Positions 1 through 64,000 of a stretch of 64,000 nucleotides of DNA are shown here, one piece after another. How positions within the stretch are numbered: position 1 is the stretch's first letter; each line of letters begins with the position of its first letter. Location of the stretch: IMG/VR virus record IMGVR_UViG_3300048927_000250, positions 1 to 64,000 of that record; one strand, 5' to 3'. The position numbers and the translations under genes are program-made. The notes under the pieces are model-generated. The model was not told the DNA's origin. It saw only the letters and a list, made by a program, of their open reading frames with translations, and made no database searches.

Positions 1-2
1 CT

Positions 3-1538
3 GACCTGCTGCCTTCCAGCGGTAACCAGGTTTCCGATGCGTACTTCGTGGGTGTAAACCTGTGGGTATGGAACGGCACCACCTGGATTGACAACGGTAG
101 CTTCCAAGGCCCACAAGGCCTGAAAGGTGATAAGGGCGACAAAGGGGACAAAGGTGATACTGGTACTACCGGTAAATCTGCGTACCAGTCCGCCGTTGAT
201 TCTGGGTTCTCTGGCACTGAATCTGCGTGGGTAACCTCGCTGAAAGGTACCACTGGTAAGTCCGCGTATCAGTCTGCGGTTGACGGCGGTTACGCTGGCA
301 CCGAAGCACAGTGGGTTGCTTCCCTGAAAGGGACCAACGGTACTAACGGTACGTCACTGGTTCCGAAAGGAACTGTTGCTGACCTGACCGCACTGAACGC
401 AGTGGCTAACCCGGTTGCTGGCTGGCTGTACAACATGACCTCTACGGGTCACGCGTACGTCTACAGCGGTAGCGCATGGGTCGACCAGGGCGATTGGCGT
501 GGCCTCCAGGGCATCCAAGGTCTGACGGGCGACCAAGGTGTTAAAGGTGATACCGGCGACGGCTATCGCTATAAAGGCACCGTGGCAACGACCGGCGACC
601 TGCCAACCACCGGCCAAGTGAAAGGTGACACCTACTTCGTAGGCACCAACATGAAGGTCTGGAACGGCACCGACTGGGATGACGGCGGCAACTTCCAGGG
701 TCCGCAAGGTATCCAGGGTGAAAAAGGTGACATTGGTGCGGGCATCAAGATTCTCGGTAAGAAAGACACCGAAGAAGACTTGCCAGCAACTGCCGATGCA
801 GCCGGTGACGGTTACATGGTAGGCACCAACTTCTGGGTGTGGGACGGCACGGCATTCGTGAACGTCGGCGCAATCCAGGGGCCGAAAGGTGACCAAGGTC
901 TCCGCGGTATCCAGGGCCTGAAAGGTGATAAGGGTGACAAGGGTGATAAGGGTGACACCGGTGACAAAGGTACCGCGTGGGTTGTCCTGGCACGTCCGCC
1001 AGCTGCGGCTGATGGTCGTATCGGTGACTACTACCTGAACTCCTCTACTCTCCAGTTCTTCGTGAAAACCTCTGACGTTCTGTGGGGCCCTCTGGGTTAC
1101 CTCGGCGGCGGTAACGTGTACGACGGTCCTCAGGACGGTAAAGCGTACGCCCGTAAAGACGGCACATGGGTTCTCGTTGACGTTCTGGAAGCTCCAGACG
1201 ACGGTAAGCAGTACGTGCGTAAAGGCAAAGCGTGGGTTAGCTTCGACCATTACGACATGCCGCTGATTACGGTCACTGCGGGTGCGGTAGATGCGAGCAA
1301 AGGTAACGCCTATAAGCTCGATGCCACCGTGAACACCACGATTGCGTTCAGTAACCTCCCAGCCAACCGCGTGCAGACTCTGGTCCTCACGATGATGGGC
1401 AAAGGTGGCAACCTGACGTGGCCAGCAGCACTCAAGTGGTCGAATGCGGAAGCACCGACTCTGGGTACTACGCTGACCAACATCGTGGTTTACTGGGACG
1501 GCACGAACCTGACCGGCTCTGTTGGTCAGACCGTGTAA
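3..1538 (+). CDS. Collagen-like tail fibre protein, 5'-truncated by the window edge
   Basis: Frame is open from base 3. Contains Gly-X-Y runs (GDKGDKGD, GPQGIQG), two GKSAYQSAVD modules, repeated YxVGTNxxVWxGTxW modules and DGKxYxRKxxxW repeats near the C-terminus. Confidence 0.85.
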   Translation, partial: DLLPSSGNQVSDAYFVGVNLWVWNGTTWIDNGSFQGPQGLKGDKGDKGDKGDTGTTGKSAYQSAVDSGFSGTESAWVTSLKGTTGKSAYQSAVDGGYAGTEAQWVASLKGTNGTNGTSLVPKGTVADLTALNAVANPVAGWLYNMTSTGHAYVYSGSAWVDQGDWRGLQGIQGLTGDQGVKGDTGDGYRYKGTVATTGDLPTTGQVKGDTYFVGTNMKVWNGTDWDDGGNFQGPQGIQGEKGDIGAGIKILGKKDTEEDLPATADAAGDGYMVGTNFWVWDGTAFVNVGAIQGPKGDQGLRGIQGLKGDKGDKGDKGDTGDKGTAWVVLARPPAAADGRIGDYYLNSSTLQFFVKTSDVLWGPLGYLGGGNVYDGPQDGKAYARKDGTWVLVDVLEAPDDGKQYVRKGKAWVSFDHYDMPLITVTAGAVDASKGNAYKLDATVNTTIAFSNLPANRVQTLVLTMMGKGGNLTWPAALKWSNAEAPTLGTTLTNIVVYWDGTNLTGSVGQTV

Positions 1539-1544
1539 TTGATT

Positions 1545-1572
1545 AGGGCGGGGAAACCCGCCCTTCTCTTTT
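1545..1572 (+). terminator. Rho-independent terminator
   Basis: AGGGCGGG-GAAA-CCCGCCCT hairpin plus T-rich tail right after the fibre stop codon. Confidence 0.8.
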
Positions 1573-1582
1573 GGAGCCAAAG

Positions 1583-2263
1583 ATGATTGTAAACAGTTCT
1601 ACCCCGCTCATTCGTCCGTACGACCGTGACGGTAACCTGGTTATGCAATGGCCGGTGTACCTGATTGACGTACGTCGCGAGTGGCCGAACGTCAGTTTCT
1701 CAACGGAACAAAACGAAGAGAACCTGTACGACTTCGGTTACTGGCCACTGCTGCCGGGTACGCGCCCAACGGGTGACGTAGTAACGGAAACCACCCCTAT
1801 CCTGGTTGACGGGAAGTGGGTGCAGCAGTACGAAGTCCGCGCTTATAACCCGGATGAAATCCAGCAGCAGTTCCAGGACGCAATGGCTGTTGCCTACGCG
1901 CGTCTGGACGGTCTTCTGGAAAACACCTACGGTCTGGGGTTCTCGTACACGAAATCTGAAGGCGTTGTCCATCAGTTCTCGTTGACGTCGGATAACCAGC
2001 AGCTGATGACCGGTTTGCATTTGCTTGCGAAACAGTCTGATGGTACCCGCGTGTTCAAACTCCGGACGCTGAGCAATATCACGGTGGATTACACCGCCGA
2101 AGAAGTCATTGCTCTGACAACGGCGTTGATGGAGTACGTGGTAAAAGTCCTGGAGAAACTCTGGGAACTGATGGATGACATTTCTGTCGCCACCCAGGTC
2201 AGTGAGATTCCGGAAATTCCGGATGTCATCACCACTGATTTCCTGGAACGTACCGCAGCGTAA
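1583..2263 (+). CDS. Tail fibre assembly/chaperone-like protein (DUF4376-like C-terminus)
   Basis: Directly follows the fibre gene; GGAG SD before the ATG at 1583. N-terminal PNVSF..L.DFGY...E.TP..VDG.W.Q pattern is typical of fibre-associated proteins. Confidence 0.6.
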   Translation: MIVNSSTPLIRPYDRDGNLVMQWPVYLIDVRREWPNVSFSTEQNEENLYDFGYWPLLPGTRPTGDVVTETTPILVDGKWVQQYEVRAYNPDEIQQQFQDAMAVAYARLDGLLENTYGLGFSYTKSEGVVHQFSLTSDNQQLMTGLHLLAKQSDGTRVFKLRTLSNITVDYTAEEVIALTTALMEYVVKVLEKLWELMDDISVATQVSEIPEIPDVITTDFLERTAA

Positions 2264-2269
2264 TAAACC

Positions 2270-2301
2270 AAAAGAGGACTGGTTTCCCAGTCCTCTTTTT
2301 T
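2270..2301 (+). terminator. Rho-independent terminator
   Basis: AAAAGAGGACTGG-TTTC-CCAGTCCTCTTTT hairpin plus T run. Confidence 0.8.
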
Positions 2302-2371
2302 ATTCTCTTTTTCAGCACCATTATAGGGCAGTTTACTATGACCTCAGCCCGTAACTACCTAAGGGACAACC

Positions 2372-3304
2372 ATGTTAGAATCCATGAACATGTCCGGAGG
2401 AGCGCAAGCTAACTACTTCCCTAACTCTGGACCCGGAAATAAAACCCTGGCCGCCGGGGATGCCACGCACGGATATTTCGGTACAGTGACCACGACCGAC
2501 ATGTTCACAGCCTCCGAGGTTGATAGCTTCCTGGTAGGCTTGACCGGGACCGCGTACGGCCCTTCTGATTTGGTCTGGCACAAATTCGTGCTTGACGGTA
2601 AATTCCTTTTTGTGCCCAATCGGGCTTTCCGTTCCACAACGTGGAACAACATTTATAATGCATCGTTGATGTACGGCGTGGATGGAAACGGTGCCTACCC
2701 GCCTGCCGCCGGTGGCGTCAATCAGTTATACCAGGTGAGTAAGAAAGTCGGTGGTCGTACCTTCGGGTTTAAGGTGCGTACCGTGAAAGGAGGGTTAACT
2801 GACCCACTCTCCGCTTTGAGTACCGCCGATGCTTCCGAATACAACCGACTCCTGATGTCGTTGACGACCGGTAAGTTCGGGACGATGACGATAGCGCAGT
2901 TGGACCTCAACGTCTACGAAGAGACACAAACAACGTATTCGGCGAACACTAACAACAACTGGGTACGATTCAATACGGCTTCGGCGCAAACTAACAAAAC
3001 GGCAGCGTACAATTGGCGACCGGTGTTGGAACTGACCAGTACGGGTGAAAGTCTGGTTGCCGCCATGAACGTGGCGATGCGAAACACGGTGTTAGGCGAG
3101 CAAGCGAAAAGTGGATACCTGGGCGACCTTGACGTGATATCCGCTGCCACGCAGATTGTTCCGACACAACCACCGGTTAACAGTTACCCGGATACCGGTG
3201 TTGGTAGTGGGCTCTACGCAACCTTAGTTTCGGCCAGTACCGTAGTTTCCCAGAGCAATAACTGGTCAGCTGCACGCGGTACCGCCACCTACGTAACGGA
3301 GTAA
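2372..3304 (+). CDS. Virion structural paralog, type A (core domain plus C-terminal extension)
   Basis: Shares GPGxxxLxxG..GYFG / WHKF / YG.DgNG / WxPVLEL core with the five downstream ORFs. Confidence 0.7.
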   Translation: MLESMNMSGGAQANYFPNSGPGNKTLAAGDATHGYFGTVTTTDMFTASEVDSFLVGLTGTAYGPSDLVWHKFVLDGKFLFVPNRAFRSTTWNNIYNASLMYGVDGNGAYPPAAGGVNQLYQVSKKVGGRTFGFKVRTVKGGLTDPLSALSTADASEYNRLLMSLTTGKFGTMTIAQLDLNVYEETQTTYSANTNNNWVRFNTASAQTNKTAAYNWRPVLELTSTGESLVAAMNVAMRNTVLGEQAKSGYLGDLDVISAATQIVPTQPPVNSYPDTGVGSGLYATLVSASTVVSQSNNWSAARGTATYVTE

Positions 3305-3309
3305 TAACG

Positions 3310-4275
3310 ATGGGTAACAAACTCTCTTGGGTAAATAACAACGCCCTGGCAACGAACGTGGAGATTTACCGTTCACTGACCCCGCTGGATACCGCAAACT
3401 TGTCTAACCCACTCATCACCCTGACCAATGGGGAAACGGCATGGGAAGACACGGGTGTTGTCTACGGGGCCACGTACAACTACGTGATTCAGATGGTCAC
3501 GAAAGACGGCTCTCAGAAAGCACCCACGCGAAACATTGTAATGCAAACGGGACTCGGGCGTGGTCTGGGGCCGAACCTCCTACAACAAGGTGATGAACGT
3601 CTGGGGTACTTCGGTTCCATCGCCGCCACCGATTTTATCCCCGCTGCCACCCTTCAGGCTTCGCAAGCCGGGTCCGGGTTGTCGGTCAGTGGAACTGCGA
3701 CATGGCACAAGTTCGTCCGTCGTGGGAAAATATTGTACGTACCCAATACGTACCTGAGTTCCGCGGTCACCATGACGCAACTTTATCAGGCTGGTTGGGT
3801 GTTCGGTACAGACGATAACGGCCCAACCGACGGACAGTTGAGTACGGCACAAAACCAGCGCCGGGTAGTCAGCTATCGCGGTGACCGGTACTTCCTCCGT
3901 CTACCGCGCGGGTACGCTGACGCCGATAACGCCAACCAGTACGACCTAAGTAATACCACCGGTCTGAATCACGATAACGTGGCGAACACCCCTGAGTGCG
4001 AGTTCAACGACCTCTTCTATCCAGTGGTCCAAAACACGCCGTTGAAACAGCGCCTGTTCAATGTGGATAGCATTACCGCTGCCAACTTCGTGGTATCCAG
4101 TACTCGTGCAGTGCTGTGCCAGGAAGTGAGCGTTTCGAAAGGGGCGATGTTATCGCGCGGTAACTCGAACGGGTTGACGGGAAGGGACATCATGACGTAT
4201 ATGCAAGCGATTCCCACTGCCCGTGCCGCATCCACCTTGCTTTGGTACCCTGTTTTAGAGCTGATAGAGGATTAA
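3310..4275 (+). CDS. Virion structural paralog, type B1 (FN3-like N-domain plus core)
   Basis: N-terminal LSW..N..IYR...D...YxY FN3-like pattern, shared core, ends WYPVLELIED. Confidence 0.7.
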   Translation: MGNKLSWVNNNALATNVEIYRSLTPLDTANLSNPLITLTNGETAWEDTGVVYGATYNYVIQMVTKDGSQKAPTRNIVMQTGLGRGLGPNLLQQGDERLGYFGSIAATDFIPAATLQASQAGSGLSVSGTATWHKFVRRGKILYVPNTYLSSAVTMTQLYQAGWVFGTDDNGPTDGQLSTAQNQRRVVSYRGDRYFLRLPRGYADADNANQYDLSNTTGLNHDNVANTPECEFNDLFYPVVQNTPLKQRLFNVDSITAANFVVSSTRAVLCQEVSVSKGAMLSRGNSNGLTGRDIMTYMQAIPTARAASTLLWYPVLELIED

Positions 4276-4278
4276 TGA

Positions 4279-5157
4279 ATGGCCATCAAACTCGATTGGA
4301 AAGACCTCTCGCTTAAAGGTTACACCGGGGTAAACATTTACCGTAATGCCGGTAAGTTCGACATGAGTCAGGCGTTACCTGCTCCACTGGTGGCGAACCT
4401 GGCGGCGAACACCGTTACGTATACCGACACCACCGCTGTGAAGAACACATCGTACAGCTACCTCATTGCCGGGGTAAAGGACGGTAAGGTTACTGGTGGT
4501 GTACCGTTCACAGCGGGGAACTACAACGACACCGGACCAGGCCCCACTACCTTAGCCCGAGGTGATTGGTTCTGTGGGTACTTCGGTGAGGTGAGCAGTG
4601 CTGACCTCTTTACCACCGGCGACATCAAAACCCAAATCCCGACTACCGCCGGGATGACTCTGAATACCATCAGCACCTGGTACAAGTTCATCTATAACGG
4701 GAAAATAATCTTCACCCCGGGAATTTCTATCGGTACGGTATCCTGGTTTGCCGTCTATGCCGCTGGACTAATCTACGGTACCGACGACAACGGAAATGTA
4801 CCTTCAGGCGCTAACCCTAACCCCACACCTAAAAATCAGATGGCAAGGATGACAAAAGGTGGGTGGAGTTTTATCTTCAGAGCGCCAAAAGGGGTTGCTG
4901 CCGCAGTTAACTCCCAGGTCGCCCTCTGGGCGAATACCGAAGTACTGGAGATATTTGACCGAATGTATCTCAACAACCCTGGTACTTACGGTAAGGGGAG
5001 GTTCCTCGACCTACCGGTTGTCGCAGGAATTTATACCAACAACTGGTTTGCGAATAACGTGGTCGCAATAATGGCACCGCCATCAGGACTAACCAGCAAC
5101 GTACCAACCACGGCATTCAACAACTGGGTACCGGTGCTGGAGCTTGAATTCCTCTGA
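4279..5157 (+). CDS. Virion structural paralog, type B2
   Basis: FN3-like N-domain, DTGPGP..L.RGDW..GYFG core, ends WVPVLELEFL. Confidence 0.7.
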   Translation: MAIKLDWKDLSLKGYTGVNIYRNAGKFDMSQALPAPLVANLAANTVTYTDTTAVKNTSYSYLIAGVKDGKVTGGVPFTAGNYNDTGPGPTTLARGDWFCGYFGEVSSADLFTTGDIKTQIPTTAGMTLNTISTWYKFIYNGKIIFTPGISIGTVSWFAVYAAGLIYGTDDNGNVPSGANPNPTPKNQMARMTKGGWSFIFRAPKGVAAAVNSQVALWANTEVLEIFDRMYLNNPGTYGKGRFLDLPVVAGIYTNNWFANNVVAIMAPPSGLTSNVPTTAFNNWVPVLELEFL

Positions 5158-5167
5158 GGGTAGCACC

Positions 5168-6421
5168 ATGCTCGAAATGATGATGGGTGGGTCCGGAAGA
5201 GTCTACCCTTGGTCCGGGCCCGGGAACAAGAAGTTGAAGTTCGGTACCCGCGACCTCGGGTACTTTGGGGAAGTTACACAAGCGGAATTGTTTGGTAACG
5301 ATGAAGTCTGGGGGATGGTTAAGCCTGCAACCGGAACCAAGAACAATGCTACCCTGAATGTTTGGTTGAAGTTCATTCTGGATGGGAGAGTGTTGTACAC
5401 GCCGAAGTACCCGATTACAATGGGGACTAAGTGGGAAGACCTGTACGCCGCCGGAGCCGTATACGGGGTTAAAGGGAATGGGGATGCGCCGGTACCGGCG
5501 GGCGGTGCGGTTGACCAGTTCAGGATGGTGACAAAGATTGAAAAGATTGTCGGAGTCAATAAAATCTGGCCGTTGAAGCTTCAATTGATGTCCGGGGCCA
5601 ATAGCCTCATCAACTCCACCAATGACTGGGCGAGTGACCGCTCGGAATGGGACCGTCTCTGGACACCGTTCTTTGCGCAGAAGTGGGAAACCTACGGCTG
5701 GCAGGAAATGAACCAGGGGTACATCAACCGTCTTGCTACCATCAAGGAACGAAATGGCGACGGGACGAACTACGGTACCCGTGGCGGGAACAACACTATC
5801 GCACTGAAGAACTACATCGCGATGAACACCACGTCATCGTCGATAAGTTGGCGACCAGTGTTGGAACTCATTAATGACCCGAACATGGCGCTAAGTCCAT
5901 ACCTTCCTTACTTCGCAGTAAGTGGTGGACAGAAGAACTTCTTCCCGGTCTTTGATGATGACGGCGTAGCGCCACTCAAAGGCGTCGGTAACGTCAGAGG
6001 ATACAATTCCCATCAGTTAGGTGTCATGCTCGGTTTCGACACAAAGACCGAACAAGTCTGGTTGGAACCGTCTACTGGGAAACAAGTCCTGACCGCTGAC
6101 TTCACCGACACCAGTGAACTCGTCCCTCTGCGCAACATGACGCTCCGTAACAGTGCTATGACACCGCAAGTGGTGAATGTGCAGACAGGTCGCGAGGAAG
6201 TGTTCGTTAACGTCCCTCAAGCCACCGTGACGCTCACCGCAGCCGTAGAGACTGTAGATGCCGGGTTAATCTCTCCGCAGCGTGTGGTGGCGATAAGGAC
6301 CGCACAGCAGCCTATCCTGGATTATACGGTAAAAGGATACGAAGGTTCCGTTGACTTCTCCAACAGCGCGAAACAAAACGCACCATCACCAACCTTTACC
6401 ATCGAAGCCGATGGGACGTAA
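5168..6421 (+). CDS. Virion structural paralog, type A'
   Basis: Starts MLEMMMGG like the 2372 ORF; shared core plus long C-terminal extension. Confidence 0.7.
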   Translation: MLEMMMGGSGRVYPWSGPGNKKLKFGTRDLGYFGEVTQAELFGNDEVWGMVKPATGTKNNATLNVWLKFILDGRVLYTPKYPITMGTKWEDLYAAGAVYGVKGNGDAPVPAGGAVDQFRMVTKIEKIVGVNKIWPLKLQLMSGANSLINSTNDWASDRSEWDRLWTPFFAQKWETYGWQEMNQGYINRLATIKERNGDGTNYGTRGGNNTIALKNYIAMNTTSSSISWRPVLELINDPNMALSPYLPYFAVSGGQKNFFPVFDDDGVAPLKGVGNVRGYNSHQLGVMLGFDTKTEQVWLEPSTGKQVLTADFTDTSELVPLRNMTLRNSAMTPQVVNVQTGREEVFVNVPQATVTLTAAVETVDAGLISPQRVVAIRTAQQPILDYTVKGYEGSVDFSNSAKQNAPSPTFTIEADGT

Positions 6422-6436
6422 TAGAACGAGGCCACT

Positions 6437-7399
6437 ATGTTCATTGACTTGAGCTGGACAGACCTGAACAGCGTAGCAACCAAGCTGGAGATTTTTCGTG
6501 GAGATGCACCACTTGACCGCCTAAACCTCCCGAGTACTCCAATTGCCACGCTTACTAACGGTGAGACGTCGTACCGCGACGAGTCTAACATTCTTCTGGG
6601 GAAAGACTACTACTACGTGTTCGTGAACACCACGGCCACTGACCGCATCGTGTCCCAGAACTACAAAATCAACGCCGTTACCCGTCGTGGCCCCGGTCCA
6701 CAGAAACTGAAACAGGGTGACAACAGTCTCGGGTACTTTGGGACCATTCAGTCCGGTGAGTTCGTTAACGGTTCCGAGTTCGTTGATTTAACCGGCGTGA
6801 AGAACTTTGCGTCAGGGGTAGCGGTCTTGAACCCGTTCCCGATTTGGCACAAGTTCGTTCGTAACAACAAGGTGTTGATTATTCCAGAGGGACCCATTGC
6901 CAGCACGGCAAGTTGGTTACAGTTGTACCAGGCAGGGATGGTTTACGGTACGGATGACAACGGTCCGATGCCACCTGCCGCCCCAGTAAAACAGTCTGCG
7001 AAAATCACCATCGGTAAGGATGTTTTTCGTGTCCGCTTGCTTAAAGGGATGACGGACCAGGCCTATACGGATTACCCCGCCACCGTACTGACCCCTAACG
7101 AGTGGAACGACCTGGTTTATCCACTGGGTCATGCGGTGCCCGCTGACCAGCGCCTGGAAAACATTTATCTCAACGGGAAGTCGACCTCTGCTATCTGTGG
7201 TGCGGGCAATACGAGCGGGTTCAGCCTGGTCCAGGAACTCGCCACGATTTCGTCAGCCAGCGCCCGCGGACAAGCCGTCAGCAATGACGACACCGCCGCC
7301 GACACCAGCGCGTACATCGCCTCCCGCACTACCGTAACAACCAGCTCAGCGAGTGCTTCGTATTACTGGTACCCCGTGTTAGAATTGGTTGAGGGTTAA
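6437..7399 (+). CDS. Virion structural paralog, type B1'
   Basis: Closest to 3310..4275 (PLD..NL..P..TLTNGET, WHKFVR, QLYQAG..GTDDNGP, WYPVLEL). Confidence 0.7.
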   Translation: MFIDLSWTDLNSVATKLEIFRGDAPLDRLNLPSTPIATLTNGETSYRDESNILLGKDYYYVFVNTTATDRIVSQNYKINAVTRRGPGPQKLKQGDNSLGYFGTIQSGEFVNGSEFVDLTGVKNFASGVAVLNPFPIWHKFVRNNKVLIIPEGPIASTASWLQLYQAGMVYGTDDNGPMPPAAPVKQSAKITIGKDVFRVRLLKGMTDQAYTDYPATVLTPNEWNDLVYPLGHAVPADQRLENIYLNGKSTSAICGAGNTSGFSLVQELATISSASARGQAVSNDDTAADTSAYIASRTTVTTSSASASYYWYPVLELVEG

Positions 7400-7403
7400 T
7401 GTC

Positions 7404-8318
7404 ATGTCTATTCGTATCGCCTTTACTAATCCTAATAATGCTGACACCATTAAGGTTTACCGCGCAACCAGTAAAATTGAGTTGTCAGCCCTTCCTGACC
7501 CAATCGCCACCTTAGCGGGAACAGCCACATCGTTCTCTGATGTTACTGCTGCGCGTAACACCGTGTACTATTACGTTATCGGTAGCTACAAGGGTGACGA
7601 CGTCATCTTCACGCAGAACCAACAATACGGTTACTTCCCGGACACCGGTCCTGGACCGTCTAAACTGTTGCGTGGGAACTGGAACGAAGGGTACTTCGGA
7701 ACCTGTACGCAAGCTGAATTGTTTGCCGCGCAAGAACTGTGTACCGCGTTAGGTTACGTCCCCAACGGTGCGGTCAACACCACGGCGTCCAATGTCTGGC
7801 ACAAGTTTATCCTGGATGGGAAAATCCTGTTTATCCCGGATTTATGTATGGCAGCAGATGGTTGGTTATACATCTACCGCGCTGGCTTGGTGTACGGGGT
7901 AGACGGTTACGGGGACCGCCCGGCGTCGTTTTCTGGTGGTAACTACAACCAAAAGAAAACAGTGACTAAGAACAACCGTACCTACCTGGTCCGCCTCATG
8001 AAGGCCACTGCTGCGCCAACGTCGGAGCTGGTGACCGACCTGACGAATGGCGACGCACGCTGGGGTGAGGGTGAGTGGAACCGCACGATGGGACGGTTGG
8101 GTTGTGGTACGTACAACTTTAGTACGCGCTCACGCCTGGGTAACAAACCGGTATACAGCACCAATAACACCCTCTTCACCGGTGCCTTGACGCAGCACAT
8201 GACGGCTAACGGAACCATCGTTCAAATGTTCGCCACGCTTGCATCAGATGTGCCAAGTACCGTGGCCTGGTCCAGTAACTACTACAACTGGCGTCCCGTA
8301 CTGGAACTCCAACTGTAG
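7404..8318 (+). CDS. Virion structural paralog, type B2'
   Basis: Closest to 4279..5157 (ALP.P..A.LA, D.TA..NT.Y.Y.I, DTGPGP..L.RG.W). Confidence 0.7.
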   Translation: MSIRIAFTNPNNADTIKVYRATSKIELSALPDPIATLAGTATSFSDVTAARNTVYYYVIGSYKGDDVIFTQNQQYGYFPDTGPGPSKLLRGNWNEGYFGTCTQAELFAAQELCTALGYVPNGAVNTTASNVWHKFILDGKILFIPDLCMAADGWLYIYRAGLVYGVDGYGDRPASFSGGNYNQKKTVTKNNRTYLVRLMKATAAPTSELVTDLTNGDARWGEGEWNRTMGRLGCGTYNFSTRSRLGNKPVYSTNNTLFTGALTQHMTANGTIVQMFATLASDVPSTVAWSSNYYNWRPVLELQL

Positions 8319-8325
8319 AGACAGC

Positions 8326-8356
8326 AAAAAAAAAGGAGGGCTTTCGCCCTCCTTTA
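8326..8356. terminator. Bidirectional terminator between convergent gene blocks
   Basis: A run, then AAAGGAGGGC-TTTC-GCCCTCCTTT. Confidence 0.8.
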
Positions 8357-8370
8357 TGCCCGTTTGAAAC

Positions 8371-8399
8371 AAAAAAAAAGAAGGAGCCGAAGCTCCTTC
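8371..8399 (-). terminator. Rho-independent terminator
   Basis: On the - strand: GAAGGAGC-TTCG-GCTCCTTC followed by a T run. Confidence 0.8.
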
Positions 8400-8429
8400 A
8401 AAAGGTATGATAATGCGGCAATGCAGTTG

Positions 8430-8693
8430 CTACATAGAAGTACGTTGAAGGATGGTCTGTACCGGGGCCCGAATAGCCGAGATACCCTCAACGAGATTTC
8501 TGTACGTAACTTCCAGCTCTTCCAACGTTACCGTTGTAACTGGAACAGTGCCTTGTGTTGTTGACTTCACGACCATCACTGCTTGACGGTAATTAGTCAA
8601 CCCGCTCATTGTGGGTTCGCTCACGGACACGACCGAACAAGCGTCGAAGAAGTACACGCCAGTAGCCGTTTCCACGCGGATGACTTTCTCCAT
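8430..8693 (-). CDS. Hypothetical small beta-rich protein
   Basis: ORF from MEKVIRVET; weakly resembles the N-half of 8593..9096; overlaps it by about 100 nt. Confidence 0.45.
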   Translation of the reverse strand: MEKVIRVETATGVYFFDACSVVSVSEPTMSGLTNYRQAVMVVKSTTQGTVPVTTVTLEELEVTYRNLVEGISAIRAPVQTILQRTSM

Positions 8694-9096
8694 CGAAACG
8701 CGGGTCGTGATTTTCTTCAGCCAGTGTTGCAGGGATTGCTTGCACTGGTTCAACCGGGATACTAAGGTTTGCATAGGCTGCCTCGTCGTGTTCAATTTGA
8801 CGCTTCTTCTCAGCAGACATGGTCGAACGTACCAGCTCTGTCGCCATTTCGCTTTTATAGTACATGCAAATGGAATTGTTCGCCTTGCTCCGTGGACCGA
8901 AGTTCAGCACCCACAAGTTCCCTTTACGTTGCTTATTGACAGAGATGCAGGACACGTCGCGCAAATCAATCGACGCCGTACCTCCCAAATCGTCATTGAC
9001 GCTATAGTTGAAATCCACCACCTTTTCCAGGTAGCGTGATTCCATACTGATGCCACACATCTTTAACAGTGATGGTGCCCCAGAGATTTCATCCAT
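8593..9096 (-). CDS. Hypothetical protein
   Basis: ATG at 9096 with GAGG SD, overlapping the stop of the DHH gene. Confidence 0.5.
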   Translation of the reverse strand: MDEISGAPSLLKMCGISMESRYLEKVVDFNYSVNDDLGGTASIDLRDVSCISVNKQRKGNLWVLNFGPRSKANNSICMYYKSEMATELVRSTMSAEKKRQIEHDEAAYANLSIPVEPVQAIPATLAEENHDPRFDGESHPRGNGYWRVLLRRLFGRVRERTHNERVD

Positions 9097-10054
9097 TCTC
9101 AGCCTCACTTGCAGCATGAAGTTCTTTGTTAGCATCGAAGAGCATGGCAGCAAGTGTTTCCGGCGTAATGGCGAAAAACAGCTCCACACCTGCCGCGTTC
9201 GCATGACCACCCCCGCCCAGCTTCTCAGCCAGAAAGCGGACGTTATAGTCTTTTGAACGCAGTGAAACCATCGACCCCATTTTACGATGGAAATAACAAG
9301 CAACCACGTCATATGAATCTTTGATGCGGTCGCAAAGTTCCGAGGTAATAGGGCGGTGACAGTTCACGACAGCCATCTTACCTGAATCGCCAAACGGCCA
9401 TTCGGTCAGACAGTTATCGAGGTGGAATTGAATCTCGACATCTCGTTTTTCCTTCAACGCTTCTGAGGCTTCTTTCACGCCGAGGTATGCCGTGGCACCC
9501 ATGGTCGAGGAGAAGACACCGTCGTTAACCACGCCAACATCGTCGATTAAACGGTTGAACTCAGAGAACGGTTTGTTGAGGAAAAGGATGAAGAACTCGT
9601 AGAAGTCCCGCGAGTCTGGAAGTTTGAACTGCCAGAGGTCACGGTCTTGTACACAAGCGAGTACATAGGGGAGCGGTGTGTCCGGGTACAGATGCGCCCA
9701 GGTCAACCCTGCACCAGAACGTGTTCCGTCTAATGTCAGCTCAACATTAGCAGCACGGAGCACGGCTTGAAACTCTGGGCAGTCCGCTTTTGCATACGCG
9801 TCAACCATTGACGCATGATGGTCGAGGATAACAACGCGAGCAGGCTCTAACTTCGCGAGGTTACTGATTTCCTCAGGCGGTGGTGCAAAATCAACGAAGT
9901 ACAGCGTATCGCCCTGGCCAACTCCTTCTAACGGCAGCGGGGAGTTATAGTGGACTGGTCGGTAAGTTGCGCTCGGTAACGCACGCCACAAAGTTGCAGC
10001 GGCGGCAAATCCGTCGATGCACAGTGCGTGATAAAATACAAAAAAGTTATTCAC
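9089..10054 (-). CDS. DHH/DHHA1-family phosphoesterase
   Basis: Motifs YHxxCxDG, YFVDF, ILDHH, SGA, DRDLW, SLRS and GGGGHxxAAG. Confidence 0.9.
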   Translation of the reverse strand: MNNFFVFYHALCIDGFAAAATLWRALPSATYRPVHYNSPLPLEGVGQGDTLYFVDFAPPPEEISNLAKLEPARVVILDHHASMVDAYAKADCPEFQAVLRAANVELTLDGTRSGAGLTWAHLYPDTPLPYVLACVQDRDLWQFKLPDSRDFYEFFILFLNKPFSEFNRLIDDVGVVNDGVFSSTMGATAYLGVKEASEALKEKRDVEIQFHLDNCLTEWPFGDSGKMAVVNCHRPITSELCDRIKDSYDVVACYFHRKMGSMVSLRSKDYNVRFLAEKLGGGGHANAAGVELFFAITPETLAAMLFDANKELHAASEAENG

Positions 10055-10087
10055 GGTGGACCCCCTGAGATGGGTACGGGATTATAC

Positions 10088-10366
10088 TTAAACGGATAGG
10101 AATTGCTTTGAAGAATCGCGCAGGGCCAGAACGTTAAAGTGACCGCTGCTAATTGTGTTAATGATGAAGAACGCATCCTCAGGCTCCTCTATTATTTTAT
10201 CGCAGTAACGTCTCGGAGTACGGCGAGTGAATCGTGCTTTCATGGAGCGCGCGCACTTCTTTATTTTCCGAGCATTACCATTATTAAAATGATAACAGAG
10301 GGTGATGGTTGAGAGGAAATCAATTATCTCTTCCACTTCCTGATAGTCAAAGTTATTCACAGACAT
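10088..10366 (-). CDS. Hypothetical protein (AT-rich)
   Basis: 92-aa ORF in operon orientation; no recognised motif. Confidence 0.55.
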   Translation of the reverse strand: MSVNNFDYQEVEEIIDFLSTITLCYHFNNGNARKIKKCARSMKARFTRRTPRRYCDKIIEEPEDAFFIINTISSGHFNVLALRDSSKQFLSV

Positions 10367-10431
10367 GAGTACCGCACTTAAAAAATGATTGGGTTAGGGA
10401 ATTGAGTTCCCGATGGGACGGATAAAGGCGG

Positions 10432-10677
10432 TTACCACCGCCGTTTCTTACCCGGAAGATTCCAGCTGGTACCGTTCGAACGGTTAGGGTTTCCGCGCAG
10501 TAGCGCCACCCGTAGGTTGAACATGGGGTCCTTTTTAGCCTGTTCCTCCAGTTTTTGCTGGCGCACATAACGCTGCACTAACTGGTTCGCCACCTGCTTT
10601 ACCTTGTCGCTCACCGGGTCTGGACCCTTCTCAGTGGTGAGGGTGGTAAGTGGTAAATGCTCTTCTTTATTTTCCAT
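10432..10677 (-). CDS. Hypothetical protein with NxxGTxxxP-basic C-tail (copy 4)
   Basis: ATG at 10677 with AAGGGG SD; ends NRSNGTSWNLPGKKRRW. Confidence 0.65.
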   Translation of the reverse strand: MENKEEHLPLTTLTTEKGPDPVSDKVKQVANQLVQRYVRQQKLEEQAKKDPMFNLRVALLRGNPNRSNGTSWNLPGKKRRW

Positions 10678-10951
10678 GTTTACGGTGCCCCTTCTTGCGG
10701 TCTGGTACCGGGTAGGCGAATGTCCCATCCGGATTCGTTTGATAATGACGCCGGGAGTTCTGCGGCATCTTGTCTTTTTTACCTAACCATACAAAGCTCA
10801 TCTTTTCCTCCTTCGATTGCTTTTCTTCAATAGCCGAGATAAGTTCAATAACCTCCGACATCGACATATATTCGATGGCGTCGAGTATCAGTTTCTTATC
10901 GACGACCGAACTTTTGTTTTGCTCGTGGGAAGACCATCGTCCCTTTGGCAT
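10667..10951 (-). CDS. Protein with ribosomal bL12 N-terminal-domain-like segment plus NxxGTxxxP-basic C-tail (copy 3); possible 44-aa short isoform from ATG 10801
   Basis: DKKLILDAIEYMSMSEVIELISAIEEK aligns to E. coli L7/L12 [33 protein letters not shown] SD before 10951 and AAGGAGG SD before 10801. Confidence 0.6.
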   Translation of the reverse strand: MPKGRWSSHEQNKSSVVDKKLILDAIEYMSMSEVIELISAIEEKQSKEEKMSFVWLGKKDKMPQNSRRHYQTNPDGTFAYPVPDRKKGHRKHGK

Positions 10952-11771
10952 TGGTAACCAACTCCTTGCGTTGTTTGCCGTTCACCGTGATGTCACCATT
11001 GACCCGTTGACGCGCTGAACCGAAGGTGTTAAGTAGACTACGGCAACCAGGACTGGAACCGAAGGGGTCAGGGATATCCAACGTTACCGCCTTCACCCCA
11101 CCGTCAAGTTTATCAAGCGAGCGCTTTAGACGCGCACTTGGTTCGTTGGGTCTAATCTCGTTCAGGTACTGACATTGAACGTCCCGGTCAATGGGGTCCA
11201 GTGGCAGGTCGACGTCACGCAACCAGTTAGGTAAAGAGTCAATCTCAACGTTCAGTGCATCGGGGTGACCCTGACGACTTTTCACAACGCCGTACGAGAC
11301 AACCTGTCCGTCAATCATACGCGGCGAGATACTGATTTCGACGTCGGCTTCTTTACGACCCAAGCCTAACTCGTCAAATTCTTTATTCCAGTCTGTCGGG
11401 GTCGGTGCCCGCATCGTAAGAACCTTGAAGCCCGCCGGTTCATTGGCCATCCGTGCTTTAATGCGGTCAAAGAGTTCCTGACCATGGTGATGTTTAGCGG
11501 CGATGTCAGGGTAGTCTGGCATCCGTTCGGCCATCTCAGCCATCATGCGAATCTTCTCTTCACTAAGATGCGGCGCAATCATTTTCAGGAATTGGGCGAA
11601 GTTAGGAATCTGACCGTTGGGGAACAGTGCTGCGTTGGCGGAGACCTTACTGCCATCGAGAGCCCGCTCTAGCGCCGCTTCTATTGCGTCGGGCGAGTAG
11701 CTTACCCCATTGCGATTAGGAACGTTGAGTGAACCAATATTCAACGATACGCCTTTATCTTTCTTTTCCAT
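10896..11771 (-). CDS. Hypothetical protein with NxxGTxxxP-basic C-tail (copy 2)
   Basis: 291-aa ORF ending ELVTNAKGTMVFPRAKQKFGRR. Confidence 0.7.
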   Translation of the reverse strand: MEKKDKGVSLNIGSLNVPNRNGVSYSPDAIEAALERALDGSKVSANAALFPNGQIPNFAQFLKMIAPHLSEEKIRMMAEMAERMPDYPDIAAKHHHGQELFDRIKARMANEPAGFKVLTMRAPTPTDWNKEFDELGLGRKEADVEISISPRMIDGQVVSYGVVKSRQGHPDALNVEIDSLPNWLRDVDLPLDPIDRDVQCQYLNEIRPNEPSARLKRSLDKLDGGVKAVTLDIPDPFGSSPGCRSLLNTFGSARQRVNGDITVNGKQRKELVTNAKGTMVFPRAKQKFGRR

Positions 11772-12127
11772 TATCTTCTTCCTCTGCGTTGTTTGGGTGC
11801 AGGCCAGGCCATAGTCCCGGCGTTGTTCATCATCAGTTCGCGACGGCCATCACTACGTAAACGCTTACCTTCTACCGGCGAACCTAGTTCAGCAATACAG
11901 TCTAAGTTCTCGACCTTGCTGCGTAAACCCCGGGCATACTCCTCAGTATTGGGGAAGAGCCCTTGACTGTGACGCAGTTCCCTGAGCAACGCCCCACCAA
12001 TACTCCCCATCCCAGCCCCAAGAACGACCACCTTCCGTTCCTTAGGGTCAATAACGAATGGGCCTTTCTCCCCGTTTTTAATCGCATCTTTTAACGGGTC
12101 GAGCCAATTCTCTTCTTCGTCCATCAT
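11771..12127 (-). CDS. Hypothetical protein with NxxGTxxxP-basic C-tail (copy 1)
   Basis: GGAGG SD; ends ELMMNNAGTMAWPAPKQRRGRR. Confidence 0.7.
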   Translation of the reverse strand: MMDEEENWLDPLKDAIKNGEKGPFVIDPKERKVVVLGAGMGSIGGALLRELRHSQGLFPNTEEYARGLRSKVENLDCIAELGSPVEGKRLRSDGRRELMMNNAGTMAWPAPKQRRGRR

Positions 12128-12201
12128 TCCTCCAATGAAAATAAAAAAGACAGCCGAGGCAGAGTAGCCCGAAGGCCACCCTACCTACGACCATTCTTCA
12201 C

Positions 12202-12636
12202 TTAGCGCGCGGCCCAGGTACGCTCAACACGACCACGGTTGCGCATGACACGGTCTTCTTGCTCCAGGTCCACGACGCGGCGGCGACGAGAGACATCGGC
12301 AAAGACTTCCGTTGCCACTTCAGGGTCCAGTCGATATTGGTCGACTAAACCGGTAACGGCTTCCAGCTCTGGGTTAGTGTTATCCGCTAACGCGTTCGTC
12401 CGGTGGTCGTCAATCCTTGAGGTGATTTCTTCAAGGTCATGACGGTCCAGAAAACGTTGAGCCTGGCGATGGATTTGAATATCCCTTACGTTGCCGGGGA
12501 CAGATGGTTCGTTGAAAGTTTCGATAACCGCTTTGACGTCATCAACTGGTACACCTTCGTAGGCCGAAATCATGTCATCGGTGAACCCACGTTCATGTGC
12601 AGTTAGGACGCGCTCAGTAATGCTGTTCATTGACAT
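12202..12636 (-). CDS. Hypothetical protein
   Basis: AAGGAG SD, protein-like composition, TATG-type motif upstream. Confidence 0.65.
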   Translation of the reverse strand: MSMNSITERVLTAHERGFTDDMISAYEGVPVDDVKAVIETFNEPSVPGNVRDIQIHRQAQRFLDRHDLEEITSRIDDHRTNALADNTNPELEAVTGLVDQYRLDPEVATEVFADVSRRRRVVDLEQEDRVMRNRGRVERTWAAR

Positions 12637-12912
12637 TGTCGAGACTCCTTAATACAGTGATTGAGTTCATATCCGTATTGGGTGCAGGTGAATAGAGTTT
12701 TAGCTTCCACTTAACTACATAAGTCCAATCGACTCCGTAAAAAATGACTTTAAGGAGTGCAGTGTACGTTTCCCACGGATATGGTGATAAATAACAACGG
12801 TGGTGACAGTGTCAAACATCCCGTGTTAATCATGGTGGTCTTTCCTTTTGTTCGTAACGAATTGAATTAGTAACGTCGCCCGTGTGTCCGGGCGTCCGTT
12901 TAATACGTCTTA

Positions 12913-13335
12913 CTACGACAGGGCTATACCGCCAATTGTCACGTCAGTAAACAACTGACGCTTATCGTCCGGGTAGTGCGCCTCCAAGATGGGGCCGAGA
13001 TACCCGAACAGTGCACAAAGGGTCTTTGCGTGGAACGCTATTTGGTAGCGCTCGTGCAACTTGTAGCCCAGAATGCTACACCCTTCTTGCAAACTATACT
13101 GTCCCCGATAGCACTGACACCAGGTTACCGCGGTAGTAATCCAGTTTGTGTTATCAATGGACAGAATGGGGTTGCCGAGGAGTGGTTTTAACACTCGCGC
13201 GGCAATGACCAGGTCAGGGGAGACAACTCCACCGACCCGTTCGGTAACCAGAGCCAATGGCTCCGGTAGTAGGACTGATAATGGCATCAGGAAATCGTCA
13301 AGCTGGTCATCACTTGACTGCGGGGTAAGAATCAT
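12913..13335 (-). CDS. Hypothetical protein
   Basis: GGAGG SD; ATGA-coupled to the upstream 50-aa ORF. Confidence 0.6.
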   Translation of the reverse strand: MILTPQSSDDQLDDFLMPLSVLLPEPLALVTERVGGVVSPDLVIAARVLKPLLGNPILSIDNTNWITTAVTWCQCYRGQYSLQEGCSILGYKLHERYQIAFHAKTLCALFGYLGPILEAHYPDDKRQLFTDVTIGGIALS

Positions 13336-13484
13336 GCAGCCTCCGCTGGTTTACTGGCTAACGCACCCGGTGGCAATTGCACCATCACGGGACCTTGGTC
13401 GGTCGGTAAACACGCCCAGGGTTTGTTCAGTATTACACCGAACAGAAAGGGTTTCTTCAGGACTTGCGGGACTGCGTTACTCAT
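13332..13484 (-). CDS. Unannotated 50-aa microprotein (MSNAVPQVLKKPFLFGVILNKPW...SKPAEAA)
   Basis: Manual translation; AAGGA SD; fills the gap between 13486..14061 and 12913..13335 with start/stop coupling. Confidence 0.6.
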   Translation of the reverse strand: MSNAVPQVLKKPFLFGVILNKPWACLPTDQGPVMVQLPPGALASKPAEAA

Positions 13485-13485
13485 C

Positions 13486-14061
13486 TTACTTTCCTTCGGT
13501 CAGTTGACTTATCATGATTTCCCTGATAACCCGACGAACCACCTTGAGGAATTCCAAAAACACCTCTTGGTCGAGCAGTGGGTTTTCAACGATTGTTTGG
13601 TATCCCCCGTCGGTGAACGTGCCAACGAGAGTGCCGAGTGTTCCGTAATCACCGGGAACAAAGACGGCAAAACCATCTCCACCATCTGGCGTAACGTAAT
13701 AGACGGCGATGTACACCGCGCCCGCCGTAAACACACGAACAATTGTCGCGTTTAATGATGTCAGGTAGTCTGGACGTATATCTACCTTCCCCTGAAACTC
13801 ACTTAAGTTCTTCTTCAGAATGTCGCGAGCAGTGAACGGGGAGATGAGCGCATGGCGAAGGTCATCTCGCCACGGGCTTACCCAGTTCAGGATTCCGGAC
13901 AACAACGTGTGCGAGTTGCGACCACGATGACCGCAATGCCTGCAACGTATCCGGAACTCACCTTGTTTGTACGAACCCAGGATTTGCAAGTTGGTCGAAT
14001 TGCAGTCCGGGCACGGCGTTAAGGTGAATTGACTAGGCGCTACTTTACGTCGAATTAACAT
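13486..14061 (-). CDS. Lar (restriction alleviation)-like Zn-binding domain fused to an unknown C-terminal domain
   Basis: LTPCPDC....RIRCRHCGHRG.......ILNW fits the Lar_restr_allev pattern. Confidence 0.55.
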   Translation of the reverse strand: MLIRRKVAPSQFTLTPCPDCNSTNLQILGSYKQGEFRIRCRHCGHRGRNSHTLLSGILNWVSPWRDDLRHALISPFTARDILKKNLSEFQGKVDIRPDYLTSLNATIVRVFTAGAVYIAVYYVTPDGGDGFAVFVPGDYGTLGTLVGTFTDGGYQTIVENPLLDQEVFLEFLKVVRRVIREIMISQLTEGK

Positions 14062-14097
14062 GTTGTACCTGCTCCTATTAACTTAGCAGTCACTACG

Positions 14098-14105
14098 GTA
14101 ATATA
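14098..14105 (-). promoter_or_regulatory. phiKZ-type early promoter TATATTAC
   Basis: - strand TTTTAAGAAC-TATATTAC upstream of the Lar-like gene; matches the phiKZ early consensus. Confidence 0.7.
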
Positions 14106-14162
14106 GTTCTTAAAATTGTTACGGGAGCCTCCGTGCCCCCGAACCACCGTAGTGTTACATGC

Positions 14163-14333
14163 TTAGATTTTGCAGGCACCACCCTCGCATTCATCGTCGC
14201 CAGGTTTGTACTCAACTTCCGGCGGACGGTCAGCTACTGCATCTGCATGGGCAGCCGCTTGCTCCAGGACCTCGTCCGGGAGGTTAAACTCACCGTCAAA
14301 CAAATCGTCATCTTTTTTGGCAGGTGTAGACAT
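14163..14333 (-). CDS. Unannotated 56-aa acidic microprotein ending in an NrdA-like CxxxxC redox tail
   Basis: Manual translation MSTPAKKDDDLFDGEFNLPDEVLEQAAAHADAVADRPPEVEYKPGDDECEGGACKI; E. coli NrdA ends DDGCESGACKI. Confidence 0.8.
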   Translation of the reverse strand: MSTPAKKDDDLFDGEFNLPDEVLEQAAAHADAVADRPPEVEYKPGDDECEGGACKI

Positions 14334-14399
14334 AAGCCTTTTCTCTTCTGTGGTTATTCATCTAATAACAGGTCGACGTAAAAAAGGAATGAAATTTAA

Positions 14400-14912
14400 T
14401 CAACGTGCTTCCCCTTTCGGAGCGCGGATAATCTCAAACCCTGATTTATCAACGAACTGCGTGTATAGCGGGGATGCCGTTCCCATCACCAGATTTCGCT
14501 GGCTACGCAGGTGACTGTCCCCGACAATGAGCGCGACACGGCCTTTCGGGGCGTACTCGTTCAATGTTCTTACCATCTGGTGCTCACGGATGTTGAAACT
14601 GTATCGACAATCCAGGTAGCGACCGTCTGGCCACTTCCTATCCCGCTCGTAGGTCTTGTCATCCCAGTTGTCAATCCCAATGACCGGAATCCCCAACTCG
14701 ATACCCAACTTAAACGAACGGTCACTGATGCTGTACATCTGCCCTTTGATGGCTTGCTGTAAGGCTAACTTGCTCAGGTAGCGATACGGACCCGCCTCTT
14801 CGGTCAGAAGGTACTTAAACGGAGCTTCACGGTGAGCTTGCCGTATTAACCGTTCAATACGGTCGCGGTCATCTCGAGTGTGCATTTCCCCGTACAGAAT
14901 GTGGTTTGACAT
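14400..14912 (-). CDS. EreA/ChaN/TraB(TIKI)-superfamily hydrolase-like protein
   Basis: GExH, LxEE, GID, RExxM and VGxxH motifs in the order seen in that superfamily; GGAG SD before ATG 14912. Confidence 0.55.
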   Translation of the reverse strand: MSNHILYGEMHTRDDRDRIERLIRQAHREAPFKYLLTEEAGPYRYLSKLALQQAIKGQMYSISDRSFKLGIELGIPVIGIDNWDDKTYERDRKWPDGRYLDCRYSFNIREHQMVRTLNEYAPKGRVALIVGDSHLRSQRNLVMGTASPLYTQFVDKSGFEIIRAPKGEAR

Positions 14913-15044
14913 GGCAAACTCCAGCGTAGTGAATGAGTACATATGGAACAGCTTAACCGTACCTTTTAACGAAGCGTTAGTTGGCCGAGTTTGTGGTGAT
15001 TTCGCCACCTAGTTGTGAGTAACCGCAACTAAAGGAAGCTAGAG

Positions 15045-15419
15045 ATGCCCCAGTACTCATTGCCAAATCCATCTATCACCTTCCTTTACGATAAGGAAAT
15101 GGTGCGCCTCAACGACACCTACGCCACACCGGAAATGATTGTACCAGCCGACTTCGAGTCAGATGGTAACAGCGCTCCTTGGTTTGCACGGGTCGTCTTC
15201 CCACGCTTTGGCCGTGACCTGCCTGCGTGTATTGTGCATGACTATTGCTACGGTGGCGCAATGCCGCGCAAGCAAGCGGACAAACTGCTCAAAAAGAACA
15301 TGAAGCGCTTAGGCTTCAAATGGTGGAAGTACCAGGTGATGTACTGGTCGGTTCGCATCGGCGGCCACTCCCACTATCAGCGTCGCCAAGTCGAGACCGG
15401 AAGAATGGCGGCCGTTTGA
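15045..15419 (+). CDS. DUF1353-family protein
   Basis: VPADFESDGxSxP....HDYxY...RKxAD....M..LG......MY..VR.GG pattern. Confidence 0.8.
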   Translation: MPQYSLPNPSITFLYDKEMVRLNDTYATPEMIVPADFESDGNSAPWFARVVFPRFGRDLPACIVHDYCYGGAMPRKQADKLLKKNMKRLGFKWWKYQVMYWSVRIGGHSHYQRRQVETGRMAAV

Positions 15420-15421
15420 CC

Positions 15422-15456
15422 AAAAAAAAAAGAGGGGGCGTCAGCTCCCTCTTTTA
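15422..15456. terminator. Bidirectional terminator
   Basis: A run, AAAAGAGGGGGC-GTCA-GCTCCCTCTTTT. Confidence 0.75.
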
Positions 15457-15462
15457 TGCTGC

Positions 15463-15693
15463 CTATTCGAGCACCCGGTCAAGGGCGTACTCGAAGGCAT
15501 CGCTGATGGTACGGTTCATCCCGTCAATGCGGGACATGTTGGCTATGAACGCTTCGGTAGTTTGCTTACCGTCTACCGTATCGAGGACATTGCGTTCGAA
15601 TGCTTTCGATACCCCGATAGAGGCATCCTGGAGTTCCCGCACGGTTAACTTCGCGTAGTTCACCCCATCGTAATACAACTCGGTTCCACTCAT
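15463..15693 (-). CDS. Hypothetical protein (paralog of 63010..63507 N-half)
   Basis: GGAGG SD; YxxLTVxEL-x15-LxTxxG shared with the 63010 ORF. Confidence 0.6.
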   Translation of the reverse strand: MSGTELYYDGVNYAKLTVRELQDASIGVSKAFERNVLDTVDGKQTTEAFIANMSRIDGMNRTISDAFEYALDRVLE

Positions 15694-15899
15694 GATTGCG
15701 CCCTCCGAAAAGCATCCTTTGCTCGGCTACTACGACCGACCGGGTCACAGTCCTCTTCCCCGACCATCTCTTCAACCCCCGCGTCCCGGTTTTCTTGTTC
15801 AGCATAACGCTGTGCCTTCTGGGTCTTCATTCGCTCGAAGTCTTCGCGGATTTTAACTTCATCTAAATTGTCAACAATGCTTTTTGCGAATCCTAACAT
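15690..15899 (-). CDS. Hypothetical charged protein
   Basis: Preceded by the TAAACTACGGAG leader motif. Confidence 0.6.
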   Translation of the reverse strand: MLGFAKSIVDNLDEVKIREDFERMKTQKAQRYAEQENRDAGVEEMVGEEDCDPVGRSSRAKDAFRRAQS

Positions 15900-15907
15900 G
15901 ATTCAAT

Positions 15908-15920
15908 CTCCGTAGTTTAA
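15908..15920 (-). promoter_or_regulatory. TAAA(A)CTACGGAG promoter/SD motif, copy 1 of 4
   Basis: Repeated at 61108, 62988 and 63516; resembles the phiKZ middle-promoter AAanntTAC fused to a GGAG SD. Confidence 0.6.
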
Positions 15921-15984
15921 TCAATAAGTTAAGGGGTTTAGTACCCTATGTCACCAAGAGAATATATACCTGAAACCCAGTTAG

Positions 15985-16015
15985 ACAGCATACACGGGAG
16001 GGCGCACCCTCCCGT
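15985..16015. repeat. 31-nt hairpin element repeated at 39064..39094
   Basis: ACAGCATACACGGGAGGGCG(C/A)ACCCTCCCGT, one mismatch between copies. Confidence 0.85.
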
Positions 16016-16020
16016 GACTT

Positions 16021-16332
16021 TTATGCTTTCTTGCTACGGTCCAGATAGGCTTTGATGCCCCAACACTTGTTGCGTGCCTTCATGAACGCGCCACGGATAC
16101 CGTCAGCATCAGTGTACATCGCATCATTCCGGGGACGAGCGTCGTCGGTTTCACTGTGCCCGTTATCCAGCGTCAGCGTACAACTGATGAGGGTAGTACC
16201 TGGCCAACGGAAGAACGCAGCCTGCTTAATCAACGTGTCCACATCGAAGTGAATCAGGTCGGGATAAGCGGCAAAGACGTGTTCTACATTGACTGGGGTA
16301 CCGTCGAGAGGGATGTTCATCTTCTGTTCCAT
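16021..16332 (-). CDS. Phage Gp49/Sf6 gp66-family-like protein
   Basis: GTTLxxCxLTLxNG.S.......G...A..KA.NK.W....YL pattern. Confidence 0.6.
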   Translation of the reverse strand: MEQKMNIPLDGTPVNVEHVFAAYPDLIHFDVDTLIKQAAFFRWPGTTLISCTLTLDNGHSETDDARPRNDAMYTDADGIRGAFMKARNKCWGIKAYLDRSKKA

Positions 16333-16850
16333 TAGAGTTGACTCAGGTTGATGGTGGACTCTTTAACATAGAAGATGCGGATTTGCCATTGGTGAACATC
16401 AGCACGCAGGTTGGGGTCGTACTTCTCGTAACGGAGATTCACAGCCGCATTACCCCGCTGACTACCGTTCACCCTGATAGTTCCGTGAACTCCCGGTAAC
16501 TCCACCTCACCCTGGAACTTACGTAAGAACGAATCGGTGAACAGAATGTCCGTGTCTTCTTTAGGTACCCAGTGCTGACCGTTGGTGAACAACACCGACA
16601 CCAGTACCGCGCGGGTGACTTTAAGGTCCCCGTCAACATAATCGTTGAGGCGGTAGATTCGTTCAGGCGAAAGGTTGACACAATGGTTCCCTTCCGTCGT
16701 GGATTGTTTTAACGGTTCCACATTGACCGGAAATGTTTCCGTAGAGAGTTGCGCAATCTGTTGAGCCTTCTCATAATCGGACGCCAACTCACCTGCGAGA
16801 ATCTCTCGAACAGCCCCAAGGAATTGAGTTGCTGTTTCACCTGCTGACAT
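16332..16850 (-). CDS. Hypothetical protein
   Basis: AAGGA SD, stop/start coupled to the next gene. Confidence 0.6.
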   Translation of the reverse strand: MSAGETATQFLGAVREILAGELASDYEKAQQIAQLSTETFPVNVEPLKQSTTEGNHCVNLSPERIYRLNDYVDGDLKVTRAVLVSVLFTNGQHWVPKEDTDILFTDSFLRKFQGEVELPGVHGTIRVNGSQRGNAAVNLRYEKYDPNLRADVHQWQIRIFYVKESTINLSQL

Positions 16851-17026
16851 ACGTTATCCTTTTCAACTGATAGCTTCAAACGGGTTACCCACGGGCGAAT
16901 AGAGTTACAGGAATCGCACTCGTAGGAGATTTGGTTGTAAAGTCCCCAATGGACCTTACGGATTTTATCCGACCGACATCCACAACAACGGTAGCGAATC
17001 TTCCCACCTTTACTTAGCACGTGCAT
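16709..17026 (-). CDS. Possible small Zn-ribbon protein
   Basis: CCGC...CDSC pairs and GGAGG SD, but overlaps 16332..16850 by about 140 nt. Confidence 0.35.
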   Translation of the reverse strand: MHVLSKGGKIRYRCCGCRSDKIRKVHWGLYNQISYECDSCNSIRPWVTRLKLSVEKDNVCQQVKQQLNSLGLFERFSQVSWRPIMRRLNRLRNSLRKHFRSMWNR

Positions 17027-17345
17027 CCCTCCGCTCTTTACGGATGGTCAGAAGCTTGAGGAACTTCTCCTCGACCTCGGTCGATTTCACTTCCATTCTG
17101 GCGACTACCGCGTTCAGCCCTTCGAGCATGACATGGTATCGGGGGTGACATTTATTCAACTCGCGCATCTTCGCCCGTATTTCAACGGCACGTTCATTGA
17201 AGCGTAACAACGTACGGGAAGCGATGACCATTGCTTCATCAGACCATTCGTCTCGTGACATCAATGCCTGGGTCAACATCTCCAGACTGATATCTACGTG
17301 CTCAATGCGCCCGTAACGAGTAGGAAAATTGGATTTAGTAGTCAC
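17010..17345 (-). CDS. Hypothetical helical protein
   Basis: In-operon ORF. Confidence 0.55.
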   Translation of the reverse strand: MTTKSNFPTRYGRIEHVDISLEMLTQALMSRDEWSDEAMVIASRTLLRFNERAVEIRAKMRELNKCHPRYHVMLEGLNAVVARMEVKSTEVEEKFLKLLTIRKERRDARAK

Positions 17346-18051
17346 GGCGCGGCTCCCTTAGGTCGAACGAAAGTAGTGTCCCAAGGAATTTCCCGGAGAA
17401 TGTAGTGTCTTCCAGGTCGAGTGCGACATTACCGGTTTCCTGATTCAGTGACCCCTTAACGTTGAAAGGTTTTGCGTCCATATTACGGTACCGTAAAATC
17501 AACTCGCGGCGGTTTCCTTCCATAGGGAGCTGGAACCCGTTATACGGGCTATCGGAGACATCCAAGAACCGTTGACCGAGCGTCTCGACCAGCGTATCGT
17601 CCGATACCATGAACCCTTCTACTCGTGGGTTCTCGATAACGTAATCTCCGTGCGGGAGGTTCAGAATACCCAGTAAGTTGTAGGCTGCCCCAAACGTCAC
17701 AAAAGCCTTCTTCCTGGTTCCTCCGGCTAAGTCATACACCAACTTGTTTTTCTCAGTCCCAGTGACGATTTCTTCTGATGACAACAGGATTTGTTTCCCT
17801 GCCGTCACGGCTGCACGCCAGCCTTGTTCGCGAGCCTCTGCAACGATGTCGTTCAACATCTCTTCGGTGATGTCGCATTTCCGCAGGGCCTGAATGCTGT
17901 CAGCCTGCGTTTTGTTCAGCGCACGACTTACACCTTCCCGTGCAATGATGATACGCAATACGTCACTGCTACTAATCAAGTACATCGGGTCGTTCTTACT
18001 GCGTTCACCCAAGTCAGGGAAAGGGGAACCGTAGTTTACTGTCTTAGTCAT
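17335..18051 (-). CDS. Hypothetical protein
   Basis: GAGG SD before MTKTVN; long ORF with genome-typical codon use. Confidence 0.65.
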   Translation of the reverse strand: MTKTVNYGSPFPDLGERSKNDPMYLISSSDVLRIIIAREGVSRALNKTQADSIQALRKCDITEEMLNDIVAEAREQGWRAAVTAGKQILLSSEEIVTGTEKNKLVYDLAGGTRKKAFVTFGAAYNLLGILNLPHGDYVIENPRVEGFMVSDDTLVETLGQRFLDVSDSPYNGFQLPMEGNRRELILRYRNMDAKPFNVKGSLNQETGNVALDLEDTTFSGKFLGTLLSFDLREPRRDY

Positions 18052-18142
18052 TTCACAAAACCTCATTTGGATTATTAAAACCGAAAACGGAAATAATCGG
18101 TAGATGGGAGTTACTACATATAGCCTTCCGTGGCCGTAAGAA

Positions 18143-18634
18143 TTAACCCTGTGGTTGCGGGAGGTCCATCACGTTACAGCCCAACTGCTTCTGGATGTTC
18201 CAGAGGGTGTTCATGTAAACCCCCAGCCAGATTGGCCAGTCGTCGTGTTCGTAGATAGAACAGAAGTCTATCTTGAAGGTGCGCATGTTCACCCAGTGAC
18301 CGTGGGCCGCTAAAGACAACTCGCTCGCCTCCTCGGTATCAATGTCGGATGAACTGATTTCCAGGATGGTCCATTGATGCGTGTCGACAAACTGGTTTTC
18401 TGGGTTAGCGTTCCACGGCGAGATGACCACAAAGAACGACGGAATAAGCGCACTGGTCACTTTGAAATAACGCGCTGGGTTCCAGGCTTTCAATGCTTCC
18501 AGGTCGAATTGCTCACCCTCTTTAAGGTGTGGCATGACATTCCGTTCCCAGATGTATTCGTCAACGTCGATTAACGGTGCGAAGAAATCCTCGCGGGTGT
18601 ACTCCTGAATCGTTAAATCTAACTGCTTATCCAT
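18143..18634 (-). CDS. Hypothetical acidic protein
   Basis: AAGGAG SD. Confidence 0.65.
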   Translation of the reverse strand: MDKQLDLTIQEYTREDFFAPLIDVDEYIWERNVMPHLKEGEQFDLEALKAWNPARYFKVTSALIPSFFVVISPWNANPENQFVDTHQWTILEISSSDIDTEEASELSLAAHGHWVNMRTFKIDFCSIYEHDDWPIWLGVYMNTLWNIQKQLGCNVMDLPQPQG

Positions 18635-18649
18635 TACAACTCCTTGAAA

Positions 18650-18686
18650 AATAAAAGAATAAAGGAAGGGACCGAAGTCCCTTCCT
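18650..18686 (-). terminator. Rho-independent terminator (cUUCGg loop)
   Basis: AGGAAGGGAC-TTCG-GTCCCTTCCT plus T-rich tail on the - strand. Confidence 0.8.
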
Positions 18687-18689
18687 GGT

Positions 18690-19475
18690 TTAGTCGTGCT
18701 CGTAGGCGTTCAACACTTCCTGACAGAGCTCAGAGCGCACGCAGTCATCCTTCGTGAACTCTACAACCCCAATGCGGGACGTGGTACTGAAACGCTGTAA
18801 CGCGTCGGAAAGCCCACTTTGGACCCCTCTCGGTAAATCACACTGAGCCACGTCTCCGTTAACAATCACGGTCACGTTCTCACCCAGACGTGTCAGGAAC
18901 ATTTTCATCTGTGCCTTGGTTACGTTCTGGGCTTCGTCCAGGATAACTACCGCGTTCTCAAACGTGCGGCCGCGCATATACGCGAAGGGAGCAATTTCCA
19001 CCTTCTTCACATCCGGGCGCAAGCAGTACTGAAGGAAAGTACCACCAAGGCGTTTCTCCAGGATGTCTTGAACCGGGCGGAAATACGGGGCGAATTTCTC
19101 GCTGATGTCCCCAGGCAAGAAGCCCAGGTTCTCACCGGACTCTAAGACAGGGCGCGTCACGATGATGCGTTCTACCTCTTTATCCAGCAATGCTTTGGCC
19201 GCGTGCGCAGTTGACAGGAATGTTTTACCACAACCGGCTTCACCCGTTGCAAAGATTAATTGCTTCGTGTTCAGCTGCTCGAGGTAAAGTACCTGGTTTT
19301 CATTGCGCGCTTCGATGGGTGTATTGTCCCGTTTCACTTTGGGTGTCAGGTCGTCTGACACTTCAGTACCGGGAAATTGAACTACGGTATCATCACCGTA
19401 GCCTGAGTTAGCTCGTGCTCCCTTTCCGCGTTTGGACTTACGAGAACCGCGTTCAGCCTGTCTAGCTCTACTCAT
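18690..19475 (-). CDS. phoH: PhoH-family ATPase
   Basis: Walker A GEAGCGKT, TRP, LGFLPG, PFAYMRGRTF, ILDEAQN, GDxxQxDL. Confidence 0.95.
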   Translation of the reverse strand: MSRARQAERGSRKSKRGKGARANSGYGDDTVVQFPGTEVSDDLTPKVKRDNTPIEARNENQVLYLEQLNTKQLIFATGEAGCGKTFLSTAHAAKALLDKEVERIIVTRPVLESGENLGFLPGDISEKFAPYFRPVQDILEKRLGGTFLQYCLRPDVKKVEIAPFAYMRGRTFENAVVILDEAQNVTKAQMKMFLTRLGENVTVIVNGDVAQCDLPRGVQSGLSDALQRFSTTSRIGVVEFTKDDCVRSELCQEVLNAYEHD

Positions 19476-19509
19476 GGGTTACACCTTTTCATGAGAACCG
19501 GGGAAGAGG

Positions 19510-19803
19510 TTATGGGACCTTAACGCTGTGTGGTTGCGCCAGGTCCTTATTACAATCCCCGAGGGTTTGCAGTGGAATGAGACCGCCCTGTGATGAGGAA
19601 AGGTATTGGCATCCAGTTACCATGTCCATCACCAACGTGAAACGGTCATCAGAAGTTTCCTTGACGATAAAGCGTCGTTCTGAAAGGGGTGGTCGGACAA
19701 AGTCGTGTATCGACCCGTAGATGAATTCCGTACACAACCCAAGTAGGAATGCCAGGAACACGGCGACAGGATACCGCCGGATAAAATTATACATCAATGC
19801 CAT
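19510..19803 (-). CDS. Membrane-anchored DUF6440-like protein
   Basis: N-terminal TM segment, then VxDxxTGCQYL....GGLxPL. Confidence 0.55.
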   Translation of the reverse strand: MALMYNFIRRYPVAVFLAFLLGLCTEFIYGSIHDFVRPPLSERRFIVKETSDDRFTLVMDMVTGCQYLSSSQGGLIPLQTLGDCNKDLAQPHSVKVP

Positions 19804-20134
19804 CCTCAGCTAAGTGGAAGTTCTTTAAGAACAACGATTCTTCTAATACCCAGATTTCACCAGCCGGACGGTCGTGTGTCGGCGTGGTGTTGGTAAAGAT
19901 AACCATGGGTAGCGAACAGTCCTGCGCATGTTTCCCTACTGCGAGCACTTTAAATGGCAATCCTGAAGGTGACCTTACTTCAAGTCCTGGAACGACCTCA
20001 CGGAGAAGAGTCTCCCCGTATCGTGCCAGACGTAAACGGTCAACAACGTCAAAGCGATTGACAGAGCAAATATGATGGCCAAGTTCATGAGACTGCTTGG
20101 CATCGGGTTCTTGCGGTATTTTCGAAAATCCCAC
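19787..20134 (-). CDS. DUF1653-like protein
   Basis: G..FKVLAVGKH.....MVIF.......IWV.....FLKNF; start codon uncertain. Confidence 0.45.
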   Translation of the reverse strand: MGFSKIPQEPDAKQSHELGHHICSVNRFDVVDRLRLARYGETLLREVVPGLEVRSPSGLPFKVLAVGKHAQDCSLPMVIFTNTTPTHDRPAGEIWVLEESLFLKNFHLAEDGIDV

Positions 20135-20181
20135 AGGAGTCCTCCAAATGTAAACCAAGCAATCAACGTTAAGTAGCCCAC
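19975..20181 (-). CDS. Small 2-TM membrane protein
   Basis: AAGGAGG SD before GTG 20181; two hydrophobic segments; overlaps the neighbouring ORF. Confidence 0.45.
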   Translation of the reverse strand: MGYLTLIAWFTFGGLLWDFRKYRKNPMPSSLMNLAIIFALSIALTLLTVYVWHDTGRLFSVRSFQDLK

Positions 20182-20222
20182 CTCTAACCTCCTTCGGTAC
20201 TTATTGCTCACACTAAGTGTAG

Positions 20223-20498
20223 TTAGAAGAGGACGATTACAGTAAGGATGACGCCCCAGTGCCAGCACCACCAACAGGCATCGGCTCTCGCCAATGACCG
20301 CTTAGGTGAATCCAACATGCAAATAAAACCAAACCCAATCAAGCCCGCCGACAACCCCGCCAGAATGTACATGCACTCTGACGTAGGGTGAAGCCAGTCG
20401 AGCAGCTGTTGCGAGAGTACCCAAGTACAAACCAGACCAAACAGGGTCTGGCGGATTGGACGAAACTCGCGCCAGAATTCATCTGTGCTGTACGACAT
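20223..20498 (-). CDS. Small multi-TM membrane protein
   Basis: GGAG SD; three hydrophobic stretches. Confidence 0.55.
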   Translation of the reverse strand: MSYSTDEFWREFRPIRQTLFGLVCTWVLSQQLLDWLHPTSECMYILAGLSAGLIGFGFICMLDSPKRSLARADACWWCWHWGVILTVIVLF

Positions 20499-20511
20499 CG
20501 CCCAATCTCCT

Positions 20512-21387
20512 TTAGTAAAGGTCTTCTGAGTACAAAGACGCTTCACGGGAACCGGTCTTCTCACGCCCTTCGAGCTGACCCGCAATCTTTGCAATCAGGT
20601 AAGCCTGTTCGCGATTGTGGTAGTCCCCGAATTGGTCGATGAACCCTTGGTCTTCGCCGATGGCGTGGTCGTTCTCCAGCAATTCACCTTTGCGTAGCGC
20701 ATTGAACAACGCGTGTGCATCCGGTGTACCGTGACGGGCACAAGGGACGGTTAGCTTGGTACCATCCTTCATCGTCGCACGGAACGCTGCTGCAACAATG
20801 GTACGCTGCACCACCACCCCATTCTCTTCCCACACCTTCCAGCATTCCGGCGGCAGTTCCCAATACGCCCGACCTTTATCACTGTAGATGTTGGTAGCCT
20901 GTTCACACTCACCGTGGAAATGGAAACGGAAGGTCACCACTTCAGTGGGCTGGAACAGGAGGAAATCTTTAAACACCTGAGCACTACCGATTAACCACGG
21001 CGTCAGAATGAACGACCCTGATTTCATGCTGCGCAGAACATCAGCCATTGGACCTGTGATGTGCAGGCGACCGTGGACACGAATGCGTCCTTCTGGCGTG
21101 TGTTCGATTTCGTGCAGGCGGACGGTAGCCCCGATGAACTGCCCTTCGAAACGATTAGGTTCCTTGATGTCCGGGGTAGTGAACGGTGGCATCTCCACGT
21201 AGAACGGCCCACGACGGTTTGCGTGTTTACGCAGTGCCAGTAAGAGATTGTTTTCACAATACTTCTTACCGTCCTTGTCAATGTCGTTCGGTGCCCAGTC
21301 CAGTAAGAGCACCTTGAAACCACCCGCGGTGGATTCTAACGGCAGTGTATTCACTGCCCCCAAGATAAAGTCTTTATTGTCTTTCAT
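20512..21387 (-). CDS. Two-domain hypothetical protein with a common phage C-terminal domain
   Basis: IVAAA...RH...QGFxDQxG.Y..R..A..IA..AGQ...LYSEDLY, a motif I recognise from many phage proteins of unknown function. Confidence 0.65.
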   Translation of the reverse strand: MKDNKDFILGAVNTLPLESTAGGFKVLLLDWAPNDIDKDGKKYCENNLLLALRKHANRRGPFYVEMPPFTTPDIKEPNRFEGQFIGATVRLHEIEHTPEGRIRVHGRLHITGPMADVLRSMKSGSFILTPWLIGSAQVFKDFLLFQPTEVVTFRFHFHGECEQATNIYSDKGRAYWELPPECWKVWEENGVVVQRTIVAAAFRATMKDGTKLTVPCARHGTPDAHALFNALRKGELLENDHAIGEDQGFIDQFGDYHNREQAYLIAKIAGQLEGREKTGSREASLYSEDLY

Positions 21388-21432
21388 TGTAAATCCTTGT
21401 TAAAGGTGGGTGAAGGTTATTGCTTCACCCGG

Positions 21433-21440
21433 GTAATATA
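21433..21440 (-). promoter_or_regulatory. phiKZ-type early promoter TATATTAC
   Basis: Exact TATATTAC about 46 nt upstream of the 21387 start. Confidence 0.65.
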
Positions 21441-21444
21441 GACT

Positions 21445-21903
21445 TTAGTCGGAGTTGATGGTGCCTGGTGCCCAGTACTGAAGGTGATACTCCAGTGACG
21501 CGATAGGAACCATGAAGTGGTCACGGAGCGCCACCAGTCGAGGATGAGTCACGTCTGTCCCCATCACACGGTCACGCATGACCGCCCAGCGCTCCATACA
21601 TTCCAGGAACGTCGATTCACCTTTAATCACATCGACGACTTCAGGGACACGGATTTCATCAACCCGTACACCCCGGTCGTCGTAAAGTGAAACACCCACA
21701 CCGACAGGATGCACCGGTGACATGAAGTTCCACATGTACTTCTCTTCGACGTTCTTCATCGGTTCGACGCACATCGAGTAGAAGTTACCCCAACCAGCCG
21801 GAGAGACGCCCTTGTTACGGATGCCCTCTAGCACGGTGGCCAGTTGGTAAATTGCGTAGCCAGCTTCGTACGCATCGAGAGAATGGTCACGTTGGTTCAT
21901 CAT
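21445..21903 (-). CDS. Hypothetical protein
   Basis: GGAGG SD, ATGA-coupled to the upstream gene. Confidence 0.65.
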   Translation of the reverse strand: MMNQRDHSLDAYEAGYAIYQLATVLEGIRNKGVSPAGWGNFYSMCVEPMKNVEEKYMWNFMSPVHPVGVGVSLYDDRGVRVDEIRVPEVVDVIKGESTFLECMERWAVMRDRVMGTDVTHPRLVALRDHFMVPIASLEYHLQYWAPGTINSD

Positions 21904-22211
21904 GCCTCCAGTAAAGTGAATCGTTCGATGAAGTATTCAATCGGCTTCGACCAAATCTCCAACGGTTTGCCTTCCGGGTGGTAAACGACCTGTACGTCCC
22001 AGCCCGGTTTCGTGGCACGTAAGTTGGTCAGGAGATGAAGGACGTAAGTTCCACCGGTATCTTTACGATAGCGTCGTCCAACTTTGAGCCCACGCATCCT
22101 TTCTTCAATCGGGTCCACACGTTTCTCCTTCTTCTGACCTGGGTTCTTTTGCTCTTCCATGATTTCACGGATTAATGCATCCTGTTCCTCGCGGCTAAGT
22201 TCTCTACCCAT
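21900..22211 (-). CDS. DUF1653-like protein
   Basis: GRRYRKxxGGTYV......QVVY......IWSKPxxxFxERF. Confidence 0.6.
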   Translation of the reverse strand: MGRELSREEQDALIREIMEEQKNPGQKKEKRVDPIEERMRGLKVGRRYRKDTGGTYVLHLLTNLRATKPGWDVQVVYHPEGKPLEIWSKPIEYFIERFTLLEA

Positions 22212-22230
22212 TTTGGTTACTCGACGTTAG

Positions 22231-22668
22231 TTATTTCCCACTACCCAAAGTCTGGATATTTCGGGTCGATTCCATGATGGGGAGGTTACCTTCAGTCGGA
22301 ACGTAGATGACCTGGTTCTTAGTCTGCTGTAGACCGTCAACCCACAGGTAACGCAGATAGGCTTCGTTGTTCTTCAGACTGTTACCGATAATCTTGTTGG
22401 CTTCAGCCACCCCACCGGCTCGGATGATTTCTGCCTGCGCTAAGGCCGCCGCAGAATCTTTCTTCGCCTCAGCTTCCTGTACGGAAATCTGACGGTCCTG
22501 TGTTGCTTTCATCAGTGCAGCTTTACCTGCCATCCCTTGTTCCCAGACATTGTAGTAAGGGCAACCGGCCATGGAAAGGACGATGAAAGCCACAACGCCA
22601 ATAGCAGTACGCTTAGCGTTCTTCTTCACAAACGCCACAATAAAGTTTTCTTCGCCGTAACGAGACAT
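22231..22668 (-). CDS. SPFH/band-7-like membrane protein (C-terminal coiled-coil part)
   Basis: TM segment, AEAKK..A...A.AE..RA.GVAEAN..I..SL....YL.YLW..GL and IYVPTE..LPIxE. Confidence 0.7.
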   Translation of the reverse strand: MSRYGEENFIVAFVKKNAKRTAIGVVAFIVLSMAGCPYYNVWEQGMAGKAALMKATQDRQISVQEAEAKKDSAAALAQAEIIRAGGVAEANKIIGNSLKNNEAYLRYLWVDGLQQTKNQVIYVPTEGNLPIMESTRNIQTLGSGK

Positions 22669-22686
22669 GTTTCTTTTCCTTGTTAG

Positions 22687-23793
22687 TTATTTGGACACTG
22701 GGTAAGGGATGTGGGCGTGCGATTCGTAGCCTTCCAGAATGAAGTCTTCGAATTTGAAGAACGCCGGGTCAGTCACGTCGCGACCTTTGGTGTCGATACG
22801 CAACGTCGGTAACTTCATTGGGGTACGGCTCAGCTGGGTTTTGGTCAGCTCCATCTGGTTAGCGTAGATGTGCGCATCACCCAGCGAGTGTACGAAGTCA
22901 CCTGGAATCATGTTCAGAATGTGCGAGAACATGTGAATCAACAGCGCGTAGCCCGCAATGTTAAACGGTACGCCCAGCGGAATGTCCGCGCTGCGCTGAT
23001 ACAACTGGCAACTGAGACGGTACTTCGGCACTTTCGCTTCGTCCAGTTCTTTGATGAACTGCGCTTCATGACGCAGAACGTGCTGTGACAGGTAGTGACG
23101 GTCCACGTACGTCAGACGCTCCCAGGTGGTCAGCTCATCGGCGTAGAACTGGAAGAAGGCATGACACGGTGCCAGTGCCATACGGCCCTCCATGACGTTC
23201 TCCTCAACGCTGTGGTCTTCCCAGGGTAATGACTCCGGGTTCCACGTTGAGATGCACATACGGCGGCTCATGGGGTCTTTGCGCAATGAGGCCAGTACTG
23301 TTTTCACCTGGTCAATCGGACCGAATGCCGCTGGCCAGGCACGCATCTGTTTACCGTACATCGGACCGATTTCACCTTCCTGGATGTACATGTAGTCATT
23401 GACGTCCAGCTCGGCTTTTGTGAACCAATCCAGGATGTCATTCCACGACCAGTCATCAAATCCCGGCGGACAAGTGATGGATGTCCCCATCTGCGCCGCC
23501 ACCCAGTTGATATTCTCCCCAACTTCGACCATCTCTTTCGTGGCCGCCCATTCGTTCCAGATAGTGACCCCTTCTTTGGTCAACTCTCGGTTGTCCGTGG
23601 AACCCTGCATGAACCAGAGCATCTCGTGAATGATGCTACGCAAGTGAACTTTCTTGGTGGTGACTAGCGGAAACCCGTCCGCGAGGTTAAAACGCATTTG
23701 GTGACCAAAGATGCCATACGTTCCGCCGTTACGGCCTTCACGATAACGCCCTTCCTTTACTGTTTTCGCCATCAAATCTAAATACTGTTGCAT
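22687..23793 (-). CDS. thyA: Thymidylate synthase with two insertions
   Basis: GFPLVTTKKVH, LAPCH, LYQRSAD..LGVPFN, GDAHIY. Start MQQYLDL chosen from a GGGA SD; the ORF extends to 23853. Confidence 0.97.
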   Translation of the reverse strand: MQQYLDLMAKTVKEGRYREGRNGGTYGIFGHQMRFNLADGFPLVTTKKVHLRSIIHEMLWFMQGSTDNRELTKEGVTIWNEWAATKEMVEVGENINWVAAQMGTSITCPPGFDDWSWNDILDWFTKAELDVNDYMYIQEGEIGPMYGKQMRAWPAAFGPIDQVKTVLASLRKDPMSRRMCISTWNPESLPWEDHSVEENVMEGRMALAPCHAFFQFYADELTTWERLTYVDRHYLSQHVLRHEAQFIKELDEAKVPKYRLSCQLYQRSADIPLGVPFNIAGYALLIHMFSHILNMIPGDFVHSLGDAHIYANQMELTKTQLSRTPMKLPTLRIDTKGRDVTDPAFFKFEDFILEGYESHAHIPYPVSK

Positions 23794-23901
23794 GTGCAAG
23801 TGTCCCGTCTGTGTGTAAAAGAAATTTCTCATAAGGCAACCTGATGTCGTCAAAAAAGAACGTGTTTCACTAATTCCTTACCCACTGATTAGAATGATAA
23901 A

Positions 23902-23910
23902 CACTGTATG
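23902..23910 (+). promoter_or_regulatory. Candidate late promoter CACTGTATG
   Basis: TATG core (phiKZ late consensus); the same 9-mer lies upstream of 38317..39012. Confidence 0.45.
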
Positions 23911-24000
23911 CAGGTGGTGTTTTTGCGACTCTAGCGACCACTGGACCTGAAACCCACCTGGGTTTATTGTCCTAAAAACCGTCGATTAGGAGTTTCGCCC

Positions 24001-25905
24001 ATGAGTACCTTACAAACCACTGCGCAGCAAACCCCACTTCAACAGCTCCAGGAATTAGTAGACTCCGGGAACAAATTGATAATGCTGCAAAATGGTTCAC
24101 CAGTTGAATTCCCCCTGAGCCTTTTGACCCAGGTAATGGGGGATGCGGTGACACTGGAGAAGTTGTCAGCAGTCGACAGCACTGCCATGTTTGGGAGTGT
24201 GCAGTCCTTTGCTGACTTACGTAAACTCAAACCGACAGCAAACAATGTCCGGGTTAACCTGCGTGGTTGGAACAACGGTTCCGACCTCGGGGGTGGTCAG
24301 TTCATTGGGCGTATCGGTGTGGCGAAAGCGAGCATGAAGAAGGACGATGGCGGCGTGATTGCCACGTCTGGTACCGACTGGTATTGGGAGCGTGCTATCG
24401 GGGACATCAACACGCTGGACGTGACGCACTTCGGTGCGGTAGCTGACGGCGTGACAGACAGCCTCCCGGCGGTACTGGCGATGTTTAAGTGGTCACAGGC
24501 GAGTGGCGGGTTCCAGGCAATTCAATTCCCGGCAGGGAAGTTCTTCCTGTCGCAGTTTGAATACCTGACTGAGATTGCCCGCTTCCGTCTGAACGGCACT
24601 GCAACCAATCACTTCGGTTACTTCAATGCAACTACCCTGACGTCGGACTCGAACGAGAACGTCCTGTTCAGTCTGAACGCACGTTGGGTCGAGATTTCCG
24701 GATTTGTCTTTGAAGGTCGCACGGACATTGACGGGAACAAGAAAGGGTTCTACAAAAACATCATTGCCGGGGGACAGTACACCCGTATCAGCATGATGCG
24801 TTGGTCCAAGGTGGGCGGGACTTGCGTGGATATGCTGGATACCCTTGACTCGAAGATTGACCAGTGGTACGCCAGTGGTTGTACCGGCGATGTCATCAAA
24901 GGGTATTGGTCGGGGCGTGCTGCGGGCGTATGGGACCACATGACGGCGGTGGAGCTGAGTAACTTTAACGTCCAGAACTGTCGGGGCGGGAAGGTACTGA
25001 ACTTGCCGCGTTGCACGCAATCCTTCATCTGGAACGGTTGGATTGAGCACAGTGACAACCCAGGTGACCTGTCAAACGGCCAGTGGATTATCAACGGACT
25101 GAACATCGAAGACTGTAAAATGTCTCCGTTGAAACTGACCTTTGCACGCATCATCAATTTCCAGCTGGGTCTGCAATCCGGTTCGAGCGTCTCTTACGAC
25201 GTACAGGACGGGGACGTGGAATGGCTGAGTCAGTGGGAACGTGGCCATGTCGACATTGACAACCACGGCATCTACATTGACGGGACAATTGACGCTGCGA
25301 TTGTAGGGTCGCGCAACAAACTCAGTAACTCTTCTGACAAAGCGAAATGGTTCTGTCTGGGCCGGTTCTTCACGCCTTCTGAAGGGGACCAAATCGACAT
25401 CAACATGGTGGGGACCGGTAACTTCTTGTCTATCTCATCTACCATGACAGATATCGACGACACCCGTCAAGGTGGAGGTAACACCCTGATTCGCTACCAG
25501 GCGAAGAAAGGGGCGGCAGGGTTGTCGTTAATGCCGATGGGCTCAAGTCCAATCAAGGCGGTAGCGTACACCTCAACCAGCGCAGGGAACATCACGCTTT
25601 ACGTGCAGTTGAAGCCGTACACCCGTAACGTGATTCCTATCATCACGGCGACCGGGTTAACGCACTTCGAAGCCGGGGTAAGTGTATACTGGCGTCCAGA
25701 CCGTAAAGCCCTGACCGATGAGGAGATGGCGGCAATTGCCGACGTTAAGCCTGTAGTCGAGCAGTGGTCGATTGGTCAGCTCGCGGGTATCGGTGCCACG
25801 CAGGAGGGATACCTGTTAGTGAAGTCTAAAGTGGAGAACGGACATCTTGCAGTCAAGGTCGGCAACAAGATTCAGTACATCCAACTGAAGGCGTCACCGC
25901 AGTAA
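24001..25905 (+). CDS. Tailspike-like beta-helix EPS depolymerase, AmsF/WceF-like
   Basis: GGGxF...DDGG..W.R domain, FGAxxDGxTD..A pectate-lyase-3 start, and WDHxTAVELSNFNVQ / NGWIEH segments that I associate with Erwinia/Pantoea AmsF/WceF. Confidence 0.7.
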   Translation: MSTLQTTAQQTPLQQLQELVDSGNKLIMLQNGSPVEFPLSLLTQVMGDAVTLEKLSAVDSTAMFGSVQSFADLRKLKPTANNVRVNLRGWNNGSDLGGGQFIGRIGVAKASMKKDDGGVIATSGTDWYWERAIGDINTLDVTHFGAVADGVTDSLPAVLAMFKWSQASGGFQAIQFPAGKFFLSQFEYLTEIARFRLNGTATNHFGYFNATTLTSDSNENVLFSLNARWVEISGFVFEGRTDIDGNKKGFYKNIIAGGQYTRISMMRWSKVGGTCVDMLDTLDSKIDQWYASGCTGDVIKGYWSGRAAGVWDHMTAVELSNFNVQNCRGGKVLNLPRCTQSFIWNGWIEHSDNPGDLSNGQWIINGLNIEDCKMSPLKLTFARIINFQLGLQSGSSVSYDVQDGDVEWLSQWERGHVDIDNHGIYIDGTIDAAIVGSRNKLSNSSDKAKWFCLGRFFTPSEGDQIDINMVGTGNFLSISSTMTDIDDTRQGGGNTLIRYQAKKGAAGLSLMPMGSSPIKAVAYTSTSAGNITLYVQLKPYTRNVIPIITATGLTHFEAGVSVYWRPDRKALTDEEMAAIADVKPVVEQWSIGQLAGIGATQEGYLLVKSKVENGHLAVKVGNKIQYIQLKASPQ

Positions 25906-25909
25906 GAGC

Positions 25910-25945
25910 AAAAAAAAAAGAAGGGGCACTGTGCCCCTTCTTTTA
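25910..25945. terminator. Bidirectional terminator
   Basis: A run, AAGAAGGGGCAC-TGT-GCCCCTTCTT, T run. Confidence 0.8.
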
Positions 25946-26491
25946 TTCTTTCTTTCCCCCTTCTTTTTCTTTCTCTGGACGTGGACACGCCTTGTTAGAA
26001 AGCGGAATGGGATTCGGATACTTTTCGTTTAGCATCTTACAGAGGTGGGTAGTTGAGAGGGTCACGTATGTCCCGGCAATCATTATCTGGGTTTGTTCCA
26101 CACGCCGCACAACCTCGTCAGTAGTTCCGCCCATAACGAGCGATGCCTGCACCGCTTCCTCCACCGCGTAACGGTATGCTCGCACATGAGTACCCCCTTT
26201 CCCGTACAAGACCCGACGCCGGAAAAACCCTTTCTCCGTAACGAAGAAATCATACAGTTTCCCGTCATGGGTCAGTATAGCACCCAACGGTCCGTCCGCT
26301 AACGTTACCCACGGCCACTCCCCAGTTTCAAGGTAGTCGTGCAACGCAAACCCATCCACCGTCAAAGGGATAACAAAGCCCCATGGAGTGAAGAAACTTT
26401 CCAGCGGTGGGTTCAGGTTCAGCTCATTGGGCTGCTGTACCTTGACCGCAAAAGTAATGTCTTCATCGCGAACCAAGTAGAAGTTACGCAT
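25943..26491 (-). CDS. Hypothetical protein, possible degenerate Ntn-fold paralog
   Basis: C-terminal A.A....G....V..V.....GT.V pattern parallels the upstream Ntn protein. Confidence 0.55.
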   Translation of the reverse strand: MRNFYLVRDEDITFAVKVQQPNELNLNPPLESFFTPWGFVIPLTVDGFALHDYLETGEWPWVTLADGPLGAILTHDGKLYDFFVTEKGFFRRRVLYGKGGTHVRAYRYAVEEAVQASLVMGGTTDEVVRRVEQTQIMIAGTYVTLSTTHLCKMLNEKYPNPIPLSNKACPRPEKEKEGGKKE

Positions 26492-27026
26492 CCTTCTTCT
26501 TCCTTTTTGGTTTAGGGATTAACTTCAAATCCCGTTGTTTAAACGATACCACGGTACCGCCACAGTCCGGGTTGACAGCGATGGCCAGTTTGACTGCCGC
26601 TACAGCGTCCAGTCCGTTGTATGCGCCCATCTTCGCAATACGTAACCCATTACCATGACCGTAGGTTTTATGCGATGTATCGGCCTTATAGAGCGTTGTG
26701 TCGTCAAAGGCGTACAGGTAACGTTTGGTCAAAACCAACATACTGCGGTCGGCTTGAGGACCAAAGGTCTTGTGCATGTATTCCGGTAACTCGATACTTA
26801 CGTCGTCGGTCACATCTAGCGCACGGACTAACGGCTCAATCGAGAGTTGCCAGGACACCCGTGTAGTGAAGTCGGTGTTTTCACCGCACATCCCAAGGAC
26901 CATATCCCCGGCTTCATTATCCCAGAGCTTTAGCATCGCCCCCAGGTCTTCACTGTTATACCCTCGGTCGATGATAGCCCGGCTGTCAGCGGCAATGATG
27001 CCGCGATGGTAAAGTACTATCGACAT
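26484..27026 (-). CDS. Ntn-hydrolase / proteasome-beta (HslV)-like protein
   Basis: N-terminal (M)SIV...IAADSR, K, G..G, GxG..A......A.AV..A...P.CGG.V; AAGGGG SD. Confidence 0.7.
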   Translation of the reverse strand: MSIVLYHRGIIAADSRAIIDRGYNSEDLGAMLKLWDNEAGDMVLGMCGENTDFTTRVSWQLSIEPLVRALDVTDDVSIELPEYMHKTFGPQADRSMLVLTKRYLYAFDDTTLYKADTSHKTYGHGNGLRIAKMGAYNGLDAVAAVKLAIAVNPDCGGTVVSFKQRDLKLIPKPKRKKKDA

Positions 27027-27052
27027 GCGATAACCCCTTGAATGCAAAATAA

Positions 27053-27078
27053 AAAATGGGGACAAGCGTCCCCATTTT
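27053..27078 (-). terminator. Terminator-like hairpin
   Basis: AAAATGGGGAC-(loop)-GTCCCCATTTT, flanked by a T run on the - strand. Confidence 0.7.
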
Positions 27079-27085
27079 AGGATTA

Positions 27086-27394
27086 CTAGCAGCGCTGCTG
27101 TTTAGCCTGAGTAGAGCCACTGCCTTGGGTTTTCTTTGCCGGAGCAGTTTCAACCGCCGGTTGTTTCGGCACGTCAAACGCAATTGCTTCAAAGTCGCTG
27201 TTGAAGTACACGTTGTAACCCGGTTTCACTTTGAACGGAACCTGGTCGGTGTTAACGGTAAAGGTCACACCGGAATCCAGCTGGAAGTCGATGGTGTCGT
27301 TGTGTACGTCCAGTGCTTGCGCGTACTTACCTTCGTCATCGGTGAACAGGAATGCTGCCAGTGGAGCCAGTTGTGCCAGAGTTGTTTTAGACAT
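27086..27394 (-). CDS. Hypothetical small protein, possibly OB-fold (DUF1344-like)
   Basis: I.F.LDSG.TF......F.VKPG.NV pattern; AAGAGGA SD. Confidence 0.5.
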   Translation of the reverse strand: MSKTTLAQLAPLAAFLFTDDEGKYAQALDVHNDTIDFQLDSGVTFTVNTDQVPFKVKPGYNVYFNSDFEAIAFDVPKQPAVETAPAKKTQGSGSTQAKQQRC

Positions 27395-27410
27395 CAGTAT
27401 TTCCTCTTGA

Positions 27411-27620
27411 TTAAGTTTGTAGCCAGCCATGGTCGTACGCTATGGTTAACGCCCAGTAGATTACGCACATGATGGTGATTGCACTTGAAAGAAAAACGAA
27501 TACCGCTAACTTATTGATTTTGAAGCGCCCTATTACGTAGATAACCAGACACGCAAAACCAAAGACGGTAACCGCGAACATGAAGGCGAAGTGGGCGAGT
27601 CCCCAATCTGAACTTGACAT
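27411..27620 (-). CDS. Small 2-TM membrane protein
   Basis: GGAGG SD, two hydrophobic helices. Confidence 0.6.
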   Translation of the reverse strand: MSSSDWGLAHFAFMFAVTVFGFACLVIYVIGRFKINKLAVFVFLSSAITIMCVIYWALTIAYDHGWLQT

Positions 27621-27621
27621 C

Positions 27622-27825
27622 CTACCTCCAGTTGTAGATGAACAAGGCGTAACCGAACGGGACGTACGAAAGGAACAATGACATGAATGCCACGTACGCC
27701 CCAACCAGCCACCACCGCCGTTTGGGTTTTGCATCCTTAATTACCAACCAACAGGCCAGTGAGAAGGAACACATGGCCGTCAGGGTGATAAGAAAGAAAA
27801 GACCGGTTAATCCAGGGAGACTCAT
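27622..27825 (-). CDS. Small 2-TM membrane protein
   Basis: Two hydrophobic helices; ATGA-coupled to sspB. Confidence 0.6.
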   Translation of the reverse strand: MSLPGLTGLFFLITLTAMCSFSLACWLVIKDAKPKRRWWLVGAYVAFMSLFLSYVPFGYALFIYNWR

Positions 27826-28244
27826 TCCTTGCCGCCCTGGATAAGTCCAAACTTCGGTCGGGTCGGTGCCACCGGAGGTGTTTCAGCCGGAGCCTCATCG
27901 GAGTAATCCTTGAAGTCCGGGAACTCGGCTGCACCAAACCAGAGGGGTGGCATCTTACACTCACGCGGTCGTCCGCCGAAGAGCACGATGTCTTCCCACT
28001 TAATCATGGTACCTTGTTTCTTGCGGTCGAAGGCACCAGAGAAGTCCAGTCCCCAGTCACGCACGGTCAAGGCGCAGGAGTTAGGGCCGATGTTCAACAC
28101 AACGACACCCTCGTGGCCCCGGTCACGAATGACCGGGTTGTCGAGGTTCTCGGTACGAACCCAGATGTGGGGCGTCTGACCGTTATCCTGGAAGAACGAG
28201 TACAGGGTATTAAACATGTAGACAGATAAATTGGTCGATTGCAT
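27822..28244 (-). CDS. sspB: SspB-like ClpXP adaptor
   Basis: Y.....Y....DN..TPH..V......G.VVLNI.P pattern plus acidic/Pro linker and basic-hydrophobic C-tail (RPKFGLIQGGKE). Confidence 0.75.
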   Translation of the reverse strand: MQSTNLSVYMFNTLYSFFQDNGQTPHIWVRTENLDNPVIRDRGHEGVVVLNIGPNSCALTVRDWGLDFSGAFDRKKQGTMIKWEDIVLFGGRPRECKMPPLWFGAAEFPDFKDYSDEAPAETPPVAPTRPKFGLIQGGKE

Positions 28245-28762
28245 CAGTGTGTGCGTCCTGTTAAAATAGGTTGGTGAAGGGTCTCGTCGTACCCTTCTTC
28301 GTTAGGGAGTACCAACTCCTCGTCAGACCAGATAACCTGGTAATACTGAACCATGCGCTGTAGTCCGTAGTACCGTTCGTTTCCGTGCACCACGTCCGGA
28401 TGTTCGCCAATGATAGGGACGATATTAACCCGTCCGTACATGGCAAAGCCGTCGTCTACGTTAACGCAGGTTGGGAGCATGTCGATAATCCCGGTGGTTA
28501 CGCCATAGGTTTCCCAGTAGGAAACAGTTGCGTTGAGAATCATCGCCAGGTCTTCCATGGGGACAATTCCAGTAACCACTAGTTCAGGCCACCCGCGCTC
28601 GTTGAGTCCGATTGTGCTGAGGTAGCCACACGGGACATCTTCGAATCCAGGTATCTCACAACTCTTACCAATATAAGCCGGTGCGAAACCGTTCTCCTTA
28701 ATCATTTCGGCAATGTGTGAATGGGAAGCAGCATCAAAGGGGAGGTACTCAGCGTTTACCAT
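28244..28762 (-). CDS. DUF4262-family protein
   Basis: I...G......Y.TIGL...G.PELVVTG....ILN and QVIW.D....P.E..YD...QP.L. Confidence 0.7.
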   Translation of the reverse strand: MVNAEYLPFDAASHSHIAEMIKENGFAPAYIGKSCEIPGFEDVPCGYLSTIGLNERGWPELVVTGIVPMEDLAMILNATVSYWETYGVTTGIIDMLPTCVNVDDGFAMYGRVNIVPIIGEHPDVVHGNERYYGLQRMVQYYQVIWSDEELVLPNEEGYDETLHQPILTGRTH

Positions 28763-28833
28763 CGGACACCTCGTTAACAGGTTATCTATACTAAGTTCAC
28801 CCCCACGTCACTTTTTACAGTGGTAGGTGGCAT

Positions 28834-28864
28834 AAAAAAAGGAGGGACCGAAGTCCCTCCTTTT
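28834..28864. terminator. Terminator (cUUCGg loop on the - strand)
   Basis: AAAAGGAGGGAC-TTCG-GTCCCTCCTTTT. Confidence 0.8.
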
Positions 28865-29024
28865 ATGCTGCTTCTGCTGCCGGGGCTACACCGAGGCCCA
28901 AGAGAAACTCCTGGACAATTGGTTTTGCCTCCGTCACCACTCGTGTGTACGCAGCGGCTTCGATATCGACAGGGAATTGCTTCTCCTTCCGTTCTCTTAC
29001 CGCTTTGTGCATGTTTGTATTCAT
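28863..29024 (-). CDS. Unannotated 53-aa microprotein (MNTNMHKAVRERKEKQFPVDIEAAAY...APAAEAA)
   Basis: Manual translation; upstream TATG motif, GGGGA SD and terminator immediately after the stop. Confidence 0.6.
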   Translation of the reverse strand: MNTNMHKAVRERKEKQFPVDIEAAAYTRVVTEAKPIVQEFLLGLGVAPAAEAA

Positions 29025-29076
29025 TCCGTTCCCCAGAGGTGTAGTCGACCTACATAGGAAAGGCGGAATGTTTACT

Positions 29077-29862
29077 TTACTTCATGGGGAAAGTCTGGTA
29101 GAACGAACGCAGGATGCCCTCATGTATCCGAACAAAGACATCAGCCTTTTCCCAGTTCCCGTCAGCGTAAACACCGACCAAATCCAGGCGGGCAATCTCA
29201 TGTCCAAGTTCAACATGGTTCTGCTGGATAGTCCCGTGAATCAAATGGAAATTGGCTTTGTCGCCCCCGAAGAAAGTATAGCGCGCAGAAACCAGTTTAG
29301 TCTCCGGGTTATACTTCAAGCAACGAGCGGCAGTACGAGTTACGCCATCCAAGTCGAATCGGAACTTACCCGTCCATTCTGGGAAGGTGTTCTTTCTCCC
29401 CGCCAGATTAGAACTGTTCAGCTTGTTGATTTCTTCGGTCAACTCCCAGACAAACTGGGTTTCAGTCTGAGTACCGTAATACGTCAACCCGCCATCCAAC
29501 AGTTCCCGAGTTTTCACTACCCGCCGGAAAAAGTTACGGGCCAGGCGATTGTTCGCGGCGATGCGTAAAGCAGTACGCTCCCATCTTGCAATTTTTTCAG
29601 GACTCAGGGTAGGGGCATCCCCTAGGCTGGTTGTCTGAATATTTCGCGTGACCGGAATATCAAAGCGGGTGGTGATAAGACCATCAGATTTCCTCACGCC
29701 GAAAAAGTGTAACTCGGCACCCGACTCCCCAACCGGTACGGCAACAACTACAGCGTACATCTTACGGTTAGGAACTTCGACCGTTTGTACAACACGCGCA
29801 CCAGGAGTATTGGCGACGACGTTAACTAACGGGAGGTTCAGAAAGTCTGCGGTATTTTTCAT
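29077..29862 (-). CDS. Hypothetical protein
   Basis: AAGGA SD; protein-like along its whole length. Confidence 0.65.
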   Translation of the reverse strand: MKNTADFLNLPLVNVVANTPGARVVQTVEVPNRKMYAVVVAVPVGESGAELHFFGVRKSDGLITTRFDIPVTRNIQTTSLGDAPTLSPEKIARWERTALRIAANNRLARNFFRRVVKTRELLDGGLTYYGTQTETQFVWELTEEINKLNSSNLAGRKNTFPEWTGKFRFDLDGVTRTAARCLKYNPETKLVSARYTFFGGDKANFHLIHGTIQQNHVELGHEIARLDLVGVYADGNWEKADVFVRIHEGILRSFYQTFPMK

Positions 29863-29932
29863 ACTTTGGTGTCCTTAAAAGGATTAATTAGAGGGTACGC
29901 TTTAACCGGCGTACATCGGCTTACTGCATACG

Positions 29933-31270
29933 TTATTGGATAACGTAATTTTTGAGGATGAATGTGCAAGCAGGGTGAGTGATGCGGACGAACTTGGTGT
30001 CGGTGTAGAACAGGTTCATGTTTGCACGACGGTTGAACAACTGACCCACTTCATGGTTCCAGTCCTGGAAGCGTTCGACCGTGATTTTCACCAGAGTGGA
30101 ATCTCCGCCAGAACCGTCGATGAATTCCAGTGCCCACTTGATGACTGCCTCCAGTTGGTCTTCGCGCAGTTCTTCCGCAACGAAATCCATACCGTTGTGT
30201 AAGTCAATGGCCACCTGAAGGTTGGCCATGATGATATCCATGTTGGCCGCCATCTCTTCTTTGGTGAAGACGCCTTCCTTCTTGAAGATACGCGGGCGCG
30301 CTTCATTCATACGCTCACCGAAAGTTTTCTCTTTATCGACCAGTGTCGTAACCAGCGGTTGCTCACTGTGGACGTGAACCGATTTACCATCGGTAACCAT
30401 GGTGCCGCGCATTACTTCCTGACCTGCACCACTGGAACCAAAACCACCTGCGCCGCGTTCAGTTTCCGTACTGAACTCATTCACCTGTTTGAACAGACCC
30501 ATTACCACCGGTTGAATCAGGTACTGGGCAATACGGTCACCACGAGAGATTTTGAACGCCGCTCCCTGAGTGTTACGGTTCCACAGAGAGACCATCAGTT
30601 GCCCGTTGTAGTCGGCATCAATGACACCCGTGAGGTTACCCAGTACGATACCGTGTTTGTGACCCAGACCAGAACGCGGATGAATCAGACCCACGTAGTT
30701 CGGGTTCTTCAGGAAGAACGCCAGCCCGGTTGGAATCAGTTTGGTTTCACCCGGTTCCAGGAAGGTGTCTTCCGTAACGGCAGCCATCAGGTCAACCCCG
30801 GCTGCGTCTTCAGAACCACGTGGAGCGAACTCTTTACCCCAATACAGTTCTTCGTCGAGTACCTTTACTTCGACCTGAATGCAGTTACGGTCGTAGGCGA
30901 CTGGCGGCGGAAGTTTAGCCAGCGTTTCTTCTGTCAGCATTGTCTGACGGTGAGTGATAAACGCGCGCACCATGCCCAATGGGAAGGAGAATTTGTAGAA
31001 CGGAGTGGAGTCCCCTTCTTCATGGACATCGAAGGTCGTGTCCATCAGGACGAACTTACCATGTCCTGCGTCCGGTCCTGTTTCTGCTGAATACACGACG
31101 TTGAAACCAAAGTCGGTAAAGAATGAAGTTATGTGTTTAACATACGCCTCTTCCTCCGCTGCCGATACTTCGAAAGGTGTATCCGGGTGAGGGAAGTTCT
31201 GATGTATCGCGTGCAGTGTTCCCCATACGGCGTCGATGACACCGCGTACAGCATTAATTTTCTCAGACAT
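29933..31270 (-). CDS. dut: Trimeric-type dUTPase with long N- and C-terminal extensions
   Basis: All five motifs: GVDL, IPTG, PRSG, GVIDADY.G, GDRIAQ/RGxGGFGSSG. Confidence 0.92.
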   Translation of the reverse strand: MSEKINAVRGVIDAVWGTLHAIHQNFPHPDTPFEVSAAEEEAYVKHITSFFTDFGFNVVYSAETGPDAGHGKFVLMDTTFDVHEEGDSTPFYKFSFPLGMVRAFITHRQTMLTEETLAKLPPPVAYDRNCIQVEVKVLDEELYWGKEFAPRGSEDAAGVDLMAAVTEDTFLEPGETKLIPTGLAFFLKNPNYVGLIHPRSGLGHKHGIVLGNLTGVIDADYNGQLMVSLWNRNTQGAAFKISRGDRIAQYLIQPVVMGLFKQVNEFSTETERGAGGFGSSGAGQEVMRGTMVTDGKSVHVHSEQPLVTTLVDKEKTFGERMNEARPRIFKKEGVFTKEEMAANMDIIMANLQVAIDLHNGMDFVAEELREDQLEAVIKWALEFIDGSGGDSTLVKITVERFQDWNHEVGQLFNRRANMNLFYTDTKFVRITHPACTFILKNYVIQ

Positions 31271-31590
31271 TACACTTTCCCTAATTCTGGATTGGCTTTA
31301 TAACGGTCGATGGCAGCCTGACATTCATCATGCGGCACATCGGTATAGTAGCAGAGCTGCTCGGCAGTAATACCGGAGTCTACGAGGCGACGCATCCCTT
31401 CACGCTTTAACGTGGTTTGCAGCTGGTCACCGAGATATTCAAGCGCCGACTCCTGAAACACGATAGCGCCCGTCAGGCGCATCGAGGAGTCCAGGGTGTC
31501 GAAGATTTGGTCACGTATTTCAGTAGAGGTTTTCACGGAACAGCTCCTGGAGAGAATCGCTGTTCTCATCAAGTAAATGATAACCCGCAC
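31270..31590 (-). CDS. Hypothetical protein
   Basis: In-operon ORF. Confidence 0.5.
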   Translation of the reverse strand: MRVIIYLMRTAILSRSCSVKTSTEIRDQIFDTLDSSMRLTGAIVFQESALEYLGDQLQTTLKREGMRRLVDSGITAEQLCYYTDVPHDECQAAIDRYKANPELGKV

Positions 31591-31972
31591 GAGACTTCGG
31601 GTCGATAATGGTCAAAGCACGGGGACGAGGCAAATTCCACGACGGGTCTGCTGCGTACTTTTCATCCCATTCTTTCTGCGCAGCCAGCGTTGACTCTTCA
31701 GCCTCCACATTGATGCGTTCCCAGTGACGGTTGCGGGTTTCCATCGCGACCAGTTGATGGTGCAATGTGTTCTGGTCATAGTCCGCCGCGGTTTCATGGA
31801 ACCAGGGCTGGTCACGGAAGTTGATGTCGGAGGCAATGAATGACACCTCTTCCCCATCAGCGTCACCCGTCATGACTTCAGCTGGACAAGATTCAATCAC
31901 GTCGATTAAGTTGTCCACCGCTTTGTGCATCGCGCTCCGGATTAAAGAGGCGTCTATCTTGTTTACGGACAT
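31520..31972 (-). CDS. Hypothetical acidic protein
   Basis: AAGGAG SD. Confidence 0.6.
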   Translation of the reverse strand: MSVNKIDASLIRSAMHKAVDNLIDVIESCPAEVMTGDADGEEVSFIASDINFRDQPWFHETAADYDQNTLHHQLVAMETRNRHWERINVEAEESTLAAQKEWDEKYAADPSWNLPRPRALTIIDPKSRAGYHLLDENSDSLQELFRENLY

Positions 31973-31981
31973 AAAGACTCC

Positions 31982-32317
31982 TTACGGGAGAGCAAGGGAA
32001 TCCTGCTCCTCTATAGTAGGGTCCTCGAAGTAAAATTCGAGCTTTTCCAGGAATGCGTCGATGTGGTCATCAAACGTTTTCCCGCCCAGTAGCATTTCCT
32101 TCTCTGGGTTATACCAGGTAATGTCAATGACTTCTAAATGCACCTCCCCACGTTGCAGCGTGTCAACATTCATTGAGAGGGAGTTGTACCCATTCTCAAT
32201 GGTTTGATTCAGGTCGAAAATAAACGGAGAAAGGAGCGAGGGGTCTAACCCCTCGCCCTTCTCGTCTATGACAACCCGATATGCTTCTCCGAAGAGACTC
32301 AATACCGTGCGTGCCAT
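31982..32317 (-). CDS. Hypothetical acidic protein
   Basis: GGAG SD before MARTVL. Confidence 0.6.
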   Translation of the reverse strand: MARTVLSLFGEAYRVVIDEKGEGLDPSLLSPFIFDLNQTIENGYNSLSMNVDTLQRGEVHLEVIDITWYNPEKEMLLGGKTFDDHIDAFLEKLEFYFEDPTIEEQDSLALP

Positions 32318-32319
32318 AA

Positions 32320-32784
32320 TTACTCCACTGCGTGCCAAAGGCCGCGTTTACCGATGTACTGCGGGGCCAGTAACGCAGCTACCGCAAAAGGAATACCATA
32401 ACGACGACACGCATCACGCAGGTGTTCGCAGCGCATCGCAATCTTTTCCTTTTCACTTCCCAGGTCGTAAGCATCCCCGAACTTCAACTGCAACTTCGGT
32501 TCCATGGTGTTCAGCAGAATCTTGAACTCAGCCAGCGGACTGCGACCGTCGCTGACATCCACAATCACGATGTCCGGTTGGTCTGGACGTGCTGCCATTG
32601 AGGCAATGGCTTCACTGACGAAAGCACAGTCTGGGTTACTGTCACCCGGAATGGTTTCTACGTACTCTGCTTCCAGACCTTGTTTCTGAAGGGTCTGTTG
32701 TAGCAGACGACCCACTGCACTTTTACCAGCGGACGGTGTACCGGTGATGGTAACAACAACGTGACGATTATATTCTTTAGCCAT
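32320..32784 (-). CDS. P-loop-containing small protein
   Basis: VVVTITGTPSAGKS at the N-terminus (NMP-kinase-like start). Confidence 0.55.
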   Translation of the reverse strand: MAKEYNRHVVVTITGTPSAGKSAVGRLLQQTLQKQGLEAEYVETIPGDSNPDCAFVSEAIASMAARPDQPDIVIVDVSDGRSPLAEFKILLNTMEPKLQLKFGDAYDLGSEKEKIAMRCEHLRDACRRYGIPFAVAALLAPQYIGKRGLWHAVE

Positions 32785-32797
32785 TGTAGCAACCTTC

Positions 32798-33253
32798 TTA
32801 TTCTGCTTTGATTAAACGGTTCAGGTGGAGTTCTACGTCCAGGGAGAATTCGTGGATGTCACTGCCGTCTTTACGGCGGTCTGTAGCAGCCTTATACATC
32901 TTGGTCGCTGCATCACGCGGCTCGAGCGGATATGACAGCGTACAGAAACGACGAATTTCAAGTTCCGCCAACACCACGCGTAGACGACCGTCTTCAAGGT
33001 CACTGAGGGATGGAATGAAGGTGTTCCATTCCTCGTTCTTGGTAATCAGCGCACGACGACCCAGTTCCCAACGTTGTGCCAACTTATTTTCTAAGATGTG
33101 CGTACGCCAGGTCTGGCGAAAATGATTGTAGTACAGATACCACGCGGTTTGCTCCGCACTGTGTCCCCAGTACCAGCCTTGTAGAATGGCGGAAACGTTT
33201 TGACGGAGAATCTGTTCGGACAACGTGATATTTGCTGGTAACGTCATGTACAA
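32798..33253 (-). CDS. Hypothetical protein, paralog of 62433..62978
   Basis: A.L.G.Y.G......A.Y..Y and PSL..LE shared. Confidence 0.65.
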   Translation of the reverse strand: MYMTLPANITLSEQILRQNVSAILQGWYWGHSAEQTAWYLYYNHFRQTWRTHILENKLAQRWELGRRALITKNEEWNTFIPSLSDLEDGRLRVVLAELEIRRFCTLSYPLEPRDAATKMYKAATDRRKDGSDIHEFSLDVELHLNRLIKAE

Positions 33254-33257
33254 CCCC

Positions 33258-33497
33258 TTATTTAGAAAAGTTCGTGCGGTCTGTGCCGACGAACTGTACT
33301 GTAGTCTCAGCTTCGGAAAGCGTTGACGATGTTAAAGTTTGGATGCGGTGTGGGATATGTTCCTGATACGGTACCTCGTCAGATAACATCTCAAACGGGA
33401 AATGTACCAGGAAAGCCCAGACCACGAAAATAGACAGCACGCCAGCGCAAGCGCTGGCAGCTAAGAACACGAACAACTCTTTCAGGAACTTCTTCAT
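33258..33497 (-). CDS. Small membrane protein
   Basis: N-terminal hydrophobic segment. Confidence 0.55.
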   Translation of the reverse strand: MKKFLKELFVFLAASACAGVLSIFVVWAFLVHFPFEMLSDEVPYQEHIPHRIQTLTSSTLSEAETTVQFVGTDRTNFSK

Positions 33498-33688
33498 TCT
33501 GCTCTTGGACCTTCCGCTAATCCGTCCAGAATAGAAAGGTCAGGGCGCACAGCGTTGTCACGACCCAGTGGTGTCAAGATATAAACGGACTTGCCGTCTT
33601 TATCAATGAAACCAGACTCATCGGCGATAAACGCCGCCGGTTCTTTTTTCCCTGTACACGCACAGGTTTTACATTTGCCACATGACAT
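33494..33688 (-). CDS. Small protein with Cys-rich N-terminus
   Basis: MSCGKCKTCAC; GGAGG SD; early promoter upstream. Confidence 0.55.
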   Translation of the reverse strand: MSCGKCKTCACTGKKEPAAFIADESGFIDKDGKSVYILTPLGRDNAVRPDLSILDGLAEGPRAE

Positions 33689-33722
33689 TTCTTTTTACCC
33701 TCCAATGAAAGAATTGGTTTTG

Positions 33723-33920
33723 CTAACTAGCAGATTCATCTAAGTAATATATTTCTGAGCCCCGATTAGAAAGCTCAGCAATATCCCCGTGACGACGACA
33801 GGTGTTCAGGTGTTCCTGGTCGTGGAACCCTGAGTTGAAACCTTCTTTACGACAAGTGCGGAGGTTCCGCACCTTTCGACCGTGCCGTTGTGCCTTCTGT
33901 AAACTCGCCCGGCTTGCCAT
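33723..33920 (-). CDS. Small basic protein
   Basis: In-operon ORF. Confidence 0.5.
   Translation of the reverse strand: MASRASLQKAQRHGRKVRNLRTCRKEGFNSGFHDQEHLNTCRRHGDIAELSNRGSEIYYLDESAS
33744..33751 (-). promoter_or_regulatory. phiKZ-type early promoter TATATTAC
   Basis: Exact motif upstream of 33494..33688, inside the end of the previous ORF. Confidence 0.55.
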
Positions 33921-33923
33921 ACC

Positions 33924-34304
33924 CTAGACCTTCGCCCAGGTATTCTGGAACCCGCGTTCACTGGCGTCTTCTTCTCTGGCTTTCCAGACGCTCACATTGA
34001 ATTCATCGAGTTTATCCAGGATGGCCTGGGAGATGAGTTTACCGTCGGTGTGTTCTTCTAATGCAGTCCACCACACATCACCTTTATGGTCGCACATGCG
34101 CAAGGACAGCTTACGGATGTCGGGATACCAGGCGATGTCGTTGAACAGGTATTTGGTCCCGCGAACTTCGAGTTCCACGGCAAAGTTCTTAACCAGTAAC
34201 GTCGCGGCTGCTAATGCAACGTTCTCCGGGTCACTTTGATTAAGAATGGCAGTACGGCTTTTACCGCGTTGTGCAGTCATCTCGAGGTAATGTATCTTTT
34301 TCAT
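33924..34304 (-). CDS. Hypothetical protein
   Basis: Start MKKIHY after a terminator; the longer track ORF runs through the terminator. Confidence 0.6.
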   Translation of the reverse strand: MKKIHYLEMTAQRGKSRTAILNQSDPENVALAAATLLVKNFAVELEVRGTKYLFNDIAWYPDIRKLSLRMCDHKGDVWWTALEEHTDGKLISQAILDKLDEFNVSVWKAREEDASERGFQNTWAKV

Positions 34305-34381
34305 AACGTGGCTTCCGTTGTTAATCCAGATTGAACATTGCGATGACGTCAGTGTCGTCGCCTCATAGAAACCGATGAAAC

Positions 34382-34407
34382 AAAAAAAGAAGGGGACCGA
34401 AGTCCCC
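34382..34407 (-). terminator. Terminator (cUUCGg loop)
   Basis: GGGGAC-TTCG-GTCCCC plus T run. Confidence 0.75.
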
Positions 34408-34585
34408 AAGAGGTTCGTCATGATACCGGGTAAATCCTCGTAGGAAATCCCGTTTATTATCCTGTCTATTTTTCGAATGTCTTCGGAACGCCAGAGCCAA
34501 CTTTACACGTGTTGTGGATGGATTGGTTAGTGTTTCACATTACTACTTCGGTGCGTGAATTATAACCACCCACCGAGGTTGCTCG

Positions 34586-34984
34586 TTAGCAGGTGATTTC
34601 CCCGCCGTAATAAAACGCGATACCTTCGCTTCGACAAATCTTTTCCAGAATGTCGACCAGTAAGTGACGATGGCAAAAATCACCGTCACGACAGTAACAC
34701 GCTAACGCTACCCGTCCGTTACGGATTAAACGTAACCAAGGTTCCGGGTCACGGCGAAAGCGTTGACGACACAAGCGGTAGAAACGTTCAACGTACTCCG
34801 CCTCTGTCAGATGACCACACTTATACGCCCACAGAAGCTCTGTGGACGGCGCGAAGACTTTGTCCCCACTCTTGACTGTCGTGTCCAGAAACTCGACGTC
34901 CGTGCGGTGCAGTAAGCGGTGTTTTGCGATTTGAATCGTAAAGCATTCAAACGCTTTCTCTCTATACGACCAGACCATACGCAC
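34586..34984 (-). CDS. DUF488-like protein
   Basis: D.TVKSG...FAP...L...YK......EY...F and LACYC...FCHR.LL. Confidence 0.7.
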   Translation of the reverse strand: MRMVWSYREKAFECFTIQIAKHRLLHRTDVEFLDTTVKSGDKVFAPSTELLWAYKCGHLTEAEYVERFYRLCRQRFRRDPEPWLRLIRNGRVALACYCRDGDFCHRHLLVDILEKICRSEGIAFYYGGEITC

Positions 34985-35069
34985 CTTCTATTAATTCAGT
35001 CCCTCTAATACATACAGTTACGGTGCAGAATAAAAAATAACTAGGGGAACCCGAAGGCTCCCCCAGGTA

Positions 35070-35612
35070 TCAATAAACTTTCAACAGATGACGTGCAACT
35101 GCAACGTTAGTCCGCACATGCTGCAAACGGATACCGTACTCTTCCAACTCGGCTTTCACCTCATCGTAAGGGAACGACTGCACTACCGGTTGCCCAGAGA
35201 ATTTCGGGAAGACGATATAGTGCACGAGTTTGTGGACTTTATCATACACCGCTGCGCCACCGGCCGTTGGGTTACGAGTCAGTGCTGTGAACGTGTCTCG
35301 GTGAGAGAACTTGCGTTCAACGCTACCTGCGCTGGTCGGTTTCGCCCGAGTGAAGTCACCCGATTCAAGACGCGCCAGAGAACTCCGCTGAATCTGAAGT
35401 TCCTCGAGGTCATCAGACACCGGCTGGAAGGTGATGATGGAATGCGCATGTTCACGCCACTGGGTGATAGTCGCGCCGTACTTCGCACGCAAGAAATCAC
35501 TGAGGCGTTTCACTTTCAACCAACCCTCGATGTGACTCGACGGTAGTCCGTTGCGCAAATCGACCAGAATCATACGGGCTTGGTTCTGGCGTTGTAAATC
35601 GTTCTTTGCCAT
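35070..35612 (-). CDS. Hypothetical protein
   Basis: AAGGA SD. Confidence 0.65.
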   Translation of the reverse strand: MAKNDLQRQNQARMILVDLRNGLPSSHIEGWLKVKRLSDFLRAKYGATITQWREHAHSIITFQPVSDDLEELQIQRSSLARLESGDFTRAKPTSAGSVERKFSHRDTFTALTRNPTAGGAAVYDKVHKLVHYIVFPKFSGQPVVQSFPYDEVKAELEEYGIRLQHVRTNVAVARHLLKVY

Positions 35613-35624
35613 GTCTTCGGTTCC

Positions 35625-36182
35625 TTAGACTAAACCTAACAGCGAAGTTAACCCAGCGTGTTGTTCGCTTGGGATGTGAACAACCCGTTTTGTGATGACT
35701 TTGCGTAACCCTTCAGAAGCATCACCCAACGAGCCCATACACCCAGAACGAACCGCAGTCCAGGTGTCTAAGCGCACCACCAAGAGGCGATGCGTATTTT
35801 CAATCGGTCCGCAACGTTCAAGGTAAACTGCAACCTGAACATCCTGGCCGTGAGAATCACGAAGTTGACCTCCCTCGTACGTCAGGTCATCGAACAGCAA
35901 TCTGAGCCACCCTTCACGATGCCGCTTGAAGTAGTGATACAGTAACTGGTCAGTAGACACCTGAAGCAGTTGGTGTAGGTCAATTGCTCTGCGCAGAACT
36001 AAGGAAATCTTCACCCCGGCACGTATGGTCTTTACGTTTACGCCGAAGTGTTTCTCGATTATGTTGCCCATCCCAGAGCGCGAGAATTTGAACCTTTCCG
36101 CCATAGCTTCCAGTGACTCCCCTTTGCGCAACGCCACAACGATGTCACGCATTTCGGGTAGGCTCAATATACGACCACTCAT
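35625..36182 (-). CDS. Protein with N-terminal HTH-like DNA-binding motif
   Basis: I..ALR.GESLE.MAERF..SRS....II pattern. Confidence 0.55.
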   Translation of the reverse strand: MSGRILSLPEMRDIVVALRKGESLEAMAERFKFSRSGMGNIIEKHFGVNVKTIRAGVKISLVLRRAIDLHQLLQVSTDQLLYHYFKRHREGWLRLLFDDLTYEGGQLRDSHGQDVQVAVYLERCGPIENTHRLLVVRLDTWTAVRSGCMGSLGDASEGLRKVITKRVVHIPSEQHAGLTSLLGLV

Positions 36183-36287
36183 CTCAGTTTCCAGATTTGT
36201 ACAAAAAAAGAAAGCCATCAATAACGTGATGACTTTCAGGAGGTTGCCCCCTAACCTTCAGGGACAATGACGTTTTCACAGAATAGG

Positions 36288-36881
36288 TTATACCTGACCG
36301 AGTTTAATCGGGCGGGTTTCGAGACGGTCGGTCTTTTGCGCCAGGCGACGCTTGATGTATTCTTCCAGCAGCGGGTCCATGCGCGTACCCATCAGGTGCA
36401 GGGCACGTACGATTGCCAGCCAGCGGTTGGTATCTTTAATGGTCGCATCCAGGCCGTCCAGATGCAGTTCAACTTCGTAATGACCTTTCACGCGGCGTAC
36501 ACGGTACTTCTGCGAACGCAGCAGGTTTTCAGCCACTTGTTCGTTCAGCGCGTAACCACGCGGAGGTTGTAGACCGCCACCTGACATCAGGCTGTAGGTC
36601 AGCATAGCCAGTTTCTGACGGTCGGCATAATCGTCGTGTAACTTGGCCATTTGTTTCGCGTCGAGACGAACACCGTTCGCATCGAACATGTTAGGGTATT
36701 GCAGGTCAACTTCCACGAAGGAGTCGAGTTTGACACCTTTCTGGATTTCCGCTTTGACGGCGTCATCGAGATTGATGCTTTCTTTGATTTGTTCGTCGAC
36801 AAATGCTTCTTGCTCTGCGTTCAACGTCATGTTTAATTTTACCTTTATCGGTGTTTCCAGAGATTGGGGGTGATGACTCAC
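36288..36881 (-). CDS. Hypothetical protein
   Basis: In-operon ORF with GTG start. Confidence 0.6.
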   Translation of the reverse strand: MSHHPQSLETPIKVKLNMTLNAEQEAFVDEQIKESINLDDAVKAEIQKGVKLDSFVEVDLQYPNMFDANGVRLDAKQMAKLHDDYADRQKLAMLTYSLMSGGGLQPPRGYALNEQVAENLLRSQKYRVRRVKGHYEVELHLDGLDATIKDTNRWLAIVRALHLMGTRMDPLLEEYIKRRLAQKTDRLETRPIKLGQV

Positions 36882-36896
36882 CCCCGACTTGAGTTG

Positions 36897-37355
36897 TTAG
36901 TCGACCAGCTTACGGAAGCGTTCGGTCAGCGCAGTGCGCACGTCGTTATGCTCTTTGTGCTCAAAGCGACGCAGTACCATGCTCATGGCAGCAGACTTCG
37001 GCTTACCTTGCGCATCCATACCCTGCGGACGGTTGAAGTTCACCGCCAGCTCATCGTGACCGATTTTCACTACGCCAGCAACGCGTTTGATGTCTGGGTT
37101 TTCCGCCAGGAAGTCACCAGCCTTTTCACCGGCAACGTGGAATAGCGCGGTGCCGTATTCACTGGTGTACTGCTGCGTATCGAGGATGTTAGCTTCGCTC
37201 AGCTTGTCCGCCGGACGAGACGCCAGGAAGTTGGTTTCTGCTACTTCCAGTTTACCTTCACTGTTGATGCCAACATCTGGGCTAATTTTGTTAGCCAGTT
37301 CTACCAGGTCGTTAGAGAGAGCAACGTCAGCGGTTTTGTTTTCTACTTGAGACAT
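36897..37355 (-). CDS. Hypothetical, possibly virion-associated protein
   Basis: AAGGA SD, strongly biased codons, adjacent to the head module. Confidence 0.65.
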   Translation of the reverse strand: MSQVENKTADVALSNDLVELANKISPDVGINSEGKLEVAETNFLASRPADKLSEANILDTQQYTSEYGTALFHVAGEKAGDFLAENPDIKRVAGVVKIGHDELAVNFNRPQGMDAQGKPKSAAMSMVLRRFEHKEHNDVRTALTERFRKLVD

Positions 37356-37503
37356 GGAATGTTCCTTGAGTGTCTTGGGTTTTATTAGCGGGGATATCTT
37401 CGAAGGTATACCCCCACAGAGTGGGTTGGATGCGTAGAATTTAAACTACGCATTCGGTTTCATGAACTACTGTTCACCTAAGTAATGTATACTTGAATTT
37501 CTT

Positions 37504-38307
37504 TTAAACAGCAGGGCCGATAGTGACGCGACCCAGGGCGGTAAACATCAACGCATCTTTGATGGTGTCTACATCAACCCCTCTCTCGCCATTTTGACTT
37601 TGGGTATTCACCAGGTTCGAGTAGATGCGATAGAGTTCCATCGGGTCACCGAACTCTGCACCTTTGAACAACGTCTGGAGCAGCGCATTGTTAAAGGTCA
37701 CCGGCCACGACCAGGATGCCGTGTCTTTATCCGGGTCATTCGCGTGACTGATGAAACTGTCAACGAACTCTTCCGCTGTGGCGTACCGGTCCACAAACGC
37801 AGGAAGCATGGCAAACAGATACTGGTACGCTGAATACGCAGAGGAGGCAATTACCGCATCGCGGGTTTCACGACTGCCCATGTAACGATTGTCGATACCA
37901 CGCGCTACCAGGTTAGCGTACGTGTTACAGAATTCAATCGGCGTACCCCAGGCTTCCGCCATGTGCTCACGCTGATGCTGGAACAGCGGGTCAGTACGCG
38001 ACACCGGGAATGCCATCAGGTTCGGACCTAATACGCTCTCAGCCTGAGAACGCAGACGACGGTTCAGTTGCAGCAGACTGTAGACTTTACCGTCACCCGG
38101 ATGGGTAGTGGTAACGATACCGTCATCCAGTAACATCTCCGGAATCACGCCTTTGGCTACACCGAGACCTACCGAGACAATGGTGTACCCATAAATCTCA
38201 GCAATGAAGTTACGGAAGAACGCATGTGCCGCCACGGTCTGCATGTAAACACGCTGAGCGCGGTTGGCGTCTTTCAGGTTGGTGGTCAGTACGGAAGGAA
38301 GAGACAT
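37504..38307 (-). CDS. Probable virion structural protein
   Basis: Context: downstream of the prohead protease in the phiKZ-type block. Confidence 0.6.
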   Translation of the reverse strand: MSLPSVLTTNLKDANRAQRVYMQTVAAHAFFRNFIAEIYGYTIVSVGLGVAKGVIPEMLLDDGIVTTTHPGDGKVYSLLQLNRRLRSQAESVLGPNLMAFPVSRTDPLFQHQREHMAEAWGTPIEFCNTYANLVARGIDNRYMGSRETRDAVIASSAYSAYQYLFAMLPAFVDRYATAEEFVDSFISHANDPDKDTASWSWPVTFNNALLQTLFKGAEFGDPMELYRIYSNLVNTQSQNGERGVDVDTIKDALMFTALGRVTIGPAV

Positions 38308-38316
38308 TTACGGTCC

Positions 38317-39012
38317 TTATACGGTCGGGTTGATTTCATTCAGCAGCCAGCCGGTGGCCAGTGCATCAATAGTTTTGCCACTGTTCAGGTACGTCACCAA
38401 ACGGTCGGCATCAACGAACATGGTTTGACGGTCACCGACACTTTGGGTGTTGGCGGCCATGACGTGTTGGTCACGCGTTAAGGTTGGGCTCTGTGTCAGC
38501 AGGTTCGCCATCGCCGTACCAATCACTTCTTGCAGGTCGGACAACTGCTTGTAGCGGTACTGGGATTCGTTGTCGGTTCCAGTCGCGTATTGCGCCATCA
38601 GATAACCCGCCAGGTAGTACCCCACCCAGTACGCCGGTGCGGCATGGGTAGCCCCGGTCAGCTCATGGTCTAAACGCGTCATGAACACGCTGCTGTTCTC
38701 ATCCCGTACGTTCGTAAACAGGTTACGGTAGAGGAACGAGATAAAGTTCGCCGGGAGGTTCTGGAGACGATTCCCTAAGTCAATGTTCTGACTGGTCTTC
38801 ATCCAGGTAGTGAGGGCGGTACGGATATCCGCTTCCCACATCTCAATCACCCAGTCAATCTGCGGTACGCTACGGCGCGTGGATGCGGTACGGAACTGGG
38901 CAGCTTGCGGCAATGTTGCCCAAGGGGTCGACCATTTCACGGGCTGTACGATACAAGCCAGGTTGGCGTCGTCGTAGCGGTCCTGAAGGTCAGCAACAGT
39001 AATGGCCATCAC
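38317..39012 (-). CDS. Probable virion structural protein (phiKZ gp174 position)
   Basis: Synteny; CACTGTATG late-type motif upstream. Confidence 0.6.
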   Translation of the reverse strand: MMAITVADLQDRYDDANLACIVQPVKWSTPWATLPQAAQFRTASTRRSVPQIDWVIEMWEADIRTALTTWMKTSQNIDLGNRLQNLPANFISFLYRNLFTNVRDENSSVFMTRLDHELTGATHAAPAYWVGYYLAGYLMAQYATGTDNESQYRYKQLSDLQEVIGTAMANLLTQSPTLTRDQHVMAANTQSVGDRQTMFVDADRLVTYLNSGKTIDALATGWLLNEINPTV

Positions 39013-39063
39013 GAGATTCCTTTTAAGTAGTTAACATACAGTGGTTGGATGACGTATTAAAAA

Positions 39064-39094
39064 ACAGCATACACGGGAGGGCGAACCCTCCCGT
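39064..39094. repeat. Second copy of the 31-nt hairpin element
   Basis: Matches 15985..16015 at 30 of 31 nt; lies just after the protease stop codon. Confidence 0.85.
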
Positions 39095-39098
39095 TGTA

Positions 39099-39863
39099 TT
39101 ATTTCAGCCAGCGGGTCACAGCCGGTTGGGCATTCGACAACTGGTTCTTCTCCAGACGCTTCACGGCATCCAGAGTTTGTGCGATGCTGCTCTCTACTGC
39201 AACACCCTGGGACGTACGACGTTCTGCCATGGCACGGATTGCAGGCAGGTTGGCTGCCACGCGCTCGATGTCCTGGAAACTTTCGCACGACGGGGAATTG
39301 TACTTGGTCGCCACATCCAGGCCCGGTTCGTTCACCACGTCCCAGGTAATGATAGCATCCAGGTACTTGCGCTTTTTCCCAGCGACGTATTTGTCGGTCG
39401 CCATTGAACGAATACTGAAGGCAAGGTTCGCCGACGGGTTGTTCAACAGACGTTCGACCACGTGTGCGTGCGGACCATCCGGGCAAATCTCACCCATGAT
39501 AGCGATACACTTACGGCCGTCGTTCAGAACATGGTTAGAATCAATCCACACCTTACGGATATGGATAGCCACGTTCTTTTCCAGGATGGTGTGGATGCGC
39601 TCTACGTAGTCATTGTAGTCACGACATTCACGCTGAGGTGGATGCCCCAGCTCACCACGTAAGAACCCTTGCGAGATACGGCGCATGAACACCGACCCCT
39701 GACGCAGGAACTCGCGGGCACGCCCTTCGTCGTACACCGCCCCGTAGCTGTTTGGGTGCTCCAGTGCTCCGAGCACGACTTCTACGTAGCCGTTGTCCAA
39801 CCGTTTGATTTTACCGGTGTTGTTCACACCTTTGAGCACTGTGCACTCGAATGCCGTTGACAT
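39099..39863 (-). CDS. Prohead protease (phiKZ gp175 / T4 gp21-like)
   Basis: Catalytic His motif GELGHP, Ser motif FSIRS, TWDVVNEPG; synteny with the RNAP genes. Confidence 0.88.
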   Translation of the reverse strand: MSTAFECTVLKGVNNTGKIKRLDNGYVEVVLGALEHPNSYGAVYDEGRAREFLRQGSVFMRRISQGFLRGELGHPPQRECRDYNDYVERIHTILEKNVAIHIRKVWIDSNHVLNDGRKCIAIMGEICPDGPHAHVVERLLNNPSANLAFSIRSMATDKYVAGKKRKYLDAIITWDVVNEPGLDVATKYNSPSCESFQDIERVAANLPAIRAMAERRTSQGVAVESSIAQTLDAVKRLEKNQLSNAQPAVTRWLK

Positions 39864-39878
39864 TCCTCATTCCCCTCT

Positions 39879-40607
39879 TTACCAGCGCGATGTCCAATCC
39901 GGCGCGCCGTCGTAGTTCAACAACGCAGCTTTTCTTTTTTTCCAGGTTTCATACGCTTCACGCGTAATCGCTTCATATCTAATCTCTTGCTGCTGGTAGC
40001 GGTTCGAGTAGTAAGAATCGAAGAACGGAATCGAGAAGTGATGGAACCCTTTTAATAGCCCGAGGGTGTTATCCCACGGCACCTCCTGGTCCCCGAAGAT
40101 TTCCAGATAGATGTCGACTTCCACGTTAATGGCGTGGTCATCTTTCTGAATCTTGATGGCCTGAATAAAGAACTTCCCGACTTGTTGCGCCGGGTATTGC
40201 TGCCCTTCTTCCAGGTAGTCCACCAACCACCGCTCACGGCACCACTTCGCCATCGGAGCCATGGACGGTTTAGGGAACACCGAACTCTGGTACGGGATAG
40301 CGTAGAGGGTGTAACCCCCCAGCCAGTCATCGTCCCCGGCACAGGTCGCCCGGTCTTTCAGGTAGTCGCGGGCCATAACGGCATAACCGCGGATACAATC
40401 AAGAATGGTCACCCCAGTACAGACGCGCGGAACAAGTTCGTCCTCCGACTCCATCGTTCGTTGAATCTTGCGTGGGGAGAACACCTCAATTGTCTTGTTG
40501 GGGGAAACGTGGTACGTGACCCCGGGCTTGGGGTCAAGTTCCAATCCTTGCAGCACGTGAGGAGGTTGACGCAGGAGGTAACGCAGCATTTCTACTTCAT
40601 GGTCCAT
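39879..40607 (-). CDS. Hypothetical protein with ADP-ribosyltransferase-like motif order
   Basis: YHVS ... PRVC.G.TI..C ... ERWL; GAGG SD. Confidence 0.45.
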   Translation of the reverse strand: MDHEVEMLRYLLRQPPHVLQGLELDPKPGVTYHVSPNKTIEVFSPRKIQRTMESEDELVPRVCTGVTILDCIRGYAVMARDYLKDRATCAGDDDWLGGYTLYAIPYQSSVFPKPSMAPMAKWCRERWLVDYLEEGQQYPAQQVGKFFIQAIKIQKDDHAINVEVDIYLEIFGDQEVPWDNTLGLLKGFHHFSIPFFDSYYSNRYQQQEIRYEAITREAYETWKKRKAALLNYDGAPDWTSRW

Positions 40608-40619
40608 TGTGCGCCTCAC

Positions 40620-41345
40620 TTACGTTCGAAGGATAGATTCCATTTTACTGACTTTGTCGCTAGGGTTCACGATTGCCGAATCAAGGCCTTCCGCCATGTA
40701 ACTACCGGTTACCTTCGCCGTGGTGTCCTGTGCCCCGAACTCTACGTTACGGAGCGGAACCCACGCTACCCGGTCAGAGACGTCTTCCGCTACCTTCTTC
40801 AGGATTTCACGGATAGGACGACGGCGGTCAGCCATCATGCGAGCAATCTGCGCAATAACCATTTCCCCTACCGCAGGCGTTAACACCAGACTGGACCCGG
40901 CGTACTTCAACATCAGGTTGAAGAACTCACCCAGGTCTTCGTAGGTGTAATACCACGGAATACGGCCACGCGCCACAATCTCTTCAACCAGGTAATAAAG
41001 GAGGATGTTATCCTTCACCAGGTCAGTGGACTTCACGAGGATTTGTCCCGGTTGGAACCGGAACTCGTAGTACTCGCGTTCGTCAATGGTCGTGGTCACC
41101 GTCTCAGCAGGATTCAAACGAATCATCGCCGGGATAGTGTAAACGCCGTACTCGCCGCTATCGAGGATTACCGAGAAGAACCCCATGGACAGAGTGTCCC
41201 GTCCCATTGTCAGCAACTGCTTCGAACGGAAGGTTTCCGGGACGTGAATCCTACAGGGTTTGAGGACTGCAAGAGACCCGTCCGGGAGTTCTTTCAAGGC
41301 AGCGACAACGACGGCGGGATTACGTTTCAGTTTGGTAATGTCCAT
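40620..41345 (-). CDS. Small virion RNAP subunit (phiKZ gp176 / SPN3US gp244-like)
   Basis: Size and position between the protease and the gp177/gp178-like genes; inferred from synteny. Confidence 0.6.
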   Translation of the reverse strand: MDITKLKRNPAVVVAALKELPDGSLAVLKPCRIHVPETFRSKQLLTMGRDTLSMGFFSVILDSGEYGVYTIPAMIRLNPAETVTTTIDEREYYEFRFQPGQILVKSTDLVKDNILLYYLVEEIVARGRIPWYYTYEDLGEFFNLMLKYAGSSLVLTPAVGEMVIAQIARMMADRRRPIREILKKVAEDVSDRVAWVPLRNVEFGAQDTTAKVTGSYMAEGLDSAIVNPSDKVSKMESILRT

Positions 41346-41359
41346 CGTTGTCCCTTAGC

Positions 41360-42850
41360 TTATTGCGTGATGGTGAAGTTAGCCGCAGACCATTTGGCCA
41401 TGTAGCGCAGGGCTGCATACCAGGCCGCATGTGCCGGGTGCGCTTCGCCATCTTCCAGCTCTTCGTTGATGGTGTCGATAATACCGCGGGCGTCAACAAA
41501 GTTGAAGACGTGGGCGCAGACTTTATCTTTCACCAGGTCGTACACGTTCGGGGTGTCCTGAACGTCCCAACCTTTAAAGAAGGCAGGAAGGTCTTGCATC
41601 GCAGAACGCATTTCTGCAACTTTCGCTACGCGGTCTTCACCGGCAGGGAATTGGTCAGCAGGTAGCGCACGGATACGCGCATCCGCACAGTGGATAAGAC
41701 CTTCACCGATACGGGTGAGGATAGTCTTACGACTGAACGCTTCACGCTCGTCGGTCAACTTTTTCCACAGGCTGGCGAAGTGGTCTTTGTTCTGCAAGTA
41801 CTCAGACAGGAACATCACCGGTTTGTCAGTGGTCGCGCCACCAATCAATGCTTCCGGGGAACCGCCCTGGTCGAGGAACTTACGGTACACTTCAGCGAAC
41901 ACTACCACCTGACCATCACCGTCACGGAACTGGAAGGTACCAGCACGTGGACGACGGATAACCATTTTACCGGCGTTGATGGCATCGTCATACTGGCGCA
42001 GGGCCATATGCGCAATCAAGCCAACCTGGTTACGTAACGCACCCATGGCGTTCTCGTACTCAGCCAGACCCAGACCAGTGCCTTCCAGCGGGTCGGTGAC
42101 CAGAGAGTCAACCAGGAAGTACAGGATAATACCGAGGTCGGCGTTTTCCTGGGTGAACGGCATCAGGGTAAAGGTGCCGCTTGGGGTTTTCTGGAGCAGA
42201 CGGTAAATCTCGTCGTTCATGCTCGTTGGGGAACGGTCGTACTCGCCACGGAACACCGCGTTGTACAACTTGGTTACCACACCCGTGCCGTATTTACCGA
42301 TGGACGCAGCCAACGCATCGTCGAGTTCTGGGATGCCGGTGTGCATTCCACCAATCAGACGGTTCTCTTCACGCTCCGGCGCATTACGCACCAGTTTGTT
42401 CAGTTCCTGTTTGACTTTGAACTTACTAACGATTTCACGCACCAGGGCAGACTTCACCAGCGGAGACGGTTCGTACTGCACCACTTCCAGGTCACGCGGC
42501 TCGCTGTCTTTCACTTTCTCCAGCACGTCGCTCGAGATTTGTGAAATAACTGGCAGCACGGTGTTACGCACGTAGCTCATCTGGGTGACCAGACCTTCCA
42601 GCAATACTTCACTGGCATCGGCTACTGCGGCTTCATGTTGACTGAACCCATCGTCAGAAGTCACATCGGCCGTGACCGCCACTTCTTCGACGTAGCTTTC
42701 CAGCGATACCTGTTGACCCTGCTTACGCACCATCGGCAGCGAATAACGCACGGCGTCATCAAACAGCGTTGGGTTCGGGTTGGTGATTTTCAGGCTTTCG
42801 GTGTTGACTGCCAACAGGCGCGCCAACTCAAGGGATGGACGGCTTAACAT
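41360..42850 (-). CDS. Virion/head protein (phiKZ gp177 position)
   Basis: Synteny; SLE-S protease-site-like motif near the N-terminus. Confidence 0.6.
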   Translation of the reverse strand: MLSRPSLELARLLAVNTESLKITNPNPTLFDDAVRYSLPMVRKQGQQVSLESYVEEVAVTADVTSDDGFSQHEAAVADASEVLLEGLVTQMSYVRNTVLPVISQISSDVLEKVKDSEPRDLEVVQYEPSPLVKSALVREIVSKFKVKQELNKLVRNAPEREENRLIGGMHTGIPELDDALAASIGKYGTGVVTKLYNAVFRGEYDRSPTSMNDEIYRLLQKTPSGTFTLMPFTQENADLGIILYFLVDSLVTDPLEGTGLGLAEYENAMGALRNQVGLIAHMALRQYDDAINAGKMVIRRPRAGTFQFRDGDGQVVVFAEVYRKFLDQGGSPEALIGGATTDKPVMFLSEYLQNKDHFASLWKKLTDEREAFSRKTILTRIGEGLIHCADARIRALPADQFPAGEDRVAKVAEMRSAMQDLPAFFKGWDVQDTPNVYDLVKDKVCAHVFNFVDARGIIDTINEELEDGEAHPAHAAWYAALRYMAKWSAANFTITQ

Positions 42851-42851
42851 T

Positions 42852-43061
42852 TTACGCCACCTCCTTCATGAGGGCTTGCGCATTAACGGCGTTGCCCAGA
42901 GCAGCAGCCACTTGTTCGCGAACCCATTGGGCTTTATTCATCCCCGGTGGAATCGCGTCTTCCGGAATCTGGAAGTCCTCGGAGTTGTTCTTCAGCAGCA
43001 CGCGACTCTGAATTTCAATCAGGTTCGCAAACAGTGCTGTCTTCTGTTCGTTATCGTTCAT
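42852..43061 (-). CDS. Small hypothetical protein
   Basis: AAGGA SD before MNDNEQK. Confidence 0.55.
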   Translation of the reverse strand: MNDNEQKTALFANLIEIQSRVLLKNNSEDFQIPEDAIPPGMNKAQWVREQVAAALGNAVNAQALMKEVA

Positions 43062-43119
43062 GGTACCGGTATCCTTAATAAGGAGCAACGAGGGTAGGGC
43101 CCTACCCTCGTGGGTTGTT

Positions 43120-46100
43120 TTACGCGTTAAACTTCGCCGCCATCTCACGGCCAAGGGCTTCCAGTAAGAGGTTGCCTATACCCATAAGAATTGGTGAGTT
43201 TACAATACGGGCGTTGATGGAGCGGTACGAGAACTGTACGTCCACATCAACCGGTCCCGCCCCCTTAATGACTTCGCCGTCCGTCTGGAAGGTTCCTTCG
43301 ATGGTCCCGGTGATAACCGACTTCAACTGGTTACCGACTACCAGTTTGTCACCATCACCCATCAGCGTTTGACCCGTGATAAAGACACGAATCGCCACCA
43401 TGTTCAGGTCAACCTGCTGACCATCAACACGAGCAGGGGTAGTGATACGACCCGTGGTCGCTGCACCTTTCCCTAACGCCTTCGCCAACCGCGCACGTTG
43501 ACCGTCTGCTTTCGTCGCAATCTTCGAAAGTGACGCTGACATGTCTTCCTTGTCCCCGAAGTAAATCACCTCAATCTTGTCCACGGTACCTTTATACTTG
43601 GCACGTGGCGCTGACCGACTCAGGCGCTTCAGGTTTTCCACCGTTTCATCGTTCAGCGAGGATTGACCCGCCAACGCTTCTTCGATGTAGCAGAGCACGT
43701 CATCAACGTCCAGGACATCACCCACTTTTACTAACTGGTGTGCGTTCTGGTCGAAGTTGAGCAGGATGGTACGGATATGCGAGGTGTTGGCTAACAGTTT
43801 ACCCGACAGGCGACGAGAGATTCGTGAGGAGTCTTCGTAGGTGTCGTTAGTTTCCCACAGGCCAACGTACGCTTGCGCACCGTTCTTCCAGCAGAGGTCC
43901 ATTGGGTTACGCCAGTCACGGGCAAAGAACCCGGTGTTGAACGCAATCCCTGCACCTTCTTTGAACTTCGTCCCCACTTCCAGGTCACAGACCAGGTCGT
44001 GCGGGAAGCACTTACCGGTGACGGTACCAAAACGCCGACCAATCTCGATACGTTCTTCACCCAGTTTCGGGTCGTCATACGTGATAACCACGTACTCGTC
44101 CGTCTTCTCGGTAATCTTACCCGCCGCCTTCGCCGTCTTCGCGAACAGGTCATCCACACGGTGTGCCATGACGCGCTCGTAGCCGGTACGAATCGGGGAG
44201 ATTTCAGTCCCTACCGTAGCAACGGCGTGGTCCTGCTGAATCGAGATAAAGTTTACACGTTTCGGGTCATCGTAGGTGGCGAACGGAGACACCAGTGCCG
44301 ACGTACTCAGCATCCTGGCAGTACCGGTTTCGGCCGCATCTAACCCAACGGTAGTTCCGCGCAGGCTGGTGAGGTTCGGGTTCGCAGACAGGGAGAAGTT
44401 AATCCCCACGTCACCGGAGTCCACTGTGGCTTCCGAACGCGTCCCGACATCGGTTGGGTGGAATGCACGAGTACGGCGAACCATGGAACGCTTAGAGCGC
44501 CCACCGACACCGGAGTACGTTACACTCTCTTTCTCTTTCAGGTTGTGAATCGGGTTCGACTCTTCAACCAGAGAAACCGACGGGTCCTGCTGAATGCTCA
44601 TCAACACGTCAAACGGGTTCACGTCGACTGCGGCTTTACCGCGGTTCGGGTGAGACGCATACTGACGAACCGACTTACAGATGCTGCGATACACGGCACC
44701 GTTCATGCGTTCGTAACCTTTATACAAGGCGTAGTCCGCAGACTGGTCATCCGGGTACTCATCGGTCACGAGATAATGGGCGGCTTTAATCAGCAGCGGG
44801 ACGAAGTTGTCCGGTTCCTTCATCTGGCGTAACACGTCAGCACTAATCGGGTCGATGAACAGTTTATCCAACAGGTCAATCTCACGAAGATGACGCGCAT
44901 TCAAACCGTATTCATTGAACAGCGGGAAGAACGAATCGCGCGAGTCGAAGTCGCTCATTGGCATGGAACGAAGTCCACGACGCCATGCGCTTAATGACCC
45001 CCACACCAGAGAACGGGTTGTACCGTTCTTCGGGAACACCCAGATTTCGTCTTCGAAGGCAATCTCGAATTCTTTATCGGTGGTGTCACGTTTGGTTCCC
45101 TTCACTCGACGACGGTCAGGTCCACCAATCATTTCGGTCAGACCTTTAATCCCAACCAAATACGTCAGCACCGCAGCCAATGGAACTTCTTCGCCTAACA
45201 CGGTCACCGTAGCAATCTCGGTCGGTTCCTTCGCAGGGTCCATCCCCACGAATTCCGCGAACGACCCAATGGTCTTCATCTCTGGGCTGAGACCGTTGTA
45301 CAGATAACCGTTGTGGTCCATGTACAACACGCCGTTCCCTTTCAATGCTTTCGCCACAGGCACGTAATCGCTACTCTTTGGCGTGGCACCAAAGTTGTTC
45401 ATGATGTTCGGGTAGTCGAAGAAGAACTGATACCCCTTCGTCTGGAACTCCACGAACTCCATGGCCACTGCCGAGTACGTACGCGGCACCGGTTGTTGCG
45501 GCGCATAGCTCTTACCGTACACCACTTTCTCAATCGTTGCCGACTCAGAGAGGATGTTGGCACGCATCCCGTCAGTTAACCACGTCCCGTAGTTATCCAC
45601 CTTCTTCCCACTGCGCATGACCATCAGTTTGTTCGGGTAGTAGGTCGAGAGGGACACCTGGTTATCCGCAATCTTACGGATAGGTTTGTCAGTACGCAGC
45701 TTACGCATGTAGTACTTAACGCCACCCACCATGTATTTCCCGCTTTCCTGAATCACAGGGAGCTGGAACTTCACAGGCGTTGAAATACCAGAGACCGGGT
45801 TGAACTTCAGGACGTAGCTGTTCAGGTCGTTCAGGGCGTCGGTATTACGTTCGACATCATACTGCGTAATCGCGAAGCCTGCCTTCTGGAAGTGCATCAC
45901 CATACGCGCGGTGTCTTTGTGGAACACCTCTTTGATGTAGACCGGGTCGTAATCCATCAGGGTGGACTCGAGCATCGACTTATCCGGGACGTGTTCGTTG
46001 TCCGGAATCTTCCTTGGTTTGAAGTCCCACAGCTTACCGTGCGGAATGTCCATGAACTCGGCCAGCGTCTTGCTGGTCCCGTCATCGAACGGTGCAGGAA

Positions 46101-47634
46101 GCTCCTTGTAACGCTCAGCCATCTTCAGGAAGCGACGACGTTCTGCCACGGACAACACGCCCTGTGAGAGCAGCTCTTGCGTCTGGGCATCAATCCCGGC
46201 AACCAGTGGGTCGGTGTTGTTCACCATCACTGGTACCTGAACGTCTTCCTCTACTTCTACCGGAATACTCACCGAGTGTGGTTGTTTCACCGGCTCGTTG
46301 GTTTTACCCAACACCGATTTCACCGTCAGCTTTTTCCCTGCACCCGCAGCACCCAACGTCTGCCCTGGATTCACCGTGGGCGCAATACCGGTCGTAGGGT
46401 CACTGGAGACTTCGGCTTGCACCGTGTTCTCTCCGCTGTCACCCGTCACGGCTAACGCCACCGGTTCGTCCTCGGTGTTATCAGGAATACTTTCCAGTAC
46501 ACGCGCAGGGTCAGCAACGGAACGCAGTGCAGTCATGGAAGAGAGGTAAACTGAGAAGTTCTTGGACAGTGCACTGAAGCCCAACCCTTGTTTCCCTTGC
46601 TCTTTGTCTTCCCGGAACCCGTTCATGCGCCCCAGGTTCAACACGGAGAACTTACCGGACTCGGTGAACACCAAGTTCACTTTATCCAGATGCTCTTCCG
46701 GGATTAACCCCATCAGGGAATCAGCGCGGTTATCCGAAAGCCATTTCCACATGTCCGCAATCAACAGCTGGGTGTCATTCTCAAACAACCCGAGCGTCAT
46801 GCGCGACATCTCTTCCACCGAGACACCCGATTCCATTGCAATCGAGTCACCCACGTTGAAGTGGAGTTCCATGTCGGTATCGAGAGGCGTTTCGTCGAAG
46901 CTTTCCAGGCCCGTGTCATCGTCCGCGTAAAGGTCAGGGTGCGCCGCACGGAACATATCGCCCCATGTATCGAACTCTTGCTCTTCACGGTTCTGGCGGT
47001 GGTCCTGGAGCGTATCCTGAAGGCTGTGTGACAATGGAGCAAAGATTTGCGCCAGTGACATGGATTCGATAGCCCGATTCAGGTGCATACGCAGCGGAAT
47101 CTTCTCCGGCAGACGAACAATGATAAAGTGGTTACGGTCTGATTCCCCGACCACCTTCGCAATGTTCCCGTACACCGAACGCATCATGTTCTTAAAACGG
47201 TACAGGCGCGTTAACGGCAGCGGTGCGTACTTATACTGCAACGGAGCCAGACCGTAGTTGAACATAATCGGAACCTTCCGGTCCTGAAGCACACGTTCCC
47301 AGTTATCCACCCGGCGGAATTCCGGGTGCTTACGCAGGTAGGTGCGAATCAGGTTGGTCAGGTTCACCGAACCAATGCGACGGACGTTCCCTTCCAGACT
47401 GTTCAACTCACCTAACGTATCCACCGAGAGCAGATACGGTTTCTTGTTCGACAGGCGAACAGGGAAGAAGTTGATATCCGGACCAAAGTCGGCCATCGAC
47501 TGGGGGATATAATGGTAGACTGCGTTTTTAGGCGCAGCCCAGTTCTCAAGGTCGAACAGGCGGGGCATCCCAAGGTTGCCCACCGCCTTCACCCCGAACC
47601 GACGATAGAAGTCGGTGATTTCGAGTTCGGTCAT
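43120..47634 (-). CDS. Virion RNA polymerase beta-like subunit (phiKZ gp178-like)
   Basis: 1504 aa; beta-type motifs (GGRS..R..HP.D.G, GDKL..GNQ.K.VI); adjacent to the beta'-like gene. Confidence 0.9.
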   Translation of the reverse strand: MTELEITDFYRRFGVKAVGNLGMPRLFDLENWAAPKNAVYHYIPQSMADFGPDINFFPVRLSNKKPYLLSVDTLGELNSLEGNVRRIGSVNLTNLIRTYLRKHPEFRRVDNWERVLQDRKVPIMFNYGLAPLQYKYAPLPLTRLYRFKNMMRSVYGNIAKVVGESDRNHFIIVRLPEKIPLRMHLNRAIESMSLAQIFAPLSHSLQDTLQDHRQNREEQEFDTWGDMFRAAHPDLYADDDTGLESFDETPLDTDMELHFNVGDSIAMESGVSVEEMSRMTLGLFENDTQLLIADMWKWLSDNRADSLMGLIPEEHLDKVNLVFTESGKFSVLNLGRMNGFREDKEQGKQGLGFSALSKNFSVYLSSMTALRSVADPARVLESIPDNTEDEPVALAVTGDSGENTVQAEVSSDPTTGIAPTVNPGQTLGAAGAGKKLTVKSVLGKTNEPVKQPHSVSIPVEVEEDVQVPVMVNNTDPLVAGIDAQTQELLSQGVLSVAERRRFLKMAERYKELPAPFDDGTSKTLAEFMDIPHGKLWDFKPRKIPDNEHVPDKSMLESTLMDYDPVYIKEVFHKDTARMVMHFQKAGFAITQYDVERNTDALNDLNSYVLKFNPVSGISTPVKFQLPVIQESGKYMVGGVKYYMRKLRTDKPIRKIADNQVSLSTYYPNKLMVMRSGKKVDNYGTWLTDGMRANILSESATIEKVVYGKSYAPQQPVPRTYSAVAMEFVEFQTKGYQFFFDYPNIMNNFGATPKSSDYVPVAKALKGNGVLYMDHNGYLYNGLSPEMKTIGSFAEFVGMDPAKEPTEIATVTVLGEEVPLAAVLTYLVGIKGLTEMIGGPDRRRVKGTKRDTTDKEFEIAFEDEIWVFPKNGTTRSLVWGSLSAWRRGLRSMPMSDFDSRDSFFPLFNEYGLNARHLREIDLLDKLFIDPISADVLRQMKEPDNFVPLLIKAAHYLVTDEYPDDQSADYALYKGYERMNGAVYRSICKSVRQYASHPNRGKAAVDVNPFDVLMSIQQDPSVSLVEESNPIHNLKEKESVTYSGVGGRSKRSMVRRTRAFHPTDVGTRSEATVDSGDVGINFSLSANPNLTSLRGTTVGLDAAETGTARMLSTSALVSPFATYDDPKRVNFISIQQDHAVATVGTEISPIRTGYERVMAHRVDDLFAKTAKAAGKITEKTDEYVVITYDDPKLGEERIEIGRRFGTVTGKCFPHDLVCDLEVGTKFKEGAGIAFNTGFFARDWRNPMDLCWKNGAQAYVGLWETNDTYEDSSRISRRLSGKLLANTSHIRTILLNFDQNAHQLVKVGDVLDVDDVLCYIEEALAGQSSLNDETVENLKRLSRSAPRAKYKGTVDKIEVIYFGDKEDMSASLSKIATKADGQRARLAKALGKGAATTGRITTPARVDGQQVDLNMVAIRVFITGQTLMGDGDKLVVGNQLKSVITGTIEGTFQTDGEVIKGAGPVDVDVQFSYRSINARIVNSPILMGIGNLLLEALGREMAAKFNA

Positions 47635-47641
47635 TGTCCGA

Positions 47642-49270
47642 TTATCCTGTAATGTTGCTCAGCAAGAGTTCCACGTTGTCTACCACCGCTGTACGCTTGA
47701 GGCGACCATCGACGTGCACGAACCACTCTTTCTGACGGCGCAGTTTGGCAAACTCTTGGTTCGCTTCACGGCTGTAAGTGGCAGTCCAGGTCATACGGTC
47801 ACCATCGTGGTCGGCCGTTAACCCTTTCAGGTTGGCCAGATGCGGTGACAGGGTTTCAATGAACGTGGCATCAATAGACTGGTCCGGGAACGCCGTTGCT
47901 ACGAAGTCATCGCCCATTCGTTTCCAGTCATCGCCCAATTCAGGAATCATGGTCGAAGTGGTCGTGGTGAGCAAACGCATGTAGGCAACCAGCGTCGAGC
48001 CGTCCCCTGCTACTGGGTAACGTGTTGAAATTCCGGAGAACTCATGCCAGTGACGGTACCCACTAAGATAGATGAGGGTCGTCAAATTTAACGGATAGAC
48101 TTTCGCTTTGTCGAAGCCGTCAGGGAGTTCGTTGATGTCGGAGAACACCTTGAACCCTTGTGGGCCTACGTAGACCAGCCCGAGGTAATAGCCGTCGATA
48201 CGAATGGGACGTTGGCGGTATTCCTTCTTCGCCAGTTTATTGACCAGCGACTCCAGGCCTTCGCGAGTTGAGTATTTCTCGAAGTCTTCCACCGAGACCG
48301 AGACCCGTTCCGCGTTCAGGGTCTTGGCGTTAGTCAGGAACACGTCCGACCCCGCCTCCCCGCCGAACTTCTTCCCGAGCCAACCCGTACGCAGGTAGTA
48401 GATGGTTTGCGGCAGGACAGACTTCACTCCCTGGAACAACCCCATCTGAATGTCATCAATCCCCGGGGCGTCTTTTGCTCCTAACCGACTGGTGGTAACA
48501 ATCATCGGGGAGATAACGTTCGCCGTCCCGTTACGAACCTTACGTGATGCCCACTTCCCGAGCGCCATCCCGCCTTTCCCGTCGATAAAGTTGATAACCA
48601 TATCGTAGAGTTGGCTAAAAGCGTTCTGTAAGGCCATACGCGGCACGTTCAGTACCGGGTCGTTCTTACTGGTTTCGGTAATGCTGATACTGTTGGAGGT
48701 GGCAATCATGCTGCGATAGAAGCTGTTGATTTCATCCTCACTGGTCCGCCCGGTACCCGGGTCAACCTGGATGTCACGTAAACCGGCAGGCATCACCAGG
48801 ACGTGTTTCGTCGTGGCGTTCTCACGGTTCTTGTCAATCAGCTGGATACGCATGTTACGTATAGACGAGTCACCCGGGGTAAAGACCAGTTCCGGGAAGT
48901 ACTTCATGAAGAAAGCAAACCCGGTGTCACCCTCGATAGGGTCAGACGGCACAAAGTCTTTCGCTTCTGCGTTCCACACTGCGTAACGTTTACCGGAAAT
49001 GACGTCCAGGTACAAACGCTTCAGGGTACCCAGGCGTTTGAGAATCAGTGGGTGGAAGATTGAGGTGTGCAGCTCGATGTAACTGAAACGTTTATCGCGT
49101 TCCTTGCTGCCGAGGGGACCAAACGTTTCCACGCTGAACAACCCGTCCTTATTAAGGTTGTTTGTCCCGGTCTCAAAGATTTCCCCGGTCGTCGTCGGTC
49201 GCATCGACCTTAGCAGCTCTGGGGTAACGCGGAGCAGCCAGACGTTGAAGGGTACGGTATTAAGACGCAT
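47642..49270 (-). CDS. Virion RNA polymerase beta'-like subunit with catalytic motif (phiKZ gp180-like)
   Basis: GLFS..FG......F.YI.L, V.PAGLR, N..Y, ADHDGD (NADFDGD equivalent). Confidence 0.9.
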   Translation of the reverse strand: MRLNTVPFNVWLLRVTPELLRSMRPTTTGEIFETGTNNLNKDGLFSVETFGPLGSKERDKRFSYIELHTSIFHPLILKRLGTLKRLYLDVISGKRYAVWNAEAKDFVPSDPIEGDTGFAFFMKYFPELVFTPGDSSIRNMRIQLIDKNRENATTKHVLVMPAGLRDIQVDPGTGRTSEDEINSFYRSMIATSNSISITETSKNDPVLNVPRMALQNAFSQLYDMVINFIDGKGGMALGKWASRKVRNGTANVISPMIVTTSRLGAKDAPGIDDIQMGLFQGVKSVLPQTIYYLRTGWLGKKFGGEAGSDVFLTNAKTLNAERVSVSVEDFEKYSTREGLESLVNKLAKKEYRQRPIRIDGYYLGLVYVGPQGFKVFSDINELPDGFDKAKVYPLNLTTLIYLSGYRHWHEFSGISTRYPVAGDGSTLVAYMRLLTTTTSTMIPELGDDWKRMGDDFVATAFPDQSIDATFIETLSPHLANLKGLTADHDGDRMTWTATYSREANQEFAKLRRQKEWFVHVDGRLKRTAVVDNVELLLSNITG

Positions 49271-49311
49271 CTTATGGAGTCCCCATGTGAGTTCAGTTGA
49301 GGGAAAGTTTT

Positions 49312-52300
49312 ATGGCTGGTAAAAAACAAAAGGTCGATATCGACGACTACGGTATGGATTTCGACTTTGATGATGATTGGGATGACGGTGAAACAACGTT
49401 CAACCCATCCGGAAGTAGTAGTAACGGTAGCCGTAACCCCGTACTGAATTCCGGTAAAACTGTATTGAAGTCAATGGGGGAAACCGCACTGACTCCGGCA
49501 TTTGTGCGCGACACCCTTAAGGTGGCACTGCCGAAAGAGTTCTCGACCACGCTCGATAACTTAGACCGCTACTCTGGCGATTTCCGCAAGATGCAGCAGG
49601 ACATCAGTACGGAACTGCGCCCAACGCTTAACTCGTTTAAGCAGATGACCCGCACAGTTAACCGTCTGATTCCTAACCCGTTCCAGGACAAGATTGAGAA
49701 GCTGCTGGCTAACAAGGACACCGGGCCCGATTTAGGGAAAGTGGACCTGGAGCAAGCAGCTGTCGATTCACAGCTGGGTGAAGTCTTTGCTCAGCAGCAG
49801 CAACAGGACCGTAATCAGGAGCGGGCGGAGAAAGTCATCGACCGCATGTCGCAAGAAGACTTCCGGTCAAAAATCTTCGATGCGGTCAGTGCAATCCGTA
49901 ACGCCACGGTGCAGAGTAACAGCTACCAGATGTCGGTCCAGCGTGCTTACCAACGCAAGTCACTGGAAATCCGAATCCGTCAACTGGTCGCCACTCGCGG
50001 TATCCTTGACGTTACCCGCAAGAGCGCCGAGGAAAGTTCCCAGCTCTTACGTGATATCGTGAAGAACACCGGTCTCCCAGAGTTTGCCAAAGAAGAAGCG
50101 TCGGAACACTTCCACCGCTTAGCGCGCCAGCGTCTCTTTGGTGCTGCTCAGGAGAACATCGGCGAGTTCATGCGTAACTACATGAGCAAGGTCGGTAAAG
50201 GCTACGCTGACATGGCCAAGGAGAAGATGCAGCAGTTCCGCGGCTTCTTCGACAGCGGTCGTCAGATGGCTGACGATATTGAGATGCAGGCGCAGCAAAT
50301 GCGTGACATGGGGATGGACCCCAAAGAGATGGCCCTGGAACTGTTCGGGCAGTCTCTCATGCAACGCGTGGGTACCAGAGCAGGGGCCTGGGTTGGTAAA
50401 CGTTTACCTTACCGTCAGGGTGCCTCTAACCTCTTTGGTTACGCGAACGAGTTTGCAACGAACTTGCCTGCGAACATGCGGAACCTCGCCCGTAAGCAAC
50501 AGTACGGTGGTTTCCTGCACAGCGCACTCAAACCGTTCGACCAGTCGTATAACGACGGGGGTGTGGTCCGTACCGGTGGTCTATCCGGTTTGACCGGTAA
50601 CAATGACATGGAGATGCGTAAAGTCCGTGCCCTGGAAGAAATCATTCCTGGGTACCTCTCCCGCATCCTACATAGCATTGACATCATGCGAACGGGCAAT
50701 GAGAACTTGCCGCGCACGGTGTACAGCGGTCAGAAGGGCGCTTTCGTCCAATTCGATGAAGCGGTGAAACTGGTGCGAAAATCTGCACTGAATGACACCG
50801 ACATCGAAGACCAGCAAGGGTACGTCAAACAGCTCGTTGACCAGATTGACCCGACCGGGAAGTTGCGGGGTAAAGACCGCGATGTACTGGAACGTCACCT
50901 GATGAAAGAGATGCACGGCGTTAACCGTTGGGACCCGGAAGCAATTGCTAATAAAGGTGTCGATGGTGTAACAGGCCGTGGGAACCGTTTGTTGTCTATC
51001 CTGATGAAAGACCGCTACGGTCTCCAGCACGATGCAGCAACTGGGAAGTACTCCGCCCACCTGTGGAAATCCCGTAACGACTTGCGCGACCAAGACTCCC
51101 AAATCTTCAAGCGGGGGCAGGACCGGGTTAAAGCGTTACGTCCTTCTATTACCGGGATTACTAACTCGGGTGACATGGAAGCGGCGATTGCTGAAGGTCT
51201 GGTTATCTGGGACGGTTCCAACTGGGTCATGAACACCAAGTATTACGACGAGCGTTCTGCTGACCTGTTAGCGAACAAACGCCAACGAGTACGCATCGAC
51301 CCCCATAACCCCGCAGCGGGGGCGAATGGGTTCTCCTCCGGTCTGGGTGGTGGCCCTACTCCACCGCCGCCTGCTGCCGGTGGGTTCGGTGGGATGTTCG
51401 ACCGCTTTAAGGGACACGAGGAAAAAGAAGGGAACATCAGTAACCGAAATGGTCGCGGTATCATTAAAGCGATTCGTGACCAGACCGATGAACTGATGAC
51501 CTTCCTCGAACCGAAAGGGCACACTGACCACGAGATGTACCAGCACATGATTGATGCCATTGATGAAGTGGCGGAAATCCTCGAGCAGGGTGTCACCTTG
51601 AACGGAACCGGGGGTGCTTCAACAGGGGGTGCCGGTGAACGGAAGAAGTCCCTGATTCGTCGGGCGCTCTCTCGTGCACGTAAAGGCGGAACCTGGGCTG
51701 GGAAGAAAATCTGGGACATCAGCGGGTACCCGATGCGGGCACTGAACTGGGCCAGGAAGAAGATACCGGGTCGGAAGATGTTCAACTGGGGCAGTGAGAA
51801 GCTGAAGAACTTCGGTTCCAAGGTAGATGCACTGCGCAGCGATGTTTACGTCATGGGCGTCAATGGGTTCCGTCGGGCGCTGGATATGGCCGGGTTCGCA
51901 GAAGGTCGTTACCGTGACATGAAGACCGGGAAACCGATTTTCAACATCAAGGATATCACCGGAGCGGTGTACGACACCATCTTAGGGAAACAGGTCCTGA
52001 GTGAAGAAGAGTTCCAGGGTGGGCTGCTGAACTCGCTGGGCAAGAAAATCAAAGACGGTGTCATCGGTCGAGTGAAGAACGCGGGTAGTCGCGTCATGGG
52101 TTGGGTAACGAACCCGGTGACCAGCATGTGGGCGAACATCAAGAAGGGGATGCAGGGGGCGAAAGAGTTCCTGATGGCTCCTCCGGATATCTACGTGTTG
52201 GGTGAAACCACCCCTCGTTGTAAAGGTGATTTGTTCTACCGTGGCTTCTACTATTCCGGTGTAACCGGGAAACCGTTGAAGACCCTCGGGGACATTGATG

Positions 52301-55300
52301 GCGATATCATCACTTTCGACAACATCTCGGGCGAACGTAAGGTGGTCATCTCCAAAGATGAAATCGAACGGGGCCTGTACGACTCACGTGGCAACAAACT
52401 GACTTCGCTCTTGACCAAGTTCAAGAATGCAGCCGGTTGGGCGCGTGATAAAGTCAAAGGGTTGTGGAACGCACCGAAGCGTCTGCTGGATTGGGCGAAG
52501 AACGGCATCAAGGGTATCGGTACCGGGCTGGGTAAATTGCTGGGCGGAACGAAACCGGAGATTGGTCAGACCTACTGGCTGAAGCGCATCTTCCACCTCC
52601 TCTACAACAAGTTCTCAGGGAAGCCGTTAGGTGAAGGCCTGAGTGAGGCGTTGAAGGAAACCGGGAACAAGGTGGGTGAAGCGGCGTCCCGACTGAAAGA
52701 CGAAGCCGTGGCCAAAGGACGGAAATGGTGGAAGTTCGGTCGGAGCAAGTACGACGAGGCCAAAGGGTCGGTTGCTGCGCAGAAAGCCGCAGAGTACCGT
52801 GACCAGTTGAAGGAGCGTTCGGGTTCCTGGCTCAACCGTCAAATCGAAGCAGGAAAGAATAAGTACCACGCTTACCAGGCAGGGAAACCCCTGGGCGATA
52901 AGAAAGAAGGTATCTTCGGGTTACTGAAGAATGGCTTCGGACTCATCGGTGGCGTGCTGATGGGAATCAAGCAGGGCTTCGGGACCTTTGCCGGGAAACT
53001 CTTTGGGTGGTTACCAAAACTCCTGATGGCAAAACGTGGTGCTGACCTGGCAGGTGACATTGCGGATGTGGCCTCTGGTGCAGGCGGACGTGGTCGTGGC
53101 GGTTTGTTACGTCGTGGTGCACGTGCGTTAGGTAAAGGGGCATGGTGGGCTGCGAAAGGCTTGACGGTTGGCGGTGGCGGGATGTTACTGCGCGGTGGGA
53201 TGGCACTCGCTTCCATGGCGGGTGGTCTGCTGTCTGCGCCGGTTGTCCTGGGCCTGGCTGTTGCGGGGGGTGCTGCTTACCTTATCTACAAAGGGTGGAA
53301 GGCCTACTCTGAACGTCTCGACCTGATGCAGCGTATGCGTCTGGCACAGTACGGTGCAGACCTGGGGAACAAAGAGCAGTGCGGTAAAATCCTCGCCTTC
53401 GAGGAAACAGTACTCTCCAAGTATACCCGGACTGACGGTAACGGTGGTGTAACATTGCAACCAATGCCGTTTGGTGAATTGATGCAGGCCTTCGGGGTTA
53501 ACCCGTCTGCACGCTTCACCGTTCACAACTGGGCCAACTGGTTTGACCGTCGCTTTAAACCGGTCTTCATCAAGAACGTGTCGGAACTGTACAAAGTGAG
53601 CCCGAAAGGAAACCTCGCGAAGTCAGGGAGCTACGACAACGGCTTGAAACCACAACTGGCGAAGGCCACGAAGATTGAGGCACCGGCGAGTCAATCGCCG
53701 TACTACGTGCAGCAGTCGCCGTTCCCGAACCAGACCAGTCGTACAGGTACCGCCATGGTTGATGCAACTATCGCGGCAGTGGTCGAAGAATACGGTAAGG
53801 ACGAGAAGACCTACCGTGGTCGTCAGGAAGTGCAGGAGCAGCAGAAAGGGAAAGTGGCAGTCGATGCCAACGGGAACTATCTGGCTGCAACGACCGTTGA
53901 CCCGGATGCGAAAGTCATCAAAGGACAGAAGCTCACTTACCAGGCCGGACCAAACAACCGTATCCTGGACCAAATGGGTGGGTTGGGTGACCGTTCGACC
54001 ATGGCACGCATTACTGGTGACCAAGCGACGGACGATGCGTTGTTGAAGAACAACCGCATTGATGACCTGACCTCTATCCGACTCAAGGTGTACGGCTTAA
54101 CCAGCCTCGACCGTATTTACGTCGATACCCTGATGCAGTTCGAACGGGACATGTATCAGAACGTCACTGTCGCTAATAACGGCGTGGCGTCTTTCAACGG
54201 CAATGCGGACGACGTGTACAACAAGTACTGTGCGAAGTTCAGTTTGGGCTTTGGTGATACCGATGCTCGTATTACGTGGACGACGTGGTTCCAGAACCGC
54301 TTCCTCCCGGCGTTCCTGAACTTTGTGGCGCAGACCAAGAAGATTAACCCGAACCAGGACGTCTTCACCGCGTGGCAGTCGTACAAAGCGGCTGACCTGC
54401 TGAAGATTGCCAACTTCGTTTCCGATGCCCGTGCAACGGTTAACGGCCAACGCATTAGCGTGTGGGCAGTTAAGGTGTCTCCATTCCCTGGAGAAACCGC
54501 AGGAACGGACGGAACGGTTATCCAGAAGAACCTGGAAGTCTTCAAGCAAGCGCAAGAGAAAGAACAGTACCAAGAGTCGGAAGCCGCAGCACGAGCTATT
54601 CGTGAGAAGTACACGGGCGTAAAAGTCAATGCACTCTCCGATAAAGGTCGTGTTGAGCTAACCAGTCGGGTGAACAACCTGATGGCGGACATGGCGAAAG
54701 CCACAGGGAACACATCAGGGTACCAAGGGATTCCGACTGGGGGTGCGTACGGTACCTCGTTTGAGTCCGCAGGGACCGGCGGGATGTACGGGTCCGGTAA
54801 TGTGCCGAAGGTGAAACTCTCGGGTTCAGCCAAACAGCACGCGGACACGGCAATGAAGTTTGCACAGGCGAACGGGATTGCCGGAGAAGAGTTGGCGTTG
54901 TTCATGGGAACGCTCGCACACGAGTCCGGTAACTTCTCTGCAACACTGGAGAAAGGGTCGGGCGCGAGGTACGAGAACAACAAGAACCTCGGGAACACTC
55001 AACCTGGCGACGGGGAGCGGTTTAAAGGTCGTGGTTGGATTCAGTTGACCGGGCGTAACAACTACGCACACTACGGGAAACTGACCGGTCTCGACTTGTT
55101 GAATCACCCTGAGCTGGCAGAGATTCCAGAGAACGCCAACAAACTGGCAGTGGCCTACTGGCAAGACCGAGTCATTCCGATGATTCGACAGAAGCGTGCG
55201 AAGTTCGATGTTCTGAGCGTAGCACGTGCGGTGAACGGTTGGTTTGAAGACCGGATGCCGAACGGAATGGATGACCGTATTCTGAAGACTAACCAGTGGC

Positions 55301-55965
55301 GACAGATTCTGAATGGCGGTGGTGACATCCCACTGTCTGACCGTGGAGCTTCCGAGAACCCGGGTGGACAGGTACAGGCAGGTGGTGGACAGGAAACGAC
55401 CCCACCGTTGTCACAAGCTGCTAAAGCAGCAAACCCATACGACTCAATTGCCAATTCAGTCACTTCTCCGAAAGGAGGAGCCGCTACCGGACAGGAAACT
55501 GTACCGTCTATCGCGAATGCTGCAACCGACCCAATTCCTACGGGAAGCGGACGCGGTCTACAGAACCTGAAAGGAATGAGTGCCTCTAACCCAACGATGC
55601 AACCGCAAGCCAACCCATCGGCTGAGGTCGTTGACCACAAACGTCTGCAAGTGGCGCGTAGTGTGATTGAAAATAATCAAGTACGTCAAACGCAGCAGGC
55701 GGTAACCGAACAGGCGAAAGCCACTGGCTCGGCTGTGGAATGGTTAGAGAAATCGTATGGCGTGCAGAACGACTCCCTGACCCAACTGAAACAGTTGGTG
55801 AAAATCATCTCCGAAGGCGGCCTCTTTGGCGCTGCGAACGAGAAGAAAGGGGAATCGAAGAATCCGTCCACCGCAGAACGCACCATGAACGATATCCCGA
55901 TTAAGTCGGGGTTAGGTCAGAATGGTAGCGGTGCCCTGCCGTTCAGTACAAAACGCGGCGGTTAA
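49312..55965 (+). CDS. Tape-measure-like tail protein with C-terminal GH19 (chitinase/lysozyme-class) domain (phiKZ gp181 position)
   Basis: About 2.2 kaa, helical/Gly-rich. LAHESG, Y.N..NLGN..GDG.RFKGRG.IQLTGR.NY and NG..NG..DR at about 54890-55310. Confidence 0.85.
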   Translation: MAGKKQKVDIDDYGMDFDFDDDWDDGETTFNPSGSSSNGSRNPVLNSGKTVLKSMGETALTPAFVRDTLKVALPKEFSTTLDNLDRYSGDFRKMQQDISTELRPTLNSFKQMTRTVNRLIPNPFQDKIEKLLANKDTGPDLGKVDLEQAAVDSQLGEVFAQQQQQDRNQERAEKVIDRMSQEDFRSKIFDAVSAIRNATVQSNSYQMSVQRAYQRKSLEIRIRQLVATRGILDVTRKSAEESSQLLRDIVKNTGLPEFAKEEASEHFHRLARQRLFGAAQENIGEFMRNYMSKVGKGYADMAKEKMQQFRGFFDSGRQMADDIEMQAQQMRDMGMDPKEMALELFGQSLMQRVGTRAGAWVGKRLPYRQGASNLFGYANEFATNLPANMRNLARKQQYGGFLHSALKPFDQSYNDGGVVRTGGLSGLTGNNDMEMRKVRALEEIIPGYLSRILHSIDIMRTGNENLPRTVYSGQKGAFVQFDEAVKLVRKSALNDTDIEDQQGYVKQLVDQIDPTGKLRGKDRDVLERHLMKEMHGVNRWDPEAIANKGVDGVTGRGNRLLSILMKDRYGLQHDAATGKYSAHLWKSRNDLRDQDSQIFKRGQDRVKALRPSITGITNSGDMEAAIAEGLVIWDGSNWVMNTKYYDERSADLLANKRQRVRIDPHNPAAGANGFSSGLGGGPTPPPPAAGGFGGMFDRFKGHEEKEGNISNRNGRGIIKAIRDQTDELMTFLEPKGHTDHEMYQHMIDAIDEVAEILEQGVTLNGTGGASTGGAGERKKSLIRRALSRARKGGTWAGKKIWDISGYPMRALNWARKKIPGRKMFNWGSEKLKNFGSKVDALRSDVYVMGVNGFRRALDMAGFAEGRYRDMKTGKPIFNIKDITGAVYDTILGKQVLSEEEFQGGLLNSLGKKIKDGVIGRVKNAGSRVMGWVTNPVTSMWANIKKGMQGAKEFLMAPPDIYVLGETTPRCKGDLFYRGFYYSGVTGKPLKTLGDIDGDIITFDNISGERKVVISKDEIERGLYDSRGNKLTSLLTKFKNAAGWARDKVKGLWNAPKRLLDWAKNGIKGIGTGLGKLLGGTKPEIGQTYWLKRIFHLLYNKFSGKPLGEGLSEALKETGNKVGEAASRLKDEAVAKGRKWWKFGRSKYDEAKGSVAAQKAAEYRDQLKERSGSWLNRQIEAGKNKYHAYQAGKPLGDKKEGIFGLLKNGFGLIGGVLMGIKQGFGTFAGKLFGWLPKLLMAKRGADLAGDIADVASGAGGRGRGGLLRRGARALGKGAWWAAKGLTVGGGGMLLRGGMALASMAGGLLSAPVVLGLAVAGGAAYLIYKGWKAYSERLDLMQRMRLAQYGADLGNKEQCGKILAFEETVLSKYTRTDGNGGVTLQPMPFGELMQAFGVNPSARFTVHNWANWFDRRFKPVFIKNVSELYKVSPKGNLAKSGSYDNGLKPQLAKATKIEAPASQSPYYVQQSPFPNQTSRTGTAMVDATIAAVVEEYGKDEKTYRGRQEVQEQQKGKVAVDANGNYLAATTVDPDAKVIKGQKLTYQAGPNNRILDQMGGLGDRSTMARITGDQATDDALLKNNRIDDLTSIRLKVYGLTSLDRIYVDTLMQFERDMYQNVTVANNGVASFNGNADDVYNKYCAKFSLGFGDTDARITWTTWFQNRFLPAFLNFVAQTKKINPNQDVFTAWQSYKAADLLKIANFVSDARATVNGQRISVWAVKVSPFPGETAGTDGTVIQKNLEVFKQAQEKEQYQESEAAARAIREKYTGVKVNALSDKGRVELTSRVNNLMADMAKATGNTSGYQGIPTGGAYGTSFESAGTGGMYGSGNVPKVKLSGSAKQHADTAMKFAQANGIAGEELALFMGTLAHESGNFSATLEKGSGARYENNKNLGNTQPGDGERFKGRGWIQLTGRNNYAHYGKLTGLDLLNHPELAEIPENANKLAVAYWQDRVIPMIRQKRAKFDVLSVARAVNGWFEDRMPNGMDDRILKTNQWRQILNGGGDIPLSDRGASENPGGQVQAGGGQETTPPLSQAAKAANPYDSIANSVTSPKGGAATGQETVPSIANAATDPIPTGSGRGLQNLKGMSASNPTMQPQANPSAEVVDHKRLQVARSVIENNQVRQTQQAVTEQAKATGSAVEWLEKSYGVQNDSLTQLKQLVKIISEGGLFGAANEKKGESKNPSTAERTMNDIPIKSGLGQNGSGALPFSTKRGG

Positions 55966-55969
55966 CTAT

Positions 55970-55998
55970 AGGGGGAGGAAACTCCCCCTTCCTTTTTT
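55970..55998 (+). terminator. Rho-independent terminator
   Basis: AGGGGGAG-GAAA-CTCCCCCT plus T run. Confidence 0.75.
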
Positions 55999-56017
55999 AG
56001 CAACGGAGTAACAAGCA

Positions 56018-58201
56018 ATGATAACTGACAGCAGTTGGGTACGTCAGGGTAACCTACTCCCACGCAATGCCTTCAATCCGGAAGACACGTACTACCGAAA
56101 CTACACCTCGGCGTATTACAAGTTCACCGATACCACGCTGGGCGGGAACTTCGCCATGAACCCGCCTCCGCAGTTCTGTGATAACGCCGACCCGGTGGCA
56201 CCTCGGTTCATGGACCTGTTGTCCCGTGAAAAGGACATGCCGTACGCTCCCGGGATGGGCCGTTGGTACAGTGAGAAGATTGATGACCCGGCTAACCTGT
56301 TGCACATTCGCTTTGGTATTCCGGTGTACAACAGTTTGACCAGCTTCTTTGGTAACTTCTACAACGCAGATGATTCTCGTCTGGTGCGTACAGGTCGCTC
56401 CTGGAGCATCGGTTCCTTTATCGGTAAGGCGTTGGGTTGGGCGTTCTCGCTGCGTATGCTCCCGTTCATTCTGGTGGGGTCTACGCTGAAGTTCTTTGCA
56501 GGCACCACGTCAACGCGCTTCATGTACCTGAAACCGATGATGGGGACCTACTGGAAATACGTGAACGACTTCGCCAACACCGTAGCCGCCAACATGGAAC
56601 TGACTGCCGGTTCTTCTTCCAGCTGGATGAAGTTTGCTGAGCAGGCGGGTATGACGCCAGGTAACTCCGGGAAACTGGATTACGAAAAAGTGAAGTCCGC
56701 TGCCGACGATGCCTTCCGCATTGCCGGGGATGAGCGTGACATGTACGCCAAGATGCTTCCTGACATCTACAAGACGAAGGACGGCAAAGGTAACGTGCTA
56801 ACGGGGATTGACATCTATTCGGTGGCGACCCGTGCACAGCGTCTGGCGAACGCCTTCAATGAAGGGGTGAACCGCATTGCACAAGCGAACCAGGGAACCG
56901 CGAACGGGGTTATCTCGGGGATTCGTAAGTGGATGAACAACGGGGCGTCGAGTGACATCAACCAGAACTCCACTATTACTTACTCTACGACGGAAGACTT
57001 CCTGAATGCGTACTACAATGGTGTGGACGGGAAGTTGAATGCGAACATGACGCAGTCAGCGGACGGTTCCGGGGAAGAAGGGGTTCAGACCACCGTTGCA
57101 GCGCCCGCTACGCCTGCTCAGGCGAACACGGCACCAACAGCAAACCCAGAGAACACCGCGAAGTCTCCAACCGAACAGGCGGCCTTACAGGCGCAGGGCG
57201 GTGGTGACCAGAACTTGCTGGTCTCGGCGTACGAAACCGTATCAGACTACTTCGGTTCGATTGCTGATGTGGATTCTGCTTACGCAACGTTCAAAGGGGC
57301 ACAGCGCGACGGTTCCATGTGGGTGACCTTCCGCATTGATGGTCGTCCATCGGTATCGGAATCGTTCTCCAACAGCGCGCGTGATTCTACGCTGGCGTCT
57401 GCGATTAACTCCACCTCTGCATCTAACCGTAACATGCGTAACGCTTTTGCGGACGGTAACATCGCCAATATCCCGGGGATGGAAACCGTGGTGAACTTTG
57501 TGAAGGATGCAGCCTCGTCCTTTGCGCAGTCCATGCAGATTGCAGGTTTGGGGGCATTGGCCGGTAACGCCTTCGTTGATATCCCGAAACACTACGATGA
57601 GTCGTCAGCGTCGTTCCAGGAAATGTCATTCGACCTACAGTTGCGCGCACCGTACGGGAATGACCTCTCTCGCTTCCAGTGTGAGATTCTCCCGGCCATC
57701 ATGTTGTTGGCAGGTGGCTTACCGCGCTCAACCGGTACGCAGTCTTACAACGCACCGTTCCTGTGTGAGTGGTATTGCCGTGGTCGTGGTCAGTGTCGTC
57801 TGGGGATGATTAAAGATATCCAGATTACCCGTGGCGTCACCAACGCCCCGTGGAGCTCGGACGGTAAGTACCGTGGGGTTGACATTCGTGTGACCATCAT
57901 GGACTTGTCTTCTGTCATGCACATGCCGATGAACGAAGTCTCTGGGTGGCAGGTCATCGACCCTACCTCCTGGAACAAACTCCTGTTCCCGCAAGACTCG
58001 TCCTTCTCTGACTACACCGCGGTGCTGGCCTCATGTGGCCTGTCCGAACAGGTGTACAAGATGGACAAGCTCAAGCGTAACTGGTATGCGAACATGAGCA
58101 GCTTCGATAAGTGGTTCTCCGTCAGTTCGCGCGTCAATGCGTTATTTGACGGGAACCGTGGGATGATTCTTTCGGCATTGTCGAAAGGTGACCGCGGATA
58201 G
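56018..58201 (+). CDS. Virion tail/baseplate structural protein (phiKZ gp182 position)
   Basis: Follows the tape measure; C-terminal S.NAPFL..RG..MI..I.I.RG pattern seen in tube-initiator/baseplate proteins. Confidence 0.65.
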   Translation: MITDSSWVRQGNLLPRNAFNPEDTYYRNYTSAYYKFTDTTLGGNFAMNPPPQFCDNADPVAPRFMDLLSREKDMPYAPGMGRWYSEKIDDPANLLHIRFGIPVYNSLTSFFGNFYNADDSRLVRTGRSWSIGSFIGKALGWAFSLRMLPFILVGSTLKFFAGTTSTRFMYLKPMMGTYWKYVNDFANTVAANMELTAGSSSSWMKFAEQAGMTPGNSGKLDYEKVKSAADDAFRIAGDERDMYAKMLPDIYKTKDGKGNVLTGIDIYSVATRAQRLANAFNEGVNRIAQANQGTANGVISGIRKWMNNGASSDINQNSTITYSTTEDFLNAYYNGVDGKLNANMTQSADGSGEEGVQTTVAAPATPAQANTAPTANPENTAKSPTEQAALQAQGGGDQNLLVSAYETVSDYFGSIADVDSAYATFKGAQRDGSMWVTFRIDGRPSVSESFSNSARDSTLASAINSTSASNRNMRNAFADGNIANIPGMETVVNFVKDAASSFAQSMQIAGLGALAGNAFVDIPKHYDESSASFQEMSFDLQLRAPYGNDLSRFQCEILPAIMLLAGGLPRSTGTQSYNAPFLCEWYCRGRGQCRLGMIKDIQITRGVTNAPWSSDGKYRGVDIRVTIMDLSSVMHMPMNEVSGWQVIDPTSWNKLLFPQDSSFSDYTAVLASCGLSEQVYKMDKLKRNWYANMSSFDKWFSVSSRVNALFDGNRGMILSALSKGDRG

Positions 58202-58204
58202 AGC

Positions 58205-58250
58205 AAAAAAAAAAGAGAGGAGCGCAATGCTCCTCTCTTTATTCTCTTTT
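58205..58250. terminator. Bidirectional terminator
   Basis: A run, AAAGAGAGGAGC-GCAAT-GCTCCTCTCTTT. Confidence 0.8.
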
Positions 58251-58256
58251 ATTCTC

Positions 58257-58757
58257 TTAATTAGGTGGGGTCCACACAGTCGGGGTTCCGCCCACCGAGG
58301 GCATCAATTGCATCATCCGTTTCGTCTTGGCGTCGAAGTAAATGAAGATGTTCGACCCGCCGCCATTAAAAGTACCGTAGGCGACCGAGGCGTACCCATT
58401 ACGGTTAACGGAGGCGTATGAGGAATAGCTACCTTGGTAAATCCAGTTAAACAACACCGTCCGTTGTTTGAGAATGTTTTCGTTCATGGTGTCGACGTCA
58501 GGGAAGCAATGCTGAATAACGCGCCCCTGATTGGAGTCGTATGTCACCTTAGTGTTCCACGGCGAACCCCACATTGTCCCACTAGGATTCTGGTTACAAA
58601 CAATCTTCAGCGGACGGCTGATAGTGCCTAGCGAAGTATTCATTGCGCCCGACTGGATTGTCACGCCATCTAACTTACCACCTTGTAACCACGTCAAAAA
58701 ATCTTGGTAGGCTTGGTCATCTAACGGGGCTTTCGAACGAGCGAGCATCATTTCCAT
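58257..58757 (-). CDS. Hypothetical, possibly virion-associated protein
   Basis: GGGAG SD before MEMMLARS; TATG motif upstream; terminator at 58821..58845 separates it from the upstream gene. Confidence 0.55.
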   Translation of the reverse strand: MEMMLARSKAPLDDQAYQDFLTWLQGGKLDGVTIQSGAMNTSLGTISRPLKIVCNQNPSGTMWGSPWNTKVTYDSNQGRVIQHCFPDVDTMNENILKQRTVLFNWIYQGSYSSYASVNRNGYASVAYGTFNGGGSNIFIYFDAKTKRMMQLMPSVGGTPTVWTPPN

Positions 58758-58854
58758 TTCTAACTCCCAACATTGAACTTCAGGTACAGCGGGTACTCTG
58801 CGGTACTTACATAGCGACATAAAGAGAGGACCGAGGTCCTCTCTGAATAACGAA

Positions 58855-59622
58855 TTACACCGTCGACGGGCAACTGAACTGGTGCGCTGAGTCCAGATGG
58901 CGCTCGATAGCGTAATGGGCTTCGCTCGCCTCAATCACATCTAGCTTCGAACTGGTAATCTTCTGGACGTGACAGATAATGGAGCCCGGGACCATTTTCA
59001 ATTCCCTGGCCACAACCGTCAGTAAATCTTCCAGTACCACGAACATGGCGCGCAACGCCGGTTTGGTACACCCTACTACGAAGATGTTAAAGTTCAGTGT
59101 GTGGGTTGGGTACGCCGATGTGTTGAACACTTCAACGACCTTACTTAGCACGTCCATAACTTCTTCACTGTTGTAGAAGCTCAGGTCGATGTGTGACCGC
59201 AGACGCTCCTTTAACTGGTACGGTTCGCTGTAGACGCTCAGGAACTGTGTAGGAGGCGTATGGAAGTGGTGGTGAATCCCACGCAAGATTTCCGTGAGTT
59301 CTTTTTCGATTTCCGTCGCACCGGTGGCGAACAGGGTGATGTCACGTTTACGGAGCCAGAGTCGATGCGTTTCCTTGACCGCCGTTTTAAAGTGTTTATT
59401 AAACATTTCCTGGGAATGATTAGCGCACTTGTTGCGAGACAGGTAGTTGTCTAAGCGCTCATTATCCTTCGCCTCTTTGCTGACAATGCTCCGCAGCGTT
59501 CCGCCGGATTGGACATCGGAGAGGTGGAGGAAAAACGACTGGTTCATCAGTTGCCATTCGCGTTCAGTGTATTCCACAGAATGCTGGTTGAACACTTTGT
59601 CAAGGTCGATGATATTACGCAT
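58855..59622 (-). CDS. Hypothetical protein
   Basis: AAGGA SD. Confidence 0.65.
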   Translation of the reverse strand: MRNIIDLDKVFNQHSVEYTEREWQLMNQSFFLHLSDVQSGGTLRSIVSKEAKDNERLDNYLSRNKCANHSQEMFNKHFKTAVKETHRLWLRKRDITLFATGATEIEKELTEILRGIHHHFHTPPTQFLSVYSEPYQLKERLRSHIDLSFYNSEEVMDVLSKVVEVFNTSAYPTHTLNFNIFVVGCTKPALRAMFVVLEDLLTVVARELKMVPGSIICHVQKITSSKLDVIEASEAHYAIERHLDSAHQFSCPSTV

Positions 59623-59756
59623 GGTGTTATTTCCTTAGATACGAGTATACGAGTTGCCTTCGGTTCTTTAATGGCCCACGCCAGAACACCCGGTCATAGT
59701 AAGGACGCCATGACGTAATAAAAAACAAAAAAAAAGAAGGGCCGAAGCCCCTCTGT

Positions 59757-60146
59757 TTAATGGACCGTCAGATTTCCTGATTGGGCACAGGAATTCATCG
59801 GGATAAGTGCCAGTTCACCGGTCACGTGTTTGATGGTAAACGACTTTTCTGGAATGACGTGCACCACTTCCACAAACGCACACAACGTCTCCGCGCTCAT
59901 GACATCACTCATCATGTCGTTCATCAATTCACGGTACAATCCCCAGGCTTTCGGGTTAGAGAACTCGACACGAACGAAACAGGTGTTGCCACTGAATGAC
60001 CCATCGTCGTTACGGCGCACATCCACCATACAGGAGAGATAGGACGTGTCCGTTTCTATTTCGTTCAACGGGGTGATGCGGTCTTCAAGTTCTACCGTCG
60101 AGCCATCGCTGAACGTGTACTTGTTTATCGTGTATCGACTTTCCAT
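59757..60146 (-). CDS. Hypothetical protein
   Basis: GAGGA SD, coupled to the upstream gene. Confidence 0.6.
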   Translation of the reverse strand: MESRYTINKYTFSDGSTVELEDRITPLNEIETDTSYLSCMVDVRRNDDGSFSGNTCFVRVEFSNPKAWGLYRELMNDMMSDVMSAETLCAFVEVVHVIPEKSFTIKHVTGELALIPMNSCAQSGNLTVH

Positions 60147-60583
60147 TATTTCCTCACGAGATGGTTAGGTCGTTTACGCATGAATTCTTGGTACTCGGTC
60201 GAGTCTGACCAAGCCAGGATACTCTCCACGTGGACCATGATAGGGCGATGTGAAACCATCACCATCTTACTGTTGTGCTGTACGGTTCCTTCTGCCATCG
60301 GACGTTGGTGAAGGAGTTCTGACACCGTTTGACCGGCGTAAAACCCCATCACTTCCCCTGACGCCGGAACGTACTGCGCACCCACTTGTTTCGACACCTC
60401 ACTGACCACCAACGACACAGCCGTGAAGTACGCATGTGCAGCCCCACTCACCGGAACTAACAGTGGTGGGAAACGCATCTTATCGAAAACAACCACCGTT
60501 GCCAGGAATCGGACCGGTCCTTTCGGTGGTGTTTTCTTCCTCTTCTTCAAAATCTTAACAACCCATTGCTTTAACAGACCCAT
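60146..60583 (-). CDS. Hypothetical protein
   Basis: GGAG SD before MGLLKQ. Confidence 0.6.
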   Translation of the reverse strand: MGLLKQWVVKILKKRKKTPPKGPVRFLATVVVFDKMRFPPLLVPVSGAAHAYFTAVSLVVSEVSKQVGAQYVPASGEVMGFYAGQTVSELLHQRPMAEGTVQHNSKMVMVSHRPIMVHVESILAWSDSTEYQEFMRKRPNHLVRK

Positions 60584-60628
60584 TGTGTCACTCCGCACGA
60601 AAAAGTGGGGGCACTCAGGCCCCGCAAG

Positions 60629-61099
60629 TTATCGGCCAAAGAGCGGATTAGGAACCGCTCCTGTATCAATCTCAAGTTTGCTCTGGGCGAACGCAAGCTT
60701 ATAGTGAATCAATTTCTCTTCTACTCGGTAGGACAATTCATATCCAACGCCCCGTAGTTCTTCGGAGTCCAGGCGTAACCACGTCTCGATAGCCTGGTGT
60801 TCATGCTTGATAATGACATCGGCCAACAGGAGGCGCATCGCCCCTACAATCCCCATGTACATTGCCAGCTCCTGCATGACTTTACCCAAGTTTCGCATAG
60901 AGCTCCGCATCGCATCTTCACGAGACTGCCCAAGAATTTCGCTCAGGTCATCCGCCATTTTCTGCTGGGTCTTCATTGCGTTGGCGTACGGTGTGGTACC
61001 AATGTGCGACATGTAAACATCAAGCGCCATGATAAGAGTCTGTTCGTACTTCTGGCGGTCGGTGGTTACATTCAGGTTTACTTCAAAGTCTAAGGCCAT
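60629..61099 (-). CDS. Hypothetical helical protein
   Basis: Preceded by TAAAACTACGGAG. Confidence 0.65.
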   Translation of the reverse strand: MALDFEVNLNVTTDRQKYEQTLIMALDVYMSHIGTTPYANAMKTQQKMADDLSEILGQSREDAMRSSMRNLGKVMQELAMYMGIVGAMRLLLADVIIKHEHQAIETWLRLDSEELRGVGYELSYRVEEKLIHYKLAFAQSKLEIDTGAVPNPLFGR

Positions 61100-61107
61100 T
61101 TTCAATT

Positions 61108-61120
61108 CTCCGTAGTTTTA
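61108..61120 (-). promoter_or_regulatory. TAAAACTACGGAG promoter/SD motif, copy 2
   Basis: Exact repeat. Confidence 0.6.
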
Positions 61121-61131
61121 GCAAATTAAAG

Positions 61132-61386
61132 TTAGACGAACAGGGCAGAACCCGGGATGTCTTCAGGGAAGTCGATGGTGTCAGTGACCACGTCATCAAT
61201 CTTCTCACGTTTGATTTCAAGGTGGCACGGTGTGTCGTACGGCTCCATCAGAAGGGGCTTGACCGCTGGTAGTACCCCTTTATGGTTTTCGTTCAACCAG
61301 TGCGCGTACGCTTCTTCAAAACCGAATGGGTCGAGGATAATGTAGAAGTTCCCTTGTACGTGCTCGTAGCCTTTATTGGTGGACAT
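61132..61386 (-). CDS. Small acidic paralog 3 of a triplet
   Basis: YEHV.G.F...D......AY..WL shared with neighbours. Confidence 0.6.
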   Translation of the reverse strand: MSTNKGYEHVQGNFYIILDPFGFEEAYAHWLNENHKGVLPAVKPLLMEPYDTPCHLEIKREKIDDVVTDTIDFPEDIPGSALFV

Positions 61387-61432
61387 GGTGATTCCTTACA
61401 AAAAAGAAGGGGACACAGCGTCCCCTTACTTG

Positions 61433-61672
61433 TTAAACGTTAATGGCAGTGAAGATGGCAACGGTACCGTCTTCTTCGTTTTCGTGTTGACACAACACTT
61501 CACACGGGTAGCGAGTAGGGCGAGTTTCGACCACCCTATCAGGGCCTTCATCCCCCTCGCCGTAGACCCGGTTCATCCAGATAACGCACGCGGTGTCGTA
61601 TGCAGTCTCGTCGTTAACCAGGAAACGACCGTTCCCAATCTCTACTACACCTGTTGCAATTTCTTCGGCCAT
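61433..61672 (-). CDS. Small acidic paralog 2 of a triplet
   Basis: GAGG SD; EIG.G.F.V.D..A...A...W..YP pattern. Confidence 0.6.
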   Translation of the reverse strand: MAEEIATGVVEIGNGRFLVNDETAYDTACVIWMNRVYGEGDEGPDRVVETRPTRYPCEVLCQHENEEDGTVAIFTAINV

Positions 61673-61673
61673 A

Positions 61674-61946
61674 CTAACCTCGTTGTTGGTTACCGGATTG
61701 TACCCAAAGCCGATGTATTTCCTCATCGCTCAAGTCACGCTTCCATTCATCAAAGATTTCCCCGCCGCGTGTGACGCGGGTGAAGGTCACGTTCATTGGG
61801 TAACCGTCAATAGGCGGAACTTCAACCGGATGGTCGGCTGCACCGTTACCCTCCATTTCGTTCGCCAGCCATTCCTGGTAAGCCAGTAAAACAGCTTCCG
61901 GGTCAGTGACTTTAAAGGTGTCGCCACCGATGTGTTCATACGCCAT
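61674..61946 (-). CDS. Small acidic paralog 1 of a triplet
   Basis: YEHIGG.TF.V.DP......AY.EWL...YP. Confidence 0.6.
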   Translation of the reverse strand: MAYEHIGGDTFKVTDPEAVLLAYQEWLANEMEGNGAADHPVEVPPIDGYPMNVTFTRVTRGGEIFDEWKRDLSDEEIHRLWVQSGNQQRG

Positions 61947-61962
61947 AGTTTTATCTCCTGGA

Positions 61963-62436
61963 TTAAAAGCCGTAGGTCATTTGGTCGTTACGGTCGTCTT
62001 CCGGTAATTCTGACACCGGGTCGTAGTCCGGGACATTACTGATTGCCTCGGTCTTGCATTTCTTGTCACTGATTTCTTTGGCGTCTTTGTACACCTTCAC
62101 GCCTTCACGCCAGCTGCCGTCAGGGAGCGTAGCGGAATAGACTACGTAACTGATGTTACCTTTGATGAAGCGGTAATACATCCCACCACCACCGGAGAAT
62201 GCCGTGTACGCGTAGCGCACATTAGTGCGGTTCCCGTAAATTGCAAGTTCAGTGGTGTCACCTTTATGGAAGGCGTACAGTGGGCCGTCAGCGTCGTCAA
62301 TAATGGAGACGCTGTGTTGCGCATCAAGTTCACAATGGAAAATGAGTGGGACGTTAACAGGGATGTCTTCCGCATGGGCTTTTACTTGGTGAGCCAGGAA
62401 CACCGCACAGATTGCCAATAACCATACACGAATCAT
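61963..62436 (-). CDS. Secreted/periplasmic protein
   Basis: Sec-type signal peptide (MIRVWLLAICAVFLAHQVKAHA); two Cys bracket a beta-rich domain. Confidence 0.65.
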   Translation of the reverse strand: MIRVWLLAICAVFLAHQVKAHAEDIPVNVPLIFHCELDAQHSVSIIDDADGPLYAFHKGDTTELAIYGNRTNVRYAYTAFSGGGGMYYRFIKGNISYVVYSATLPDGSWREGVKVYKDAKEISDKKCKTEAISNVPDYDPVSELPEDDRNDQMTYGF

Positions 62437-62978
62437 TTTGCTTCTCCTTCTACTGCAAAGCTTGGGTGAGTTAAGACGTAGAACTTACCGTGTACGCCCA
62501 TTTTACCGCGGGCGACCGTAATACCGATGTGGTCCATGAGTCTTTCGGCTTCAAGGACAACGGCTTCAAAGAACAGGTTGAATTCCCAGCCGTCGAGGCG
62601 TTTGGTTTCCACGCACTCCACCAATGCTCGCATTCCCGCCAGGGTTTCTGTTTTCGCTGCGTCCATGCGGTTCACTATTACCGCACTATTGATTTCGCTG
62701 AGTGTCTGAGTTTCCAACTCGCCCAGACTCGGGTAGACCATGAGGTTAATTTCCTCTTCGTCCATCTTCCGTTTACGCAACGCCGACCACGTTTGGAAAT
62801 ACGGGAGTTCCATCACCTTGGTCCGGCTGTCACGGCCACGGCGTAACTCCATGTAGAGAATATAGTGGGCGACCGAAGCGGGGGTGAAGCCACAGTAGAA
62901 GCCTTCCAGTACTGCGCCAATGCGCCCAGTCATCAGGGTGTTGATGCGAATGTCTTTCGTGTCAGTGTTGGTGTTCAT
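62433..62978 (-). CDS. Hypothetical protein, paralog of 32798..33253
   Basis: Shared motifs; preceded by TAAAACTACGGAG. Confidence 0.65.
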   Translation of the reverse strand: MNTNTDTKDIRINTLMTGRIGAVLEGFYCGFTPASVAHYILYMELRRGRDSRTKVMELPYFQTWSALRKRKMDEEEINLMVYPSLGELETQTLSEINSAVIVNRMDAAKTETLAGMRALVECVETKRLDGWEFNLFFEAVVLEAERLMDHIGITVARGKMGVHGKFYVLTHPSFAVEGEAK

Positions 62979-62987
62979 CTTAAAATA

Positions 62988-63000
62988 CTCCGTAGTTTTA
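62988..63000 (-). promoter_or_regulatory. TAAAACTACGGAG promoter/SD motif, copy 3
   Basis: Exact repeat. Confidence 0.6.
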
Positions 63001-63009
63001 ACAGGTTAG

Positions 63010-63507
63010 TTACACAAGGCTGTAGCGTTGTGGGTTAATGAGTTTGTCTTCTTCGAGCGCGAGTAGGCATTCCCGGTATTGTTTATCTTGTTCGCATACC
63101 GCGGCAGTGGCAAAGTAATCACGCAGGGACTTAATGTCATTGGTGACGACCCAGTGCGCGAACTGGAGGTTGGTCACCAACTCTAACGGTGTGATGGGTA
63201 AGTTTCTGGTTCCACCGGTGAGCGACAGGGTAACCACCATCTCCTTCCCAATTCTAACCATCTCTTGCAAGGTTTCGACTTTGCGTCCTGCACCCAATAC
63301 GTAATCGTAGAAAGCGCGCCCCTGGTCAGTCTTAAGGCGTTGACCTTCGATAAGGCGGACTAAATCCGTGCGGTAGTTCGTCAATTCTTTTACGGTAAGT
63401 TCTCCGTAGCGCCCGCGGTTGATGGTCATCTCGAGTGATTCCATTGGGCGATTAGGGCGACCGCTGTTCAGGTTAAGTGTTCTTAAAAAATCTGTTTGTC
63501 TTGACAT
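63010..63507 (-). CDS. Hypothetical protein (paralog of 15463..15693)
   Basis: Preceded by TAAAACTACGGAG; YxxLTVxEL motif. Confidence 0.65.
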   Translation of the reverse strand: MSRQTDFLRTLNLNSGRPNRPMESLEMTINRGRYGELTVKELTNYRTDLVRLIEGQRLKTDQGRAFYDYVLGAGRKVETLQEMVRIGKEMVVTLSLTGGTRNLPITPLELVTNLQFAHWVVTNDIKSLRDYFATAAVCEQDKQYRECLLALEEDKLINPQRYSLV

Positions 63508-63515
63508 ATCGAGCA

Positions 63516-63528
63516 CTCCGTAGTTTTA
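63516..63528 (-). promoter_or_regulatory. TAAAACTACGGAG promoter/SD motif, copy 4
   Basis: Exact repeat directly after a cUUCGg terminator. Confidence 0.6.
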
Positions 63529-63530
63529 AC

Positions 63531-63556
63531 AAGGGGACCGAAGTCCCCCTTTTTTT
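63531..63556. terminator. Terminator hairpin (cUUCGg loop on the - strand)
   Basis: AAGGGGAC-CGAA-GTCCCCCTTTTTT on the + strand. Confidence 0.7.
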
Positions 63557-63560
63557 AAGG

Positions 63561-63971
63561 TTAGAAACCGGTGAAAGACACACCGTCGATTTTACCGCCT
63601 TTCAGCACCAGCACTACATTCGGGTTACGTGACTTGTTGGCACGTGTGTAATGCGGCACTGGGCGTTCGCCAGGAATATCAGAACGTTCACGACCACCCA
63701 AGGTGACGGCTACACGACTGGTACCGTACATCGCATCCACCGCAGAACCAATGCGGTCGAAGTCATCCAGAGACAGCGTCAGTTCGCTGATAGCCGGTGC
63801 ACTCTCTTTGGCGTTCACGCGGTTAACCAGATTTTCGATAGCATTACCCATTTCTTTCCAGGAATGAATATTCAGGTAATGGCCAAAATCCATGGTCGCC
63901 TTCAGGTCCATTTCGTTGGTAAAGTGTTTATCTACACAACGGTCAATGGCCTTCAATATCGGTTTAATCAT
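63561..63971 (-). CDS. Hypothetical protein
   Basis: 136-aa ORF in operon orientation. Confidence 0.6.
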   Translation of the reverse strand: MIKPILKAIDRCVDKHFTNEMDLKATMDFGHYLNIHSWKEMGNAIENLVNRVNAKESAPAISELTLSLDDFDRIGSAVDAMYGTSRVAVTLGGRERSDIPGERPVPHYTRANKSRNPNVVLVLKGGKIDGVSFTGF

Positions 63972-64000
63972 TGGTGCGCAGGTACGGTTTTCGATGTAAT

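Follow-up and report, generated by a model that had tools for sequence, protein, structure and literature searches.

A gene of an Erwinia phage that joins a segment resembling the N-terminal domain (NTD) of ribosomal protein bL12 (L7/L12) to a short basic tail raises the question of which of the two parts is the core of the gene, and whether the host ribosome is involved in its function. The bL12 NTD is a helical hairpin through which the protein dimerises and is anchored on helix alpha-8 of uL10. Its C-terminal domain (CTD) recruits the translational GTPases; the ribosomal stalk recruits IF2, EF-Tu, EF-G and RF3. The original prediction was made on a 64,000-nt stretch of DNA (the window; positions 1 to 64,000 of IMG/VR record IMGVR_UViG_3300048927_000250), and described the phage protein as a bL12 NTD grafted onto a novel basic tail, which takes the place of the hinge and the CTD. 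Our analysis confirmed the observation and partly supported its interpretation, with the roles of the tail and the hairpin being the reverse of those assumed.

The respective region of the window matches the Erwinia amylovora phage vB_Ea277G (OP991903, 218.5 kb) at 100% identity and PhiEaH1 at 99%. The genus of vB_Ea277G, Iapetusvirus, is assigned by the current NCBI taxonomy to the Chimalliviridae, the nucleus-forming jumbo phages, and the vB_Ea277G genome also encodes a tubulin-like protein. The predicted ORF was recovered on the minus strand and is annotated in vB_Ea277G as a hypothetical protein. In the PhiEaH1 annotation the gene is represented only by a 66-aa version starting at Met29; the full 94-codon frame is intact there. 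We refer to this ORF as gene C and to its neighbors as genes A, B and D. The features of the locus are as follows.

11771-12127, minus strand: gene A, 118 aa, of no known family; paralogous tail module at its C-terminal end (last 33 aa, 11774-11872).
10896-11771, minus strand: gene B, 291 aa, of no known family; paralogous tail module at its C-terminal end (last 33 aa, 10899-10997).
10962-10967, minus strand: SD AAGGAG of the long form, 10 nt upstream of the ATG at 10949-10951; anti-SD duplex -8.0 kcal/mol.
10667-10951, minus strand: gene C, long ORF, 94 aa plus stop (ORF list; GenBank CDS WBF04754.1).
10896-10951, minus strand: out-of-frame overlap of the gene B end with the gene C start, 56 nt; dN/dS above 1 in the C frame (aa 1-18).
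10817-10903, minus strand: bL12 N-terminal-domain-like helical hairpin (aa 17-45), based on hhalign, AF2, the open frame and pN/pS.
10807-10813, minus strand: internal SD AAGGAGG, 5 nt before the ATG at 10799-10801 (Met51); anti-SD duplex -11.7 kcal/mol.
10667-10801, minus strand: short ORF nested in gene C, 44 aa plus stop, consisting of only the basic tail; aligns with free-standing genes.
10670-10786, minus strand: gene C tail module (aa 56-94); 37 of 39 positions invariant in seven sequences, pN/pS 0.02.
10432-10677, minus strand: gene D, 81 aa, same operon as gene C; C-terminus outside the tail family.

From its N- to its C-terminus, the gene C protein consists of 18 aa encoded in the overlap with gene B, the bL12-NTD-like hairpin and the basic tail. 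An intact long ORF is present in PhiEaH1 and five other lineages. The genes are tightly packed: besides the 56-nt overlap of genes B and C, the gene A stop and the gene B start overlap as TAATG, and the gene C end overlaps the gene D start by 11 nt. The contigs of the relatives are syntenic, carrying gene A (118-137 aa), gene B (240-296 aa), gene C, gene D (75-89 aa), DUF7740 and a DHH phosphoesterase, with PhoH located further upstream of genes A-D. The operon of gene C is non-structural; it contains the DHH phosphoesterase and, in the relatives, PhoH. Searches of Pfam, NCBIfam and PHROGs returned zero matches for genes A, B and D or for the tail alone, and Rfam gave no match in the gene C region. 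Sigma-70 promoter and terminator patterns in the region were no commoner than in shuffles, and the AF2 model of gene B built with nine homologues had a mean pLDDT of 40, too low for use. A frameshift fusion of gene B to gene C was also considered; gene C is read in the +1 frame with respect to gene B, and no signal for such an event was seen.

Over residues 16-45 (nt ~10817-10906), the gene C protein and E. coli bL12 share 14 of 30 residues in an ungapped alignment, exactly as had been claimed, and three homologues share 15/30, 15/30 and 9/30 identities with E. coli bL12. For each of these four sequences, the BLOSUM62 score against bL12 was matched by none of 5000 shuffles. Identity to rplL at third codon positions is at chance level (9-15 of 30), and therefore the similarity is confined to the protein level, in agreement with the codon divergence initially noticed. 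In Pfam, the window protein matched PF16320 (Ribosomal_L12_N) with an E-value of 0.0055; the scan proposed by the original prediction thus pointed to the expected family, although the score of 16.8 bits falls below the gathering score of 25 bits. PF16320 was also matched by three of four homologues, the best E-value being 2.8e-4. A single-sequence search of the PDB retrieved 1rqt, the NTD of E. coli L7/L12, with an E-value of 0.023, and a profile of four homologues matched 1rqt with an E-value of 3.4e-5, i.e., the bL12 signal grows once homologues are added to the query. The strongest support for NTD identity came from hhalign, in which five long forms were compared with 30 bacterial bL12 sequences (probability 95.4%, E 1.7e-8, columns 17-45 matching bL12 positions 3-31). 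The bL12 NTD was the best match in independent searches of Pfam, the PDB and a phage DNA collection; in the latter, the best matches beyond the phage's own gene were bL12 genes on Salmonella records. The AF2 monomer contains helices at residues 19-27 and 31-50 with a pLDDT of ~90 and a disordered tail. These helices coincide with the ungapped bL12 alignment, which extends over the full domain and preserves the hydrophobic core positions of both bL12 helices. Given the agreement of the searches, the rising profile signal and the AF2 helices, we regard the homology of the hairpin to the bL12 NTD as genuine, though the sequence has diverged.

The resemblance to the bacterial NTD (PF16320; E. coli structures 1RQT/1RQU) consists of an ungapped 29-residue match over both hairpin helices with the core positions kept, and there are several differences. 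In the 30 bL12 sequences, Phe31, Gly32 and Val33 at the end of helix 2 (Glu-Lys-Phe-Gly-Val) are invariant or nearly so, whereas this Phe-Gly-Val end is missing from the phage proteins, in which Gln, Glu or Tyr is found, followed by charged residues. The phage protein also has an N-terminal extension of 16 residues that is absent from bL12, and it lacks both the Ala/Gly hinge and the CTD, as predicted, with no match to PF00542 even at an E-value of 10. Unlike bL12 genes, gene C is phage-borne and resides in a non-ribosomal operon. Without a hinge and a CTD, and with a score under the Pfam threshold, the gene C protein is a bL12 NTD homologue but not a bL12. In the profile search of the PDB, E. 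coli bL12 ranked first and bL12 of other bacteria next. With E. coli as the best PDB match, a gammaproteobacterial host is the most likely source of the hairpin, and the best PDB matches would fit capture from an enterobacterial-type host.

The coding status of the hairpin region was assessed in five diverged lineages. In the gene C frame there are no stops and pN/pS is 0.62, while the other two frames contain 6 and 9 stops, with pN/pS of 1.04 and 2.02; the sole indel is one of 3 nt. In the close pair L004/L015 the hairpin shows 8 synonymous vs. 4 non-synonymous changes (dN/dS ~0.14), and between lineages the synonymous sites are saturated. The stop-free frame with the lowest pN/pS and the changes in the close pair demonstrate that the hairpin is coding and under moderate purifying selection. 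The dN/dS comparison across relatives suggested by the original prediction (Nei-Gojobori) gave ~0.03 for the tail (residues 51-94) and 0.3-0.6 for the hairpin (residues 19-50), whereas residues 1-18 exceeded 1. The hairpin evolves approximately 10 times faster than the tail. The high value of the first 18 residues is explained by the overlap, since their codons follow, in another frame, the C-terminus of gene B, which is nearly invariant across it.

As to the tail, the 44 residues have the Lys/Arg-rich composition that had been described, with 11 K+R, 3 H and 3 D+E and a pI of 10.5. Residues 55-94 are near-invariant across lineages in which gene B is just 35-64% identical, and the synonymous sites vary freely. 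The layout of the module comprises a basic stretch, a predicted hairpin with an N-x-x-G turn, an aromatic-Pro pair and a basic end. The turn and its short alternating flanks suggest a small beta hairpin, followed by the Pro-containing basic end; in AF2 the tail is disordered save for a low-confidence beta bridge at 72/78. An exhaustive profile search of 1.84 billion representative proteins retrieved only the gene's own cluster, and thus no relative of the tail, and a joint profile of the A, B and C tails matched only insignificant cupredoxin and SOD hairpins in the PDB (E 0.17 or worse). Such extreme conservation would point to a very conserved target.

Free-standing genes for the 44-aa tail occur in the related contigs L012 (5783-5917) and L013 (1694-1828). 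Each has its own SD and in-frame stops upstream, and lies 10-17 nt after gene B with no hairpin in between. Their products match residues 51-94 of the gene C protein residue for residue, starting exactly at the position of Met51, and a third contig of the same short-form clade ends just past the same junction sequence. It follows that the 44-residue peptide functions without the hairpin, whatever the root of the tree. The view of the tail as a novel replacement for the hinge and CTD could not be sustained: the tail is the conserved core of gene C and the bL12 hairpin is the accessory part, because the tail is the most conserved segment, is free-standing in the sister clade and is shared with the upstream genes.

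The sharing with the upstream genes was revealed by the motif G-[TS]-hydrophobic-x-aromatic-P, which occurs three times in the six-frame translation of the 64-kb window. All three matches are at the ends of genes A, B and C, at a distance of 15-19 residues from the stop codon, and the placement is the same in related contigs; the rest of the 218-kb genome contains no further C-terminal copy. The three tails can be jointly aligned without gaps over ~33 residues, with six invariant columns (R, N, G, T, P and G), and the module consists of a basic pair, an N-x-x-G-T turn, an aromatic-Pro pair and a basic end with Gly at the extreme C-terminus of each protein. When the extreme C-termini were compared with hhalign, E-values were 1e-4 for C vs. 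A, 2.6e-6 for A vs. B and 0.011 for C vs. B. Gene D, used as a neighbor control, gave E-values of 0.15-0.43 against A, B and C, which does not support its basic, Trp-ending C-terminus as a fourth tail. The tail is the best-conserved part of genes A and B as well, their N-terminal parts having accumulated many substitutions and indels, and the tails are near-invariant within each family and 24-30% identical between families. The N-terminal parts of genes A and B are unrelated and show no ribosomal similarity. A phage-encoded helix resembling the bL12 partner uL10 was also sought in genes A, B and D and found no support; the best match was uL10 138-145 vs. gene B 75-82 (E 0.29), and this uL10 segment lies outside the mapped bL12-binding one. 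Likewise, gene A was rejected as a copy of a host Rossmann N-terminus, since only a GxGxxG-type match to TrkA was found, insignificant per domain.

Two SD/ATG pairs had been proposed for gene C, and both proved credible. The upstream AAGGAG lies within gene B, where it is read as a Lys-Glu codon pair; it is present in 6/6 long-form lineages and is replaced by AAAGAG in 3/3 short-form contigs. This is the pattern expected if the synonymous G were kept for initiation of the long product, and the split counts as a single event because the short forms make up one clade. The AAGGAGG at Met51 has the strongest anti-SD pairing in the neighborhood, and all long forms have an SD-like sequence and an ATG (GTG in L003) at this position. 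Neither Met29, the annotated start in PhiEaH1, nor Met31 is preceded by an SD. We infer from SD strength, conservation and the free-standing short gene of the relatives that both starts are used, so that two nested products of gene C are likely. Nested in-frame products from internal starts include T7 gene 4A/4B, lambda S105/S107 and IF2 alpha/beta. Like these, gene C is one ORF with two SD/start pairs for a long and an N-terminally shortened product, the use of both starts being predicted in its case.

Relatives of gene C are few. Three further clusters were found among 5.8 billion proteins, and tblastn of genes A, B and C against the 50,697 phage records of INPHARED retrieved only vB_Ea277G and PhiEaH1. 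IMG/VR contained one contig with an identical copy of gene C, belonging to the same phage, and no relatives were found in bacterial genomes and JGI metagenomes. The search with gene B gave nine clusters, and its maximum-likelihood tree had the topology (L004, L015), (L003, (L014, (Ea277G, (L005, short clade)))), in which the short-form clade is nested with support of 98/96. The hairpin is thus probably ancestral and was deleted once, unless the root falls on the branch to the short clade. According to the original prediction, homologous loci that lack the bL12-like segment would speak against its interpretation. Such loci make up one nested clade, and therefore the hairpin is dispensable there; elsewhere, it stays open and under purifying selection.

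A number of viral proteins with pieces of ribosomal proteins are available for comparison. The virus-encoded bL12 cases consist of the Ribosomal_L12 CTD with the residues that contact uL11 and the translation factors, either alone or inside large proteins (Mizuno et al., 2019, PMC6375957). Gene C resembles them in being a phage gene with a bL12 piece that is under purifying selection and presumably host-derived; however, it contains the opposite half of the protein, i.e., the NTD. When E. coli bL12 was searched with tblastn against 50,697 phage records, the genuine phage matches covered residues ~55-100 or the full length, and no NTD-only match was obtained. The statement of the original prediction that phage homologues mostly retain the CTD agrees with both the published cases and this search. 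In the full-text literature, no report was found that pairs Ribosomal_L12_N with a phage, and none that joins bL12, N-terminal domain, uL10 and phage-encoded. The phage bL12 homologues described so far carry either the CTD or the whole protein, and no NTD-only form is known among them.

The nearest conceptual precedent is a mycobacteriophage homologue of bL9, which retains the anchoring N-terminal domain but has unrelated sequence in place of the distal one (Mizuno et al., 2019, PMC6375957). Gene C shares this arrangement of a retained ribosome-anchoring N-domain and a replaced distal part. It differs in the ribosomal protein and the ribosomal site concerned, and the replacement in the bL9 homologue is not known as a shared module or as a free-standing gene. 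Within the chimalliviruses, PhiKZ014 of PhiKZ is an early protein that binds the ribosome at the central protuberance, where it clamps 5S rRNA (Gerovac et al., 2024, PMC10914614). Both are chimallivirus proteins; PhiKZ014 presumably acts on host ribosomes, and the gene C protein may do so. PhiKZ014, however, has no homology to ribosomal proteins and no sequence relation to the gene C protein.

The explanation that we tentatively favor as a whole is that gene C yields two nested products, the longer of which dimerises and docks on the ribosomal stalk through the bL12 hairpin. The core product would be the strongly basic, largely disordered 44-residue peptide initiated at ATG 10801, and the three paralogous C-terminal modules of genes A, B and C would presumably act on one highly conserved target. 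The long product, initiated at ATG 10951, would add a hairpin derived from a gammaproteobacterial bL12 NTD, without the hinge or the factor-binding CTD. This hairpin may form a four-helix-bundle dimer, either with itself or with host bL12, and the dimer may sit on helix alpha-8 of uL10. Docking would then bring the basic peptide to the ribosomal stalk and the GTPase-associated center, or tie ribosomes to the partner of the peptide. Docking itself should be seen as possible rather than probable. In its favor are the bL12-like residues kept in otherwise diverged lineages and the non-structural operon in which the gene resides, in a phage family for which ribosome targeting is already known (PhiKZ014). 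Against it are the relaxed constraint on the hairpin, the loss of Phe-Gly-Val, the N-terminal extension and the loss of the hairpin in one clade. As the hairpin is cleanly lost and the tail gene kept in that clade, stalk docking is not essential to the function of the peptide; in addition, the occurrence of the peptide on two unrelated proteins and alone means that its target need not be the ribosome.

That the bL12 resemblance reflects a chance match of two amphipathic helices is extremely unlikely. The single-sequence scores are indeed marginal in both Pfam and the PDB, but bL12 tops three independent databases, the score climbs with added homologues and is not reached by any shuffle, and the predicted helices coincide with an ungapped alignment over the whole domain. 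A further reading accepts the homology and restricts the gene product to the 44-aa peptide; the 50 codons before it would be an old bL12 fusion in decay whose frame has stayed open. This reading would agree with the internal SD being the strongest in the neighborhood, with the natural occurrence of tail-only genes and with the omission of the full ORF by the annotators of PhiEaH1. However, the synonymous sites are saturated and yet not a single stop or frameshift has appeared in the five lineages, when the other frames hold 6 and 9 stops; moreover, purifying selection is evident in the close pair, the bL12 similarity has been retained, and the upstream AAGGAG is kept in the long-form lineages only. 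We thus consider such a relic very unlikely.

More serious, if still somewhat unlikely, is the proposal that the hairpin is a generic dimerisation module: by pairing two basic peptides, it would make them bivalent for a target outside the ribosome, such as nucleic acid or a protein of phage or host, with no contact to the stalk or the ribosome. The relaxed constraint on the hairpin and its loss in one clade would be accounted for, as would the missing Phe-Gly-Val end of helix 2, and genes A and B bear the same type of tail on unrelated N-terminal parts without ribosomal similarity. On the other hand, lineages that are 30-40% different in gene C are all still bL12-like, three of them with 14-15/30 identities, and the profile outscores any single sequence, which would be unexpected if any amphipathic hairpin sufficed. 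Furthermore, bL12 NTD dimers exchange on ribosomes, and a close mimic would therefore be hard to keep off uL10. It may also be that the A, B and C tails assemble together into a complex from stoichiometrically co-translated overlapping genes, with gene C as the minimal third subunit and the optional hairpin dimerising or tethering it. This scenario, which is not exclusive of the other readings, draws on the paralogous tails borne, in all lineages, by three neighboring genes whose stops and starts overlap, on near-invariance within and 24-30% identity between families, as expected for distinct positions in one assembly, and on the retention of tail-only gene C wherever genes A and B are present. 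We nevertheless find it quite unlikely, given that AF2 gives the tail no confident fold and that all three tails are strongly cationic, and should therefore repel each other without a polyanion.

Returning to the two nested products and the docking hairpin, the most specific form of this explanation is a stalk adaptor, in which the long product would replace or pair with host bL12 on uL10, swapping the CTDs for the phage peptide, and genes A and B would deliver the same type of peptide via other anchors. We consider this version unlikely; if true, a nucleus-forming phage could in this way retune ribosomes, or tether them to a phage structure or mRNA. A phage protein with only the anchoring and dimerising half of bL12 could be a natural dominant-negative or a stalk adaptor. 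Irrespective of the hairpin, the near-invariant basic C-terminal peptides of genes A, B and C form a previously undescribed family, and one member also occurs as a free-standing gene. Finally, if docking is true, gene C would provide a handle on the manipulation of host ribosomes by a chimallivirus, which translates its genes in the cytoplasm and replicates in a proteinaceous nucleus.

Comparison of the window with L005, a related syntenic contig that carries the long form of gene C (the 94-aa frame with the bL12-NTD-like hairpin and basic tail), showed that nucleotide identity is patchy. Against a background of 55-80%, identity rises to 90-100% in two patches:

10770-10980, patch 1, spanning the tail of gene B, the hairpin of gene C and the start of the gene C tail
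12520-12650, patch 2, spanning the start of a 144-aa ORF

Within gene C, synonymous divergence from L005 is 0.08 inside the patch vs. 0.52 in the remaining tail. Two patches of such identity over this background suggest either a recent recombination tract or nucleotide-level constraint.

The annotation of gene C in PhiEaH1 (L002) is as follows:

L002 3368-3568, AGX01813, 66 aa, with Met29 as the GenBank start

This Met29 lacks an SD, and the 94-codon frame is intact in PhiEaH1, as are both SD/ATG pairs for the predicted long and short products. In vB_Ea277G, the annotated start of the upstream gene A (11771-12127, minus strand) is the second of two adjacent ATGs. One conserved stretch of gene A resembles a Gly-x-Gly-x-x-Gly motif; in a profile search it weakly matched the Rossmann strand-helix at the N-terminus of TrkA (whole-sequence E 0.0013), with insignificant per-domain values, and no match was found in Pfam.

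The other two overlapping genes were also analyzed. For gene B (10896-11771, minus strand), the best local match to E. coli uL10 pairs uL10 residues 138-145 with gene B residues 75-82, on a Met/Ala/Glu-rich helix, and is non-significant (E 0.29). These uL10 residues are not known to belong to the C-terminal region through which uL10 holds bL12 dimers, and the match is probably a coincidence. The C-terminal half of gene D is conserved; in each of the seven lineages it closes with a run rich in Lys and a Trp as the last residue. Gene D has no significant relationship to the module shared by the tails of genes A, B and C. The features concerned, and those downstream on the same strand, are:

11520-11560, minus strand, gene B residues 75-82, site of the uL10 match
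10432-10677, minus strand, gene D, 81 aa
9089-10366, minus strand, DUF7740-like protein (92 aa; PHROG 6022, E 2.6e-5) and DHH/DHHA1 phosphoesterase (PHROG 4771, E 2e-91)

In related contigs, PhoH is located farther upstream. Outside the window, the GenBank annotation of vB_Ea277G includes:

OP991903 103210-104178, tubulin-like protein

Iapetusvirus has been placed in Chimalliviridae; the OP991903 record itself gives no family. Given the tubulin-like protein and this placement, vB_Ea277G is expected to build a phage nucleus.

What the first reader, a model, noticed from the sequence alone, without database searches (positions are those of the whole stretch)
10432..12127. Four tandem unrelated ORFs share a C-terminal NxxGTxxxP + Lys/Arg tail (candidate targeting tag)
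Seen: four consecutive, translationally coupled - strand ORFs with dissimilar bodies (118, 291, 94 and 81 aa) end in RELMMNNAGTMAWPAPKQRRGRR, KELVTNAKGTMVFPRAKQKFGRR, RHYQTNPDGTFAYPVPDRKKGHRKHGK and RGNPNRSNGTSWNLPGKKRRW. One carries the bL12-like NTD. Inference: a modular system of variable N-terminal effectors with a common C-terminal address. The tail could be an rRNA/ribosome-binding hairpin, a phage-nucleus import or retention signal, or a packaging tag. Independent precedent exists for phiKZ proteins binding host ribosomes early in infection.
Basis: partly seen in the sequence, partly recalled or inferred. Interest (0 to 1): 0.72.

Follow-up and report, generated by a model that had tools for sequence, protein, structure and literature searches.

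The report
Conserved basic tail on jumbo-phage proteins
Three (not four) neighbouring genes of a nucleus-forming Erwinia jumbo phage end in the same strongly basic peptide of about 30 residues; it is far better conserved than the proteins that carry it, it sits on at least seven unrelated proteins in a clade of phiKZ-like phages, and its binding partner (I think RNA or the ribosome most likely) is not known.

Summary
The window is a PhiEaH1-like Erwinia jumbo phage that encodes chimallin, tubulin and split RNA polymerase. The four coupled minus-strand ORFs exist as described.

- **Three members, not four.** gp093, gp092 and gp091 share a real C-terminal module. Leave-one-family-out profiles recover each left-out family (33, 26 and 18 bits; the best of 2000 shuffles reached 9-14). 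Profile-profile alignment matches the tails only. gp090 is not a member: its orthologues lack the motif and hhalign gives 0.1%.
- **Conservation.** Across seven related phage genomes the tails are 86-97% identical and the bodies 43-56%, with many synonymous changes.
- **Tail-only genes.** Two genomes keep gp091 as a 44-residue tail-only gene with its own ribosome-binding site.
- **Distribution.** A search of 1.84 billion proteins, plus tblastn, finds the tail only at extreme C-termini, one to three copies per genome. The carriers are other bodies in OBP, pEt-SU, Survivor, Kc263, N1M2, Sureiya, SXP01 and metagenomic relatives. The general form is R-x-x-[LIV]-x-x-N/G...G...[WFY]-P-x-x-K-x-[KR]-x-G-x-R.
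- **bL12 likeness.** The gp091 body matches the bL12 N-terminal domain (E 3e-5; every PDB hit is bL12).

The function is unproven. The tail looks like the working part, a basic hairpin that binds a conserved polyanion, possibly the ribosome, and not a mere address label. A general nucleus-import signal is unlikely. A packaging tag is weakly disfavoured.

The parts
11771..12127 (-). gp093-type ORF, 118 aa: acidic body (pI 4.9) with a VVVLGAGxxxG motif, plus the basic tail
   Evidence: no Pfam or PHROG family
11774..11869 (-). Tail of gp093 (last 32 aa, GKRLRSDGRRELMMNNAGTMAWPAPKQRRGRR): 10 K+R against 2 D+E, pI 12. It is the only moderately confident part of the AF2 model, which shows a small beta-hairpin there.
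10896..11771 (-). gp092-type ORF, 291 aa: the family found in all tail-bearing phages, with an N-terminal N-x-N-G-x-V-Y motif, a variable middle and the tail
   Evidence: AF2 model uninformative (pLDDT 43)
10899..10985 (-). Tail of gp092 (last 29 aa, VNGKQRKELVTNAKGTMVFPRAKQKFGRR). Its codons also carry the Shine-Dalgarno sequence (AAGGAG, 10962-10967) and the ATG (10949-10951) of the long form of gp091.
10667..10951 (-). gp091-type ORF, 94 aa: bL12-NTD-like body plus tail. GenBank annotates only the last 66 aa in PhiEaH1.
10817..10903 (-). bL12 N-terminal (dimerisation and bL10-binding) domain-like segment, gp091 residues 17-45, aligned to E. coli bL12 residues 2-30
   Evidence: Pfam Ribosomal_L12_N at 16.8 bits, below the cut-off of 25; 4 of 5 long-form sequences hit, best E 2.8e-4; profile against the PDB finds only bL12 chains, E 3e-5
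10670..10783 (-). Tail of gp091 (last 38 aa, GKKDKMPQNSRRHYQTNPDGTFAYPVPDRKKGHRKHGK): 97% identical across genomes. Loci L004 and L005 keep it as a stand-alone 44-aa gene.
10432..10677 (-). gp090, 81 aa: coupled downstream neighbour with a basic ...KKRRW end. It is NOT a detectable member of the tail family.
12137..12194 (-). 20-bp stem-loop followed by a U-run, between the gp094 stop and the gp093 ribosome-binding site: a terminator- or attenuator-like element in front of the tail-gene cluster
   Evidence: MFE -35.5 kcal/mol, z -5.1, 0 of 200 shuffles as stable
8332..8399 (-). Two strong intrinsic terminators that close the minus-strand unit (tail genes, DUF7740 gene, DHH phosphoesterase gene and the ORF downstream of it)

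Best explanation
**What it is.** A short, autonomous C-terminal peptide module of about 27-35 residues. Its form is a basic arm, a beta-hairpin ending in an aromatic-Pro pair, and a basic ...K-x-[KR]-x-G-x-R end. It belongs to a clade of nucleus-forming, phiKZ-like jumbo phages: PhiEaH1-like and OBP-like. It has been moved or duplicated onto at least seven unrelated, mostly acidic bodies. PhiEaH1-like phages carry three tandem, translationally coupled paralogues.

**How I think it works (inferred).** The tail is the working part, not a label. It binds a highly conserved polyanionic partner, most likely structured RNA of the host translation apparatus. The bodies supply oligomerisation or anchoring. 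In gp091 that body is a captured enterobacterial bL12 N-terminal domain, which could dimerise the tail or dock it on bL10 at the ribosomal stalk in place of the factor-recruiting bL12 C-terminal domain.

**Shown**
- The module is real.
- It is always C-terminal.
- It is under protein-level purifying selection.
- It is modular.
- Tail-only genes exist.
- The gp091 body is bL12-like.

**Inferred**
- The hairpin, from a low-confidence model.
- The nature of the partner.
- Any effect on translation.
For: **The module is real and modular**
- Profile statistics.
- Tail-only alignment of otherwise unrelated families.
- New bodies in a scan of 1.84 billion proteins, every hit at the extreme C-terminus.
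- Cultured phages that carry it: OBP, pEt-SU, Survivor, Kc263, N1M2, Sureiya, SXP01.

**The tail is the functional core**
- Tail identity is 86-97%, body identity 43-56%.
- Codon differences are 289 synonymous against 44 non-synonymous in the gp091 tail, with similar excesses in the others.
- A 44-aa tail-only gene with its own Shine-Dalgarno sequence survives in two genomes.
- The gp092-type tail stays recognisable from Erwinia phages to Pseudomonas and Shewanella phages, while the rest of the protein diverges to 16-23% identity in the alignment.

**A polyanion-binding character**
- Tails have 9-11 K+R against 1-3 D+E and pI 10.5-12, on bodies of pI 4.9-5.6.
- The tail is the only moderately confident part of the gp093 model (pLDDT 64-80), with a small hairpin.

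**A link to the ribosome**
- gp091 residues 17-45 match bL12 residues 2-30. All 10 PDB hits are bL12, and E. coli scores best.
- Virus-encoded bL12 domains and ribosome-binding jumbo-phage proteins are documented (PMC6375957; PMC10914614).
Against: - There is no direct evidence for any partner.
- The bL10 plus 2x gp091 complex prediction gave no answer (score 0.02, partner pLDDT 40).
- The bL12-like domain is below Pfam's threshold. It is absent outside the PhiEaH1-like group and is lost in 2 of 7 genomes, so it cannot explain the module in general.
- The tail matches no known RNA-binding or ribosomal family in Pfam, PHROGs or the PDB.
- The module is confined to one phage clade, which fits a conserved phage-encoded partner just as well.
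- The last 5-8 codons of the gp093 and gp091 tails, and the K-E and N-A codons further upstream in the gp092 tail, double as start signals for the next gene. Part of the conservation could come from that.
Confidence: 0.4

Rival explanations
1. Capsid-packaging tag. The tail docks its carriers inside the prohead, or on packaged DNA, so that they are delivered with the genome. It would be a C-terminal analogue of the N-terminal capsid-targeting sequence shared by the variable internal proteins of T4.
For: - The architecture matches: a conserved terminal peptide on hypervariable bodies encoded in tandem. The T4 capsid-targeting sequence is described in PMC3012670, listed.
- In this window the cluster lies about 2 kb from a block of virion genes on the other strand.
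- A basic tail could bind DNA.
Against: - OBP_174 and OBP_175 are labelled 'hypothetical protein' in a record that marks 'virion structural protein' elsewhere. I could not read the proteome paper itself.
- The cluster is co-transcribed with a DHH phosphoesterase gene, in a region that holds nucleotide-metabolism-type genes (PhoH, thymidylate synthase).
- Tail-only genes carry no cargo.
- Paralogue-specific invariance is unlike a generic tag.
Confidence: 0.15
2. Hetero-oligomerisation element. The three paralogous tails bind one another, like a small foldon, so that the coupled genes give one equimolar complex. A tail-only gp091 would then simply fill the third position.
For: - All seven PhiEaH1-like loci have exactly three tandem, coupled tails.
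- Each paralogue keeps its own invariant version.
- The tail-only gene is retained.
Against: - Other phages have one or two tails.
- Three tails would bring roughly +8 net charge each together, which is unfavourable without a polyanion.
Confidence: 0.12
3. Phage-nucleus import or shell-retention signal.
For: The phage encodes chimallin, tubulin and split RNA polymerase, so it very probably builds a nucleus.
Against: - Only 1-3 carriers per genome.
- PCH45, a nucleus-forming relative, has none.
- The import pathway characterised so far reads surface patches on folded cargo, not terminal signals (PMC12908238).
- A bL12-like body points to the cytoplasm.
Confidence: 0.05
4. By-product of gene overlap or a cis-acting signal. 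On this view the conserved residues reflect embedded start signals, or a nascent-peptide or RNA element that tunes translational coupling, and the mature peptide has no function.
For: The AGAGGAAGAAGA TAATG of gp093, the AAGGAG...ATG inside the gp092 tail and the AAGAAGGGG...ATGG of gp091 all lie in tail codons.
Against: - The core (N..G..aromatic-Pro) lies outside the embedded signals in gp093 and gp091.
- The three tails differ at the DNA level.
- Synonymous change is abundant.
- The tail is conserved in phages with different downstream genes and in a protein whose next called gene starts about 110 nt after its stop.
Confidence: 0.05

Closest known systems
Capsid-targeting sequence (CTS) of phage T4 internal proteins (IPI, IPII, IPIII, Alt)
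   Same: A short conserved terminal peptide is shared by otherwise unrelated, fast-evolving small proteins. Some of their genes are adjacent.
   Different: - The CTS is N-terminal and about 10 residues long. It is removed by the prohead protease and is tied to virion proteins (PMC3012670 and my own knowledge).
- The tail here is C-terminal and about 30 residues long, strongly basic, and much better conserved than a sorting signal.
- It also exists as a stand-alone gene.
- Its carriers are not marked as virion proteins in OBP.
Virus-encoded bL12 domain proteins (Mizuno et al. 2019, PMC6375957)
   Same: A phage protein carries a piece of ribosomal stalk protein bL12, apparently captured from a host.
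   Different: - The published cases carry the C-terminal, factor-binding domain (Pfam Ribosomal_L12), in phages under 80 kb.
- gp091 has only the N-terminal dimerisation and bL10-binding domain. The factor-binding domain is replaced by the basic tail, and the phage is a 215-kb jumbo phage.
phiKZ gp014 (PHIKZ014), a ribosome-binding early protein (PMC10914614)
   Same: A jumbo-phage protein that binds host ribosomes through charge-based rRNA contacts. It is a precedent for the proposed target.
   Different: - No sequence relation.
- gp014 clamps 5S rRNA with an N-terminal helix and a central domain, and its C-terminus is not involved.
- There is no shared-tail architecture.
Encapsulin cargo-loading peptides and the C-terminal capsid-targeting tail of the HK97 prohead protease (my own knowledge, not tested here)
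   Same: C-terminal peptides that dock unrelated cargo inside HK97-fold shells.
   Different: - Those peptides are short, hydrophobic or Gly-rich and degenerate.
- There is no sequence similarity, and no evidence here of encapsidation.

Membership tests
Ribosomal protein bL12, N-terminal domain (Pfam PF16320), for the gp091 body | Sequence match to the two-helix dimerisation and bL10-binding domain at or above the curated threshold | tested here: inconclusive
   Pfam gives 16.8 bits against a cut-off of 25; 4 of 5 long-form sequences hit, best E 2.8e-4. A profile against the PDB finds only bL12 chains, E 3e-5, covering bL12 residues 2-30. This is homology-level likeness that stays below the curated cut-off.
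Ribosomal protein bL12 | C-terminal factor-binding domain (Pfam PF00542) after a flexible hinge | tested here: not met
   No Ribosomal_L12 hit. Residues 52-94 are the basic tail. gp091 is not a bL12; it carries only an NTD-like piece.
Ribosomal protein bL12 | Binds helix alpha-8 of bL10 as a dimer | tested here: inconclusive
   Complex prediction with RL10_ECOLI plus 2x gp091 scored 0.02 and returned the verdict 'no answer'.
T4-type capsid-targeted internal proteins | N-terminal targeting peptide followed by a prohead-protease cleavage site | tested here: not met
   The shared peptide is at the extreme C-terminus in every one of more than 30 sequences.
T4-type capsid-targeted internal proteins | Carriers are present in virions | not testable with these tools
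   There is only an indirect hint: OBP_174 and OBP_175 are not labelled virion proteins in a record that labels others so. The proteome paper is not held.
Chimallivirus nuclear import cargo | Import signal present on the many proteins that must enter the nucleus | tested here: not met
   There are 3 carriers in 215 kb, 1-3 in five other jumbo phages and 0 in PCH45. Known import is not by terminal signals.
The tail family itself (as defined here by alignments A1 and A6) | Profile match at the extreme C-terminus, conserved in orthologues | tested here: met
   Met for gp093, gp092 and gp091. Not met for gp090.

The most novel reading that the evidence does not exclude
The tails are a family of phage-made, ribosomal-protein-like peptides that each occupy a specific, highly conserved rRNA site on the host ribosome. 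In PhiEaH1-like phages one of them is delivered to the stalk by a stolen bL12 N-terminal domain, so that part of the factor-recruiting bL12 is replaced by a basic hairpin. This would remodel cytoplasmic ribosomes for a nucleus-forming phage. The tail-only 44-residue genes would then be the smallest known phage-encoded ribosome ligands.
Probability: 0.2. Interest if true: 0.85.

Novelty: new variant of a known kind. Interest (0 to 1): 0.6.

Why it matters
**What is new.** Nucleus-forming jumbo phages separate transcription from translation, and they must still control cytoplasmic ribosomes and traffic their proteins. Very few of their small proteins have any assigned role. This work defines a new, sharply delimited peptide module with properties that are unusual for phage accessory genes:
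- near-invariance across phages of Erwinia, Pantoea, Klebsiella, Serratia, Edwardsiella, Pseudomonas and Shewanella
- strict C-terminal placement
- transfer between unrelated bodies
- survival as a stand-alone mini-gene
- fusion to the stalk-binding half of bL12

**What it would give.** Its partner can be found with simple pull-downs. If the partner is the ribosome, this would be a new mode of translational take-over and a compact ribosome-binding tag. If the partner is the capsid or the shell, it would be the first linear sorting signal in this phage group.

**Annotation corrections.** The long form of gp091 should be annotated in PhiEaH1, and the tail-only genes in metagenomic relatives.

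Tried and rejected
**Searches that found nothing**
- Pfam and PHROG scans of all four ORFs and of the tails alone found no family, except the weak L12_N hit.
- PDB sequence searches with the tail profile and the gp092 family profile returned only chance-level hits.
- tblastn of gp092 and gp093 against 50,697 phage records, and IMG/VR scans, found only PhiEaH1 and Ea277G. Relatives came from the large protein collections instead.
- Region-restricted word searches added no new bodies with known domains.
- An ESM Atlas look-alike search for the gp091 tail scored 0.55 or less, which is not informative.

**Predictions that gave nothing usable**
- AF2 models of gp093 (pLDDT 52) and gp092 (pLDDT 43) were too poor for fold searches, so none was run.
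- The bL10 plus 2x gp091 complex prediction gave no answer.

**Expression evidence**
- The four runs labelled RNA hold 42-175 kb contigs of a 98.6% relative. That is DNA carry-over and shows nothing about expression.
- The OBP virion proteome paper is not held.

**Ideas considered and rejected**
- A DNA repeat: the three tails differ in codons.
- gp090 as a fourth member.
- Recalled resemblances of the tail to bL33, bL34, HU arms and proline-rich antimicrobial peptides. No profile search supported any of them, so I make no claim from them.
Full report
**What the window is**

The region is 99% identical to Erwinia phages PhiEaH1 and vB_Ea277G (genus Iapetusvirus). The 215-kb genome encodes:
- a chimallin shell protein (phrog_4795, E 3e-164; PDB chimallin 7sqt, E 7e-9)
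- a tubulin
- a split RNA polymerase beta fragment

It is therefore a phiKZ-like phage that very probably forms a nucleus. The published record calls all four ORFs hypothetical proteins (gp090-gp093), and it annotates gp091 in a shortened 66-aa form.

**The observation**

The four minus-strand ORFs are present with the stated lengths and tails. Coupling is real:
- The gp093 stop and the gp092 start overlap as TAATG, behind a GAGGA.
- The ATG of the 94-aa gp091 lies 56 nt inside the gp092 tail, 10 nt after AAGGAG. Those bases are the K-E codons of the tail.
- gp090 starts 11 nt before the gp091 stop.

A 20-bp stem-loop with a U-run (z -5.1) separates gp094 from the cluster. Two strong terminators at 8332-8399 end the unit after the DHH phosphoesterase gene and one further downstream ORF.

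**Is the shared tail more than chance?**

The strict pattern N..GT...P occurs six times in the six-frame translation of the whole genome. Three of those are these adjacent ORF ends.

I found six syntenic metagenomic contigs through gp092 homologues of 35-64% identity. All carry the same cluster.
- A profile of the three tail families from the seven genomes hits exactly three places in the genome, at 68-76 bits. The next best is 9.7.
- Profiles built without one family still rank that family first among 7,723 segments: E 1.9e-7, 7.5e-5 and 5.8e-3.
- Those left-out tails score 33.0, 26.3 and 17.6 bits. The maxima for 2000 composition-preserving shuffles are 9.4, 13.6 and 10.1.
- Profile-profile comparison of the full-length families aligns only the last 24-32 residues: 95.9%, 90.6% and 10.7% probability. 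The bodies are unrelated at that sensitivity.

The fourth ORF fails every test. Its orthologues read RG[ND]PNR....W.....KKK[RH]W without the motif. No profile finds it. hhalign gives 0.1%. Its end is no better conserved than its body.

**Conservation pattern**

| Family | Tail identity | Body identity |
|---|---|---|
| gp093 | 86% | 43% |
| gp092 | 88% | 48% |
| gp091 | 97% | 56% |

These are mean pairwise identities.
- In the gp091 tail, 289 codon differences are synonymous and 44 are not. The other two tails also show a clear synonymous excess.
- The three tails use different codons for the shared residues. Selection therefore acts on the peptide, not on a DNA or RNA repeat.
- Each paralogue keeps its own version in all genomes: ...TMTWPAPKPRRGRR, ...TMVFPRAKQKFGRR and ...TFAYPVPDRKKGHRKHGK.
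- In two genomes (L004, L005) the bL12-like part of gp091 is gone. A 44-residue tail-only ORF remains, with an AAGGAG and an ATG of its own and an unchanged sequence.

**How far the module reaches**

An exhaustive profile search of 1.84 billion representative proteins gave 37 hits at E 0.001 or better.
- The single-stretch hits I examined (16) all carry the tail at the extreme C-terminus.
- Eight of them (P0013-P0017, P0025, P0027, P0028) go beyond the six loci already fetched. Five have bodies unlike gp091-093: P0015, P0016, P0017 and P0025 (109-125 aa) and P0027 (207 aa).
- The multi-stretch hits in long proteins (two read, P0033 and P0041) are repeats of an unrelated N-x-D-G-T motif.

One of these contigs (L008) is a distant phiKZ-like relative that shares many genes with this genome. 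It has the tail genes at a different place, plus a second, more divergent tail on a 250-aa protein.

A weak tblastn hit led to Kosakonia phage Kc263 gp039. From there the trail led to Pseudomonas phage OBP, Edwardsiella phage pEt-SU, Pantoea phage Survivor, Klebsiella phage N1M2, Serratia phages Sureiya and Yubaba, and Shewanella phage SXP01 (the Yubaba match was not read).

In those phages a gp092-like protein of 240-337 aa ends in ...TV[KR]GNGRQKI[IV]DNGK..WP.AK.RKGHR. It keeps the N-terminal N-x-N-G-x-V-Y motif. In OBP, pEt-SU and Survivor it is followed by a 66-85-aa protein that ends in ...RN.Q[VI]R.GK...WP[VI]P[KR].KG.R[YF].

With the wider profile the copy numbers are OBP 2, pEt-SU 3, Survivor 2, Kc263 1, N1M2 1 and this genome 3. 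The nucleus-forming relative PCH45 has none with the narrower profile.

In the broad alignment only the turn Gly and the Pro after the aromatic residue are invariant.

**What the parts look like**

- The tails have 9-11 Lys+Arg against 1-3 acidic residues (pI 10.5-12). The bodies are acidic (pI 4.9-5.6).
- AF2 models are poor overall. In gp093 the tail is the best-predicted part (pLDDT 64-80), with a two-stranded hairpin around the N..GT turn. The gp092 model is unusable.
- No Pfam, PHROG or PDB family matches the tails or the gp092 and gp093 bodies.
- The gp091 body is the exception. Residues 17-45 align with residues 2-30 of bL12, the dimerisation and bL10-binding domain. All ten PDB hits are bL12, E. 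coli scores best (E 3e-5), and Pfam stays below its cut-off.
- Published phage bL12 genes carry the other, factor-binding half (PMC6375957).

**Interpretation**

Three facts argue that the tail is the functional core and not an address on variable effectors:
1. It is the conserved part.
2. It survives alone.
3. The paralogues keep distinct invariant versions, whereas sorting signals are usually degenerate.

The extreme positive charge and the probable hairpin suggest binding to a polyanion. The gp092-type tail stays recognisable in phages of quite different gamma-proteobacterial hosts, while the rest of the protein is only 16-23% identical in the alignment. That points to a very conserved partner. 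The bL12-NTD fusion makes the ribosome the most attractive candidate. Jumbo-phage proteins that bind ribosomes are known, though by unrelated means (PMC10914614).

This remains an inference. The one complex prediction I could run (bL10 plus two gp091) returned no answer. The bL12-like piece is confined to one subgroup.

**Rivals**

- *Packaging tag in the manner of the T4 capsid-targeting sequence.* It fits the architecture. It is weakly disfavoured by the OBP annotation, by the operon context and by the tail-only genes.
- *Mutual binding of the three tails.* It would explain the constant trio and the tail-only gene. It does not explain phages with one tail, or the charge.
- *General nuclear import signal.* It is unlikely given 1-3 carriers per genome and published evidence that import does not use terminal signals.
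- *Embedded start signals.* They explain at most a few tail codons: the last ones in gp093 and gp091, and the K-E and N-A codons in gp092.

**Verdict**

The finding is real for three ORFs and extends well beyond this phage. The function is open. I rate it a new variant of a known kind, namely a shared terminal peptide on unrelated phage proteins. I found no sequence relative outside this phage clade in the libraries searched, and no description of the module in the papers searched.

Noticed in passing
window 12137-12194 (- strand): A 20-bp stem-loop followed by UCUUUUUUAUUUU lies between the gp094 stop and the gp093 ribosome-binding site (MFE -35.5 kcal/mol, z -5.1). It may be a terminator or attenuator that sets the tail-gene cluster apart from gp094.
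   Followed up: partly
window 12202-12636 (- strand), gp094: This 144-aa protein is 86% identical on average among five phages whose neighbouring gp092 and gp093 bodies are 43-48% identical. It ends in a basic ...RVERTWAAR, has no family, and is a candidate phage-encoded partner of the tails.
   Followed up: partly
window 8332-8355 and 8380-8399 (- strand): Two strong intrinsic terminators (8-10 bp GC-rich stems with T-runs) lie where the minus-strand unit meets the plus-strand virion-gene block.
   Followed up: no
window 10088-10366 and 9089-10054 (- strand): A DUF7740 protein (E 9e-10) and a DHH/DHHA1 phosphoesterase sit directly downstream of the cluster, in the same orientation and conserved in synteny.
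   Followed up: partly
own genome outside the window: C1:171049-173019 (-), 181534-181998 (-), 157893-158270 (-): Chimallin (nuclear shell protein), a PhuZ-like tubulin and a split RNA polymerase beta fragment are present, so this Iapetusvirus has the hallmark genes of nucleus-forming phages.
   Followed up: yes
window 11771-12127; alignment A2: gp093-like bodies share a h-h-h-G-A-G-x-x-x-G motif that resembles the first strand-loop of a Rossmann fold. They are only about 80 residues long and match no Pfam family.
   Followed up: partly
window 10896-11771; L019:2371-3153, L021:2204-2965, L022:1622-2611: The gp092 family keeps an N-terminal N-x-N-G-x-V-Y motif from PhiEaH1-like to OBP-like phages, while the middle of the protein is not alignable.
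   Followed up: partly
window 10867-10951: The PhiEaH1 RefSeq annotation starts gp091 at an internal Met (66 aa). That cuts off the bL12-like helices. The Ea277G record and four orthologues support the 94-aa form, which starts inside the gp092 tail.
   Followed up: yes
runs X5-X8 laid on window 7200-13199: Four small runs labelled as metatranscriptomic RNA-Seq contain 42-175 kb contigs of a 98.6% identical phage. This is evidently phage DNA in RNA libraries.
   Followed up: partly
L021:2965-3252 (Klebsiella phage N1M2) and the genes after the tail genes in OBP, Kc263 and Survivor: In OBP-like phages the tail genes are followed by several small membrane proteins. In N1M2 the next gene is a lipoprotein-like ORF (LLSSC lipobox).
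   Followed up: no

What the first reader, a model, noticed from the sequence alone, without database searches (positions are those of the whole stretch)
14163..14333. Free-standing ribonucleotide-reductase redox tail: a 56-aa microprotein mimicking the NrdA C-terminus
Seen: an ORF below the 60-aa track cutoff translates to MSTPAKKDDDLFDGEFNLPDEVLEQAAAHADAVADRPPEVEYKPGDDECEGGACKI. Established: E. coli class Ia NrdA ends DDGCESGACKI, and its Cys754/Cys759 shuttle electrons from thioredoxin/glutaredoxin to the active-site disulfide. Nine of the last 11 residues are identical, at the very C-terminus after an acidic flexible linker. No nrdA body lies upstream; the neighbour is an unrelated hydrolase. 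Inference: this is a trans-acting redox arm. It could speed re-reduction of host or phage RNR, complement a tail-less phage NrdA encoded elsewhere, or act as a decoy for Trx/Grx. More weakly, its DDDLFDGEFNL segment resembles the NrdB C-terminal alpha-docking peptide (DTDDLSNFQL), which would give it a docking site. I do not know of a described system like this.
Basis: partly seen in the sequence, partly recalled or inferred. Interest (0 to 1): 0.88.

Follow-up and report, generated by a model that had tools for sequence, protein, structure and literature searches.

The report
Free-standing mimic of RNR tails
A jumbo phage that has no ribonucleotide reductase of its own encodes a conserved 56-residue disordered protein whose end copies the cysteine 'redox tail' of the host enzyme's large subunit; in close relatives the start copies the docking tail of the small subunit, so it probably acts on the host's DNA-precursor enzyme in a way not yet described.

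Summary
Window 14163-14333 (-) is a real 56-aa gene under purifying selection (dN/dS 0.04-0.12). Its last 11 residues match E. coli NrdA in 9 positions, in register with the stop codon, and homology to genuine NrdA tails runs about 20 residues. The window is an Erwinia Chimalliviridae phage close to PhiEaH1. PhiEaH1 and Klebsiella phage KpLz-2_45, which carries an orthologue, have no detectable RNR, thioredoxin or glutaredoxin, so a tail for a tail-less phage NrdA is excluded. The gene belongs to an unnamed family of about 40 distinct proteins. Most are 40-62 aa and acidic, and all end in Cys-x(3-4)-Cys-Lys-Ile/Leu. Members occur in many phage types and in bacteria; in Neisseriaceae the gene lies between iscS and iscU. 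In several subfamilies the N-terminus matches NrdB C-terminal docking peptides (p<=0.003); in the window protein that match is marginal (p=0.045). Best reading (confidence about 0.4): a thioredoxin/glutaredoxin-rechargeable dithiol arm that docks on host NrdA. The main rival is a two-site RNR inhibitor. No function was tested, and no publication or curated family was found.

The parts
14163..14333 (-). 56-codon gene plus stop for the tail-mimic microprotein (orthologue of PhiEaH1 gp098, YP_009010151)
   Evidence: ORF listing and translation. Annotated as a hypothetical protein in PhiEaH1 and vB_Ea277G. dN/dS is 0.04-0.12 against metagenomic orthologues. The ORF is 100% nucleotide-identical to PhiEaH1 while the 2.1-kb surroundings are 97.8% identical.
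14166..14225 (-). Residues 37-56 (PPEVE...DDECEGGACKI): the segment homologous to the flexible C-terminal redox tail of class Ia NrdA
   Evidence: 9 of 11 residues match E. coli NrdA. The PEVE-acidic-CExGACKI arrangement is shared with Oleispira and Pseudoalteromonas NrdA tails, and the EVVE-type tails of Proteus-type NrdA match the orthologues. P38, E39, E41, D47 and C49-I56 are invariant across the three Chimalliviridae genera.
14187..14189 (-). Cys49 codon, the counterpart of E. coli NrdA Cys754
   Evidence: Invariant in all family members found, including the divergent fusion proteins.
14172..14174 (-). Cys54 codon, the counterpart of E. coli NrdA Cys759
   Evidence: Invariant in all family members found. 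Spacing to the first Cys is 4 residues, or 3 in some fusion proteins.
14232..14276 (-). Residues 20-34: the only predicted secondary structure, an amphipathic helix or linker
   Evidence: AlphaFold2 on the family alignment gives helix 20-34 with the rest coil, mean pLDDT 63.
14280..14312 (-). Residues 8-18 (DDDLFDGEFNL): acidic/aromatic N-terminal motif, a candidate NrdB-C-terminus-like docking motif
   Evidence: D8, L11, F16 and L18 are invariant in A1. On the NrdB C-terminus matrix the window protein scores 7.3 bits (p=0.045), its Klebsiella-phage orthologues 12.8 bits (p=0.003), and other subfamilies up to 23.6 bits.
14337..14345 (-). Purine-rich tract (GAGAAAAGG) just upstream of the ATG, a likely ribosome-binding site
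   Evidence: Read directly from the sequence. Not tested further.

Best explanation
The gene encodes a small, acidic, mostly disordered protein built from copies of the two flexible tails that run class Ia ribonucleotide reductase (RNR). Its last ~20 residues are a free copy of the NrdA C-terminal tail, whose two cysteines normally carry electrons from thioredoxin or glutaredoxin to the active-site disulfide. Its N-terminal acidic/aromatic motif resembles the NrdB C-terminal peptide that docks in a cleft on NrdA. The phage has no RNR, thioredoxin or glutaredoxin, so the partners must be host proteins. Proposed mechanism: the N-terminal motif docks the peptide on host NrdA, the tethered dithiol exchanges with the active-site cysteines, and host thioredoxin or glutaredoxin recharges it. 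The peptide would then act as an extra redox arm in trans and alter host dNTP output during infection. More generally, the Cys-x4-Cys-Lys-Ile end looks like a portable, rechargeable dithiol arm that different N-terminal parts deliver to different clients. Shown: the gene is real, conserved and selected; the tail is homologous to NrdA tails; the phage lacks RNR; both cysteines are invariant; and some subfamilies carry an NrdB-like motif. Inferred: binding to NrdA, redox cycling, and above all the sign of the effect (boost or block).
For: The tail matches NrdA over about 20 residues and sits at the C-terminus. Both cysteines and the K-I/L end are invariant in about 40 distinct family proteins, even where the residues between them and their spacing drift (CGDGCKI, CDSGGCKI, CGDACKI). 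That points to conserved dithiol chemistry rather than shape alone. Two cysteines allow full turnover, whereas a single cysteine would suffice for a covalent trap. N-terminal motifs score like real NrdB C-termini in several subfamilies against composition-matched shuffles and whole phage proteomes. The motif flavour follows the clade: F-D-L in marine peptides and marine NrdB, F-N-L in the window protein against F-Q-L in Tatumella, Pectobacterium and E. coli NrdB. PhiEaH1 and KpLz-2_45 lack RNR, Trx and Grx but keep thyA, dut, tmk, and (KpLz) tdk and DHFR, so they depend on host ribonucleotide reduction or on salvage. The peptide is predicted to be disordered with one helix, as expected for a tail. 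It is under purifying selection. The free NrdA tail peptide appears as its own chain in a solved complex (1qfn_B). In trapped E. coli RNR the beta tail was seen on only one alpha, and in the B. subtilis enzyme thioredoxin binds the side that is not doing radical transfer; if E. coli behaves likewise, a docking cleft could be free during re-reduction (PMC11903788). Elsewhere the family member lies near nucleotide genes: dCMP deaminase in pEa_SNUABM_7, and PolA and ThyX in L020.
Against: No binding, redox or activity data exist. The NrdB-like motif in the window protein is only marginally significant (p=0.045), has a two-residue insertion, and is internal rather than C-terminal. Several subfamilies lack it altogether. 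Docking in the beta-tail cleft would be expected to compete with NrdB and so inhibit the enzyme, not help it. The host NrdA already has a tethered tail at high local concentration, so the benefit of a free one is unclear. The Neisseriaceae copy lies in the isc operon, not near nrd genes, and Neisseria NrdA keeps its own tail. The other bacterial copies lie beside flavin reductases or unrelated genes. No conserved partner gene flanks the phage copies. The Erwinia amylovora NrdA and NrdB tails were not retrieved.
Confidence: 0.4

Rival explanations
1. Two-site inhibitor of host class Ia RNR. The N-terminal motif occupies the NrdB-tail cleft on NrdA and blocks holoenzyme formation, while the C-terminal tail competes with NrdA's own tail for the active site or for the redoxin. 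The result would be a shut-off of host dNTP synthesis, analogous to the small disordered RNR inhibitors of yeasts. The phage would then live on nucleotides salvaged from host DNA.
For: The beta C-terminus is what tethers beta2 to alpha (PMC11903788), and competition by beta-tail peptides is a classical way to inhibit RNR (established knowledge). NrdB-like motifs occur in several subfamilies. The phages carry salvage and dTMP enzymes (thyA, dut, tmk, tdk, DHFR) but no RNR, which fits reliance on recycled deoxynucleotides. The Neisseria copy is presumably co-expressed with the isc operon, so it could throttle the iron-dependent RNR when Fe-S supply is low.
Against: An RNR-less phage with a 218-kb genome would be expected to need host RNR. 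Strict invariance of both cysteines across the family is not required for a steric plug. The motif is weak in the window protein and absent in some subfamilies.
Confidence: 0.25
2. The target is the redoxin rather than RNR. The free tail is a substrate mimic that engages host thioredoxin or glutaredoxin, either to draw reducing power to another client or to occupy the redoxin. The N-terminal part selects the client. In Neisseria the client could be part of the ISC machinery, and in fusion proteins it could be the attached domain.
For: The isolated NrdA tail peptide is present as its own chain in a solved complex (1qfn_B; that the partner is glutaredoxin-1 is from memory). The same tail is fused to unrelated domains: Phage_gp49_66 in phage Pylas, an unknown 220-aa fold in P0014, and others. 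Bacterial copies sit in the isc operon or next to flavin reductases rather than nrd genes. A Gp49_66-like gene lies 1.7 kb from the window gene.
Against: A reduced dithiol peptide does not sequester reduced redoxins, and no oxidising client has been identified. This reading does not explain the NrdB-like motifs. The fusion partners gave no functional clue.
Confidence: 0.15
3. The protein is unrelated to RNR function. It could be a metal- or Fe-S-binding acidic peptide, or a ribosomal natural-product precursor with an acidic leader carrying an F-x-L-D-like box and a Cys-containing core. In that case the likeness to NrdA is convergent.
For: One UniRef entry labels a Neisseria member 'FxLD family lantipeptide'. 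The Neisseria gene sits between iscS and iscU. The architecture, an acidic N-part plus a C-terminal Cys pair, superficially resembles precursor peptides and acidic iron-binding ISC partners.
Against: NCBIfam does not reproduce the lantipeptide label. The G-variant core has no Ser or Thr for lanthionine formation, and no modifying enzyme genes lie nearby in phages or Neisseria. About 20 residues of similarity to NrdA tails, in register with the C-terminus, together with the G/S alternation also seen in real NrdA tails, is too specific for convergence.
Confidence: 0.07
4. The ORF is a decaying remnant of a lost nrdA gene, or a chance ORF that is not expressed.
For: It is short, below usual annotation cut-offs, and no expression data were available.
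Against: No nrdA fragments occur anywhere in the genome. Orthologues of similar length are found in three Chimalliviridae genera, with conserved synteny within the PhiEaH1 group. dN/dS is 0.04-0.12. About 40 distinct family members occur in unrelated phages and bacteria.
Confidence: 0.02

Closest known systems
C-terminal redox tail of class Ia RNR large subunit (NrdA; Cys754/Cys759 in E. coli)
   Same: About 20 residues are alike, including the acidic run, C-E-[GS]-G-A-C-K-I and the position at the C-terminus. The peptides show the same G/S alternation as genuine NrdA tails. The segment is predicted to be flexible.
   Different: The peptide is not attached to any RNR body. It is encoded alone in genomes without RNR and has an extra N-terminal motif and helix.
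C-terminal alpha-docking peptide of class Ia RNR small subunit (NrdB), and the synthetic beta-tail peptides used as RNR inhibitors
   Same: The acidic/aromatic motif D-[DS]-[FL]-x-[DSN]-F-x-L is found in several peptide subfamilies, with scores in the range of real NrdB ends.
   Different: In the peptides the motif is N-terminal and internal, not at a free C-terminus. It is weak in the window protein and missing in some subfamilies. Binding is untested.
Small intrinsically disordered RNR regulators of eukaryotes (Sml1, Hug1, Dif1, Spd1)
   Same: They are short, disordered proteins acting on RNR subunits. Sml1 is reported to interfere with the large subunit's C-terminal tail function, and Hug1 binds the small subunit (PMC4245953 title and abstract; the Sml1 mechanism is from memory).
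   Different: There is no sequence relation. Those proteins do not copy the tails, are not known to be redox-active, and occur in eukaryotes. No bacterial or phage counterpart was found in the literature searched.
Free NrdA tail peptide in complex with a redoxin (PDB 1qfn) and the engineered E. coli alpha-beta tail fusion (PDB 8vhu)
   Same: These laboratory constructs show that an isolated tail peptide can be a specific ligand, and that joining alpha-tail and beta-tail segments in one chain is workable.
   Different: They are artificial. The natural peptides have the opposite order (beta-like motif first, alpha tail last) and lack the enzyme body.

Membership tests
Class Ia RNR large subunit (NrdA) | Ten-stranded catalytic barrel with the active-site cysteines (Pfam Ribonuc_red_lgC/lgN) and an ATP-cone | tested here: not met
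   The 56-aa protein has no Pfam match. tblastn with NrdA aligns only the last 11 residues. No RNR domain is found elsewhere in the genome.
Class Ia RNR large subunit (NrdA) | Flexible C-terminal tail ending C-x4-C-K-I after an acidic run | tested here: met
   9 of 11 residues are identical to E. coli, and about 20 residues resemble 87 distinct genuine tails.
NrdB C-terminal alpha-docking peptide | Acidic/aromatic octapeptide of the type DD[LF]x[DNG]F[DEQ]L | tested here: inconclusive
   The window protein scores 7.3 bits, p=0.045 against shuffles, and 36 hits at or above this score occur in 168,000 residues of six-frame PhiEaH1 ORFs. The orthologues score 12.8 bits (p=0.003), and other subfamilies 18.8-23.6 bits.
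NrdB C-terminal alpha-docking peptide | Located at the free C-terminus of the chain and binds the cleft on NrdA | tested here: not met
   The motif lies at residues 8-18 of 56, followed by P-D-E. Binding itself is not testable with these tools.
Thioredoxin/glutaredoxin substrates | A dithiol/disulfide pair reduced by Trx or Grx | not testable with these tools
   Only the sequence identity with a known substrate tail and the invariance of both cysteines are shown.
Lanthipeptide / RiPP precursor (FxLD family label in UniRef) | Match to the curated precursor model; Ser/Thr plus Cys in the core; modifying enzymes encoded nearby | tested here: not met
   No NCBIfam hit at E<=1 for seven family members, including the labelled Neisseria protein. 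The G-variant core has no Ser or Thr. The neighbours are isc genes or phage genes of unknown function.
Sml1/Hug1/Spd1-type disordered RNR regulators | Sequence homology to those families | tested here: not met
   No Pfam family matches. The exhaustive profile search returned only the peptide family itself.

The most novel reading that the evidence does not exclude
A previously unrecognised class of microproteins in phages and bacteria acts as free, portable redox arms. Each is a copy of the NrdA tail, recharged by thioredoxin or glutaredoxin and aimed at a client by a short docking motif. In phages that motif copies the NrdB tail, so that an RNR-less virus can plug directly into the host's ribonucleotide reductase and reprogramme dNTP supply. 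In Neisseriaceae the same module serves or gauges Fe-S cluster assembly.
Probability: 0.3. Interest if true: 0.9.

Novelty: categorically new. Interest (0 to 1): 0.8.

Why it matters
RNR is the only de novo source of DNA precursors and has been studied for sixty years. Its two flexible tails are known as the parts that hold the subunits together and reset the active site. A natural stand-alone protein made of copies of those tails has not been described. If it binds NrdA, it would be the first phage- or bacterium-encoded protein effector of class Ia RNR. It would show how RNR-less jumbo phages control host dNTP supply. It would also give a natural probe for the poorly resolved re-reduction half-cycle and a natural lead for peptide-type RNR modulators. 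Its presence in Neisseriaceae, including N. meningitidis, between iscS and iscU hints at an unknown link between Fe-S assembly and thiol-based electron delivery or DNA-precursor synthesis. All of this can be tested directly with the well-established E. coli K-12 enzyme system.

Tried and rejected
- Relic of a fragmented nrdA: rejected, because no RNR fragments occur in the window or in the whole PhiEaH1 genome.
- Split tail for a tail-less phage NrdA: rejected for PhiEaH1 and KpLz-2_45, which have no RNR at all.
- Conserved operon partner: the immediate neighbours are not shared between the Erwinia and Klebsiella phages. Only a DHH phosphoesterase and a DUF7740 ORF a few kb away are shared.
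- The G versus S position of the tail tracks the host: rejected, because Erwinia amylovora phages carry both variants.
- Function from fusion partners: P0014-type N-domains have no Pfam or PHROG function, and the AlphaFold model (pTM 0.62) has no significant Foldseek match in PDB or BFVD. Phage_gp49_66 itself has no known function.
- Prophage origin of the Neisseria copies: rejected. They lie in the chromosomal isc operon, and the IMG/VR 'provirus' L038 is that same operon.
- Lantipeptide label: not reproduced.
- Terminator after the gene: the hairpin is not significant, z=-1.4.
- Literature searches for the tail strings and for phage or bacterial RNR-binding small proteins found nothing relevant.
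- The FBKp24 and PaBG papers do not mention RNR, and no supplements were held.
- A phage-wide NrdA tblastn was capped at 5000 records and could not address the Erwinia phages.

Full report
**What is there**

Window 14163-14333 (minus strand) holds a 56-codon ORF with a purine-rich tract before its ATG.

The window is 100% identical to an IMG/VR viral contig of 215 kb (L015). It is 97.8% identical to Erwinia amylovora phages PhiEaH1 and vB_Ea277G, where the ORF is annotated as a hypothetical protein. PhiEaH1 encodes a nuclear-shell protein, PhuZ tubulin and split RNA polymerases. Its genus, Iapetusvirus, is classified in Chimalliviridae.

**Is the resemblance real?**

- E. coli K-12 NrdA ends ...SIQDDGCESGACKI and NrdB ends ...DTDDLSNFQL. 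The ORF's last 11 residues match NrdA in 9 positions, in register with the stop codon.
- The back-translated tail plus stop occurs once in the window and in none of 100 shuffles, even with two mismatches allowed.
- It is the only ORF in PhiEaH1 or KpLz-2_45 that ends C-x(3-4)-C-K-[IL].
- I compared it with 87 distinct genuine NrdA tails recovered from bacterial and viral loci. The likeness extends to about 20 residues. The window's PPEVE-x5-DDECEGGACKI parallels APEVEDDGCEGGACKI and TPEVEDDDCEGGACKI (Oleispira, Pseudoalteromonas). The orthologue tail GEVVEASDECEGGACKI parallels EEVVESADSDCEGGACKI (Proteus and Providencia type).
- CEGGACKI is itself a natural NrdA ending in many Gammaproteobacteria: 103 of 120 bacterial hits were true NrdA ends.

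**Is it a gene?**

- Full-length orthologues exist in Klebsiella and Serratia Chimalliviridae of about 300 kb (Siatvirus KpLz-2_45; Maaswegvirus FBKp24; Centimanus). They share an invariant C-terminus, a conserved P-E-x-E block and a conserved N-terminal D-x2-L-x4-F-x-L motif.
- Metagenomic orthologues keep the local synteny and give dN/dS of 0.04-0.12. The two neighbouring genes give 0.07-0.15.
- The ORF is nucleotide-identical to PhiEaH1 although the surrounding 2.1 kb carries 47 differences. About 3.8 differences would be expected in 171 nt, so finding none has P about 0.02.
- AlphaFold2 on the family alignment predicts a disordered chain with one helix at residues 20-34 and mean pLDDT 63.

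**Not a relic, and not a part of a phage RNR**

- tblastn with E. coli NrdA, NrdB, NrdE, NrdF, NrdD, NrdG, NrdH, NrdI, TrxA and GrxA against the complete PhiEaH1 and KpLz-2_45 genomes gave no hit at E<=0.05.
- Their annotations list thyA, dut and tmk (plus tdk and DHFR in KpLz) but no nrd genes.
- Nine large unannotated PhiEaH1 proteins have no Pfam domain at all.
- The idea that the peptide supplies a tail to a tail-less phage NrdA is therefore excluded for these lineages.

**The family is much wider than the profile search shows**

A profile search of 1.84 billion representatives found 16 clusters. Most are 44-62 aa, and two are fusion proteins of 259 and 296 aa. No NrdA appeared among them.

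A DNA-pattern scan gave a different view:

| Scan | Loci | True NrdA ends | Free-standing or fused |
|---|---|---|---|
| CEGGACKI-stop in IMG/VR | 32 | 2 | about 26 free acidic peptides of 40-62 aa; the rest carry the tail on other domains |
| CESGACKI-stop in IMG/VR | 29 | 20 | 9 free peptides, from Erwinia and Dickeya jumbo phages of about 265 kb and from smaller contigs |

- One fusion partner is a Phage_gp49_66 domain in the N4-like Klebsiella phage Pylas. Its close relative KpCHEMY26 lacks both the tail and any RNR.
- Close homologues differ only at the G/S position (L028 versus L184). Erwinia phages carry both variants, so that residue does not track the host.
- Across about 40 distinct proteins, both cysteines and the final K-I/L are invariant. 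This holds even in the fusion family, where the intervening residues and spacing drift.
- None of the free peptides has an RNR gene in its fetched flanks.

**The N-terminal motif**

I collected 67 distinct NrdB C-termini from the same loci and built a position matrix from their last eight residues (42 distinct octamers). I then scanned the N-terminal parts of 39 distinct family proteins.

| Peptide group | Motif | Score (bits) | p vs shuffles |
|---|---|---|---|
| L032 | SDFDDFDL | 23.6 | <=0.0005 |
| L029 | LDFDDFEL | 18.8 | <=0.0005 |
| Klebsiella-phage orthologues | LDFDSFTL | 12.8 | 0.003 |
| pEa_SNUABM_7 | – | 12.6 | 0.0025 |
| Window protein | – | 7.3 | 0.045 |

- Real NrdB ends have a median score of 20.9.
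- Against whole phage proteomes, scores of 12 or more occur 2 times in 168,000 residues and 8 times in 176,000 residues.
- The window protein scores low partly because of a two-residue insertion.
- Several subfamilies have no such motif.
- The motif flavour parallels clade-specific NrdB ends: F-D-L in marine types, and F-Q-L in Tatumella, Pectobacterium and E. coli types against F-N-L in the window.
- An alternative reading is that the motif corresponds to the Q-x-D-[LI] element of NrdA's own tail. I cannot exclude this.

**Bacterial copies**

- The same module occurs as a 42-aa gene in many Neisseria species and in Eikenella. It is always between iscS and iscU, about 70 nt upstream of iscU.
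- It is seen on at least 1000 contigs and is called hypothetical everywhere. One automatic 'FxLD lantipeptide' label is not reproduced by NCBIfam.
- Chain 7mdi_A, which from memory is N. gonorrhoeae NrdA, ends QDDGCAGGACKI. The Neisseria peptide is therefore an extra free tail, not a replacement.
- Copies in Thalassolituus and Moraxella lie next to a CysJ-like diflavin reductase and an OYE flavin oxidoreductase. A copy in a Neisseria MAG lies between valyl-tRNA synthetase and an aldehyde dehydrogenase.

**How it most likely works**

Established knowledge, restated in PMC11903788:

- The beta C-terminus tethers beta2 to a cleft on alpha.
- The alpha tail cysteines re-reduce the active site and are themselves reduced by thioredoxins.
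- In trapped E. coli RNR, beta-tail density was seen on one side only.
- In the B. subtilis class Ib enzyme, thioredoxin binds the side that is not performing radical transfer.

The isolated NrdA tail peptide also appears as its own chain in a solved complex (1qfn_B).

From this I infer that the phage peptide docks on host NrdA and offers a second, free dithiol arm that host redoxins can recharge. Two points favour redox chemistry over mere shape: both cysteines are invariant while the residues between them drift, and two cysteines allow turnover where one would suffice for a trap.

The sign of the effect is open. Docking in the beta cleft should compete with NrdB, so a bivalent inhibitor is the main rival. 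The fusions and the isc-operon copies suggest the tail is a portable arm that can serve clients other than RNR.

My confidences are:

- 0.40: RNR-directed redox arm
- 0.25: RNR inhibitor
- 0.15: redoxin-directed, or serving another client
- 0.07: unrelated metal-binding peptide or RiPP precursor
- 0.02: relic or non-gene

**Comparison with what is known, and novelty**

- The protein is not a member of the NrdA or NrdB families, because it lacks their bodies. It copies their tails.
- The nearest functional analogues are the small disordered RNR regulators of yeasts and the synthetic beta-tail peptide inhibitors. Neither is related in sequence, and neither is redox-active.
- No Pfam or NCBIfam family covers the peptides. 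Only two PHROGs of unknown function touch the tail weakly.
- Full-text searches found no description.
- I rate it categorically new as a kind of element. The caveat is that the function is inferred from sequence alone.

**Limits**

- No complex modelling was possible with the single-chain tool.
- RNR absence was verified in only two complete peptide-bearing genomes, plus one relative of a third.
- No expression data were available.
- The organism of PDB 7mdi, the partner in 1qfn and the Sml1 mechanism rest on my memory.

Noticed in passing
L131:4277-4405 (-), and L066, L069, L094, L095, L104, L123, L136, L156, L157, L038: Neisseria species and Eikenella carry a 42-aa free NrdA-tail peptide gene inside the isc operon, between iscS and iscU. 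It is seen on at least 1000 contigs and is annotated hypothetical everywhere. Neisseria NrdA (7mdi_A) keeps its own tail, which ends CAGGACKI.
   Followed up: partly
window 16021-16332 (-); L053:1193-1582: A weak Phage_gp49_66 (N4 Gp49 / Sf6 gp66) protein lies 1.7 kb from the peptide gene (24.7 bits; cut-off 27). In Klebsiella phage Pylas a Gp49_66 domain is fused directly to the same Cys tail, which may be a Rosetta-stone link. The relative KpCHEMY26 lacks the tail.
   Followed up: partly
L132:1972-1998 region; L140:375-401 region: The free tail peptides in Thalassolituus and Moraxella caprae lie next to a CysJ-like diflavin reductase and an OYE-type NADH:flavin oxidoreductase, respectively. 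Both are redox contexts without nrd genes.
   Followed up: partly
window 22687-23853 (-) and 29933-31270 (-): The thymidylate synthase (388 aa, with the profile spread over residues 21-386) and the dUTPase (444 aa, with the domain only at 148-280) are unusually long. They carry insertions or an N-terminal extension of unknown role.
   Followed up: no
window 15045-15419 (+): A DUF1353 protein on the opposite strand is labelled 'tail assembly chaperone' in RefSeq PhiEaH1. It sits in a block of small non-structural genes and is syntenic in all close relatives.
   Followed up: no
window 13486-14061 (-): The downstream neighbour (191 aa) has an N-terminal four-cysteine zinc-ribbon-like segment (weak Pfam zinc-ribbon hits; phrog_1474). 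It is conserved next to the peptide gene in the PhiEaH1 group only.
   Followed up: no
L057:39163-45756 (KpLz-2_45 tail-fibre protein; window homologue 49297-55965 +): The 2197-aa tail-fibre protein has DRFDDFDL at residues 10-17, which scores 18 bits on the NrdB C-terminus matrix. This is probably chance, but it was the top proteome hit.
   Followed up: no
PDB entries 8vhu, 8vhp-8vhr, 1qfn: The PDB holds an engineered E. coli fusion of the alpha and beta subunits and the free 25-residue NrdA tail peptide. These are useful reagents and precedents for testing the natural peptides.
   Followed up: no
cluster 2: The 90%-identity protein collection places the window peptide in a cluster whose other members are 478-aa helicase-like proteins. 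This is evidently a clustering artefact that would hide the peptide from cluster-based surveys.
   Followed up: no
L018:5995-6141: The marine-type peptide gives a weak hit (E=0.11) to the extreme C-terminus of the class II RNR model TIGR02505. This hints that the tail likeness is not limited to class Ia.
   Followed up: no
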